Shown here one piece after another: positions 1-64,000 of a DNA stretch of 64,000 bases. The translations under genes were made by a program, and so were the position numbers. How positions within the stretch are numbered: position 1 is the first letter of the stretch; each line of letters starts with the position of its first letter. Source of the stretch: Felis catus (taxonomy: Eukaryota); contig NC_058368.1 in the NCBI RefSeq assembly GCF_018350175.1, forward strand, positions 103,728,001 to 103,792,000, in the 5' to 3' direction. The notes beneath the pieces were generated by a model, which saw nothing but the letters and a program-made list of their open reading frames with translations, was not told the origin of the DNA and searched no databases.

Positions 1-260
1 TGTGGGGGCTCTGGGACAGATTTAATTGGATTTAGTGAGTTATGGAGGAAATTCACATACTTTAATCTGTTATCTCTGCTCTGAACAGTTTTCCTTGAAC
101 TAACAGACAGAAATCCACAAATCGAATCCATTCATATTTGAATGATAACAGGAAGTCCTGTCATCCATGAACCCAGATTAAACTCAGCCTATTTTTAACA
201 CTATTCTCCCCAACTCGCTGAACATGGGGAGGAATGACTCTCAAAAATGATGTGACTCCT

Positions 261-620
261 TATTACTCAGCAATCAAAAAAGGTGAAATCTTACCATTTA
301 CAACTACGTGGATGGAACTAGAGAGTATTATGCGAAGCAAACTTAGAGAAAGACAAATATCATATGATTTCACTCATAGGAGGGCTTTAAGATACAAAAC
401 AGATGAACATAAGGGGAGGGAAGCAAAAAGAATATAAAAACAGAGAGGGGGACAAAACATAAGAGACTCTTAAATACAGATTGCAGAGGGTTGATGGAGG
501 GGTTGTGGGAAGGCGGATGGGCTAAATGGGTAAGGGGCAATAAGGAATCTACTCTTGAAATCACTGTTGCACTATAGGCTAACTAACTTGGATGTAAATT
601 AAAAAATAAATAAATTTTTA
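261..620 (+). mobile_element. 5'-truncated carnivore L1 (ORF2 C-terminus + 3'UTR + A-tail)
   Basis: ORF 234-437 has L1 ORF2 C-terminal motifs (YYSAIKK.EILPF.TTWMELE); perfect 18-bp TSD aaaaatgatgtgactcct at 243-260 and 621-638. Confidence 0.93.
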
Positions 621-3600
621 AAAAATGATGTGACTCCTGTACAGTGAGTCTGTACAGTGAGAGCTGTTTTCGTTTAAAATAACCTTGTGAGAAAAATAAA
701 ACTCAACAGTTTAAGGAATGGACCCTCAAAGGGGAGGCCAAACGTCTTGAGATCAGCCTCCTCTGCAGCAACTCCGAATGGTCCTTTTGCTCTGAGTAAA
801 GCTTCCAATTCCTCAGTCACTTGTCTAATTCACTGTCCACGGCCACCAACATGTGATATGTCACAGGAGGGCCTCCCCTCCTCACCCCCACCCCATATCC
901 ACCACCGAACGAAAGCCAAAAGGTTGACAAAAGTTATTCACCCACAGAGTCATTAGCGGAGAAAACGGGGGAAAGAAGAATTTACTTCCCCTCATCCACA
1001 GATAATCATCTTCTGTCCTAAAGCATAAATTTTGATTACCCAGATTATTTTAGCTTTCAGAGTCACACGGGTTATAAGTGGTAATAAAATCGTTCAGCCT
1101 TATAAAAATTAAAAAAAAAAAAAAGATTCCAACCACAGTATTTAAGAATCTGACCTCACAGCATATTATCCACCCACTGTGGTAAAGTAATTTTCTCTTT
1201 GCTGTCAGTGTGACCCCTTTTTTCCTTTCTCTAGCTACACTTCAAAAAGAAAAGAAAGTGATATGACTGAACTCATCAGGGCACAAATGTTTGCAGTCAA
1301 GGAATGGGGTTTTTTGTTTTGTTTTGTTTCATCTGCTTTTCTGTATAAAGTTAAATAGCCTACATAGATGCCAAAATCAAGAGCTTAATCACAACGTACT
1401 TAAACCCAACAGAGGAACGGGTAGCGTTTAAGCGTGATCACCTCGTGGAGAGGTGAAATCCTTCCAACTCAGCTAACTTTGTTCTCACCGCCTTGATGAC
1501 TGTGAGCTGGAGACGCATCTCAAGGACACTGCACTCACTGTCCAATGAGCCTTCCAGAAGCTTTGCTTCCCTCAACTATCCCTGCTAAAATACACACTAA
1601 CGTTTATGGTTGTTTTTAATGCTTGTTCATTTCTAATACTTAAACCTTCACAAACCAGTAGGCAAAGTTACTCTTTTCAACAAGCATCTCACATTTCAAA
1701 GAAAATCCATGTTGGCATGGCTATGAAACAGCAGCATTCTTTGTGGATCCACGTCTATCTCTGGAGCAAGGAATCAGGTTTTCAAAGGGCCCAGTGAGGC
1801 ATGGAGAAATTCAAGCAGGCACTTGGAAAAGCTGTGCTCCTAAGAGCTACAGAAGTGTATGTGTAATATAGTTCCATTTTTTTTAATTCCACATGCAGAG
1901 ACCGGGAAACAGGAAACAAAATACTTCTAAATGTCATGAGTAGTAGAATTACACTTTTTTCTTTTTTTCCTATATGCTTCTATGTTTTCCAAAATATCTG
2001 CCACAAACCTGCTATTTTTGTAATCATATTTTTTCAAAGCATATGAAGTTAAAGAGACGACTTTTCTTTCCGCGACTGCTGGTCTGAAGCATAGATTAAC
2101 TGAATTTCGGAGTATTTGGTTATCAGAAGGATTCCCCTCAAATAAACTTGTGGTATATCCAAGAGATAAATTATGTCTGCTCTATACAAAGATTTCTTTT
2201 CATCAACCATATTGTAAATTGCTTGCATTTACAGTTACCAAATTACCACCCTGCTTGAATTTCTCTTTTCTTGGCCATACCTAGTCAAGTATTCAACAAA
2301 ACACAAATGCTTAACAAGAGAATCACCATACGTCAATTGCTTTGGGCATCTTGTTCAATAGTCTTTTGAGGATCGCAACTTTATTTTTAATAATTAAGTA
2401 ACTCTCTACTTACAATACACTTCTACCAGATAATCCCCACATCCTTCTGCTCTGAGAACGAGTGGAAAATGCTAATATGTTTTCATCAAGTAAATATGTT
2501 AGGAATTTTGCCTAGAGGAGTAGAGTGAGAGCCAAAAAACAGAGGGAGCTCATCATTGCTTATATACAGCACATATACCAAGGACAAAGGTGTAAAAAAT
2601 GTTGGTTTGTATCAGAAAAAAAAAAAAGAAAAATAGATTCTTAGAACTGTTTTGTTTTAAAAAAAATAATAATCCATTCAACAGCTGAATTTGAAACACA
2701 GTTTACCAGTTGTTACAGTAAATATATTCAAAGTGAATCATATAACCACTAATGAGGTTTGAATCACTCAAGTGTACATTTGCTGTGACAACATTTTTCC
2801 CTTTACAGATCATCCCTCTATTTATAAAAGAGCTGAAAATTAACATTTCCTGCTTTTGTCAAACTGAAGCATCTTTCAATAGTTCCCAGCAAACATCTGA
2901 AGGATTCTTGCATCCTGAGATCATCTGGCCATTATGTTTTCAAGTGTTGTCTCTTTTCAAGAACCGGGTGAGACGCGCAGAATAAGTGATTGCAGATTCT
3001 TTGTAAAATAGCAACAAGAACACAACAAAAATACCCGATGGAGAAAAGATCATGGGTTACCATTCACGGCAGATGGGAATCAACGTAAATTGACAGTGGA
3101 AGTTTTCATTCTGCTTTGCACATGACTAACCACATGTAAAGCCTGAACCCCAGAGAAATGAAAAACAAAATTGCGTAGCTGTGTTTTTAATACTGTGATT
3201 ATTAGTATATCGAGCTTTAAACAGATTTGTTTCCTCCTAATTGAAATAGTTTCTTAAATAACATCCTTTTAAGAGCATGTGCTGTTCAGATACCAAACAC
3301 ACCGTAATGCCCACTCATCTGCACAAGCATTAATCTTAAAGGGGAACAGTTTTCTGGGTACTTTTAATATAGCCTCCCCTTGTCAACAGTGAGATGGAAA
3401 AGTCACAGTTCTTCTGCAGACATGTCAGCTGAAAATGCTAAACAGAGGAAGAACGTTCTCATTCTACTGTAGACCTGATGTTCTCTACTCTCTGGTAAAT
3501 AAAAGTTCAGGCCCTGGAATTTCACTGCATATAAGGGAACATCTTAAGATCCATAGCATAGTCTCATTTCTTGAAGGAGTGAATAAAGTAATATTTTGTC

Positions 3601-5412
3601 ATGGGATTTACCCAGTTCCCCAAGTGGCAGACACACAGGCAAGTATGTAAAATCAACTACCTAGAAGATGTTTCCAAATTATTTTACTGAGCACATTCTT
3701 GTCTTCAACATCTTTCTCATCTCTTATTCTTTCAAAATATTTCTTTTCAAAACTGATACACTCTGAGTTCACTTTTTAAGAGAGGGATGGTCTCACTCTT
3801 TTGAATCTACTGCCATAGTCATGTCCTGTCATTCTCTAATAATTTTACCTCCTGCAATACCCTTTGTAGTTTACCATCAAGCCCATGCCGTTCCTTGTCT
3901 ATGAAATGTCTTTCATACACCTGTCTTCATTCTCCACTGTCAAAATAGCACTCATCCTTCAAGGACTCATTCAAATAATGCCTTTCCCCTGTGGCATTCC
4001 CCTGAATATTTTATTTATAATTACATTAAGTTTTGGCTAATAAATGTCCCTTTCTCACCTTGTGGGTTTGTCCTCTGTGATAAGATTCTAAAGACACATG
4101 GGCAGAGAGAGAGAGAGGAAAAATATGCACCTAGCTAGCCAAGTCAACTAAACCGACCTCACTAATCAATAAGATGGTCAATGTCAGAGCTAAAGCACCC
4201 TTACAATCAATACCTCTCCCGAGGCACCCAATAGTCAGCATTATACTCTATAGTTTTGGGGCTGCTTTCTTACTACCATGAGCATCTTGAGGGCTTATTT
4301 ATATTTGTAACTCAACATCTGGTCAATATCTACTACTTACTCAGGGCTTAACAAATATATGTTAACACAGCCTGCATGTTTCAACCCTAGTTTTTCTTGT
4401 TTGTTTCTTTTCGGTTTTTTTGTTTTGTGTTGTTTTGGTTTGGTTTGATTTGGTTTTTGGTTTTGGTCCACATCGTAACATTTCACTGCAAAAATGATTC
4501 CAAACAGTGAAACAGACTTTTAAAAGGGTAGACAAATCTCCTCAATGGAAATTATTTTCAATGGCATTGACCATCAATCATTATTACAAAATGTAAGTAA
4601 AAGCATTGCTGATGAGGGAATTTTATTATAGAAGATTCTTTTTTAACTTCCAAAGAAATAGAATAAGGACAAAGTTTAAGCTTGTATAGAGACAAATGAT
4701 GAGTTTACAAAGGAAAAAGCAACTTCGTCTAAAAATTAAACACCAAGCTCTCACAGCCTGTAATTCAAAACATCTCCCCCACAAACACACAAAATTTTAC
4801 AGTTCATTTAAGAAATGAGTGTCATGACATTCAGCTTTCCTAGACTGAGGTTCAGAGTTGTACTTGTTATTTGAAAACAGTATGTTTAGGAAGTGGTCCT
4901 CCTTCGGATAGTGCACTTTGAATGGTCAGTTTGGGCTCAGGTTTCACACAGTGACAACACTAACATAACCAATATTTATGAGTTTTTGAACCATGAAAAT
5001 GTGAGAAAATAATCTTTTAAAATAACAGTTCCATGATATGTCTTTAATCAAACAATCAAACAGAGCATCCAAGAAAATGTAGTTTTGTATATACTAAACG
5101 GTGCCCTTCACAGTTACATTTTTAGCCAAAGCAACTTGAGCACATGGAAAAAAAAGAAATGTTTTTCTATAGAAACTATGCTTATGATTTTCCTATTCCA
5201 TTACCCCTCTTTCTAAGTGCATTTGTATAAATAGTATGATTCATTGATTTGAAAATTAGTTAAATTAGTTATTGCATTTACAGGCACTGTGAGTAGGTAT
5301 AACTCAAGATAGTCAACCATACAAAACAGTAAAGTTTTGTTCTGGCTTCATTCAAAGAACTCAGTGTTAGATTGTTGTATGAATAAAAAAGGAGGCAGAT
5401 GAGGAATATGAG

Positions 5413-5588
5413 GAGAAGAAGATGAAGAAGAAGAAGAAGAAGAAGAAGAAGAAGAAGAAGAAGAAGAAGAAGGAGGAGGAGAAGGAGGAGGAGGAGAAGG
5501 AGGAGAAGGGGGAGAAGGAGAAGGAGAAGGAGAAGGAGAAGGAGAAGGAGAAGGAGAAGGAGAAGGAGAAGGAGAAGGAGAAGGAGAA
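5413..5588. repeat. Compound purine microsatellite (GAA)n-(GGA)n-(GAAGGA)n
   Basis: Directly visible. Confidence 0.97.
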
Positions 5589-5625
5589 AAATTAAGAGGA
5601 GGAAAAGAAGTAAAGAACAAGAAAA

Positions 5626-5714
5626 GGGGCTCCTGGCTGGATCAGTTGGTAGAGCATATCACTCTTGATCTCAAGGTCACAAGTCCAAGCCCCACATTGG
5701 GGGTAAAATTTACT

Positions 5715-5770
<56 letters not shown>

Positions 5771-5772
5771 AA
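5626..5772 (+). mobile_element. Short Can-SINE (tRNA-derived head) with (AAAT)n tail
   Basis: ggggctcctggctggatcagttggtagagcat head, then (taaa)n. Confidence 0.85.
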
Positions 5773-5775
5773 AGT

Positions 5776-5962
5776 GGTACACCTGGGTGATTCAGTCAGT
5801 TAAACATCTACCTCTTGATTTTGGCTCAGGCCATGATCTCATGGATGTGAGATCAAGCCCCACATTGGGCTCTGCACTGGACATAGAGCCTGCTTAAAAT
5901 TCTCTCCCTCTCCCTCTGCCCCTCCCCCACTCACAGTCTCTCAAAAAATAAAATTCAAAAAT
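5776..5962 (+). mobile_element. Can-SINE
   Basis: Head cacctgggtgattcagtcagttaa, ggctcaggccatgatctc, CT-rich region, A-tail. Confidence 0.9.
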
Positions 5963-5969
5963 AAAGTAA

Positions 5970-6200
5970 GGGGTTCCTGAGTGGCTCAGTGGGGTAAATG
6001 TTCAACTTTGGCTCAGGTCATGATCTCACGGCTCATGAGTTCGAGTCCCACATCGGGCTCTGTGCTGACAACTCAAAGCCTGGAGCCTGTTTCAGGTTCC
6101 ATCTCTCTCTCTCTCTGCCCCTTCCCCACTCACACTCTGTGTGTGTCTCTCTCTCAAAAATGAATAAGCATTTAAAAACATGTTTTTAAATAAAATAAAA
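5970..6200 (+). mobile_element. Can-SINE (felid type)
   Basis: ggctcaggtcatgatctcacgg...agcctggagcctgtttcag, (CT)n, A-tail. Confidence 0.92.
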
Positions 6201-6337
6201 AAAAGATACAAGAAAGAAGGAGGAGAAGAAATAATAATATCCTAAAGAAGAAAAGAAGTTATCCATAAAAAAAGAAGTTGTCTGTCTTGTTGCTGAGCAT
6301 CAGAGATAATTTGTTTTAGAATTTATTTAAGCAATAT

Positions 6338-6380
6338 ACACACATAGACACACACACTCATACACACACACACACACAGT

Positions 6381-6424
<44 letters not shown>
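6338..6424. repeat. (CA)n microsatellite, interrupted
   Basis: Directly visible. Confidence 0.95.
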
Positions 6425-6428
<4 letters not shown>

Positions 6429-6454
6429 TTTCCCAGAGCTTTGTTAAAATTCAG

Positions 6455-7030
6455 GTAAAACGAGAAAAAATCAAAAACAAATAAAAAATCCTAAAAGAAG
6501 CCAGGGGAGAAACCATACCATATCTATAGAGGAACAAAGATAAGAATTACACCTGACTTCTCAGAAACTGTGCAAGCAAAGAGAGTGGAGTGAAATATTT
6601 AAAATGTTGAAAGGAAAAAACACCAACTTAGAATTCTATACCCTGAAAAAATCCTTCAGAAGTAAGAGGGGCCTGGGTGGCTCAGTAAGTTAAGCAACTG
6701 ACTCTTGATTTCAGCTCAGGTTATGACCCCATGGTTATGGGATCGAGGCCCAAGGAGCCTGCTCAAGATTCTCCCTCTCCCTCTGCCCCTCTACCCCACT
6801 TGGTCTTGCTCTCTATTGCTCTCTCTAAAAAAAAAAAAATTTTAATAAAGTAAAAGAGAAATAAAGACTTTCTTAGACAAATAAAACTTGGAACAAATTT
6901 GTTGCCAATTGACCTTCTTTACAAGAAATGTTAAAAGAAGTTATTTAGAGGAAAGGAAAAGAATATAGGTCAGAAACTCAGATAGGCATAAAATAAGCAG
7001 GAGCATCAAAGGAGGGATAAGTTAAGGTAA
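6455..7030 (+). mobile_element. Old L1 ORF1 3' fragment, split by a SINE
   Basis: aagaattacacctgacttctcagaaac...ccaacttagaattctataccctg...aaataaagactttc resembles L1 ORF1 C-terminal coding sequence. Confidence 0.75.
6668..6840 (+). mobile_element. Can-SINE
   Basis: ggggcctgggtggctcagtaagttaagc head, CT-rich region, poly(A). Confidence 0.9.
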
Positions 7031-7240
7031 GATAAAACATGCAAGATGTTAGTTTGTGCCAGTATTGACAGTCTTAGTACTGTTCTAGACATAAAGGACA
7101 TAAGGTATAAATGAAAATGAAATACACACATATATGAAAGTAAAATCATTTTTTAGAAATAAAGGGTTGGGGTTTTTTCATAGGATGTTTACCTATGGCT
7201 TTCCACTAGACTAAATATAAAAGTAGAAAACAGTTTTCCA

Positions 7241-7482
7241 GGGCACCAGGAGGCTCAGTTGGTTAAGTGTCCAACTCTCGATTTCGGTTCAGGTCATGAT
7301 CTCAGTGTTCGTGGGACTGAGTCCCTACATCGAGCCCTGCATTGGGCTCCACACTGACAGCACAGAGCCTGTCTGGTATTCTCTCTCCCCCTCTTTCTCT
7401 GCCTCTGCCCAATTCATGTGTGTAAATGCACACACGCTCTCTTTCTCTCTCTAAAAAACAAACAAATAAATAAATAAATAAT
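7241..7482 (+). mobile_element. Can-SINE
   Basis: gggcaccaggaggctcagttggttaag head, (CT)n, (AAAT)n tail. Confidence 0.9.
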
Positions 7483-7616
7483 TACATAAAAACTTTTTAA
7501 AAAAGAGTTAAATTTCCATTAATATGTGAATAATCAGAAAGCATTATGGCATTATGATTACTTTTAACAGAACAAGAAAGACATCAGGGATCTGCTTCCC
7601 TAACAGACATCTTGGA

Positions 7617-8942
<1,326 letters not shown>

Positions 8943-9217
8943 CTGATTTTGTTGATTTTAGTTACACTCAGTGGTGTGGCAGTTACTATTTAACAACCCT
9001 CTCCTGTGGGCCAATATGGTCTGTGCCAGCACACTTTCCCCCGTTTAAGGCAAAGATGTTCAGCTTTCCCTGATATCATTTTGTTTATTGTCACTGACAA
9101 AGCCCAAGTTTTTTCAACAATGTATTCACTGAGAAATTTTCCAGCTTTGAAGAGCCCCCTAACCAAGTGAAATTTAATTTGAAATTAGAAATGAGGTCAA
9201 CAATGTTACTCTACTAA

Positions 9218-9425
9218 AACAGTGGTTAAGTCCATGGGACTTTCTTATTTTTAAGTCCCTGGGATTTTAGACAGTCAGACTGAAATCCTATTAATTCCTA
9301 GAAGACATGATTCTGAGCTTGCCACTTAACCTCTGTAAACCACTTTTCCATATCTCTAAGTTGAACATAATACCAGCCCTGCCTTACTGTTTCATAAAAA
9401 TTAAACTAAATAATCCATGTAATGT
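9218..9425 (+). mobile_element. MIR relic
   Basis: cagtggttaag...ccacttaacctctgt...ataatccatgtaa resembles the MIR core. Confidence 0.5.
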
Positions 9426-10294
9426 ATATCCTGTAATCACCATATGTGCATAGGACACACACAAACAAAGAAAAAAAAACACTCAAATTACATTATCTAC
9501 TCTTATTCTTTGAGAAAAATCAGAGTATTTACAGCTATAACTTCCAAACTAATAGTCTATCTTGTGTAAAAATGAATTCGCTTTCCTGAGTTATTTATAG
9601 TGGCACTTTAAATTTATTTTCAAAAATGAACAAGTACATTTAATTTAAAATTAATAAGACCATTATTGTGTATTCATTAAAATTTCATGTGATTATTGGA
9701 AGCGTTTATAAGGTACGCAGTGGACTCATTATATAGAGAGACAGTAATTAAGCTTTAATAAATGGAATTTGAAATAATCATTTATAAAAATATATTATTG
9801 AATTTGAGACCTCTTATTTTAAAATCTATCTATAGTAGCTATTCACTAGAGGCAAAATAAGAAATTATATGTTTTGTGAATATTTAAACAAATAGAATTA
9901 ATTTTAGGAACGGATGACAAAGGGTAAGTCTTCCAGTCAGAGCCAATCTCCTGTCTGCTAGAAAACCATGTTGCAGTCAGGACAGTCTTCTGACTTTCTT
10001 TTCTGCATCTTCTCCTTTTTTAATAATCAAGGTCATTACTTAATGATGTCAACAGTGCCTCCTTTCTTCCTGCAAACTGTGACAATAAATGGCAGGTTTG
10101 TACATGTGTTGTCACGAAGGTCAGGATATAATTGACTTCACTAATAATACCTGGGTGGTTTAATTTAATTTGCAGATAATTTCTCTGGTTTGCTTTTTTT
10201 TTCCCCTTATTTGTGATTTTGCAAGGGAAATGGCAATGTCTAATTTCACTTCTTTAAAACATTTGGTCACCTGAATAGCTAAATTATAAATTTC

Positions 10295-10435
10295 AAGAAG
10301 GCACCATGAATATTTTATTTACAATTTTTCCCCCAGCTACTAGCACAGTGCCTGGAATGTAACTAGGGCGGATTTAATAAAGTTTTCTCAAGTGAATGAA
10401 TGAATCAATGAATGAACGCATGAATGAACGAATAA
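10295..10435 (+). mobile_element. L2 3' end
   Basis: tagcacagtgcctgg...(tgaa)n terminus typical of L2. Confidence 0.6.
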
Positions 10436-10795
10436 AGAAAATAGTGCAAAACATGTCTCAGAAATTACTAGAATTGTTCAGAGTAGTACTTTCTTACCTC
10501 AGTTGTAAGCTCCTTTATTTTTTCTTTAGAGTACTTCTTATAGTGTGACAATACATGTTATATGATTATTTGATTAATGATTACCTCTCCCACTAGATTA
10601 TTCTACTTACAGTAATACTCACTATCAACTTCTATGACAGGAGCAAGCACTTAGTAAGCACTCAGTAAACAATGATCAAGGAATCAATGGCCCCTGTTTA
10701 GGTAGCCCATTAATTAGTAGACATCAAAGCTCTACTTTAAAGTCCTATGCCCCACTTTATTTGACAAGAAAACTCTGCAATAAAAAGCAAGTCTA

Positions 10796-11000
10796 GGGGT
10801 GCCTGGATGGCTCAGTTGGTTAAGCATCCAACTCTTGATTTCAGCTCAGGTCATGATCTCACAGTTCATGAGTTCAAGTAGTGGGCTCCACACTAAGAGT
10901 GCAGTGCCTGCTTGGGATTCTCTCTCTCTTCCTCTCTGTCTGCCCCTCCCCCAATCTCGCTCCCATGCTCGCTCTTAAAATAAATAAATAAACTTTTTTT
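10796..11000 (+). mobile_element. Can-SINE
   Basis: ggggtgcctggatggctcagttggttaagc head, CT-rich region, A-tail. Confidence 0.92.
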
Positions 11001-11029
11001 TAAAAAAGCAAGCCTATTTGATAATATTT

Positions 11030-11140
11030 TGTTAATGTTTATTTATTTTTGAGACGGAGACAGAGTGTGAGTGGGAGGGCAGAGAGAGAGAGGGATACAC
11101 AGAATCTGAAGTAGGCTCCAGGCTCCGAGCCTGACATAGG
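11030..11140 (-). mobile_element. 5'-truncated Can-SINE
   Basis: 3' half only; TSD tgataatattt at 11019-11029 and 11142-11152. Confidence 0.85.
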
Positions 11141-11304
11141 ATGATAATATTTATTATACATTGGCATATGCCCCAAGATTTTCAGTTGTCCTTTATACAT
11201 GAGAAGTCTTTAGAGATAGAGTTTTATCTCATTTTCTCTGAATAAACATGACATGCAGACCAGCATTTGTATCCTCACGTTTAAAATATTTAATATATAT
11301 TCTA

Positions 11305-11428
11305 GAGGTGCTGGGTGGCTCAGTTGGTTAAGTGTCCAACCCTTGATTTTGGCTCAGGTCGTAATCTCACGATTTGTGATTTTGAGCCTGCATGAGGCTC
11401 TGCAGTGACAATGCAGAGCCTAGTTGGG

Positions 11429-11478
<50 letters not shown>

Positions 11479-11560
11479 GCTCTGCTCCTCCCCCCTCCAC
11501 TCCTCACTCTCATTCTCTCTCTCTCAAAATAAATAAACTTAAAAACATTTTTATAAAATA
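11305..11560 (+). mobile_element. Can-SINE with expanded (CT)n
   Basis: Consensus head and body; near-TSD taa(t/c)atatattcta on both sides. Confidence 0.92.
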
Positions 11561-11606
11561 CATAACATATATTCTAAAATATACAACATATTATAAATTA
11601 TAATAC

Positions 11607-11824
11607 TTTATTTTTTTAATGATTTTATTTTTATTTTTATTTTTGAGAGACAGAGAGTGCCAGCAGGGGAGGGGCAGAGAGAGAGGGAGACACAGAATCC
11701 GAAGCAGGCTCCAGGCTCTGAGCCATCAGCACAAAGCCCGACACGGGGCTCGAACTCACAGACTACGAGATCATGACCTGAGCTGAAGTCGGACGTCCGA
11801 CTGACTGAGCCAGCCAGGCGCCCC
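11607..11824 (-). mobile_element. Can-SINE (felid type)
   Basis: Reverse complement of consensus, ending ...gccaggcgcccc. Confidence 0.93.
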
Positions 11825-12416
11825 TAAACGGTATTATTTTAAGTGCTCTATATCTCATCAGCCAAGTAAGCTCCAGTTATTGGTCCAACTATTTTACCTT
11901 GTTTTTGAAGGTGGGACCAGTAATATTATAAAACAAAACATGTATCTGGTCAGGTCTCAGTGTGCACCACAAAGGTGTCCGTGATTTGTGGTCCATATGA
12001 AACCAAAATATATTCAATATATAGCCCTACATATTGTCAACGTAACCTTTGGGTCTCTTTTTATGTTCCAAGGGAAAATGCTGTGGAAAACTCCCTATAC
12101 ACAAACCAACAGGCTTTCTCACATATTTCCCTCTCTCTTTTCAAAGGTGAAATAAATTTAATCTGAACACTAAGGAGTCTCTTATGTAAATGTAAATTAA
12201 CACAACGTAAAGCAACAGTAGCATTAATAATAGCTACCAATTATTAAAGGTCTATTACCTTCTTAGCGGTGCACTAAATCCCTATTCCTTAAAGCTATTC
12301 CTCATGACAACACTGAAAATAAACATAAGTCTCATTTTAATATTCTTCTCAAGATTATGTAGTTAACAAGGGGCACAGCTGGTATGTGAATACAGCATAA
12401 GTCCATACGAATACGG

Positions 12417-12667
12417 CAGAGATTTTCAACCCTGAGGCTGTTGACATTTTAAGCCAAATAATTCTTTGGTGTGGGTGGGGTACCCTGTGCTTCTACCCAA
12501 CGAATGCCAGTGAATCCCCCTCCCAGTTGCAACAACCAAAAATGTCTCCAGATATTGTCAAACGTCACTTAGGGGGTAAAATCTCCCCCACTCCCTACCC
12601 TTCAAAGCCCCACCTATCTCAAGCCATCACCCCCACCCTTGTCCTCCACCCCCATTGAGGACCACTG
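12417..12667 (-). mobile_element. MER20 (hAT-Charlie non-autonomous DNA transposon)
   Basis: ttgacattttaagccaaataattcttt...acaaccaaaaatgtctccagatattgtcaaacgtc...ttgaggaccactg matches recalled MER20 reverse complement. Confidence 0.8.
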
Positions 12668-13615
12668 GAACACAATGCAGTTTCTTCACTATCATTAGGG
12701 AATGAAGGGGGTAAGCCTAAGAGTCCAGCATTCAAATTTAACCTATTTTAGCATGTACTAAAATTGCAAAAACCGGGTATACAGTTATCTGGCAATTTAA
12801 CCAAGGAAACTTCTACCTTCACAAGATATCCTAGGTAAACCAAACTTTACAAGGTAAGGTATTGTTTATTTTCTTGCGCCTTGTTTGGAAATGCTTCAAT
12901 TTGGGGAAACGAAAGGAGCAAAATGGACAAAAACAGAAGTATATTGAGGTTTTCATCTGCAAGTTCCATTTAAGGAATTTAAGTAGGTTAGTGGAATTAA
13001 ATCTGTAAGTTAAAAATGAGAGACAGGATTCCACTTCTTGTTTGTTTTCCAGTGATTTTTTTGGAAACGGGGTTCACCCTGAAGTAAGAGTCATGAATGC
13101 TGTTTCTTCAGGCCCTATATCGTCTCTCACTTCTGTCTAAAGTCAGAGGATCAAAATCGCAAATGATTTTTCTAATTGAAGAAATCAATTAAAAGGATAC
13201 CTTGGAATTCTGAACAGCAATTGCTGAAGGGTAGTTGTGAAAATGAACTGTTGGCTCGTGTTTACTCATTTTGTGAGAACAAATACAACCTTTGTTTCTC
13301 ACACACAGTATCACACCGCTGTGTTTTGTTTTTGCTTCTGTTTTTGGCGCCCTTGGTTTCAGGTTTCGCTTGAGATTTAAAGACGGATAGTACTGCGTAG
13401 TCAGTTACTTTAAGCCACAGCTTTGTCACGCCGTTATCAGAGGTGAAGTAAATTTACCTGCTAACAGTAGTCACCAGCTTTTTTGTTCCTAAAGAAGACT
13501 GTTTAGTTATACACCTGCTCCATAAAACAAATTATATGTAAATATCTTATATCTCCACACCACCAAGATTGATAGAGCATTCCTCTAGAATCAATGAACC
13601 TCAAAAATTAAATAT

Positions 13616-13835
13616 GGGGGCACTTGGCTAGGCTCAGTCAATTAAGCCTCCAACTCCTGGTTTGGGCTCAGGTCACGATCTCACAGTTCGTGAGTTCAAG
13701 CCCTGCATCGGGCTCGGCACTGACAATGCAAAGCCTGCTTGGGATTCTCTCCCTCCCTCTCCCTTTCTCTCTGCCCCTCCCCTGCTCACATGCAGGCTCG
13801 GATGCTCCCTCTCGCTCTCTCTCTTTCAAAATAAA
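13616..13835 (+). mobile_element. Can-SINE
   Basis: Consensus head and body, CT-rich region, aaaataaa tail. Confidence 0.9.
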
Positions 13836-13884
13836 TACATCATACACTTTCAAAAAATATTCAAGAAATTAAATATCAGTAACA

Positions 13885-14640
13885 GACTTTTCGTTTCCAA
13901 CCGTGATGAAGTAACTGGTATCAGTGAGCCCTTCTGAGAAAACAACTGTAAAACTGGACTATATGTATCTGAGCGATGATTTTTGGGAACTGGACAAGAG
14001 GCAGCCAGCTGAGAAAAGGAGAGCACGCAAAACCGGCTCCACATTTATCATAGTTTTCTGCCGATGAGCACTGCTGGAGGGTGCACAGAAGGGGAGACCC
14101 CAAGCACAGGCTGGAGGGCAAGACCATCCTAGTTGAGGAGTAAGGTGGTTGTTTGGATCTGCAGAAACGGCTGACTTTATAAGGCAGAGTTGAAAAAAAA
14201 CAGAAAGTCCGAGGGCCCAGAGGTCAGTGCGAGAGTTTGCCTCGAGCTCTTGGCTGAGGACAGGGCCATGTGTGTAAACAGTGACATTCCACAAGTGGAG
14301 CAGTGCAAAGAGAGACAAGAGTCCTGGCCAAGCCAGGGGCAGGAATGCCACCAAGCACATTTGCCATAGTGCTGAGATCCTCAAAGGTCACACCTTAGAA
14401 CTCAGGACTATGCCCTAGATTGAAAGCCATGACCCAGGACCAAGGACCAAAGTGAAACAAGCCTCCAAACAAGCCCAACAGGCACAAGAGGATCCATGAA
14501 TAACTGCCTGCCAAAAGAAGAAAAAGAAAGAAAAAACACCGATGTATAAAGAAAGACAATATATTCTGGCGGCAGGAGGGGTAAGGAATTCTAAACGTGT
14601 ATAAACCTATCAACAAAGCTCAAAAATACGAAAAGAAAAA
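13885..14640 (+). mobile_element. Ancient L1M-type 5'UTR fragment
   Basis: gacttttcgtttccaaccgtgatgaagtaactgg...aaacaactgtaaaactggac resembles old L1 5' ends. Confidence 0.55.
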
Positions 14641-15243
14641 ATGGACAGAATCAAATCCAAAGCACTGGTGGACATGTTTTAAATCATTAACATATCATAA
14701 AATGCAGAGTTGAGGCGTTCATTTGAATTTTGATAATTATGTATGCCCATTCCCATAACTGCCACACATACACACAAAAAAACAAGCTACGGCACATTTT
14801 TGTCATCTCAAAAATTTCCTAATACCCTTTTCCAATCAAATAACTACCGCAGTCCCCAACAACAACCCTGATTTCTTTACCATAGATTAGTTTTGTCTCT
14901 GGAGTTCCTGTAGCTAGAATCATATAGCATGTATTCTTTTTGTGTCCAGTTTTGTTTGCATATATCATGATTAAACATTAAGCTTCAAACCCCTTGTTGC
15001 ATACATCCATAGCTTTATTGCTATAGACTTTTCCATGTGGGAACACATCACAATTTGTTTATCCATATTCTTTTTGAAGGACATTTGGGTTGTACCCACA
15101 TTTTGTATCCAGTTTTGGCCTATTATGAACAAGGCCACTATAAACATTCTTTTACAAGTCGTTCTGTGAATATGTTTTTATTTCTCTTGAAAAATACCTA
15201 AGAATGAAACTGCTAGGTCATAGGATATTTATGTTTAACTTTA

Positions 15244-15460
15244 AAAAAAATTTTTTTTAAAGTTTATTCATTTTTGAGAGACAGAGAGAGACAGAGCATG
15301 GCGGAGAAGGGGCAGAGAGGGGGAGACACAGAATCTGAAACAGGCTCCAGGCTCTGAGCTGTCAGCACAGAGCCCGACGCGGGGCTCGAACTCACAGACC
15401 GTGAGATCATGACCCGAGCTGAAGTCGGACACTCAACCGACTGAGCCACCCAGGCGCCCC
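15244..15460 (-). mobile_element. Can-SINE (felid type)
   Basis: TSD tatgtttaacttta at 15230-15243 and 15461-15474. Confidence 0.95.
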
Positions 15461-16149
15461 TATGTTTAACTTTATAAAGAACTGCCAAATATTATTCCAA
15501 AGCCGTGGCGTTGCTTTAATCTTCCGTAAAAGAATGTCGAAGAATTACAGGAGCTCCACGTGTTCACCAATATTGGGCATTTTTATATATAGATACAGTT
15601 ATAGACACAGAGATAAATATATAGATATAGATAGGTTGTTAGATATATAGGTATCATTTTTCTGCTATTCTAATAAATGTGAAATGGTATCTCACTGTGG
15701 TTTGAATTTTTTCTTTCCTTGATGAGAAATGATGATAAACATCTTATTATGTGTTTAATGAATGTTCATATATCATCTTTTGTGAAGTGTCTATTGATGC
15801 AATTTGCACATTTTTAAAATCTGGGACATTCATGCTTCTATTATTGAATTTACAGTATTCCTTGTATTTTTTTAGGCAACTCAAATGTATGTGTTATAAC
15901 TATTTTTCCCACTTTCTGGCTTTTATATTAGTTTTATATTCTGTGTTTATTTATTTATTTCACGATGTCTTTTGATGAAACCCACTTTATCAATAATTTC
16001 ATTGAAAGTTTGTCCTTTTTATGCATCAACCAAGAAATCTTTGACTCCACCAACATCCCAGAGATATTCTCTCTTATTTTCTTATTTTCTTTTTCTAGTG
16101 TAAGCATTATGGCTGTGTTTTAACTTTTCAGTAAATTAACCATCACAAA

Positions 16150-17385
16150 TTATTTTATTTATTTTTTCATTGAAGTATAGTTAACATACAGTGTTACATT
16201 AGTTTCAGGTGTACAATATAGCGATTCAACAATTCAATACATTGCCCAGTGTTATCAAGGTAAATGTACTATTAATCCCCTTCATCTATTTTACTCTTCC
16301 TCCGCTCACCTTCCCTCTGGCAAGCACCAGTTCATTGTCTGTATTCAAGAATCTGTTTCTTTGCCTTTTTTCTTTGTTCATTCAATTTGTTTCTTAAATT
16401 CCACATATGACTAAAACCATACAGCATTTGTCTTCCTCTGATTTATTTCACTTAGCATTATACCTTCTAGCTCCATCCATGTCATTGCAAATGGCAAGAT
16501 GTCATTCTTTTTTGTGGTTGAGTAGTATTCCGTTGTATATATGTACCACATTTTCTTTATTCATTCATCTATGAATGGACACATGGGTTGGTTGCTTCCA
16601 TCGTTTGGCTACTGTATATATGCTATAATAAACATAGGGGTGCATCTATCTTTTTGAGTTAGTGTTTTCATTGTCTTTGGGTACATATCCATTAGTGAAA
16701 TTACTGGATCATACAGTAATTCTACCTTTAATTTTTTGAGGAACGTCCATACTTGCTTTCCACACTGGCTGCATCAATTTGCATTCGCAGCAGTGCAGAG
16801 GGTTCCTTTCTCTCTGCGTCCTTGCCAACACATGCCATTTTTTGTCTTTTTGATTCAAACTATTCTGACAAGTGTAAGGTGATACCTCATTGTGGTTTTG
16901 ATTTGCATTTCTCTGATGGTTAGTGATGTTGAGTATTTTTTTATGTGTCTGCTGGCCATCTGTATATCTTTTTGGAAAAATGTCTATTCAGATCCTCTGC
17001 TCATTTTTTAATCAGGCTGTTTGGTTGTTTGGTGTTGAGTTGTGTAAGTTCTTTATATATTTTGAATATTAACCCTTTATCAGATATATCATCTGTAAAT
17101 ATCTTCGCCCATTGAATAGGTTGCCTTGTCATTTTGTTGATGGTTTCCTTTCCTGTGCAAAAGCTTTTTCTTTTTCTGTAGTCCCAATAGTTTATTTTTG
17201 CTTTTGTTTCCCTTGCCTGAGGAGACATATCTATAAAAATGTTGCTAAGGCTGATGTCAAAGAAGTTACTGCCTATGTTTTCTTCTAAGAGTTTTATGGT
17301 TTCAGGTCTCATATTTGGGTCTTTGATATATTTTGAGTTTATTTTTGTGTAAGGTGTCAGAAAGTAGCCCAGTTTTATTCTTTTT
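16150..17385 (-). mobile_element. Intermediate-age L1 (carnivore/L1MA-like), ORF2 3' part + 3'UTR; resumes briefly at 20885-20900
   Basis: ORF 17001-17312 [13 protein letters not shown]...WDY...SFCT.KETINK is L1 ORF2; sequence continues (gcatgtag) after the 19-bp TSD. Confidence 0.88.
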
Positions 17386-17729
17386 TCCCCCCTGTATAAT
17401 TCATTTTTTTAGAAATTGCCAAACCATTTTCCAGAATGATTTGACAATTTTATACCCTCATTAGCAACATGAGAACTGCATTTACTCCATATCCTTGCCA
17501 ACAGTTTGTATTGCTGGTACTTTCAATTTTAGTCAACAAATGAGTGTTTAACAATATCTCATTGTACTTTCTATCTGCATTTTCCTGATAAAATTTTTTC
17601 ATGTGATTATTGAACATTTAAAAAATTTATTTTAGAAGGGTATATTCAAATATTGTCATTTTACAAGATTTATTTGTAAAAGTTCGTTCCCTCCCTCTCA
17701 ATTGCCTGCTTGTATCAGAAAGAGAGGTG
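17386..17729 (-). other. Putative L1 3'-transduced segment (contains an unrelated older L1 fragment)
   Basis: Lies between the A-rich tail of the young L1 and its TSD (17367-17385 / 20866-20884). Confidence 0.7.
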
Positions 17730-20700
17730 TTTTTCTTTTTCACTTTTATTTTTTTAAATTTACGCCCAAATTAGTTAGGATATAGTGCAACAATGATTTC
17801 AGGAGTAGATTCCTTAGTGCCTCTTACCCATTTAGCCCATCCCCCCTCCCAGAACCCCTCCAGCAACCCTCAGTTTGTTCTCCATATTTATGAGTCTTCT
17901 GTTTTGTCCCCCTCCCTGTTTTTTTATTATTTTTGTTTCCCTTGCCTTATGTTCATCTGTTTTGTCTCTTAAAGTCCTCATATAAGTGAAATCATATGAT
18001 TTTTGTCTTTATCTGACTGACTAATTTCACTTAGCGTAATACCTTCCAGTTCCATCCATGTAGTTGCAAATGGCAAGATTTCATTCTTTTTGACTGTCGA
18101 GTAATACTCCATTGTGTGTGTGTGTAAAATATATATATTTTATATATGTATATACCACATTTTCTTTATCCATTCCTCCATCGATGGACATTTGGGCTCT
18201 TTCCAAACTTTGGCTATTGTTGAGAGTGCTGCTATAAACATGGGGGTACATGTGTCCCTTCAAAACAGCACACCTGTATCCCTTGGATAAATACCTAGTA
18301 GTGCAATTGCTGGGTCATAGGGTACTCCTATTTTTAGTTTTTTGAGGGACCTCCTTACTGTTTTCCAGAGTGGCTACATCAGCTTGCATTCCTACCAACA
18401 GTGCAAAAGAGATCCTCTTTCTCTGCATCCTTGCCAACATCTGTTGTTGCCTGAGCTGTTCATGTTTTCCATTCTGACAGGTGTCAGGTGGCATCTCATT
18501 GTGGTTTTGATCTCATTTTTTGTTTTTTGGATGTTGAGTTTGATAAGTTCTTTATAGATTTTGGATACTAACCCTTCATCTGATATGTCATTTGCAAATA
18601 TCTTCTCCTATTCTGTCGGTTGCCTTTTAGTTTTGCTGATTGTTTCCTTCGCTGTGCAGAAGCTTTTTATTTTGATGAAGTCCCAGCAGTTCATTTTTGC
18701 TTGTGTTTCCCTTCCCTCCGGAGACGTGTTGACTACGAAGTTGCTGCGGCCTAGATCAAAGAGATTTTTGCCTGCTTTCTCCTCAAGGATTTCGCTGGCT
18801 TCCTTCTTACATTTAGGTCTTTCATCCATTTTGAGTTTATTTTTGTGTATGGTGTAAGACAATGGTCCAGGTTCATTCTTCTGCATGTTCCTGTCCAGTT
18901 TCCCCAGCACCACTTGCTGAAGAGACTGTCTTTATTCCATTGGATATTCTTTCCTGCTTTGTCAGAGATTAGTTGGCCTTACGTTTGTGGGTCCATTTCT
19001 GGGTTCTCTATTCTGTTCCATTGATCTGAGCGTCTGTTATTGTGCCAGTGCCATAATGTCTTGATGATTACAGCTTTGTAATACAGCTTGAAGTCTGGGA
19101 TTGTGATGCCTCCTGCTTTGGTTTTCTTTTTCAAGGTTGCTTTGGCTATTCGGGGTCTTTTCTGATTCCATACAAATTTTAGGATTATTTGTTCTAGCTC
19201 TGTGAAGAATGCTGGTGTTACTTTGCTAGGGATTGTTCTGAATATGTAGATGCTTTCTATAGTATCGACATTTTAACAATATTTTCTCTTCCTATCCAGG
19301 AGCATGGAATCTTTTTCCATTTTTTTGTGTCTTCTTCAATTTCTTTCATAAGCTTTCTATAGTTTTCAGTGTATACATTTTTTACCTCTTTGGTTAGATT
19401 TATTCCTAGGTATTTTATTTTTTGGTGCGACTGTAAATGGGACCAATTCCTTGGTATCTCTTTCTGTCACTTCATTGTTGGTGTATAGGAATGCAACCGA
19501 TTTCTGTGTGTTGATTTTATAGCCTGCAACTTTGCTGAATTCAGGAATCAATTCTAGCAGTTTTTTGGTGGAATCTCTTGGGTTTTCCATATAGAGTATC
19601 GTGTCACCTGTGAAGAGTGAAAGTTTAACCTTCTCCTGGCTGATTTGGATGCCTTTTATTTCTTTGTGTTGCCTGATTGTAGAGGCTAGGTCTTCCAATA
19701 CTATGTTGAATAACAGTGGCAAGAATGGACATCCCTGTCTTGTTCTTGACCTTACGGGGAAAGCTCTCAGCTTTTCCCCATTGAGGATGATATTAGCATT
19801 GGGTCGTTCAAATATGGTTTTTATGATCTCGAGGTATGATCCTTCTATCCCTACTTTCTTGAGGGTTTTGTCAAGAAAGGATGCTGTATTTTGTCAAATG
19901 CTTCTCTGCATCTATTGAGAGGATCATATGGTTCTTGTCCTTTCTTTTATTGATGTGATGAATCACGTTAATTGTTTTGCAGATATTGAAGCAGCCCTGC
20001 ATCCCAGGTATAAATCCCACTTGCTTGTGGTGAATAATTTTTTTAATGTATTGTTGGATTCGATTGGCTGATATCTTGTTGAGGATTTTTGCAGCCATGT
20101 TCCTCAGGGAAATTGGTCTATAGTTCTCCTTTTTAGTGGGGTCTCTGTCTGGTTTTGGAATCAAGGTAATGCTGGCTTCACAAAAAGAGTCTGGAAGTTT
20201 TCCTTCCACTTCTATTTTTTTGGAACAGCTTCAAGAGAATAGGTGTTATCTCCTCCTTAAATGTTTGGTAGAATTCCCCCGGAAAGCCATCTGGCCCTGG
20301 ACTCTTGTTTTTTGGCAGATTTTTGATTACTAATTCGACTTCCTTACTGGCTATGGGTCTGTTCAAATTATCTGTTTCTTCCTGTTTCAGTTTTGGTAGT
20401 GTATATGTTTCTAGAATTTGTCCATTTCTTTCAGATTGCCCCTTTTATTGGCATATAATTGCTCATAATATTGCCCTATTATTGTTTTTATTTCTGCTGT
20501 GTTGGTTGTGATCTCTCCTCTTTCATTCTTGATCTTATTTATTTGGGTCCTTCCCTTTTGCTTTTTGATCAAACTGGCTAGTGGTTTATCAATTTTGTTA
20601 GTTCTTTCAAAGAACAAGCTTCTGGTTTCATTGATCTGTTCTACTGTTTTTCAATAGCATTAATTTCTGCTCTAATCTTTATTATTTCCTGTCTTCTGCT

Positions 20701-20865
20701 GATTTTGGGTTTTATTTGCTGTTCTTTTTCCAGCTTCTTAAGGCGTAAGGTTAGGTTGTGTATCTGAGATCTTTCTTCCTCCTTTAGGAAGGCCGAGATT
20801 GCTATATACTTTCCTCTTATGACTGTCCTTGCTGTGTCCCAGAGGTTTTTGGTTGTGGTGTTAAG
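17730..20865 (-). mobile_element. Younger felid-type L1, 5'-truncated, ORF2 (RT domain) broken
   Basis: ORF fragments [61 protein letters not shown] (FADD motif mutated); several frameshifts; internal deletion near 18510. Confidence 0.95.
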
Positions 20866-21018
20866 GCCCAGTTTTATTCTTTTTGCATGTAGATAACCAA
20901 CATAATAAATTACTTTTGTATAAAAATTTAAGATAGAGGTCAAGGTTTCTTTTTCTCACTGATATCCAGGTATTCTGGTTATGTTTGTTTTTGTTTTTTT
21001 AAATAAGTCTTTGCTTTG

Positions 21019-21152
21019 GAGGCACCTGGATGGCTCATTTGGTTGAGTGTCTGACTCTTGATCCCAGCTCAGGTCTTGAACTCAGAGCTGTGAGTTTAAG
21101 CCCCATGTTGGTTTCCACACCCAGAGCGGAGCCTACTTAAAAAACAAAAAAA
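21019..21152 (+). mobile_element. Short Can-SINE
   Basis: gaggcacctggatggctcatttggttgag head, gagcctacttaaaaaa end. Confidence 0.85.
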
Positions 21153-22612
21153 GACTGATTTTTCATTGATTTAATTTAATATTTTGATCAAAGACCGACT
21201 GGCTATGCATGCATTTGCACAGTCATACTGTTCTATTTCTTAATTTACTTTTCTTTTTCGTTGCCTTATTATTCTATCCTCATTTATATAGAAATGTGTA
21301 TTTGTATGTTTATTATATACACATATGGAAATATGAATATACATCACATACATATATTTTCTGGATTCTCTAATCTCTGCTGTTAATCTATTCATCTTAA
21401 CATACTTATGATGCATTGTCTTACTTCCTAGGGATTTATAGTCAATCTTCAGGCCAAGTACTGTTAAGTCCACCAACTTAGTTCTTTTTTGAGATTGATT
21501 GGGCTGATCTACATTGTTTGCACTTCTGTATATATTTTGGAAACACCCTATTTATTTCTTCAAAATAGCCTGCTGGGATTTTGATAGAAATTGGATCTAT
21601 AGATCAGTTGAGGTACAACAGAGAACAATATGACTCCACCAATTCATGAAGAGGATATTATATATTTATATAGGACTTCTGTAATTTCTCTCAGCTATGT
21701 TTCATAGTTTTCCATGGAGAGATCTAACATAACTTTCATTAGATCCACTACTTAGGATTTGATGTTTTTAAATATAATTATGAGGGTATTAATTTTTAAC
21801 TTACTTTACAGATGGTTTGGTGAAAGTATATAGAAATGTAATTGACTTATATATATGTTAATATTATATTCTTGATCTTTCAAAATACCCTTTTCAGTTT
21901 AATCATTTCTCTTATAAGTAGCACAGAGTCTTCTAGAACCACAATCATATCATTCTCAAATAATGACAGTTTTACTTCTTGTTTTCCAATGTGTACTTTT
22001 TTTATCTTGTTTTTCTACCCTACTGAATTGGTATGGACTTCTAGCAAAAGTTGAATAGAAATTGTGAAAACAGATATTTTTGCTTTTTTTCAAAATTTAA
22101 AGGAAAAGGATTAATGTTTTAACATTAAGTATGGTATTAGCCATAGATTTCCCATAGATGCCTTTCACCATATTAAGGCACTGCCCTTTTGTTACTTGAT
22201 GAAAGGTCACGAAGCAGTTTCAAATTTTGTTATGTGTTTTTTTTTACATACAATGGAAGATTACACAAATTTATTTTATTTTGTTAATAAGATGAATTAT
22301 AATGACTGATATTCAAATGGCAAATCAAGCTCATTCATTCCTGGAATGAACTCATTGGTCACATATTAACCTTTCCACGTGTTATTAGATTTGATTTGCT
22401 AAATTTTTAAAGAGAATTCTGTATCTATATTCATAAAAATTTTGTCTGAAATTTTATTTTTTTATTTTTGTCTTTGAGAAGTTTTAGTATTTAGGTGACC
22501 TTGGTCTTAGAAACACAAAACCACAAAAAGAATTATGAAGCCTTCCTCTATTGTTATTTTTCTGTAAGAGCTTGTATAGGCTGTAATTATATCTTTTAAA
22601 AATATTTGATAG

Positions 22613-22790
22613 GGGGCACCTGGTTAAGTGTCCCACTTCAGCTCAGGTCATGATCTCACAGCTCATGAGTCTAAGCCCCACATTGGGCTCTGCACTGAAA
22701 GCATGAAGCCTGCTTTGGATTCTCTGTCTCCCTCTCTCTCGGCAGCTCCCCCACACCACCTCAAGATAAATAAATAAACATTTAACAAAA
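22613..22790 (+). mobile_element. Can-SINE
   Basis: Consensus body; flanked by aaaatatttg near-TSD. Confidence 0.85.
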
Positions 22791-23179
22791 TATTTGGTAG
22801 AATTCTCAGGGTAAGAATTCAAGAATGGACAGTTCGTTGCAGGGAGAGAGGAGGGAATCCGTCATCAAGAATTCAACTCCTTGAGTAAATACGGCACTAA
22901 TCACACTTTCTATTTCTTTCTATGTTAATTTCTGCAATATATGTCTTTCCAGGAACTTGTCCATTCATCCAAATTGTAGAGTTTATTGGTATAGAATTAT
23001 CCATAATATCCTATTGTTTTCATTCTATTGTCTATTGTATATATACCTACTGACGCCTTCTTTCTGACCTGAGGTTGATGATGTGCGTGTTCTCCTTCTT
23101 TTTTTCCCTTGATTAATCTTGCTAGGGATTTAAAATTTTAATAATCTTTTATTTAAAAGTCCAACTTTTAACTTTGTTA

Positions 23180-24710
23180 GAAAAACAAGAGTAAAAAAAC
23201 TTAAAATAAGTAGAATGAAGGAAACAGCAAAAATAATAAAAGGAAATCAATGACAAGGAAAAGACCACAGAGAAAACCTGAATAAAGCCAGATATTAATA
23301 CTTTGAAAATTTTTTAGAAATTGAAAAATACCTAGTAAGACTGATCTAGGAAAAAGGACAAAAATTCAAATTACCAGTTTCAGGGCTAATCGCTACATAT
23401 ACTACCAATGTTACAAAGGACCTTTTTAGCAATAAAATTGACAGCTAAGAAAATGGACAGCTGCTCAAAATACACAAATTGCCAAAATGACACAAGAATA
23501 AAGAACATTTTTAAAGCACAATCTATCTGCTAAAAATTGAGTTTTTACTTAAAATCTTTCCAGTTCGAAAGTGTCATGTGTGAACTCTCCAAATATTTAA
23601 GGAGAAAAAAGTTAATTCAAGCGATTTCTCTAATGAATTCTGTCCAATATTTGGGGGGAAAATTCATTCCTATACATACTTGGGGAAAAAATTTAAAGAA
23701 AAAAATACAGGAGGACACAACATTTCCTAACGTTTTTGTGAGGTTTACTTAACCCTGACACTAAACCCAATGAAGATATTACAAGAAAAATAACTACAGA
23801 CCAGTATCTCTCATGAACACAGAAATCCTCAACAAACCATTAGCAAATCCTATCTGGAAATATATACAAAGAATAACATAACGTGACCAAGTGAGATTTA
23901 TCCCAGGGATGCAAAATTAATTTACCATTTGTATAAACTGATGTCATTCACCATATAAACTGAATAAAAGGGAAATCACATGAGTACCTCAATATAAGCA
24001 GAAAATTTCTTAGCAAAATTTGGCACCCGTACATGATACAACCTTTTATCAAACTAGAAATATAAAGGAACTGCCATAAATTAATAGAGGACACGTATTT
24101 CCTAAAAACATCTACAGCCACCATTACACATAATGGTGAAACAGTGAATTCTTTCTCCCTTCATACTGTGAATACCGCCAGGATCTGACTTTTAACAAGT
24201 CTATGTGGCATTGTACTAGAGGTCCTTAGCCAAAAATTTAATCAAGAAACTTAAATGAAAGCTGTAAGGATTGAAAAAGAAATAAAACTATACTTTATCC
24301 AATCTTGTATTGTGGGATATTGGAGTACTACATTTATAATGTAGAATGCTACTGTCAATAGGAAAACCAAATGGATTATACATACAACATAAATAAATCT
24401 CAAAAACTTTGCAATGAGTAAAGAGAAGCCAAATACAAGAGTAGGTACTACACTATTGCATTTATGTGGATTTCGAGAACAAGCAACCTAGAGCAAAAGA
24501 TTTCAGAATAGTGGTTGCTTTCAGGAAAAGCATTGCTTTCTCTTCTGGGGCTGGAGAAGGGCACACGGAAATCAAGGGTTGTGGGAATGTTCTTTACTTT
24601 GATAGTGCTGTTGGTTACATGGTTGTGTGCCTTTCTCAAAACTCATTAAACCATACCATTTAAGATTTATTTCAATGGACGTAACCTCTCCCTTGACAAA
24701 AAATTTAAAT
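23180..24710 (+). mobile_element. Old L1 ORF2 fragment joined to an L1M 3' end
   Basis: aactacagaccagtatctctcatgaac...aaatcctcaacaaa...gagatttatcccagggatgcaa (RT region); 3'UTR-like sequence at 24340-24710. Confidence 0.78.
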
Positions 24711-25794
24711 AAAATGCCCAAAGATGTTAATAAATCACGCAAAATGAATCTGTTGTGACAGCGGTCGAGATAGCAGTTACACAGTGCCAGGAATTGTGAC
24801 TTGAGAGAGAAATGAGGCAGCCTCTGCAGGACTGGTAAACGTTCTGTGTTTCAATCTGGGTACGGTTTGTGTGCCAATATGTTTACTTTGTACAACTTCA
24901 ATACGCTGATGATACAGGCATTTTTTAATGTGTTCACTATAATTAGCATTTAAAATTTGGATGCCAGTCATCACAAAAGTCCTCTCCATCAATTCCTAGT
25001 TAGAAATGCATACAGTGCGCCATTGATACAATGGGATGGAAAGAGATGGCTGGCTGTACCACCCTATCATGCATAATAACCTCCTCGTGGAAATGCTTTA
25101 ACCTGTTACTATGACAGCATGCTTTGACTCTGGCATTCACAGAGAATAAATCTTTTCCATTTAATCTGTCCAGTTGCTTTGTTATTAAAGATGACAAGGA
25201 AGCAACAGCGAGCATCGCTAGAGAAATCACAGCCATATACATCTGTCACATTATAATACAGTGGGATCGGAGATCATTCAGGAGTGTCATAATTATAATT
25301 TCAGAAAACCAAATGCTATTTATGTGATAACATCCACCTGTATCTCTTTAACTTGTATTTTCAATTTACTGCCTGTTTACATCGATTCAAAACCGAATTC
25401 CTGCCTGTCATTAAATACTATGTAAATAAGTTAGGCCTAACTGTGAAGGATCAGAAGCTAACAGGGAAACTTCAGCATCTGGGGCCAGAAGATTCTATTT
25501 TAACAACACGCATATGGTCCTTGAAGCGTAGCTCAAGCATTTTGATAGACATGCCAAGATTCAACGAAGGAGACAGACTTTTACCACAGATGAAACTATC
25601 TCGCAGTGAAAGAGAACAGATTAATGGAAGTGTCAGGGTTCTTTGGTTGCAATCTACAGAAATTTGTTCTGGCTAACACATGCAAAAAGAGAGAGAATTC
25701 ATCATAAATAGACTTGGGAATTGCTCATTGGATTAAGGTGAGGAAGGACAACAAGGCACCTGTGAGGCTTTGAAAAGGGGCACTGATGGAAATA

Positions 25795-26300
25795 TGTATT
25801 GGAGACCGCTTGGCCCCACCTCATATCCTCTTGGGTCAATTTTCTATTCGGCCATTGCTACCGAACACAATTACCCAGGTATAATGTGACAGGCTCGTCC
25901 GTACACTGTCTTCTCTGCCCCAGAGTATGTTTGCGAGAGCCACTCATGCACATGCACAAAAACATGGAGATGGGAAGGAAGAGCAACTCATGTGGCAATT
26001 AATGGGACATGAGCTGCCGGAAAAAAAAAAATATTACCATCTTCCATCCCCCAACTGGGTAATTTTGAGCTGCTTTTCACATGGTACCCCATATGGTCCC
26101 CAGCAAGATTAAATCTCAATTGCCTACGGCAGTGATCAACTTGAACATGAATCTCTGAATGAACTCTCCCTCCTTCCCTGTTTTAGCCTCTCTGTCCTCC
26201 GCACCTGTTGCTTGGAACCACGTCCGAAGACATACTTCCTGCCCACAAGCCCTGTGCTAGGCTCTACTCTTGCTCTTTCAGGAACATGTCAGCTAAAACA
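25795..26300 (+). mobile_element. LTR16A-like solo LTR (ERVL)
   Basis: ggtccccagcaagattaaatctcaattgcc...ccttccctg...cttcctgcccacaagccctgtg...ctaaaaca follows recalled LTR16A 3' half. Confidence 0.65.
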
Positions 26301-26495
26301 AAATTATATGCAGGGCCCTGTGGCTGCCACAGGAGGTAACTTTCAAATCTATTCGGTCATTTTTGTTCCTCTGCCTATGATTCAAATCCTGAAAGAGAGC
26401 ACACATTTGCTCAAGGTTGAATCCCATGCCTATCCTATACATATGAAGGCTAAGGCACGATAGATAGTCCCTCAGAGAGAAAGAGGTAATTTGTA

Positions 26496-26561
26496 GAAGG
26501 AAGGAAAGAAGGAAGGAAGGAAGGAAGGAAGGAAGGAAGGAAGGAAGGAAGGAAGGAAGGA

Positions 26562-26605
<44 letters not shown>

Positions 26606-26607
26606 AA
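26496..26607. repeat. (GAAG)n(GAAA)n tetranucleotide microsatellite
   Basis: Directly visible. Confidence 0.97.
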
Positions 26608-26700
26608 AGAGAGAGGAAGAGAGGAAAAAAAGAGGAGAAAAGCTACCCTTCCTGTATCTTTCTGTGTATCCAAAATATGGCATTAAAAACCTGAGAAGCA

Positions 26701-26890
26701 GGACACCTGGGTGGCTCAGTTGGTTAAGCATCCAACTTTGGCTCAGGTCATGATCTCAACATTCATGAGTTCAAGCCCCACATTGGGCTCTGTGCTGACA
26801 GTGCAGAGCCTGCTTGGGATCCTCTCTTTCCCTTTCTCTCTGCCCCTCCTCCCCTGTGTCCTCTCTCTCTCTCTCTCAAAATAAACAAAC
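26701..26890 (+). mobile_element. Can-SINE
   Basis: Consensus head and body, (CT)n, tail. Confidence 0.92.
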
Positions 26891-27437
26891 TTCTTTAAAA
26901 AACACAAAAATTGTTTTAAAAAATTAAAAAACTAAGAAGTAAAAACATGCGAAGCAAACTTAGCAAAGTGAAATTATTTAAATTCTATTCCTAAATTAAC
27001 AGCACATATAATATCATATTTACAATGAATTTATTTCCCTGGAGTGTTTGAAATTACAGGTCACTTATACTTATGGTGATTGATTAAAAATTCATCAAGA
27101 ATCTGAGGATGATTAGATGAGAACCTCATACCCTACTCATTGCTGCCAGAGAGGAGCCAAGCCTTCTAAACAAGATGGAGTAAACACGTTGAATCGTACC
27201 AATCTCACTAACTACAACTAAACACGCTGAACAAAATACAAACAGCAATTATCAGGAGACCGTGAGAGGTAGACAAGGCAGACTGGCTAAGGACCTACAG
27301 ACTTAAGGAACAATGGGGTAGTGAGTTTACTGGTTTGCTTTGGTTTTGTCTCCTTTATTTCTTGGCCTTCACACTAGAGCAGCCTACAACCTGAAACACA
27401 AAGCAATAAAGCGATGCAAAAATTAGAGGCTGCCCTT

Positions 27438-27604
27438 TGCCTGGGAGGCTTAGTCGGTAAAGCTGCAGACTTTGGCTCAGGTCATGATCTCGGGGCTCAT
27501 GAGGGGCTCTCTGATGTCAGCACCAAGCCCGCTTTGGATCCTCTGTACCCCCCTGTCTCTCTGCCCCTCCTTTGCTCATGCATGCACATGAATGTGCATG
27601 AGAG

Positions 27605-27635
<31 letters not shown>

Positions 27636-27659
27636 AAAAATAAATATTAAAAAATAATA
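27438..27659 (+). mobile_element. Can-SINE (older, slightly 5'-truncated)
   Basis: tgcctgggaggcttagtcggtaaag...ggctcaggtcatgatctc, (CT)n, tail. Confidence 0.88.
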
Positions 27660-27676
27660 AAAGAGAGCCTGCCCTT

Positions 27677-27842
27677 CTCAGGTCATGATCTCATGGTTCA
27701 TGGGTTCAAGCCCCACGTCGGGCTCTGTGCTGATAGCTCGGAGCCTGGAGCCTGCTTTGGATTCTCTGTCTCCCTCTCTCTCTGTCCCTCCCAGACTCAT
27801 GTTCTATTTCTGTCTCAAAAATAAATGAACATAAAAAAAATT
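27677..27842 (+). mobile_element. 5'-truncated Can-SINE
   Basis: Starts ctcaggtcatg; perfect TSD aaagagagcctgccctt at 27660-27676 and 27843-27859. Confidence 0.92.
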
Positions 27843-29047
27843 AAAGAGAGCCTGCCCTTGCTAGCCAGAGCATGGAGAGGAAGGCACCCCTTAGGACAGA
27901 CCCTTTGGACCAAACCTCCCCTGCTGCAGGCAAACACCGCAGAAGAAACTGCCTGTCTCTCTCCTCATCAGGCATTGGCAGTGTCTGTGGAGCAGAGCCT
28001 GTCACATCCCCACACTGCACCAATGAACAAGAGGCTGCAGTGTCCCTCCTCCTGCCCACCTCTCCCCGGGTGCTGTGGATACTACGGCGTAGAATCCTGT
28101 CAACAAACCCCACTATGCAGTACCTACAGAAGAGGCCGAGCCCTGTCCCCTACCTCATCCAACAGCCCATCTTGCTCTACATGAATATAAACAGGAACCA
28201 TGTCTACAGTCCTTGCTGTGCAACAAGGAAAGATCAGCCAAGGGGAGGCACTCCACCTTCTCCCCGTCAGACTAGGGAGATCAGGAGATCAGAATGAGCA
28301 GAACAGTGAGCTGGGTACACAGATTCTTCTATCTCAGCATAAACTCAGTCACACCCCCAACCAACCCATGGGTGAAACTGACTAGCAGCAATACAGCAAA
28401 AGCTTTGAAAAGTGAACTGCGGTATGGAATACCACTCAAGTTTCAAACCGGCCTCAGCAGCACACGAGCAGGGTAAGCAAAATCACCGAGCAAAAGTTTA
28501 AAAACTAAACTGACGTTGGAACTATGACCCACCTACAAAAGTAGGTCACGCTTCCTGAACCTAAACAGGTCTGTTGCCTGGTACAATAGAATATTTAAGT
28601 AGCACACAGAGTATCATAACCTAATACTTTAAAAGTCCAGAACGCAATCCAAAATTATGTGTCAGACCAAGAACCAATAAATCCTCAACTCAAATGACAA
28701 CCGATAATCATCAGATGCCAATATTGAGATAATCCAAATGCTGGAATAATCTGACAAGAATTTTAAAGGCATTATCATAAAAATGCTCCATCAAGAAATT
28801 ACACTCTTGAAACAAATGGAAAAATAGGAAGCTCCAGCAAAGAAATGGAAGATATGGCTAAGAATCAAATAAAAATTTTAGAACTAAAAATATACTAACT
28901 GAAGTTGAAAACCTCCCTGGATGGGCTCAGGAGCAGAATGGAAATAAACAGAGGGGGCAGAAATCAATAAACATAAAGAAAGATCAATAGAAATTATGTA
29001 ATCTGAATAAGGAGAAAATAGACTAAAAATATAAAGTACAGAGTCTC

Positions 29048-29270
29048 GGGGCGCCTGGATGGCTCAGTTGATTAAGATTCCGACTTCGGCTCAGGTCATG
29101 ACCTCACGGGTTCGTGGTTCGAGCCCAATGTCGGGTTCCGTGCTAACAGCTCAGAGCCTGGAGCCTGCTTCTGGTTCTGTGTCTCCCTCTCTCTCTGCCC
29201 TGCTGGCTCACACTCTGTCTCTCTCTCTCTCTCAAAAATAAACAAACTGAAAAAAAATTTTAATAAAATA
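29048..29270 (+). mobile_element. Can-SINE (felid type)
   Basis: Near-TSD ataaagtacagag(t/c)ctc on both sides. Confidence 0.93.
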
Positions 29271-29388
29271 AAATAAAGTACAGAGCCTCGTGAAGAGTGG
29301 GGCAATAATAAAAGATCTATCATTTGTGTCACTGAGGTCCCAGAAAGAAATAAGGAAGAGGCTGGGACTAAAAAAAATATATATATAT

Positions 29389-29574
29389 TGGGGCGCCTGG
29401 GTGGCGCAGTCGGTTAAGCGTCCGACTTCAGCCAGGTCACGATCTTGCGGTCCGTGAGTTCCAGCCCCGCGTCAGGCTCTGGGCTGATGGCTCGGAGCCT
29501 GGAGCCTGATTCCGATTCTGTGTCTCCCTCTCTCTCTGCCCCTCCCCCGTTCATGCTCTGTCTCTCTCTGTCCC

Positions 29575-29605
<31 letters not shown>

Positions 29606-29615
29606 CGTTGAAAAA
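29389..29615 (+). mobile_element. Young SINEC_Fc-type Can-SINE
   Basis: ggggcgcctgggtggcgcagtcggttaagcgtccgacttcagccaggtcacg; CpGs largely intact; long A-run. Confidence 0.95.
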
Positions 29616-29967
29616 AAATATTTTAAAAACCTAGTGGCTGAAATATTCGCAAATTTGAAAAATGACATAAATCTACAAAAAAAAAAAGAACAATAGTAAA
29701 TAGGATAAATGCAAAGAAATACATCCTCTGATATATCATAGCCAAAATTCGCAAAACTAAAAAATTAAAGAGAAAAAAATGTAAAAGCAGCAAGAGAGAA
29801 ACAGTATGTTACCTATGAGGAAGCAACAATTCAAACCCCCCCCAAATATTTCTAACCAGAAGCAACGGAAGATAAAAAGAAGTCACCCAACATTTTTGAA
29901 GCGCTGAAGTAAAAGGACTATCAACCCAGAATCCTACATCCAGTGAAAATATACAGTGAGTTTCACA

Positions 29968-30030
29968 AGAAGAAGGAGGAGAAGGAGGAGGAGGTAGAGG
30001 AGGGGGAGGAAGAGGAGAAGGAGAAAAGAA
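29968..30030. repeat. GA-rich low-complexity tract
   Basis: Directly visible. Confidence 0.85.
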
Positions 30031-30957
30031 ACGGGAAAAAATAATATATTTGGCTTTCCTTGAAAAGTCTGAATACCTGGCATTCAGGGCCCGAATTCTC
30101 ACAGTGCAAAACAATGGTCTTAAGGCAGAGAGAACTGCTTCCTTCAGATGCGACATGCATTCTCTATACTCCCTGTTTACCAGAACATCCATCTGTAGCC
30201 TCTTACCCTGGGTATTTTTTAACCATTTATTCTACTTGTCTGGCTGTTGCAGGCATTAGGTTTATGAAATCCAGACTATTAGCTCTAAAGTTTTCTAGAC
30301 ACTCTATTAAAAACTATATATCCCCAAAAGGAACCCACATAAATGATGTTGCATTTACATTCAAAGGTCATCAACCCATATAATCCTAAGATTGTCCAGA
30401 CTCCACTTTCAGAGCCCTGATTTCAACCAGCTAGTGTAAAATTCTATTTGCATACATACTGACATTACTGATTAGTCATCCTTTTTCCGTGTTAGTGTTA
30501 CTTGGAAATGCCTCTTATATTGTCATATGTCTTTGCTGCATTATTCACGAATATTCAATTCTGCTATAGAGAATAAGACAAATAAATAAGGAAGAGAAAT
30601 GAAACTGAATATAAAAGCAAGTACCTTGTAAAACACATTACATGTAGACAAAACGGGGGAGTCCATATAGGAAGAAGTAAGAAGGACCAAGTAGCTACCT
30701 AAATATTCATGAGGGACCCAGGAGTGTCTGGCACATAATTCACAGAATGAATGAATGAGAGAATAAATGAATGAACACAAGGCTCAGCCTCTCCATTACA
30801 TTATACCTCTCCTTCTACCTCTAACATATTACTATTTTTTCCTTATTCATTAGTGCATCTCTACTAGATAATAAATTTATTGGAGATAAGAGCCATAAAT
30901 TATGTTGTGCACATGGCAGAAGTTAATAAGTATCTGAAAGCGATGTCACACATAAAG

Positions 30958-31147
30958 CAGTGATTCTCAGACTCAAGGGTACATGACAGTCACCTTGGAA
31001 ACTTGTTTAAAATGCAGATATCTAGAAGCCACTCCCAGAAGTTTTGATTCAGTACTTTACAGATGCGATATAAAAATGTACATTTTTACCCAAACTCCCA
31101 CTACTCTTGATGAAGGGTCTCCATCCACAACATACCGAAAACTACTG
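30958..31147 (+). mobile_element. MER5A-like (hAT-Charlie) DNA transposon
   Basis: cagtgattctc...cttgtttaaaatgcagat...tgattcagta...gaaaactactg with terminal inverted ends. Confidence 0.7.
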
Positions 31148-32724
31148 AATAGGGAATGTGGAAAGGCTAGGGTAAGTGGTTATCTTTACTTCCTTTCTTA
31201 TTAGGAATATTATAAAATAGATTAACATAAACATCGATGCAACCTGAAAGACACTGAAGGTAAGATGGACTTAGCTCCTTCACCTGAGGTGCTGTGATTT
31301 GGGAGATGCAGATATGGGGACAGAGAATTTACTGCTTCTATATATGAGAGGGAGAGAGACCAACACAGAGAAAGAGTGTAAGGGTATTTTTCTCCTTTTT
31401 CTTATATTTTCACCAGCTGGCAAAGCCACTGCCTTCTGCAAACCAGCTGCCTCTTTATTTGTCGTTGCCCATGCAATGAAGAAGGGTAGGGGCAAGACCT
31501 ATGGCTTAGTTCTTGATGGAACTGCCCCATTTTGCCATCCCAAGGGTTGAGCGGTTCTGGTTCTTGTTTGATTTCATAATATTCCTTCTTTCAACAAGCA
31601 GTTACTGCAGACCTAATTAAATTTAACAGCCAATGTGAAATTTTAAATTAATATTTCAATTTTTTAAATTTAACTGTGACCTTTAGACAGCTGCAGATTG
31701 AGGATGCACATAAAGACCGCTCAGAGATTTTTAAGTTGGAGGCTCGAAAAAGCAAGACTTTTCAAGTTGAGCAATTCCTTTACATGTGGGCTCACAGTAG
31801 TTGAAATAAGTAGCCTGTTGGATTTTCTTCACTTTTGCTTAACCGTATGAAAATTTTGCACCAGGCTTTTCAACCCTGCGACCATGTAACAATGACTTCA
31901 AATTCACTTATATATTCTAATCCCCAACTTTCTCAAAAATTGCCAATCTAAATGCTCAAGCTTTAATTTCCAGGACACGTAATGGCCACTTTAGAATTTG
32001 GGATAATATATGTAATAATGAAATGTATCTATCAATTAGGAAGAACTCTTTTACATACCTGGAAATTGCTTATTTACTGTTGTGTTAAATCTGCATGAAG
32101 TTGGATTAGAATTCCAAGCTTTCTTGGGTCGTTGAAATTCAAAAGAAATCCACAACTAATCAAAAGTACCATAAACATTTGTATGCTAAGTAAAGGCAAT
32201 TGTCTTCTTGGACAAGGTCTTGTTTTTCTCAATTCAAAATAGCAGTTTGCAAAGAAACAAACAGCTAACCTAATGATAAAACAGACGGAGCATTTACTGC
32301 CTCCTTACCTGACACAATACAACCAAGGAAATAATAGCTGAATTCAGTACTAAGGCTCATTAATATATCAATAAAAATATATAACAGGTATAATTCTCTA
32401 TTAACCGGCTGGACTTTACTTAATTGAATAACATAGGTGATGACTTCAACATTTTGATTTTCCATCCAATAAGAGAGTATGCAAAAAGAAAGACAGGTAA
32501 ATATTGTAGTATCATTTAACAGAGTACTGAGCCAGACCCAGGAGGCTATACAAAAAATAAATAAATAAACAACTGATCTAATATAATATATCTGGGGCAA
32601 TAATGGGTAATGCAAGGGAAACAAGCCACCACCAGGAAATATTAACCTCCTACCTTATAGGAATCATTCAAAGACAATTACACGCAGACTAACATAACTC
32701 GTTTAGGGTTTAGTCAATGTTTTT

Positions 32725-32960
32725 TTTGTTTTTTTGTTTTTAATTTTTTTTTCAACGTTTATTTATTTTTTTGGGGGGACAGAGAGAGACAGAGCATGAA
32801 CAGGGGAGGGTCAGAGAGAGAGGGAGACACAGAATCAGAAACAGGCTCCAGGCTCTGAGCCATCAGCCCAGAGCCTGACGTGGGGCTGGAACTCACGGAC
32901 CGCGAGATCGTGACCTGGCTGAAGTCGGACGCTTAACCAACTGCGCCACCCAGGCGCCCC
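32725..32960 (-). mobile_element. Young SINEC_Fc-type Can-SINE
   Basis: Perfect TSD tagtcaatgttttt at 32711-32724 and 32961-32974. Confidence 0.96.
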
Positions 32961-33004
32961 TAGTCAATGTTTTTACCTTGATTTCATACTACTTTTCTTC
33001 TTTT

Positions 33005-33262
33005 ATATTTTATTTATTTAGTTAGTTATTTAGTTAGTTAGTTAGTTAGTTTAGTTTAGAGAGAGAGAGAGTATGCGAGAGGGAGCGAGGGGCTGAAGGA
33101 GAGAGAGAGAGACAGAAAGAAAGACAGACAGAGAGAGAATCTTAAGCAGGCTCCAGGCTCAGTGCACAGCCCAATGTGGGACTCAACCCCACGACCCTGG
33201 GCTCATTGCCTGAGCCAAAATCAAGACTCAGATGCTCAAGTGAATGAGCCACCCAGGCACGG
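33005..33262 (-). mobile_element. Can-SINE with (TTAG)n-decayed tail
   Basis: gagagaatcttaagcaggctcc...tgagccacccaggcac. Confidence 0.88.
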
Positions 33263-33937
33263 CCTTCTTTTATATTTAGATAAAAGCTAGGAAAATAAAA
33301 GTAAGTTTCTTTCGAGTTTGCTATTAATTTATGACATGAGAAGCATTTTCCTGATTTCACTACTAATGACCTAATGAACTTAGTATTTTCCTCATTGTAT
33401 AAGAGTTTTATCCTATGAGAAGGGGTATTTGTTTTTTCAAATGTCTAAAGGCCATAATTCAGAATCTTTGTTAAAGGATTATTTACTTGGCAAGACACAT
33501 TCAGATTATTTTATATTAAAAGAATTTATGTATAACCTTTCAGTCACCTGAGACCTCTCTGACTCTGAGATTGGGTAACATCTGACCATTACTTTAATAT
33601 CTCTTTTGTAAAAGTGTTGTTCTACAGAATGAAATAAAGAGCCTAAACAGAAGACTGGATATTATATGATCCTCATCTAGAGAAAGTTAGTCCTGTTATA
33701 GAAAAGACTCCAGAAAAATACATTTTAGTGTCCTCACCAAAACAGCTGGCCACCGCATTATCCTACAGTGAAGCACACCCAACCAGACCCATGGGACTTT
33801 TAGTCTTTCCAGATTAAGAATTCATAGAAAAGTTACTACACATATGAAGGAAACTCCCTCATGAAAGTAAGCAAAATAACAGACCAAAAGAACTAACACA
33901 AAACAGACAAGGTAGGAAGTGATAAAGTTCAATCATA

Positions 33938-34334
33938 TATCAAGACCCACAGTGTGGAGGCTGCTCCAGTGGCCCAGCCCACATCACAAAATCTATACTT
34001 AAATCAGGCTGCACTTATGGGAAAAACCTGTCAAGGAAACCTAACATACACCAAGCGCAGTCGTCCAACTCAGCTTTTGCTAGCTTACCTTATCCTGGAA
34101 AATAAGACACGCTAGGCTTGTCAGGGAAGGCTTGATCTCCTGGCCAATCAGCTCCTGTTTCTACATTGCCTCTTCTAATATTCTGTAAAATTCACCCCAA
34201 AACTTAGCCCAAATCTCTTGGGAATAGTGTCCCACTGCTTGTGAGGCACCGCAGTCCTCCAATCCATGGACTATTTTCCCTCAAATAAAGGGCATCAACT
34301 TCTTTACGAAATTGCTTTAGTTTTGTCATTGTCA
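33938..34334 (+). mobile_element. 5' LTR of an ERV1-class provirus
   Basis: CCAAT at 34144, AATAAA at 34284-34289, ends ...tgtCA, followed by a PBS. Confidence 0.7.
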
Positions 34335-34338
34335 GTTT

Positions 34339-34356
34339 TGGCAGCCCAAATGGGTC
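34339..34356 (+). other. Primer-binding site, most like tRNA-Arg(CCG)
   Basis: tggcagcccaaatgggtc vs recalled Arg PBS tggcgacccagatgggac (14/18), 4 nt after the LTR end. Confidence 0.5.
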
Positions 34357-34894
34357 CGAAAGACAGCTGCTGAAGATTCCAGGGATGGCTCCTAAAAGGG
34401 TGAAAGTACCCAAAGAGCCCTGTTGGTTGGCTGCCTCTTCTGGTACTCTCCCAGACCTCTGGTAAGCTTCTCTCAGATGGAGCTCAGCTTATTTTGCGTT
34501 CTTCAAGTTTGCTGGTCCTGATGCTTCTGGGTGCAAAATTGGGATGTGAGTGACTCCAGATTTTCCTGGATGAAACTTACTGGGTGACAGCATGTGGATT
34601 TGTGGTAGACCTCATCTACAAAGCAAGCACCTTTGGGCAATCCTGACAGGCCTCAGGAGCTGTGTGCAGGCAACCAGAAACAGTAAGACTAACTGAATTA
34701 GGGAACATTATTTCAACAAGGGAAAATAATGGGTACCACTTAATCTAAGAAAACAAGGGGACTTGTGGGGAAATAGGTTCTACTTCCATAAATGGGTTAG
34801 AGAAAAGCTTAGGACAGAAAGCTGTCACCATGGGGTGAAAACACCAGAGGTTAGCTAGTGAAATATTGCAATGGACTCACGAGTAACTTGTTAG

Positions 34895-35300
34895 ATGTGA
34901 CAGAAGGCAACGTGAAGCCAATGTAATTAGAAAAAAAGCCAATGTGGGGAGCCTTGGTGGTTCAGTTGGTTAAGCGTCTGACTTCAGCTCAGGTCATGAT
35001 CTCACATTTCATGAGTTTGAGCCTCGCATCGGGATCTGTGTTGACAACCCAGAGCCTGGAGCCTGCTTCAGATTCTGTGTGTGTGTCTCTCTCTGCCACA
35101 CCCCCATTCATCCTCTGTCTCTGTCTCTCCAAAAATAAATAAATGTTAAAAAAAAGTTTTTTTTAAAAAGAAGAAAACCCAATGTGACTAGGAGGACAAC
35201 GTGACTGACGGGGACATGATCAGAAGGCGACATGGCTAAGAAGGTGATATGGCTAGAAGCCAACATGACTAGAAGCCAACATGGCTAATAAGCCCACATA
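34895..35300 (+). repeat. Degenerate ~16-17-bp minisatellite in the ERV2 leader (split by a SINE)
   Basis: ctagaagccaacatg exact at 35253-35267 and 35269-35283, with variant units around. Confidence 0.75.
34946..35165 (+). mobile_element. Can-SINE inserted in the ERV2 leader
   Basis: Consensus body; flanked by aaa(g/c)ccaatgtg near-TSD. Confidence 0.92.
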
Positions 35301-35443
35301 ACTCAAGGACTGCAGAACACCGTGGAATGGCTAGAGCTCTAAAAGAGAAAAAGTGCATTTGACTACAATCTCTCCTGATGAGGTTAAGAGAAAAGTGAAA
35401 CTGTATTAGGATTTGCTGCCACAGAACTTTTGAGAGAATCATT

Positions 35444-35700
35444 ATAGGAGACTCCCTATCCCTAGAATAGAAACAATACATCTGTATAGCCCTCCTTAAA
35501 TTATTAATGATTATCCAGCAACACTTCCCTTGGTTTCTCAAGCAAAGAACATTTGACATAGACATTCGGGAACAAATAGGTAAAACAGTAAAAGCATGCC
35601 ATACAGAAGGCACCAGTGTTCCACCTGAGGTTATTCTTACATGGTCTACTGTCCATACGACCATTCTCCCTCTGACTGTAGACCATGTTTATGAAGATAC
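35444..35700 (+). pseudogene. gag: Betaretroviral Gag matrix remnant
   Basis: (M>I)GDSLS...IIQQHFPWFLKQRTFDIDIREQIGKTVK...VPPEVILTWSTV resembles HERV-K/MMTV-type MA (PWFPEQGTLDL..W..IG..LK). Confidence 0.75.
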
Positions 35701-35870
35701 AGTCCCACCCAAAGTAAACAAAAATTTTCCAAAAAACTAAGCCTCCTTATTTTCAGCCTGCCCCATTCGGCACCCCACATCCAGAGAACGCTAACTCCCT
35801 CCTTTGTCATTGGGAAAAATCTAACCTTTTAAAGGAACAAAAGATTCCTTCTGAGGGCATCTTCACCCCA

Positions 35871-36072
35871 ATGCAAAAACCTATTAAGAATGCCCTTACA
35901 GTGTTTACGGACTCCTTGGGGGAAAACTCACAAGGCTTCTTGCCTTTGGAAAACTGGAAAAAAACTGGGAACATTTACTATACACTGGACTGGGCTCTAC
36001 CCAACATTCAGAACTGCAAGCCATATTATTACCTATAGAAACATTTTCCCAACCTTTAAACATTGTCTCAGA
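35871..36072 (+). pseudogene. pol: Betaretroviral pol RNase H remnant
   Basis: My translation: KPIKNALTVFTDS...GSTQHSELQAILLPIETFSQPLNIVS. Confidence 0.8.
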
Positions 36073-37091
36073 GATGTCAAGGAGCAAAGACCACCCACTT
36101 ATAATTTCCCCACCAGTGTTCCAGGTAAAAATTAACTTTGGGGAACAAATTGTCTTAAGTGGACCCAAAAGTAAGTTTGTTGGTTTGAAATAGACCTGTT
36201 TATCAAAGGTCAAATAAGCTCATGTTATGACTTAAGGTAATGGTTAACTTTGTCTCATGGTTTTCATGGGTAATTGTTAAGATAACCCTCAAAGTCTTTA
36301 GTAACCTACAAAGTTTTGCTTGCATGATAAATTGGGAGTTCTTTGGACATATAGGCCTTTTCTAAATAGGACGGTATGCTAAAGCGTTGATTACTTAACA
36401 AGGCTTATCTGCTTTTGGCTTCTTATTGCAGAGAAACTAAGGATATTTGGGTCCGAGGGTAAACATGCTTTGTGCTTTATAACTTCCGGAATTGTTTTTT
36501 TTAACAAATCTCCAAAGATTTAAATTAAGTCATTTTAACCAATTAGGCTTCTTTGGTATGTTAAGTTACTCTGGAAGCACTGCCAAACAAATAATAAGCC
36601 TTAGGTTACATTTGAGTAAGTGCTATAACTATTCTAGAGACTATATGCAATTCCTAGTTCTAATATTTTTTATATAAGGTGATCACTGGATATTCTGATT
36701 ATTGAAGTATTATGTGCCACAGAAATAACTCAATTTCCTTGTCAGTGGTACTAGATCTTTTAATAATGCCCATTTTTTAATCTTTTTGTCATAGTTTTGC
36801 GACTCTTGTTGAACCGCTATAACTTCCAGTAGACAGATGATCCTTTCTCCTCAAGGAGGCTCTGTTTCCCCTGAACTCTGTCTTTCCCTTTCATAACTCC
36901 CCTATACCTACCCCAATTGAGCAACGTTGACCCACAGGTAAGGACATCTCTATGCCCCTATTTGGCAGGAAGAAGTTACAGAAGAGAAGATCATCCACCC
37001 TCAGCAACCTTAGAGATTTTAAGGGTCAAAACTGTTCAAGGGGGATGATGTGGGAAACAAAGGCAGAAGGAAATGGCAGATAAAGTTAAAT

Positions 37092-37420
37092 TTCCTTATA
37101 ACCCACAAGGCCAAGCAATTGTAGAACAAGCACATAATAAACTTAAAACTATGTTCAAAAAACAAAAAAAGGGGAATTACCCATGGCTGTCTACATTACA
37201 ACCTCAACTTCTCCTCGATCACGCTATGATCATTCTTAAGTTTTTAAATCTTGACCCTCCAGGACTAACCGCAGCTGAGCTACATTCTAAATTAGATGAA
37301 CCCTCTCATCCTATGGTTCTTGCCCAAACTTCTCACCAGGGGTCAAGGATATGCTTGTGTTCTTTCAGATTCCAGACCTCTGTGGATTCCCTCTCAGTTG
37401 GTGAAACCATATCATGGCAT
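37092..37420 (+). pseudogene. pol: Betaretroviral integrase core/C-terminal remnant
   Basis: PYNPQGQAIVEQAHNKLK...LKFLN...TAAELH and LLTRGQGYACV...PLWIP. Confidence 0.88.
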
Positions 37421-37439
37421 GGTGGAGACCCCCAGAATA

Positions 37440-38155
37440 TCTTCCAATCAACCAGGACTTCCAGAGAATGACTCTGAATGAGCGACCACTACTCCCATTT
37501 TTCAAGATGGAAGAATCTTCTTCATGTCCTCCTCATCCTGAAGCCACTGCACAAACACAAGTTTTTGGCCCTGATATAACATGGGGAAGCCTTAAACACC
37601 TGCCTAACCAGGCCAGAGTCCTCTTACACCACAATGGTATTGCATGTACCCCTGATTTGCATCTGATGGCCATGCTGTCCATCACTGGTAGTCATTAACC
37701 AGGCACAGGTGATTCATAGGCCTCTTAATCATAGGGATCCTAGCCACGGTAAGCATTATAGCTTCTGCTACCATTGATGAAATTAGTCGTCACCACACTA
37801 TCAAACTGCACATGTGCTTTATCAACTTATGGTCAAATCCTCCATTCTAAGCTGCCCTGTGATAGAAAATTTAGATGTAACATGACACCAACAACTACAA
37901 TACTCCAAACAACTAAGACACAAATGGGCTGACTCATGGTCCTTTTGCAAAGACTTTAACCCTTTCCCTATTGGCTAATGCCCATCTCAAATTCTGGATA
38001 ACTCTGGGAAGTGGAATACTTTTATGGTGTCTCTTTTTATGCCTTTGCAGAATCAGCCTCCAAACCACCCGACAGCAAAAGAAGGATCAGAAGCTTGTCA
38101 TGATGGTCCCCACGTGTAAACTTAAGAAGATCAAGAAAAACAAAAAAGGAGGAAC
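37440..38155 (+). pseudogene. env: Betaretroviral env remnant (signal peptide, furin site, fusion peptide, TM anchor; SU almost entirely deleted)
   Basis: TWGSLKHL.NQA..LL...TPD..LMAML; R-H-R-(R>stop) at 37701-37712, then FIGLLIIGILATVSIIASAT; hydrophobic WITLGSGILLWCLFLCLCR before the PPT. Confidence 0.75.
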
Positions 38156-38607
38156 TGTGGCAAAATAGGTTCAACTTACATAAATGGGTTAGAAAAAACT
38201 TGGGGGGGGGAGAGGGAGAAGCCGCCACCATGGGGCAAAAACACCCAAGGTTAGCTACCAAGATATAATAATGGAATCATGAGTAACTTGTGATATCACC
38301 TGCGGGTAGTTACTTTCCATCTGGTACCAATGGAGCTTGATCACAAATTCCACTTGTTCCCCAGGCCCTTTGCTTCTTACACACACAAGTTAATGATTAC
38401 TGTCTGATTGTTTTCTCCATGTTCACGTGTGTAAGATCTTGTTTTCTTCATGTTCACCATATGGGTAATATCTTGTGAGCTCAATATGGAGAAGAAACCC
38501 CTGTTTAGGGCTCTTGGCTACTCCTGGACACTAGCCTCTCTCATACTCAGTTCTGCATCCACTCTGTTGCCGGACAAGAGAGAACTCCAGACTCATAGTC
38601 TGCGACA
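38156..38607 (+). mobile_element. 3' LTR of the ERV2 provirus
   Basis: Follows the PPT, starts tgtggc, ends tgcgaCA at the TSD; first ~135 bp align to 34764-34891. Confidence 0.88.
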
Positions 38608-40229
38608 GGGACTTACAAAGTTTCAAGGTAAATCTGTAGCTTAAATTGCTGGGGGACTTGGGGAAATAAATTAAAACAAGGAATTTGGAGTATTTTGACC
38701 AATGGCACATCAAAATCTAAGTAGGCACAAGTCAGACTATGAAAAGCCATTATGGCATCCACAAAAATAAAGAAATCTCCTCATAAAAGGAATAAAAGGA
38801 GATCTATCGGTTATGAGAGTCTCAGAAGCCAAAGCTGCAAAATTGATGGGCACAGAATGAGCACTTAAAAGCAGTTAAAGTGCAGGCTACCTGAGTCTAA
38901 GACACCCATACTAGGCTAAGTTGGTCATGGAATGGGTTAGATTGATACTAGGTCACTCATCAATCTCAAGAAAACTTCTGTGGGATGAGGTACGCTGTAA
39001 AATACCACAAAATTCCCAACTCACTGACACATTCCTCTTAGGTATTCATGTAACACCAGAGACCCATGGCTTAGCTGAAGAAATGGAATCCTCAAGTTTC
39101 AAAGAATTAGGTGTGCAATTCCAGTATTTTATTTTATGTCTAAGAACTGTGACCTTGGAGGCTGTAGCTCCAAAAATGGCTAAATCTTCCTAAGACAACT
39201 TAGAATTACAGTGACCATTATGAGGAATGCTCCAATTTGATAAGATTTCCATTTAAGAAGTGTACCTGAAAGTCAGTGTTCCCATATCAAACATAAACAA
39301 TAGGGTATCTATTTTCATTGACATGCAGGACCCTCCAAAAGACTTCAACATTTAAAAACATTTTCCTTGAAAGACTTGCCATAAACTGTGATGAAATTTC
39401 AATTTAATGAAAAATTAGAGACACAGAGGCACCTAAAACGAGAGTGTAAGACTGATGTGGCTCCTATTACTCCCTTCTGTCCTCCTTTACTCCTACTAAG
39501 AGTGTTTAGTCTATGATACTTTGTTTGAAGTGCTGTTCCACTCTGAAGAGACCACAAGACCATAAACCAAAGTCCACCAAGTTAGTGGACTTACAGTCAT
39601 CCCCGTATGGGCCCCTCCCAGGATGGACAAGACTTTGAGGGATTCTCCAGTAAACTGCTACCAGGTATTCCCTTAAAGAGCCACGGTAAAGTTAAAATTA
39701 ATGGAAAACCTTGGCAAATTCTGCTAGATACTAGAGCTCCGCTGTACTTTAAGCCTCACTTGCTCAGGGCCCTGCAGATGGAGTCCTGGGAAAGCTGGCA
39801 AAAGCCAGCAAAGGGTGAGGATTCTTAACAGCTCTCCTGGGTCACTGTCTTTAGTGCCCAATTGAGAGAGGAAGATAAGATGTCACATTGTTCCTTCCTT
39901 TCCAAATCCAAGCCCACAGGTTTTTTTCCATCCGTTTTCTCCCAGGGACAGCAACTGCCTTCTTGTTTGTCTCATTTTGTGTCCTGAGAACTTGTCTTGG
40001 CAACTGTCAGGTTCAGGCCGCAAAAGTATGGCCAGACAGAAATGTGGGTTGCACCCCATTTGTGGCTGGATATAGCCAGACTGTGTGAGTTCACATCATA
40101 AAAATGAAGCAGTTGGATTAACTAATTTTAAATGCCCCTTTCATCTTTAAAATGATTGAACCAGATAAGTTTGAGTGACTTCCCATAGTCCAATTATTAA
40201 GATCAACCCAGAAGCCTAAACTGTTGAAT

Positions 40230-40550
40230 TGGATAGAAACTCTACTTCAAACTAGCTTAAGAAGAAATATATATATATATTGATTTGCTTAATTGAGAAG
40301 ACCAGAAATAATGCTGGCTCCATACATGATTGGATTCAGAGGTCCAGTGATGTCATTAGAACTTGGTTTCTCTCCAGCTCTTGACATTATCTTCCACTGA
40401 GTTGGCTTCTTTCTCCGCCTTTACATAATGGCCCCTGACAGCTCCAGGATCATAATCTCCCAGGATTATGTCCAACTGGGCTATTTTGGCTGCCATATAT
40501 AACCCTGAATCATTGCAGCCTGAGGCTTATGCTCAGTCCTGATTGAATTG
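40230..40550 (-). mobile_element. MLT1K/L-like MaLR LTR
   Basis: cttcaaactagcttaag...gatgtcattag...gttggcttctttctc...cagctccagg matches recalled MLT1 reverse complement. Confidence 0.6.
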
Positions 40551-40599
40551 TGGCCTGCACCCCCATTGCAAAATTTCTGTATTTTCAGCTGAGAGTATT

Positions 40600-41065
40600 G
40601 TAACTAACACAGATTTTGATGTCAGCAAATGCACTACAGAAAACATACTAGTTTAATAGAAGATGAAGCGTTGAGAACAGAGAAGGTCCTACTATTTATT
40701 ATTGCTTTCTGGCAATTTTATCATTCCATATTGAAGGTGTCAGTTAAACTATGGCCTCTATTATGTTGAAACTCAGACAATGTGCCTAACAAGTCTATAG
40801 CAATGAGGGACTTGGTAAGAAACATGTTTGGAGTATTTTTAACATTTCTTAAGAAAATCAACAAAGTCTTACAAGAAAGAGACAAACTGGCTGAATGTGG
40901 CCCATGATAAATACAGAAGAAGAAAAAATAGCTTCATTAAGAAGGGCACTTTCTAGGGACACCTGAGTGGCTCAGTCAGTTAGGCATCTGATTTCGGCTC
41001 AGGTCATGATCTCACAGTTCGTGGGTTCGAGTCCCTATCAAGCTCTGTGCTGAGAGCTCTGTCAG

Positions 41066-41113
<48 letters not shown>

Positions 41114-42150
41114 CCTCCCCTGCTCATGCTCTGTCTCTCTCTTTCTCTCAGAAAATAAACATTAAAAAATTAAAAAAAAAAAAAGAACAAAGGCCCTCTC
41201 TGTATTTCAAAATCATGGAATTTTATAGCTTAAAAAATTAAATTATCTACCTAAGTACAAATGCTAGTAAAAGTTGCGAGGTAAGTGATTTGGAAGTATA
41301 TAAGATTGAAACACAATTAACAAAATGAGATTTAGACAAGTCTTGTTGAGTATTCTCTGCCTAAAAAAGAATACACATATTGGTGTCCATCAACTCAAGG
41401 TTATGGCCTCAAATCTCTTCCAAGGACAAACCGATCGTAGATAGGAGCCATTAAACTAAGATTCTAGGAAAGAGAGACCTGTTGCTAGGAGACCAAAGTC
41501 CCACACTCACAAACCATGACCACACTAAAATCTCCCAGTATGGTACTTGCAGCACAATGAAAATTACTGAGCTTGCCCATCAAGAGCTATGACTTACATC
41601 CCTTCAACACACACTTATAGGAAGTGAGCCACCTAAAGTTGTGTAGTCCCACAATGGGTATCATAGCCAATATTTAGCTCATCTGAAAGGCAATGAAAAG
41701 AGTGATCTTCCTAAGGCAGGACGTGGGGGTGATAGAGAACTGATAAGTGAGTGTATCCAGGAGAGGAAATTTATAGGGTTGCTATATGTAACAAAAGCAG
41801 TCACTACTCTACCCGGTGAGAAAGCTCTCACCATTTCCTGTCAGCAGGTTATGGTTTATGCTGAGTACCAGTGAGCTCTGTGTGCTGCCGCTCTTTTCCA
41901 GATAGACTGTTCATTGCACTTACCCTGTTCTTTTGCCACTACCTTATACAAAATGCGCTGAAGATTGATAATAACTGTGTTTTAGCCTTAATACAATGAG
42001 AAGCTACATCTAGATTTCATGGGAGAAAGAGCAACTCAACCACAGACATAGAACCAAAATACCAGAGACTTTGAGCTGTTCCATTTTGGGGAAGAGTGAA
42101 TGAATGTATATCATGCTGGTGTGAGCATTTTAAGGGTACATATTTATTTG
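40600..42150 (+). mobile_element. MaLR (MLT1) internal region remnant
   Basis: actaacacagattttg LTR/internal-type junction; aaagtcttacaagaaagagac typical of MLT-int. Confidence 0.45.
40957..41185 (+). mobile_element. Can-SINE with expanded (CT)n
   Basis: Consensus head, (CT)n, poly(A). Confidence 0.9.
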
Positions 42151-42259
42151 ACAAGGAGCTAAGTTTGAATGTTGAGCAGTTAAAGGGGAAAACTATATTT
42201 AACATTTGCTTAAATCCTCCACATCCATCCAATCTTTCCCTATTATATAATAGCAATGG

Positions 42260-42692
42260 AGTCTGATTATTGACCCTGTTTCAGAAATAATTCCTGAATT
42301 GTCCAAGTCGGTGGGGGTAATCCCATCTCCCTTACTGGTGATTAGTTCAAAACCCAGGGTCAAGCCAATCAGCAAATTCCTCCTATGCCAATGATTCATT
42401 CAGAGATGAGGGTGTGACCTAAACTGCCTCCATCAGGAGTGAAAATCAGGATTTCTGTTGACTTTTTGGTGGAAAGTTGTTTCCTCTCCCACTGGTCATG
42501 AGTAGGAAGTCAATGAGATGAAACCAAAACAAAAGATGATAGAGTAAAAAGAGGGGGAGTACATCAGTCCCTGATAGCCTTGTTGAACCCTAATCCTGGA
42601 GTCTCTGCTTCTTCAGAATTTGCAGTTACACAAGACTAAAAATGGCATGAAGTCATATTTTTCTTACTTCCACCCCAAACATCCTGGCTAAT
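42260..42692 (+). mobile_element. Old MLT1-type MaLR LTR
   Basis: aagccaatcagc...gggtgtgacctaaactg...ttgcagttacacaag...catcctggctaata. Confidence 0.5.
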
Positions 42693-42718
42693 AGGCTATC
42701 TTGATGCTAATGACACTC

Positions 42719-43194
42719 TGTATCAGATAGGAATTGGAGTCAGCTGCAAGAGACAGAAAGCTGATGAATGCTAGCTTAAACACATGAGAGGTTTGGCTTT
42801 TCTCAGGATACATGACATCTGGGGATAAATAGTCCTGAGTTGACACAGCAACTATATTCCAAGTCTGTTTTATCATTTTGTTCAGCCTTCTTAAACAAGT
42901 ATTTGTCAGCTTATTATCAGAAGTTAGCTGCATCCGTATTTCAATCAAGAAGAAAGAAAAAGGCAAGTAACAAAAGGTCCATGAGTTGTACTCTTTTAGT
43001 TTTCACCTAACAATTTCACAATAATTGCAACAGACATTTTATTGGCCAGAACTGTGTTATGTGACCATCCTATGTGAATGGGAAATACAGTTTTCAGAGC
43101 TGGACATATTTCCACTACTAAACAAATGAGAATCGTAGTCTTAAAGCAGAAGGAAAGAGTGCCATTGGGGAAGCAAACTAGCCATCACTATCAC
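42719..43194 (-). mobile_element. LTR33-like (ERVL) solo LTR
   Basis: tgtatcagataggaa...gctgcaag...gcttaaac...attggccagaactg...ctggacatattt...gcaaactagc. Confidence 0.65.
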
Positions 43195-43492
43195 ACTCCC
43201 AAATTTATGTACCCAGGTCAGACCTCACCTCTGATCTCTTGACTCATTTATCAAATATGTGATTTAAAATCTCCACACTTCTGGGTTCCAGACACCTCAA
43301 ACTGAAATGTAAAACAATAAGCTAGGAATGTCCACACACAATCTGTCCTTCTATAATGGTTAATTTGTTTGTTTCTTTTCTTTTTTCTTTTTTTTTCATA
43401 GGGAAGGCTGACCGGGTTGATTTTGATCTGAAAAATTCATGCATCCCCCCACTTTTGAGGAGTGTCAGCACCCATCAGCAGGCATTAGCTCT

Positions 43493-43921
43493 TACAGTGG
43501 TTAATTTTATGTGTCAACTTGACTGGGCCACAAGGTGCCCAGACATTTGGTCAAACATTATACTAAGTGCCTCTGTGAGAATATTTCTGGATGAGATTAA
43601 CATTTGAATTGGTAGCCTGAATAAACAGGTTGCCCTCCCTCATGTGGGTGGGACTTGTCCAAATCACTTGACAATCTGAATAGAACAAAAAGTCTCGGTC
43701 AGAAGGAACTCCTCTTGCCGGATGCTTGAGCTGGGACCATCGGTCTTTCTGCTCTTAGACTAGAACCTTTACACCATTAGCTGTCTTCAGTCTGGCTTGC
43801 TGACTCCAGAACTTGGCATTTCTCAGCCTCCATAGTTAAATGAGCCCATTGTTTAGAATCAATCTGTCCTCCCCCTCTATCCCCACTCCCTTTCCATATA
43901 CATGGTTCTCTGGAGAACCCT
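43493..43921 (+). mobile_element. MLT2D/MLT2B-like (ERVL) LTR
   Basis: ggttaattttatgtgtcaacttgactgggccac...gatgagattaacatttgaattgg...tctctggagaaccct. Confidence 0.88.
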
Positions 43922-43924
43922 CCT

Positions 43925-45655
43925 CAAGTCATTGCCATCTCAGTGAATGGTACCATCCCTTAGTCATTGAATATCCCTATCATTTACCTAAGTGCACCTA
44001 CAGAAACCTTGAAGTCATTCTCCATTCAACTTTTACACATTCCCTGCATTCCCTGAATTTGTCACCAGGTTGAGTCAGCACTTCCTTCCAGTATATTTCA
44101 TTTTTAAAATAATTCTAAACTTTCTTTTTTTAATATAATTTATTGTCAAATTGGCTTACATACAACACTCAGTGCTCATCCCAAAAAGTGCCCTCCTCAA
44201 TGCCCATCACCCATTTTCCCCTCTCCCCTCACCCCCCATCAACCCTCAGTTTGTTCTCTGTATTTAAGGGTCTCTTATGGTTTGCCTCCTTCCCTCTCTC
44301 TAACTGTTTTTCCCCTTCCCTTCCCCATGGTCTTCTGTTAAGTTTCTGAAGATCCACATATGAGTGAAAACATATGATATCTATCTTTCTCTGACTGACT
44401 TATTTCACTCAGCATAATACCCTCCAGTTCCATCCATGTTGCTGCAAATGGCATGATTTCATACTTTCTCATTGCCAAGTAGTATTCCATGGTATATATA
44501 AACCACATCTTCTTTATCCACTCATCAGTTGTTGGACATTTAGGCTCTTTCCATGATTTGGCTATTGTTGAAAGCTCTGCTATAAACATTGGGGTACATG
44601 TGCCCCTGTGCATCACCACTCCTATATCCCTTGGGTAAATTCCTAGTAGTGCTATTGCTGGGTCATAGGGTAGTTCTGGTTTTTTTATTTTTTGAGGAAC
44701 CTCCACACTGTTTTCCAGAGTGGCTGCACCAGTTTGCATTCCCACCAACAGTGCATGAGGGTTCCTGTTTCTCCACATCCTCACCAGCATATGTAGTTTC
44801 CTGATTTGTTCACTGTAGCCACTCTGACCGGTGTGAGGTGATCTCAGCATGGCTTTGATTTGTATTTACCTGATGAGGAGTGACATTGAGCATCGTTTCA
44901 TGTGTCTGTTGGCCGTCCGGATGTCTTCTTTGGAAAAATGTCTATTCATGTCTTCTGCCCATTTCTTCACTGGATTATTTGTGTTTCCAGTGTCTTCCAG
45001 TGTATTTCAAATCAACCTGCTGTTCTCCATCTCTAACCACCACTCTAGTGAAGTCAGTGGACTCTGGAAATTTCCAACTGATTCTCCTGCTTCCACTCAG
45101 TACTTTTCGATACAATTTGTACGTGGCTTTTACAATGATCTTTGAAGCCATAAATCAAATGTCACTCTCCAGCTCAAAACCCTGTAACCACTTACCATTG
45201 TAATTTGTCTTCCCATGGTCCACAGGGTCTCATAAAGTGGTTCACGTACACCCAACTTGATCACATTCCCTCCTCGCTCACTTTGAGTCACCTCAGGCCT
45301 CTCTCTGTTCCTCAGATACACCAAGCCCTTTCCCCCTCGGCAATTTTGTACTATCTGAATGATCTACCTCTGCTTTTTCATGTGGCTAGTTTATTCTCAT
45401 CACTTAGATCTCCCCAAATTGTCTTTTCCCATCCCCTCCAGGTAATCTTTCATCATTTAATCTTATAGCTTTTCATAATAATTAATCATAATCTGTAATC
45501 CCAATCTATAATTATTTTCATTTTCTGTGTCTCAAGCCCCAACTAAAAATATATGCTCCATCAGGACAAAGAATTCGTCTTTAAAGTTAGTTGATACTTC
45601 TAGGTCCAAGCACAATACTGGTTCTTAACCAATGCTTAAAAAATTTTCTGAGTGA
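43925..45655 (+). mobile_element. L2 remnant interrupted by an L1
   Basis: Pyrimidine-rich cagaaaccttgaagtcattc...atgtcactctccagctcaaaaccct L2-like sequence on both sides of the L1. Confidence 0.55.
44101..44993 (-). mobile_element. 5'-truncated carnivore L1 (ORF2 C-terminus + 3'UTR)
   Basis: ORF 44338-44850 [15 protein letters not shown]...CTPMFIA...WKEPKCP; TSD cttccagt(a/g)tatttca at 44085-44100 and 44994-45009. Confidence 0.94.
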
Positions 45656-46814
45656 TTTCATTCATTCATTCAACAAGTATTTATTGAGGTCTTAGAAGGA
45701 AATGTTCCAGGTACCAGAAATATAGCCGTAAATGAAAGGGCCAGACTTACCACCCTCATGGCATTCACCCTCTAAGGGAGAAGCCAGAGACTAAACAAAT
45801 AGCACGTCAGAAGGAGAATATTTTTTTATGAAAAGCCTATTGGCATTTGTTCAGGATATTTTCTTTCTTAGAAAGACTTTAGATGCCAAGAAAAACACTA
45901 GGAAGTTTGGCATGTACCATCCTTTCCAAATAAACCCTTAGAACATGCAAATGCTGTCATACATCCTGGGAAACTGACTTTTGTGTCAGTTACCCTGATA
46001 CATACACAAGAGGTTAACAGTATCTATGGACTGCTTGGGGGGAGAGGAGTGCTAATCGTTTACTGACTGAGATAGTGATCAGACAGGCAAATATACAATA
46101 GCCAAATTCACTGTGTGGATTCACCATCTTAATTATTCCAAGGCCAAAAAAGCCAACAAGATGGAATGTGATGTGTGGAATACAAATGCCAGAACGCTAA
46201 ACCAGAAGGAGGCTGGAGTTGTGTTGAGAAGAGGAAAACAGAATAAATGGGATAGCAGATTAGATTACTGCCTGTCAGCAAAGCTCATGACAGCACTGGC
46301 CACCAGCTGTGGAAATGCCACAAACGAATGGCATGCCATCCTCAACCATCACGCGCGGCCCTTGCCAAGGCTCCTGTCAACACACAGCTGGGCCTCTCTT
46401 GGCAAAGTGGTTGATGTCCTCTCTCAATTTATTAACAATTGCTTCATTTTGGTTGATTCTAAGGACGAAATCATTCTACCATTTTTCATAGCTGATGAAA
46501 TTAATTGCTGAATTCAGACTTTGGGGGTTATTTTGCCAATAATTTCTTGCCCAGATTTAAGATAATACCCATTTTCAATGTGACTGTTCACAGAGTCGAA
46601 TGATGACTGTGGGTCACACGTTTCAGCCTCAGTATGTTACACACTTTAAGAGGTAGTACTTGGCATGGAGTGAGTGGAAGCCAATGCAAATGGAGGGAAA
46701 TCAAAGCAAATGTTACAAGTAAACAAGAACAGTAATGATAATAATGTTTAAAAAAACTCTCTCTCCCTCTGCCCCTCTCCTGCCTGCTCTCTCTCTCTGT
46801 AAAATAAAAAAAAA

Positions 46815-47027
46815 TTTTTTTACATCTATTCATTTTTGAGAGACAGAGACAGAGCATGAGGGGGGAGAGGCAGAGAGAGAGGGAGACACAGAATCCAAAG
46901 CAGGCCCCAGGCTCTGAGCTGTCTGCACAGAACCTGACCTGGGCCTCAAACTCACGAGCCGTGCAAGATCATGACCTGAACCAAAGTCGGATGCTTAACC
47001 GACAGTCGAGCCATTCAAGCGCCCCCC
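46815..47027 (-). mobile_element. Can-SINE inserted in the tail of a short plus-strand SINE fragment (46757-46810)
   Basis: Reverse complement of consensus; flanked by aaaattttttt. Confidence 0.9.
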
Positions 47028-47057
47028 CCCAAAATTTTTTTTTAATTAAAAAAAAAA

Positions 47058-47260
47058 TGGGCATCTGGGTGGCTCAGTCGGGTAAGCGTCCGACTTCAGC
47101 TCAGGTCATGATCTCGCGGTTTGTGAGTTCGAGCCCCACGTCGGGCTCTGTGCTGACAGCTCAGAGCCTGGAGCCTGCTTGGGATTCTGTGTCTCCCTCT
47201 CTCCCCCTCCTCAGGTCGCACTCTGTCTCTCTCTCTCTCAGAAAATAAACATTAAAAAAA
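47058..47260 (+). mobile_element. Can-SINE (felid type)
   Basis: Consensus head and body. Confidence 0.93.
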
Positions 47261-47459
47261 ATTTTTTTTTAAACAATATTAAGCCAGGAACTTAGTAAGC
47301 ACTTTATTATGCATTATCCCAGGCAGCCCTCACAGTAGTCTTGTGAAATAAGTACAATTATTTTCCCTACTTTACAAGAGCAGGAAACAGGCCAGGATGA
47401 GACACAGCTATCTGAACTGTATATCTATTGTTGTTTTGGAGGAGGCAGCAAAGCAAAGT

Positions 47460-47945
47460 GTTCAATGTTCATAGCATCCTTATTTGAAACTGCAAAGAAA
47501 AGAAAAGAAAAGAAAATGGAAATAATCCAAATGCCCGTCAACAGTAGAACAGTGTGGTACATATACAAAGGAATGGTATTCAGCGATAAAAGGTTATGAA
47601 AGATGATGTTATAAAACAACATGTGTGAATCAAACTAAACATGCTGCATGAAAGAAGACCAAACAGAAAAAAAGAGTACATAAAAGAGGATTCTATTTAT
47701 ACAACATTCTAGGAAATTCCGACTAACACACACCAACGAGAAGCAGATCAGGTGTTGCCCATGAAGGAGAGGAGGATTGCCAAGGACACAAAGAAACCTC
47801 CGGAAGTGTTAAGTGTGTCCATTATCTTGATGGTAGTCGTGGTTTCACAGGTATGTTCATATATCAAAACATCAAATGTTGCCCCATAATGTGAGTAGTG
47901 TATTGGGTGTCTATTATACCTCCATAAAGCTGTTTCTTAAAAACA
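47460..47945 (+). mobile_element. Old L1 (L1MC/ME) 3' end
   Basis: aatgttcatagca...aatccaaatgcccgtcaacagtagaa...ttatacctccataaagctg. Confidence 0.75.
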
Positions 47946-50900
47946 AGCCAAAACTGCCATGAAATGTCCCCGAGCCATGTGCTTCCCATTTCCCTTTGGC
48001 TTTGGATGACTCAAGACAAAAGACATGATCCTGCTCTAATATGGCTGAACCTTGTGACTCTCCAAGAAATACTGGCAAAGATTCTAAAAGGCAGAGCATC
48101 TCAGCATCGGACTTCACCCCAGAGAGCGGTGGAAGAGACTAACGGCATGGAGTACCAGTGCTGAGCCAGATTGTTCTGAGACATGTTTTGCTGGGATTCA
48201 CTGGGAAATTTGCTTTGCTCCTTGCTTCCCTTGGACTGTGCAAGTGTGCCTTCAGTGACTCTCACCGAATTCATAGTTCCCAATTCATCCCGTACCCAGA
48301 AAACCACATGAATCTCAATTACACGCAAGTTCCTTCATGAAATACGTGGAAAGTCAAATTTTAAGAGTCATAAAATCATCATCTTCTAACGTTATCACAC
48401 TATATAGCTCCCTTGATTGCCACTGAGTGTGTAAAAAGAAAATCAGGAGATCTACATCTCATACCAATTTGCAGTGCATTTCCACAATGGCATATGCTGG
48501 GTCACGCTGACACTTAAAAGAGAGAGGGTGGAACGAGCCACAGAGAGGGACTTGCACAGCCTTCGGTTTGCTGAGTCAGGGGCTGTTGAACACCAAGTGT
48601 TGTGGGACCCATCTGTACACACTACAGGGATTTGGAGCTGGGTTAGCTTGGAGGCATTTTACAGAAGCCAAGTGCCTACTTGTTTAAACCCTATTCATTA
48701 CTGCTCTGCTTTTTTCCTATGCAATGCAGCATAATGAGCCTGAAAGTCCATGCTCAGGGCCTAGAGGAGCATAGGAGATGCAAAGAAATGATGAAACAAG
48801 ACAAGATTCTTCCGAAGGAGCTGAAAAAAGACGGTAGCCCTCCCCCACTCCCCTCCACGAAGGAAAGCTCATGCAAAGGTTACTTTCCTTGTGATTAAGA
48901 GTCTACACAATTAAAATTTTTAAGTGGCTGATTGAAGGATAATGTAGCAGATTTTATTCAGCCGAGTATACCTCAAGGGAAATTCAGCTTTCCTTTATTA
49001 CTTCTACCGCATGCATACATTTTCCCTTAGAAATAAAAATTAAACCTTTGCACAATTGCTTCCAAATGCATTTTCTCTTGACTCTAATAATGGTTTTCAT
49101 GAAACATCTGTAGCAAATTTAAATGTTCCTTTTAAAAAATGCATAGAGTTATCAAGAAACTGATGTAAAATATGAAAATATGTAAGGCTGAATAAACATC
49201 CGTTGTTAACCATCCATCTTCTAAGAACCAAAGGGTGCCCACTGCTCCTTGCTATTTATTTACCTTTCAGGTGATTACCACTGTCATAAGCATTCGAGAA
49301 TATATACAGAGGGAGGGGGGATGACAATCTCAAAAACAGTTTATTCTTTCTCTTTTTCACATGCTCACAGTTCCTTACGGTGCCAACGGTAATGAGAAGT
49401 TAAGATGATTTGCTGAAATCCTGAACTTCCTATCTGTTGAGGAGCTTCATTTATTTTTGTAGGCTTTGAAATGTAAACTAAGTAGGAATAAGGGAAGGTC
49501 TGAATGACTGCTGGGAGGTGGTTAGACGTACAATGCCAAGGCTAACATTTGGTGAATACCTCCTACTTCCCGGAGAGTTCACCCTTTAATAGCACCCTGC
49601 TCCATGCACTTGGCATGTTGTCTTTGCCATTTAACAGATACCAAAACTAGGGTTCAGCAAGGGCAAGCCACCTGCCCACAGCCCGGCTAGGCGTTAAGTG
49701 ACAGCGTCAGGAACCAAAGCCAGGTCTTCATGAAAGAAGTTCACATTATTTTCCAAGAGAGAAGAAAAATAAATTATGGAATATTGAACTGAAGCATTCT
49801 AACACTGTCCACTTTCATACAGAAACGTAAGTTTGATTTACCTCAGGGAGACCAACTTTAAAAAAACATACCTCTTTAAGAATAGTTCTATGCCTCAACT
49901 GCTTCTAAGTTCTGCCAAGCTATCTAGTGACACGTGATCTTTTTTGCCTCATCCGACACTTGATGAAGAGCCTACTTGTTACTTTCCTTGCCATTGTGCC
50001 CCTGGAAACCAAGCTTGAGATTTGATTTTTATTCTTTTATTCCGTCCACTATTCCATTATGGATCTGAAAACAACACTTGAAATGTTCACATGTTGAAGA
50101 GGAGTATTTAGATCTAAGAAGATGTCAGCAGGAAAGAGGTTACCACAGTGTATTCAATGACATACAAAATCTCTTCTATAAAGCTCTAGAATTAGCAAGT
50201 CCTTTTGGGTGAACTTTCTTATCCACCTACGCACATTTAATTTTACATCCTCACTACATAATACGTTCATTTATTACACATACCCACTGCACATTTTCTC
50301 ATTTGATGATAAATATAGCACTTATTATTTGGCTCTCCTTCAAATTGGCTTATTGAAGGATGTTTCAAAGTTAATAACTCTATCTGAAATAAGACCTGCT
50401 TACTCACCTAGAAGAAAAAAAACGATACACGTGTGCACATGCATGTACACTCATACATTCCCCAACTTTTGTACCCATGTCCTGATATTATCATGCAGAA
50501 GAAAAATGTTACAAGATTGGGAAGTTTAAAACCCAAAATCATCACCAATACACAGAAATGATGCCATTTATGTGACGTCAACTACCGGCTTAACATTCTT
50601 CCCTGCACTTCATCCTAGATCAATTCACTTAATCCTTACAAAAACCCAAAAAGATAATTCCTCATTATTTTCCCTATTTTACTGATGTTGAAACAGAGCT
50701 AGAGTAATCAGCACAAGACCACCTGTAGGAAATACAGAAAACAAATCAAAACTGAAAGGGACTCGTTCTAGAGTATGAGGGGTTTTTTGTTGTTCCTGTA
50801 ATTTGCTACCGTTCTCACCCACTAGTACGAATATAACCTAGAACTAGTGAAGGCAGCCAATTTTTACAGTAACTAACATTCCTGATGAAGTGGTCTGCGG

Positions 50901-51783
50901 TATTCCAAATCATCAACCTCTAACTGAGCTTTCGTAACCACCTGAGCTTTGGTAACCACCTGGTTATCAGCAGTAACCATCCGAGTGGAATCGTGCAGTA
51001 AGACCTCCTCCCAAAAGTATAAGTAGTATTGAAGTCAAAAAGATAACAAAAATCTGTCTCCTTTAGGTCTCTGTCTACTCAGTGGATTTCATTTTATGCT
51101 TCGGAAATGTACATGCTTACGGACCCCAGATATGAAAGATAATAAGAGAACATTTCTGCTGTGAATTACTTGAAAACATTATTTCTAACAAAGTGTTCCT
51201 TCGGGAAACACAGGAGCTTGCTCATGTCAATCCATCTGGGTTTCAGTCTACCTCAGAAAGGTGATGAACAACTTGAGCCTTTATTTGCTCTGGATAAGTT
51301 GAATCCTTTCAGAGTTAGGCAGTGCCCATAGACTCTCACTGAGATTTTGATGTTCTGAGCAAAACGCAATGGATCCTTTGTGCTCCAGAAAAGAAATTTG
51401 TTATCAGACGTGAGACACCTGGCTACATTTCCTAGACCTCCTTGTTCCCCTGAGAAACTAAGGCTGGAAAAGTTACATTCACAATGTTTTTGTTGCCTAT
51501 AATATTTTACCTCATTGGAAGTTGTCCCACATGAAAAGATTTCTTTTCAAAAAGGTTGTTTATGTCGTGGTTTTCTCATTCTTGAGTACTCACTATGTGC
51601 AAGGTATCACATTAGACACTATAAATAATAAATAACAAGGATATAACAAGAAATCAAACACAGCTTCTTTCTATTGAACTCCAAAATTACATAATTCAGG
51701 ATAAGGGAAACGTTTATATATTAAACATCTGAGCTGGAAGTAAGATTTAAAATTGAATTATCATAGATAGAGAAACTACTTTA

Positions 51784-51906
51784 GGGGCACCTGGGTGGCT
51801 CAGTTGGTTAAGTGTCTGACTTTTGGTTCCGGCCCAGGTCATGATCTCATGGTTCATGAGGCAAGATCCAGCCCCTGGTCGGATGCTTTGCTGACAGGGC
51901 ATGGGG

Positions 51907-51944
<38 letters not shown>

Positions 51945-52012
51945 CCTCTCCTGTTCGTTCTCTCTCTCTCTCCCTCTCTCAAAACAAATAAATAAACTAA
52001 AAAAAAAAAAAG
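51784..52012 (+). mobile_element. Can-SINE
   Basis: Consensus; near-TSD agaaacta(c/g)ttta. Confidence 0.92.
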
Positions 52013-52071
52013 AAGAAACTAGTTTAACCATAAAGGATAAAAAAGCACCTCAACGTAATACTGTGCTATCT

Positions 52072-52268
52072 GGGGCACCTGGACGAGTCACTTGGTTAAG
52101 CATCTGACTCTTGGTTTCAGCTCAGGTCATGATCCCACTCGATCAGGAGATCAAGCCCCGCATCAGGCTCTGTGCTGACAACTCAGAGCCTGCTTGGGAT
52201 TCTCTCTCTCTCTCTCTGCCCCTCCCCTGCTTGTGACCTCGCTCAAAAATAAATAAATAAGCATTTGA
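52072..52268 (+). mobile_element. Can-SINE
   Basis: Consensus head, body and tail. Confidence 0.9.
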
Positions 52269-53112
52269 AAAGAAATAGTGTGCTCTCTGCCTTGACACGG
52301 TGCTGGCCACAGTACTGAGCTATTTCATTTACTCCCGACAACACACCTATGAACTAACTCTTGGTGTTTCCATCTTACAATTAGAAAGTTATGCGAGTTG
52401 CCCCCGTTGCTGGCTGATCACAATACTAAAGTAGGTGGTTGGTCTCCTGGGCCCCGGGCCACTGGACTTTTAACATCCCACCCCACTCTTCGGGACTGGG
52501 AAGTGAGAGAATATACACGTTTGCTTTAGCAGGACGCCTGGCAAGACTAAATGTCTCCCAAAGAAGAAGTGGTGAGCACGGCAGCCGTGGCAGCAGAACC
52601 AGAAGCAGATCCAGCATCTGACTCCTCCGCTGTGCAGACGGTAACCACCAGGATGAACCAGCCAACCGCCGCTCCCTCTTCCACACAAACGCTAAAGGTC
52701 AGACTTCCCACTGCCAGTGTCTTTTCTTCATTTGTCCCTTTCTTCCTTACCATGCTATCTGCACGCAACAATTCTCGTTCCTTTCTTCTTCCTACCTCAT
52801 CTCTTCCCGCCCCACCTGATAGCTTCTGCCGGTAGCGACCGAGCAGAAGACCGAGAGATTCTACAGTGACAACTTGAAGAGTTCAAAGGAGCTGAACACA
52901 GCTCCTGAACACAGAAATAAGTTTTAGCAACACGGTTCACCTCGAGGTTCTTTCTTCGGCATTATACAGAAATTACTGTAGATGAAGGAAACACGATACG
53001 AAGAAGTAAAATAATTTATTTTTTATCAAGTTTCCCTGATAGCCTGGCTGCTGCAAAAAAGAGAACAACTTTCATAATAAAGTCTAGCTGTTGTGCATGT
53101 GAAATATCCCCT

Positions 53113-53512
53113 CCCAATGAGCACTGGGTGTTACATGTAAGTAATGAGTCCCTAAATTCTACTCCCGACACCATTAGTACGCTATATGTTAACTATATGT
53201 TAACAAATTTGGATTTAAATAAATTGTTTTTTAAAAGAAATGAAAAAATAGGGGCGCCTGGGTGGCGCAGTCGGTTAAGCGTCCGACTTCAGCCAGGTCA
53301 CGATCTCGCGGTCCGTGAGTTCGAGCCCCGCGTCGGGCTCTGGGCTGATGGCTCAGAGCCTGGAGCCTGTTTCCGATTCTGTGTCTCCCTCTCTCTCTGC
53401 CCCTCCCCCGTTCATGCTCTGTCTCTCTCTGTCCCAAAAATAAACGTTGAAAAAAAAAATTTTTTTTTTAAATAAAAGAAATGAAAAAATAAACAAATCA
53501 AACAAACAAGAA
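53113..53512 (+). mobile_element. Very short L1 3' end (~110 bp + tail) with a SINE in its tail
   Basis: gagcactgggtgttacatgtaag...taaattctactcc...ctatatgttaac; TSD gaaatatcccct at 53101-53112 and 53513-53524. Confidence 0.85.
53251..53472 (+). mobile_element. Young SINEC_Fc-type Can-SINE
   Basis: CpG-intact, near-consensus; 19-bp TSD taaaagaaatgaaaaaata at 53232-53250 and 53473-53491. Confidence 0.96.
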
Positions 53513-54494
53513 GAAATATCCCCTACAAAACAATTCCTCTTCTCCAGGATGCAAACACACAGATTTTACACGTAAATAAGAACTATTGACTTAAAGGAGG
53601 GAATTTGTTCCTACTTTAGCTTCATACTCTCTCAAGGTCGGGAATCCAACCAGACAGTATTATTTGTTCAAAATGTAATCTGGACCTCTGATGACCACTA
53701 ACTTTTACCTCCTGGTATAAGCAGGGGCCTTAGATCCATGAAGTCAATATATACAGCAGTGTTCGACCACGGCAGTCCCCGGCAATCACTCAATTCACTG
53801 AACGAAGCAATGTGTGTCAGATTCATATGGCTTAGATTTATTTACACAGATTAAACGATTGAGGGTCATTTGATGTTCAAGCCTTATTCTGAGGATGGCA
53901 CATAATTCAGGAATGCTGAATCAGAAAAGCCATCCCTGGGGACTCATTCTCAAGAACCAGGGTAACACGTATCTGCTTTGTCGATTTCCATTTAAGCAGA
54001 ATTAGAGGTTACCTTACCAGATGCTCTAGACACTAGTAATGAACATGCATTTCCCCCTATGAGTATTATAATACATTCAGCAGAGGTCCAGCTCTGACAC
54101 CCAAAAGGCAGCAACGTTATATCACTGACAACATGCTTTAGCACCCATTTTCACTTATTAGGCTTACCCTGGGGTAGCTTATGTTTTATTTTGTCTTCCT
54201 CGCATTTTCCAGTTGGAGCTAGAGAGCTTCATTTTTTGTGTAAGCACTGTCATTTTTCACACAAGGTGTAACAATAGCTTCTCATGGATTCTGTGTAGGA
54301 AGGGACTCAAATCACACTGGAGTATTATTGTTTTCCCAACCAGTTTCTGGACCAAACAGCAATATTCTCGGAGTCTAACAGAACTGCACTTTTCATCCTC
54401 TTTTTCTTTATATAAATAAAGAAATACATATATAAGTGTTATATATACTTAATATAAATTACATACAATATATACAATAAGTAAATATATATTT

Positions 54495-54645
54495 AAAGTT
54501 TAGTTATTTTGAGATAGAGAGAGTGAGCAGAGGAGGGGCAGAGAGAGAGAATCCCAAGCGGGGCTCAAACCCGTGAACCGTGAGATCGTGACCTGAGCCA
54601 AAACCAAGAGTCAGACACTCAACCGACTGTGCCACCCAGGTACCC
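54495..54645 (-). mobile_element. Can-SINE with internal deletion
   Basis: gagagaatcccaagc|ggggctcaaaccc junction skips part of the body. Confidence 0.85.
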
Positions 54646-54849
54646 CACCTTCATCCTCTGTTTCAAAGAGCTTCCCCACCAAGGACTACCCAAATATATG
54701 TCCCCAGCCCCATGTCACTCACGTATGCAATCCTACCCACTGTGCCTCTGGACAATTTTTTCCAATATCCCCTTGTCCAAGCCCTCCATTCCTGCCTCCA
54801 AATCTTCTCCATGTGGCACTTGCAATAAAGAATGAAATAGCATTTTCTT

Positions 54850-55070
54850 TTTTTTTTTTAATTTTTTTTAACGTTTATTTATTTTTGAGATAGAGAGAGA
54901 CAGAGAATGAACGGGGGAGGGGCAGAGAGAGGGAGACACAGAATCTGAAACAGGCTCCAGGCTCTGAGCCGTCAGCACAGAGCCCGACACGGGGCTGGAA
55001 CTCACGGACCGTGAGATCATGACCTGAGCCGAAGTCGGCCACTTAACCAACTGAGCCACCCAGGTGCCCT
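54850..55070 (-). mobile_element. Can-SINE (downstream unit of a dimer)
   Basis: Reverse complement of consensus; no TSD of its own. Confidence 0.93.
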
Positions 55071-55100
55071 TCATTTGCCTATTTTAAAAATTGTCTTGTC

Positions 55101-55314
55101 TTTTTTTTTTTATTTTTATTTTTTATTTTTGGGACAGAGAGAGACAGAGCATGAACGGGGGAGGGGCAGAGAGAGGGAGACACAGAATGGGAAGCAGGCT
55201 CCAGGCTCTGAGCCATCAGCCCAGAGCCCGACGCGGGGCTTGAACTCACGGACCGCGAGATCGTGACCTGAGCTGAAGTCGGATGCTTAACCGACTGAGC
55301 CACCCAGGCGCCCC
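55101..55314 (-). mobile_element. Can-SINE (upstream, younger-type unit of a dimer)
   Basis: Reverse complement of consensus; shared TSD tgaaatagcattttctt at 54833-54849 and 55315-55331. Confidence 0.94.
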
Positions 55315-55778
55315 TGAAATAGCATTTTCTTAAATCCCTTTAGATGCCTGGGTACATTCTTACTCAGGTACTTCACAGATAACATGTTTTGACTTGAGGC
55401 TTAAATGTTACAAGTCAGTTGGTAGCTGGCCAAAGAGAAATAGTGTTCTGAAAGAAGAAGAAAAGAAAGGAGGGAGGGCAAGAGGGAGGGAGGGAAGGAA
55501 GAGAGAAAAAGACCGTTTTGGTAGAAATTAAAGGTGAGCAAAGAGAAATGGCTTTAATCACCTGGGAAGGAGGATAGCAATAATCATAAGGAAGAGATAC
55601 ACAGACCTCTTTGAGAGCTTTCACCTGAGACAGGCTAACTTCATGCACTTTAATAGAGAAATTCTCCATCCAGAACAGTATTTGTCTACTAAATGGGGAA
55701 AAGGTGATATAGCAGATACTTGCCAATTTTCAGAAGACTTGCTTACATTTAAGGAAATCCCCATATTATAAGTCCCAA

Positions 55779-56787
55779 TGGGAGACAAGACCAAACTCCA
55801 GACAGATGCTGAAAATTCTAGGTAGGGTACGGGCATGCGCCCTGGGCCGCAACTTTGAAATTGGAAGGCAGTGGGCAAAGACACAGAATCTATGGGGAAT
55901 TCCCACAGGTGCAGAAGGGGAGTGAACAGACCAGCTCCTCAGACAGCAAGGACAGGGAGATACACAGCAGGTCTAATGCAGAGAAGGCAGCGCCCATTTT
56001 CTCCTGCAATCTGCTCACCAGGTCTGTTCTATGATACTACCTTGGGCATTGTTTTTCCTAGCTGCAGAGTCCCAAACTGGTTTTTTTTTTTTTTAATTTT
56101 TTTTTTTAACATTTATTTATTTTTGAGACAGAGAGAGACAGAGCATGAATGGGGGGAGGGCCAGAGAGAGAGGGAGACACAGAATCTGAAGCAGGCTCCA
56201 GGCTCTGAGCTGTCGGCACAGAGCCTGATGCGGGGCTCGAACTCATGGATCGCGAGATCGTGACCTGAGCGAAGTCGGACGCTCAACCGACTGAGCCACC
56301 CAGGCGCCCCCCAAACTGGTTTTTGAGCCCTCCTCTTGGTCCTGTAACTTACCCAGTATTCACGTATAAAATTACTTTTCTGCCTAAAACAGTCAAGCTG
56401 AGGGAGTGTATAACTTTGAATAGGGAAAGGGTTAACATTAGGCAGGGAGAGATAAGGGACCTTTGGGGAGGCAGACTGCAGGTGCAATTGGGAGGCTGAA
56501 GAAGCAGGGGCGGGGGGGGGGGGTTGGGGTGAGGGAGATAAATGTATTCCAGACCCACCTGGGCCAGGTGCCATGAGTGGAATGTCACAAACTTTCTGAT
56601 AAGGTCCCAGTAAAAAGTCAGGGACAGAAATCCTCACTGGCTACCCATTCAGGACCCCTCTCACTCTTGAGAGCTTTGTACTTTCCCTCAATAAACTCTA
56701 TCACTTTGCTTGCTCTCTGTTGTCCGCGAGATTCATTCTTTGACTCCGTGAGACAAGGACCAGCGTCTCTCCCACCCTCCTGTCACA
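55779..56787 (+). mobile_element. ERV1-class solo LTR (carnivore type), split by a SINE; 5' boundary uncertain
   Basis: R/U5-like gacccctctcactcttgagagctttgtactttccctcAATAAActc...attcattctt...gagacaaggacc...tgtcaCA. Confidence 0.7.
56086..56309 (-). mobile_element. Can-SINE (felid type)
   Basis: TSD cccaaactggttttt at 56071-56085 and 56310-56324. Confidence 0.95.
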
Positions 56788-56833
56788 AATTCACACATGA
56801 TGTCTATGAAATATACATATGAAATTACATATG

Positions 56834-56835
<2 letters not shown>

Positions 56836-56877
<42 letters not shown>
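56836..56877. repeat. (TA)n microsatellite
   Basis: Directly visible. Confidence 0.96.
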
Positions 56878-56879
<2 letters not shown>

Positions 56880-56974
56880 ACTCATGAAATTCCCCACTCT
56901 AGTGTAACAAATTTCCATCAAATTCCCATAATCTTAAAACTACATAGAAGAGAACAATGCCATTACTACTACCC

Positions 56975-57100
56975 AGCCCCACTATTTTACAGATGAGGAA
57001 ACCAATACCCGGAAGGGTTAAGGAGATCCCCAAGGGTCAGCCACCTAAGAGAGCAGAGGGAGGACTAGAATGATGTCTAGTTAAATGCCCTTCCCACTAC
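56975..57100 (-). mobile_element. MIR relic
   Basis: cccactattttacagatgaggaaacc...ggttaagg...cccaagggtca core motif. Confidence 0.6.
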
Positions 57101-57407
57101 ACCATGCTGACACCACCTGGATTACTGGGGGTGGTATTTTCTGTTACAGACTGCTTTTGTATTGATTGGGTTTGGTTTAGTCTTTAGAAAGATCATTCTA
57201 GGTCTGTATTTGGTCTAGGTCTATTTGGTTGATTTATCTGCATTTCATTATCTGTTATTAGTATTGAGATAGACCATGATGAGGACCTCAGAGAAAGGTA
57301 GTTAACTAAGAGAAAGGACTCAACAGAGTGAGGACAGGAAGAGTGAGGATATGGCAAGCGAGTTTATGCTATAACACTCCCTGGCTTGGAAATACAGTTT
57401 TTAAAAA

Positions 57408-57607
57408 ACTTTTTAATGTGTATTTATTTTTGAGACAGAGCATGAGTGGGGGAGGGGCAGAAAGCGAGGCAGCCACAGAATCCAAAGCAGGCTCCAGGCT
57501 CCCAGCTGTCAGCACAGAGCCCGACGTGGGGCTTGAACTCACAAACCACAAAACCGTGACCTGAGCGGAAGCCAGATGATTAACCGACTGAGCCACCCAG
57601 GGCCCCC
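57408..57607 (-). mobile_element. Can-SINE
   Basis: Reverse complement of consensus. Confidence 0.92.
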
Positions 57608-58387
57608 TTGGAAAATATACTTAATTAAAGCAACATCCTTTCGAGTGGTGCTGCTTAGCTGGTTTTGTTGCTCTGGAGCCCAGAACTGGGATGGAAGCCA
57701 GTTCACAGATACATTTATCTATTAGTAGTTAAACTATTTCCTCAACTCTGGACCACGTGAAGAAAACAAAAGGATTTTTTTGAAAGAAATGAACTCAGTA
57801 TACAGTAAGAACTATCTACTTGTACAATTAACCTAAACACAACAATAGGTAGCAAAGTTTTTCCATCAAGTCAAGCATCAATTTCTGACTCTGATACTTT
57901 GCAACAGTTCATAATTTAGCCTCTAGCTTGGATCAGTTTGAAACACCTCCTTCTTGAATTGTCCAGTGTTGTAAACGCTCATCTGCATGTGAATGCGTTT
58001 TTCTCTCATGCTGCCTTGGCTCTATTATCTTCATATATCAGGGCCATAACTTTTTGTAAAATAAACGATCCCTCTCTAGGCCTAGTAATTGCTGAAATTC
58101 TTTGTAAAATGCTGATATTGCAACAGGATTCCTCAGGAGATTTGCTTCTCTCCAACACACTTTGCAAAATGCAGGGCACTTAAACACTACCTTTCTCTGG
58201 AATGGCTTCACTGACCTGAGCATTTTGTGCTCTAACTAACCTACATCTTACTTTTTTTTATTTTTCATTCTGTGGCATGATAGGAAAGTGGAGAGTCTTG
58301 CTTCCTAATCATTCTTTGACAAGTAACCTACCTTTCTTGTTAGCAGTCAAGTTGAAATCAAATTCACTACCGTGCAGCAATGTGGAC

Positions 58388-58389
<2 letters not shown>

Positions 58390-58433
<44 letters not shown>
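58390..58433. repeat. (CA)n microsatellite
   Basis: Directly visible. Confidence 0.97.
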
Positions 58434-58435
<2 letters not shown>

Positions 58436-61400
58436 AGTTCACATCCAATATCAAATGGCTTGCAAAGCCAAAACAGGGAGTCTACTGGATTGCCACATGC
58501 TTTATCCCAAGTCGTTCTTGAAACTCGATCTTTCCTCTAAGCAGAAGGTATGTAGTCGTATCTCCTTGAAAAATCCAATTTTAATGACTTCCCCTTCTCT
58601 TCCAAAATAAAGCTGAACCCTCGGTTCACTTCCAATGTACTTTAAAATTACTCCAAATTATCTACATTATAGAGGATCTATTGTATGGTTTATCCAAACT
58701 ATAAATAATCTAAAAATGACACATCCTGGGTTTTATAATGCATTACCTTTCTGAAACCAGATTACGGCATTAATTATATTTGGCTTCAGCAAATATTAAC
58801 ATTTCTTTACATGCCCTAAGCCCAAACATCTAAGTAAGAGACTTGAGTGTAAGCCCCAGAGAAAGCCAAACTTAAAGTTTAAACCACTCACAATAACTTA
58901 CGGAGCACTTAACCCCCACAGGGAAGGTCAGCTTTAAGGCAGCATTTGTTCTGTCCTCTGGATATGGTGGTCTGTCCCTTCTACCTCGACTTAGATGATC
59001 CTAGCTAGCCTTGCAGGTGGCATAGTCCCTGATACGCACATAAACTGCTTTTAATGATATATTCGAGGCTCTCAAAGTAGATAATCAAGGCCTGGAAATG
59101 CTATTATTTTAACAGCTGCAACACCAACCCTCCGTGAGTCGCTTTCTGTCTGCTTTTGACTAAAGTCTAAGGGTCCAAATGTTTAAAGTCTGGAAGGTGG
59201 GAGTGGGGGCAAAGGGAGGCAAAATTACGTTCACAGCAAGATTCCTGAAAACATCAAAACACTGTCTGTTCTTGCCTTTTGTGAAGTCAGACCCTCAGCT
59301 GTTTGTTCAGGTTTCCCTACCAACTTCATGATGAATGAGGTTTTCCAAGGGCTTTTCCACACAGCACTGTTATTTCAATGGGGTTCAGTGAGTACTTTAA
59401 ACAGATGAAGACAAAGAAAGCCAGCCATATAATTCAGTGTCTGATTGCTTTTCCACATGTCAGCGGTGAAAAGTACAACTGTGCCTTGAGCAGCTCTGAG
59501 TGGCTGCCTGATTGAATCCAGTAAAGGCTGATAAATTTTGGAATGCTCTTTCAACACAAGAAAAATAGCATCTAGATGGAATACTGTACTAACGCGTTTT
59601 GCACCTTACCAGAAAAGCCTAGAAATCAGGGCTTTTCACCATGGAGCGTGACGAAGGAGAAGGACATTTCCCACCCCCACTCCCGGCCACATCATCAACA
59701 TCTGGAGGACGAGAGCTGACCCACATTTTTTTTTTTAACTTCAAATGATTTTTTTTTTAAGCAATGACTGCAATCATGGCATGTAAGCAATGGGGTGTGA
59801 ATTTAGAAGCAAATTAATTTAAATAGTGAGTGTTTCCAGACACAAAATTTTAAAAGATATCGTGAAGAATGAACAGAAAGTTTATTCGTCTTTAATAACA
59901 CATTTTCTACTGACTGGGGAAAGAAAAGCGCCCTTGTTTTACTCCACCTTTGCCGGGACAGGGTGAGAAAGAGACACAGTACTAAGATCCATATGGGCTA
60001 TGCCTTTGGAGCCCAAGAAGTCTCTCTGCCTCTACAAATAAGAACATCTGATCATACCAAAGCAAGTTGACCTAAAGTAAGAAATAAAGAACAGTATCAA
60101 ACCTTGGGATACAATGTAGCAAAAAGAAGAGGGAAGCCCTGGGTTGAGTATTGAGTCACCTCCATGACAGCTGTAGAAACATCACCTCTTGGCGCCTCTA
60201 AACCTTCCCTTGAGGGTAATTTTTGCTTATCTATTGCTTTGAAAGAGTTAGTGCAAAAGGCCTTAAGTAACGCATCCGTGAGTAGAAGCTTTCCCTAGGA
60301 CTTCCGGGCACAGTATATTCCATACAGCTAAATAACAACAGCTCACAGTAAAATTACACGCCATCAATGGTCTGTCCACTGATCCAAATACCCCAGGGGC
60401 CCATTTCTGAAGATTTTATTGCATATATATTCCTGGCGTGCGTATGGTACAGCCTATTGATTCACACACAGCTGTTTTTCTCCTGTTAGTGCACGATTAT
60501 TTTCAAGTGTTTTACTAGAACAGATGTTTTAAGAGCATGCTGAGTACACGTCTTTCCTCAACTTTTTTATTTACAGACACAGCAGACTGCCACGCTGCTG
60601 TCCTTTTGATACTGTAGGGGGAGGGGTACAATCAGCAATGTCAGTTTCCCTCAACACTGTTAAGCAGAGGCACTTCTGACTAGTCCCCCCCCCCACAATC
60701 ACTGCTGGAAGGGACCCTCTCTGTCCCTCTATCACTTGTTCATCCTCTGATCCTTTCTCGCATTCGACTGTTTGAACTTGGTTCTCCCACACTGAGACTT
60801 TTTAAGCTGGAGCAAACGGAATACACCAATGTCCTACATAGAATGCAATTTTCTCTGTTGGGTTTGTACCTGCTCCAAATAGGTGAATGTAGATAACAGC
60901 TTATTTCCTGAGAGCCAACATGTACTTCTGCTTGAACCTACTGCAAAGTCAATCCCATATTGGTGCTACAAAAATCTGTTACCATGGAAAATAATATTCT
61001 GCCACACATTCATCACAAGAGGCTGCCAGCCTAGTCAATTTTGCATCAGCAGAATGTACATAGCCCTAAGTGGAAAAGTTTTCCCACCTAAAGAAAGTGA
61101 TTGCAGGTCTTTTAAGCATGGAATACAGATGGATGTGTGCCTTTAATAGGATATTAAATGATTCTCCAAAGTATCTTAGTAGGTAAGTAAAGGTATTTTT
61201 CTGAACCTCCCTCCTTACCAGTGTATAAACTGCTTCTTTCGGGATTAACGCAGTCGTTCAAGTGACTTTAGAATTTTTCTAAATTTAGAACATTTGAGGC
61301 AGCTAACCCGAGGTAGGAAGAGAATGATTATCCTTTTCAATTTCTCTCTGCCCATATAGACCTGGGCTTCCTCTTCACAGTACTTAAACAGTACAATTTT

Positions 61401-62064
61401 ATTCGTTCCACAACCGCATCTTCAACTCAGAGCTTTAGGAATTGTCAAATGTCACGTCCAAATGGCCATTTCATGTCAATCTCCCTTTCACGGCAAACCA
61501 GTCAGCTCACAGTCAATAGTTCAATCAACATTAAGAGAGGTCCGGTTTTAATTTGTGTACTCCGTTATGTGCTGGGGACCTTGGTGGTAGGAGACATGGC
61601 CATTTTCTGGTAAGAAAGAAACACATTCAGTAGATCGTTGAACAACCAGAGCCTTCTTCAGAGGACAGCACCAAGGACACCAGGGAAATATTCATTTTCT
61701 CTCCACAAAAATGAATTAACTCACTTTGTGTAAGAATTTCTATAGAAGGGGACCTCTCTTTTCCCCTTCCATTCCACTGAATACTTCTGACCGAGAAAGA
61801 AGGACTAGCATTGGTGAAGACAAATGTTAATTACCAAAACAGTATAACAAGCTGGTAAACGAAACTCTTCCTGCAATCGAGGCATGTCAGGTGAAGCATC
61901 AAAGCTGAGGACACTAGATGAGGAGAAATTCCTCTTTCTAAGAAGAGATGCTAGAGTGTTCTTAGAAAGTGGTAGAACTTGACTATCGGTGGCCATCTCC
62001 CACTTCTAGCCCATGGAAGGGAAGGCTAGAGATTCATTAAAGAGTTTATTTAAAGGGAATTTAT

Positions 62065-62285
62065 AGGGGCCCCCGAGTCACTCAGTAGGTTGTCTGACTC
62101 TTGGTTTCGGCTCAGGTCATGATCTCACGGTCCGTGAGATCGAGCCTGGCATCACACTCTGCTGGCAGCGTAGAGCCTGCTTGGGATTCTTTCTCTCTGT
62201 CTCTCTCTCTCTGTCTGTCTCTCTCTCTCTCTCTCTCCCCCTATCTCACTCACACTCTGTCTCTCAAAACAAATAAACTTTAAAA
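62065..62285 (+). mobile_element. Can-SINE
   Basis: Consensus body, (CT)n, tail. Confidence 0.9.
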
Positions 62286-62915
62286 ATAATATAAATAAGT
62301 AAAATGAATTTACAGAAGTGGGGGTGCTGGCATCATACTCCCCTCTGCTCCCCATAAGTGTTCAAACTGTAAGAAGGGAAGTGACTTCTCACCGACAGAT
62401 AGCTCCTTGATGACCATGTCAAAGGCCAACCCTAGGCCACCCCTGCAGTTGACTGCAAGAAAATTCTGAACCCAAATCCCTAGATTTAGGGGAAATTCAC
62501 TAAGTAAAGACTAACTACAATCTCATTAACCTTTAGAAGCATAATTACAGGAAGCCATCTAAGGCAAATGGCAATGACAAAAATGACCACTCCAGGGCAA
62601 AAAGGGGGCACAGCATTTGTTCAAACAGGAATAAATTTGCAATTTCTGCAGCCAAGGGACACCTTGGAGAGTACCAAGGCAGGAAAGGCCCAAAGGGGAC
62701 TCACCTAAGAAAGTTAACTGTAGCAAAGTGCTCCCCAGCAGGAAGCATCTACAGTATACAGCTGGGGTCGGGGATATATGAGGAAGGTCACTATTTTCAT
62801 TCATCCACAGGAGGGAATAGTAGAGAGGGTGGAGGAGGAGAGCAGGAGGTCAGCATCTATGCAGCAGAAGGGTATAGAGAAGGGGTGAAAAACAACTCAA
62901 AACCTTGTAGGTGTC

Positions 62916-63274
62916 TGTATCAGTCAGCATGGGCTGCCCTAACAAAACACCATACGCTCGGTGACTTCAACAACAGAAATGTATTCTGGGAAGCCCAAGA
63001 TCAAGGTGCCAACCAGTTTAGTTACTGGTAAGAGCTCTCTTCCTGGCTTGCAGATGACCATCTTGTCACAGCATCCTCACAAGGTGGAAAGAGAGAGGGA
63101 GCTCTCTGATGTCCCTTCCGATACAGGCACTAATCCTATCATATCAGGGTCCCACCCCAATGACCTCATTTAACCTTAATGACTTCTGTAAAGGCCTCAT
63201 GTCCAAATATAATTGCATTAAGGGTTAGGCCTTCCACATGTGAATTCTGAGGGAAAAGAATTCAGTCCACAGCA
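62916..63274 (-). mobile_element. MLT1A-like MaLR solo LTR
   Basis: tgtatcagtcagcatgggctgcc...aagatcaaggtgcc...cctggcttgcagatg...cactaatcctatcat...ttcagtccacagca. Confidence 0.85.
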
Positions 63275-64000
63275 ATTTCATTAAAAAAAAAAAACAAAGA
63301 CTATAAGAAGGCATCTGACGAGAGCAAAACTATAGGCAATGTCTACCCACGCACAAAATATCTTAAACAAAAGAGGCGGAGAGAAAAAGTGTATGACTGT
63401 GTGCTTAAATCTTCTCTAAGGAAAGGCAATGGTAAACTATCTACAAGTTAAAAAACTTATCAGAAGGGAAATGCATTAGAAAAGCAATCACAATGAGGAA
63501 AAGAGAAAAAAGAAACAGGGAGCATGAGCCTACTGTGTTCATAAGAAACTATATAACTAATTGAATGCATATGGAGTCTATGGTTGATTTATGGTGGGAA
63601 ATAAATTTAAATATAAATGCCATGTTAAAATTGATGAAGGATCTTAAACTTTAAAACTTCAAGTTTGTAGAATGCATAAGTATGTAGAAAAGTTTAAAAT
63701 AAAACTGACGTGAAGGAAGAGAAATTATAGAAAGGAAAAATTAAAATGTGCATGTATTGCATTTATAAGAACTTGATTTATAACCAAATATTTGAGGAAA
63801 ATGTGTTGGCTTTCTTGAAAGAATAAAAGAATATTTAAATATACTAGATAAACGGGCCGGTTATTTATTATAAACTCTAAAATAGTCTGTGCTTCTTAAA
63901 GGAAGAAAAAACTACAGCGAGATATGAATTTAAAGCAATGAAGTTCAAGATGGTAGAATCCGCGTATGCTTTTGCCTCTTCTCCTTTGAAACTCATTAAA

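Follow-up and report, generated by a model that had tools for sequence, protein, structure and literature searches.

A probable L1 3′ transduction in Felis catus that carried decayed L1 DNA into an older L1

Results

L1 layers at the locus

We analysed a window of 64,000 nucleotides from Felis catus (contig NC_058368.1, positions 103,728,001 to 103,792,000), whose own numbering is used throughout. L1 sequences of different ages are nested in it (Table 1): an ancient relic was the target of an older L1, here termed the host L1, and the host L1 is itself interrupted by a younger feliform L1 that is followed, beyond its tail, by 344 bp of extra DNA.

Table 1. Features of the nested L1 locus (window coordinates)
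Feature	Position	Strand	Remarks
Ancient L1 relic, target of host L1	14860..23131	-	~14860-16130, then 20900-23131
Host L1 (older), 3′ part	16140..17385	-	ORF2p residues 945-1272
Target-site duplication, tail-side copy	17367..17385	.	19 bp, exact
Distal end of insert, G6 plus one A outside the duplication	17386..17392	-	Either a decayed tail or none
Extra segment, decayed ancient L1 piece (end of ORF2), 344 bp	17386..17729	-	31% GC, 1 CpG
Tail-proximal part of extra segment	17678..17718	.	Other contigs match, ~two single-copy depths, 4/4 runs
A-rich tail of young L1	17730..17750	-	Own AATAAA at 17745-17750; may include target-site bases of the source element
Young, dead, 5′-truncated feliform L1	17751..20863	-	ORF2p residues 281-1275, RVT_1 domain, stops and frameshifts
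Target-site duplication, 5′-side copy	20866..20884	.	GC next on + strand, giving a TTTT/G nick site
Last 10-15 bases of host L1 past the insertion	20885..20899	-	ORF2 continuation; 5′ truncation point of host L1

A preliminary description of the locus had reported a 3.1-kb L1 with an A-rich tail near 17730, and both are found here, with ORF2p residues 281-1275 matching at 20862-17972 and the tail at ~17730-17750. The divergence of this L1 is ~5-8%, and ~110 bp are missing from it near 18511-18518. Its 3′ end, at which ORF2p reaches residue 1275, is common to thousands of contigs in whole-genome runs, and the tail with its own AATAAA stands upstream of the extra segment. Two or three bases between the young L1 and the 5′-side duplication are unassigned.

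One insertion within a 19-bp target-site duplication

The same description had placed a 19-bp repeat at 17367-17385 and 20866-20884 and had the host L1 resume right after the second copy; both statements held up. The repeat is exact and extends in neither direction beyond its 19 bases. Even with three mismatches allowed it has only these two matches in the window, against a shuffle mean of 0.04, and two matches occurred in 0 of 100 shuffles. A TTTT/G L1 endonuclease site, one of the cut sites counted in the excerpted text of PMC12016303, lies on the plus strand at 20881-20885. The minus strand at the second copy reads WLSTCKK and continues at the first copy, one base out of frame, with 18 residues that were compared with a 24-residue stretch of full-length ORF2p. 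Because an exact and unique repeat, a TTTT/G site and a host ORF2 resuming past the second copy coincide, 17386-20865 is one insertion inside the host L1.

The probability that a 19-mer survives exactly in both copies is 0.14 at 5%, 0.04 at 8% and 0.002 at 15% divergence per copy, which gives the duplication the age of the young L1 rather than that of the segment, whose decay is far more advanced. The segment must therefore originate elsewhere. A duplication belonging to the young L1 alone was absent when sought between 17695-17755 and 20858-20900; these two stretches have in common only T-rich words of 6-8 bases, all of which are shared with the 19-mer itself.

The latter result bears on a reading with two successive insertions, in which the 19-bp duplication stems from a small orphan insertion, whose T-rich far end later received the L1. 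L1s often insert in the A/T-rich ends of older insertions, which supports such a history, and 17730-17750 is a good nick site. We nevertheless consider it highly improbable, as a duplication specific to the young L1 is lacking and its landing point would have to be no more than 2-3 bases from the edge of the first insertion, with a target deletion besides.

Nature of the extra segment

The segment aligns over ~17392-17723 at 64-68% with three L1 copies found within the window (z 7.6, 6.1 and 8.4, compared with 0.1, -0.4 and -0.7 for the controls), and its translation gives weak ORF2p matches at residues ~1087-1162 (E 0.007 to a lion protein, 0.13-0.16 to P0046). This similarity identifies it as a decayed fragment of a much older L1, on the same strand as the young L1. 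It had been called unrelated and more decayed; decayed it is, and the relationship to the three L1 copies removes the word unrelated. The proposal that it tags the source locus is weakened, since old L1 debris, unlike unique DNA, makes a poor tag. A canine survey drops transduction candidates that lack 25 unmasked bases (PMC13141329, in part), and its pipeline would probably mask carried DNA derived from an old L1.

Judged from the window rather than from an outgroup, the segment is foreign to its target site: the host ORF2 is broken by it, and the region that it represents is already present as a separate copy in the local relic. The two are 69% alike over 124 aligned bases (z 1.2 in a shuffle test). 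We accordingly rejected the ideas that the segment is missing from the surrounding relic or was recently copied from it. Within the window no second copy was found beyond matches of 13-39 bases, and a comparison with Rfam gave four matches, all with E values of 2-4 and far below gathering scores. A hairpin in 17678-17745, a stretch chosen after the fact, has a z of -2.1, with 4 of 200 shuffles equally good.

These properties can be set against a template switch within one insertion, by which ORF2p would have started on an unrelated A-rich RNA from an old relic and jumped to the L1 poly(A). One duplication enclosing both parts and a weak distal end are consistent with such a switch. Chimeras that join L1 to U6, Alu or mRNA, arising through template switching or RNA ligation, are on record and likewise hold two sequences in one duplication (bioRxiv 10.1101/2025.02.02.635956). 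In the chimeras described in the excerpted part of that preprint, however, the foreign RNA stands 5′ and the L1 makes up the 3′ end, the reverse of the order at this locus, and the segment matches no Rfam family. As a template switch predicts a donor too, we hold it to be very unlikely.

The distal end of the insertion

A G6 run, an A6 run and a variant AATGAA signal (17400-17405) had been noted at the distal end. All are present; the signal, however, gives no support, as it occurs at chance level. Five of the six As lie inside the duplication, which leaves one A (plus G6) as the distal tail. AATGAA sits 13 nt before 17386, but a signal from a set of 12 variants stands at such a spacing from 30% of nearby positions, and a canonical signal from 9%. 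Two canonical AATAAA motifs inside the segment, at 17669-17674 and 17626-17631, would have been bypassed in a transduction. In human tumours a signal accompanied 274 of 349 endpoints and was missing from some, and canonical signals were passed over there as well (PMC13009371, in part).

Tails are unlikely to disappear entirely with age, according to a passage of PMC5402677. In internally primed L1 and Alu insertions an A-rich stretch pairs with the T-rich end of the target (PMC4859970, PMC5402677), and the present insertion resembles them in having a duplication without a clear poly(A) tail, although decay of a short tail is possible. The examples in the excerpts of these papers differ in being truncated or tail-less elements and not read-through flanks, and the G6A found here may be a decayed tail.

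Search for a donor copy

We searched the contigs of four whole-genome runs at an identity of 80% or more, using filtered records in which 32 of 10,989 pieces are listed. The second genomic copy of 17386-17729 that had been predicted did not appear: among the pieces listed, none with an identity of at least 80% extends across the segment in any of the four runs, in a search that has blind spots. If the donor had the 84-90% identity expected of it, the probability that it holds an exact seed would be 0.98-1.0 with 15-mers, 0.70-0.99 with 21-mers and 0.16-0.66 with 31-mers, and the seed length of the search is not stated. The accompanying expectation of an L1 beside the second copy is too strict, since an L1 adjoins only 3 of 27 canine transduction sources (PMC13141329, in part).

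Five of 20 bins (17495-17542, 17591-17606 and 17655-17670) are matched only by the contig of this locus in all four runs, with no joints listed. The depth of that contig is that of a single copy, at 0.85-1.25 times the median for 3-5 long contigs listed in each run. The tail-proximal match at about double depth has its right end between 17718 and ~17745. Short pieces at ~17405-17452 (run X1 only), 17553-17589 and 17613-17648 are single-copy with unequal depths; we discounted them as a donor, as a composition model over the segment expects such matches by chance (~59 overlapping matches of 36 bases and ~3 of 41 bases). No contig among those listed bridges the left junction at 17386, and depths left of ~17460 are unresolved into pieces, a hole that proves nothing.

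Both the single-copy behaviour of the segment in all four runs and the unbridged 17386 would fit a segment that is native to the locus or an assembly artefact, with an incidental 19-mer repeat. Against this, the host ORF2 is continuous across the repeat copies, the local relic lacks nothing that the segment would supply, and the chance of a 19-mer repeat is tiny. Moreover, 20 of 24 runs, all of one organism, contain 0.78-0.83 of the words of 17000-18000, and in each of the four searched runs one contig crosses the junction between segment and tail with 0 differences. We regard this as the least probable of the readings considered.

A later repair patch deserves more weight and is still unlikely. 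Templated repair or one-sided invasion between L1 copies can bring in a tail and flank from another locus, with no new tail needed. Here an ordinary L1 insertion with tail and duplication would have suffered a break that was repaired from another L1 copy, synthesis running through the donor's tail and on into 344 bases of flanking DNA before rejoining at the As of the old tail. Such a patch mimics a transduction without a second tail or signal, and none that is real is seen distally; the target is itself an L1 with many homologous templates, and the ~110-bp internal gap of the young L1 could be a seam. It nevertheless requires two events and predicts a donor with an adjoining L1, of which the contig search showed none. 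A seam was sought in the protein identity along the young L1, which is 0.82-0.86 to P0003 in four of five windows and 0.65 in the frame-shifted one, and 0.66-0.85 to lion proteins outside frameshifted windows. There is no clear step in this noisy test, in which P0003 stops short of the 3′ half and no DNA consensus was available. In showing neither a clear seam nor a donor, the locus differs from a templated patch between L1 copies.

A 3′ transduction as the likeliest cause

We conclude that 17386-20865 is probably a partnered L1 3′ transduction, which is the likeliest cause and not a proven one. The exact, unique repeat with host ORF2 continuous across it argues for this, as do the young L1 without a duplication of its own and the roughly double depth at which 41 or more tail-proximal bases are matched by other contigs. 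In the excerpts of PMC13009371 and PMC4862182 transduced DNA sits 3′ of the L1 tail, which is where the extra DNA sits here. Against a transduction stand the missing spanning second copy, the one A outside the duplication, the chance-level AATGAA and the two AATAAA passed over. Of what had been claimed earlier, one L1-made insertion with extra DNA 3′ of its tail is supported; the contig search did not find the donor.

In the transduction we propose, the source would have been an active feliform L1 lodged in an ancient L1 relic at another genomic locus, and transcription would have read through the AATAAA of the active L1 for ~340 bases into that relic. ORF2p would then have nicked TTTT/G within the older L1 at the present site and copied the RNA from its 3′ end, first the flank, then the tail, then 3.1 kb of L1, with an early stop, leaving the 19-bp duplication. 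The read-through and the donor locus are steps that we infer. The distal tail may have eroded, or may never have been present through priming at an internal A-rich stretch, which perhaps makes up one third of the transduction reading; the donor may since have been lost, have drifted below detection or be hidden from the search. A fuller version is distinctly improbable: a tail-less, internally primed transduction (or a repair patch mimicking one) whose donor has vanished, with the sole surviving copy of the flank here and the double-depth 41-67 bases as siblings of the lost feliform source.

The insertion resembles partnered 3′ transductions in having an L1 and downstream DNA within one 4-25 bp duplication, an endonuclease site and 5′ truncation (excerpts of PMC13009371, PMC4862182 and PMC13141329). 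It differs from them in that neither a second poly(A) tail nor a second signal is clear, in carrying old L1 debris, and in being fixed and old rather than polymorphic, and its donor was not found. Among the titles listed in our literature search, which had most subscription papers outside its scope, there was no cat-specific report of L1 transductions. They are known in another carnivore, with a mappable 3′ transduction in ~1.8% of dimorphic canine L1s (PMC13141329, in part).

The insertion belongs to an ordinary class of event, already catalogued in dogs (PMC13141329). Neither a gene nor an exon was moved by it; the DNA carried along into another dead L1 was only old L1 debris, and the insertion has little meaning beyond the locus. 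It does warn that repeat-masking surveys miss repeat-derived flanks, and that a tail-less case is inseparable from a repair patch without a donor and an outgroup. L1 3′ transductions are textbook events. If orthologs are typed, the insertion would serve as a clean presence/absence marker for feliform phylogeny. Elsewhere in the window, a similar L1 at 243-638 has kept an exact 18-bp duplication and has little tail left.

L1 layers and the young element

Mapping to a full-length ORF2p reference protein (P0046) resolved four minus-strand layers: an ancient L1 relic, a host L1, a young 5'-truncated L1 and an extra segment 3' of the A-rich tail of the young L1. The first three are L1 generations nested on one strand within 14860-23131, and the young L1 landed 10-15 bases from the 5' end of the host L1. 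A second old L1 ORF2 relic on the plus strand (23170-24320) adjoins the minus-strand relic near 23131-23170, from which meeting point the two diverge in direction.

L1 layers and insertion boundaries
Feature	Coordinates	Strand	Basis or remark
Ancient L1 relic pieces	15051-15872 and 21469-23131	minus	P0046 match
Host L1, ORF2p residues 945-1272	17384-16402	minus	P0046 match; inside ancient relic
Host L1 duplication, faint and old	near 16131-16161 and 20889-20922		
Young L1, ORF2p residues 281-1275	20862-17972	minus	P0046 match
Extra segment	17386-17729	minus	344 bp
19-bp duplication	17367-17385 and 20866-20884		exact
Insertion	17386-20865		3,480 bp

Pfam RVT_1 scored above cut-off in two of seven scanned pieces, both from the young L1, and the other five gave no Pfam match. 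Among the best 120 of 619 listed matches, a 175-residue piece of this element is closest to database records at 84%, with L1 proteins of lion (75-77%) and dog (~71%) next, an order that points to a feliform. The young L1 is dead: it has stops and frameshifts and, relative to the host L1, lacks ~110 bp of ORF2 near 18511-18518. Three observations put its age at about 5-8% from its master: a similar copy at 243-638 is 84% alike, the nearest protein record is 84% identical, and within 17751-17810 there are three places at which nearly all aligned L1 contigs disagree with it and one at which they are split.

A single insertion with a 19-bp duplication

Likeness between the two exact 19-mer copies ends at 19 bp on both sides. 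They are the only matches in 64,000 bases with up to 3 mismatches; shuffled sequence gave a mean of 0.04 matches, with two in 0/100 shuffles. Beyond the right copy the host L1 reads WLSTCKK on the minus strand, and at the left copy it reads 18 residues, one base out of frame, as compared with a 24-residue stretch of full-length canid ORF2p. Of the 15 bases past the right copy, 10 agree with the corresponding place in the young L1, versus 7-8/15 at best past the left copy. The host L1 thus picks up again beyond the second copy, and the intervening DNA is one insertion, as the preliminary description had proposed. Two nested insertions have a very small chance of being correct, as no duplication belonging to the young L1 itself was found. 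The plus-strand target is TTTT/G, a site included in a tally of cut sites in PMC12016303.

With each copy diverged by 5%, a 19-mer has a computed probability of 0.14 of surviving exactly; the figure falls to 0.04 at 8% and to 0.002 at 15%. The low value at 15% dates the duplication with the young L1, and the older extra segment therefore originated elsewhere.

The extra segment derives from an older L1

The extra segment had been called unrelated DNA, which the alignments contradict: it matched the host L1 at 200/311 (z 7.6), the young L1 at 199/293 (z 6.1) and, at 179/277 (z 8.4), one more L1 located at 44.1-45.0 kb (100 shuffles each), versus z 0.1, -0.4 and -0.7 in three control alignments. 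A lion protein gave a weak match (E 0.007), as did two other proteins (E 0.13-0.30). The segment is a decayed ORF2 end of a far older L1. Alignment to the ancient local relic gave z 1.2. That relic already has its own copy of the same ORF2 region, so the segment is not its missing piece; this copy is only 69% alike over 124 bases, so the segment is not a recent local copy either. L1 likeness is weakest at 17678-17745, where there is a modest hairpin (z -2.1).

Probable partnered 3' transduction and its alternatives

Transduction of 3' flanks by L1 is an established process (PMC4862182, PMC13009371), and a canid survey reports it in ~1.8% of dimorphic L1s (PMC13141329); no cat-specific survey appeared among the titles listed in literature searches. 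We consider partnered 3' transduction the best explanation here, and a somewhat probable one, in which L1 RNA would have read through into its flank at a putative donor locus. Four of eight defining features were observed: one duplication around both parts, an L1 endonuclease site, an L1 tail ahead of the extra DNA, and extra DNA foreign to the site. The distal tail, its signal and the donor copy gave equivocal results, and membership in this class is probable: the single insertion proposed earlier stands, while no second copy of at least 80% likeness was listed as spanning the segment in the four runs aligned. The locus would be one more old instance, and it moved repeat debris only. A template switch during insertion has a small chance, since the chimeras described carry the foreign RNA 5' of the L1, and the segment has no Rfam match near a gathering score.

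The distal end is weak. Of the short tail noted earlier (G6 and A6), only G6 and a single A lie outside the duplication, which takes in the other five A's. The variant signal AATGAA is present, ending 13 bases before 17386, but across 14800-24500 one of 12 variant hexamers lies 10-30 bases upstream of 30% of positions. Two canonical AATAAA deeper in the segment would have been bypassed. Two observations soften this. The control L1 at 243-638, a short 5'-truncated 3' end on the plus strand, has little of its tail left and an 18-bp duplication (243-260, 621-638) that is still exact. In human tumours a signal accompanies 274/349 endpoints, while some lack one or bypass a canonical signal (PMC13009371, section 9). 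Internal priming on an A-rich stretch, a sub-case of partnered 3' transduction, yields tail-less insertions, with duplications present in the Alu case (PMC4859970, PMC5402677); complete loss of tails with age is described as rare (PMC5402677). A repair patch acquired later from a different L1 locus, with rejoining at the A's of the old tail, would account for the missing distal tail, but no seam was seen in the young L1 and we regard it as rather unlikely.

Search for a donor copy

A word search with 17000-18000 returned 24 sequencing runs, all contigs of one organism; in 20 of the runs a 0.78-0.83 fraction of its words was present. Contigs of four of these runs, each from a different study, were aligned to 17335-17810 at 80% likeness. 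Every one of the four has a contig that starts at 17417, 17426, 17426 or 17457 and reaches 17795 with zero differences, demonstrating that the junction of segment and tail is real; native DNA or an artefact is the least probable account considered. Relative to the median of 3-5 listed contigs of at least 500 bases, the depth of this contig, a rough guide only to copy number, was 1.14-, 1.25-, 0.89- and 0.85-fold, and therefore no identical second copy is collapsed into it. Of 20 bins (17399-17718), 5 held this contig alone in every one of the four runs and 7 did so in three of them, and no joints were listed. Thus no second copy of at least 80% likeness spans the segment among the pieces listed for these runs (32 of 10,989 pieces, 24 of 322 loose ends), in a search that leaves out records resembling human DNA; the locus's own left junction is likewise absent from the listed pieces.

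Other contigs contributed short pieces at 17553-17589 and 17613-17648 (single-copy depth), a tangle left of ~17460, and, in 4/4 runs, a piece that starts at 17678, extends to 17718 or beyond and has 1.9-2.2 times the depth of a single copy. The last adjoins the tail, where siblings or the donor would match; a composition model gives ~0.001 chance matches for this start and ~3 over all starts, the place having been picked post hoc. It is shorter than the listed ~66-80-base pieces, and therefore does not continue into an L1 within that piece. At an expected donor likeness of ~84-90%, exact seed probability is 0.98-1.0 for 15-mers, 0.70-0.99 for 21-mers and 0.16-0.66 for 31-mers; the 36-37-base pieces, if chance matches, suggest that the search seeds are short. 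The donor may be Y-linked, given contigs from animals of unstated sex. An absent parent L1 carries no weight, because in dogs an L1 adjoins only 3/27 reported sources (PMC13141329). The absent flank copy does matter, lowering certainty, yet it favours no rival because every copy-in model predicts one.

Direct repeats around SINEs

Two tandem minus-strand SINEs (~54850-55069 and 55101-55314, 91% alike) and their 31-bp spacer are bracketed by a single exact 17-bp direct repeat (54833-54849, 55315-55331), and neither SINE has its own repeat of at least 7 bases. The spacer contains T5 on the sense strand, which should stop polymerase III. A SINE dimer may have moved as one unit, or the SINEs may have recombined. 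Another 17-bp direct repeat (starts 27660 and 27843; 27660-27859) flanks a partial SINE at ~27677-27845.
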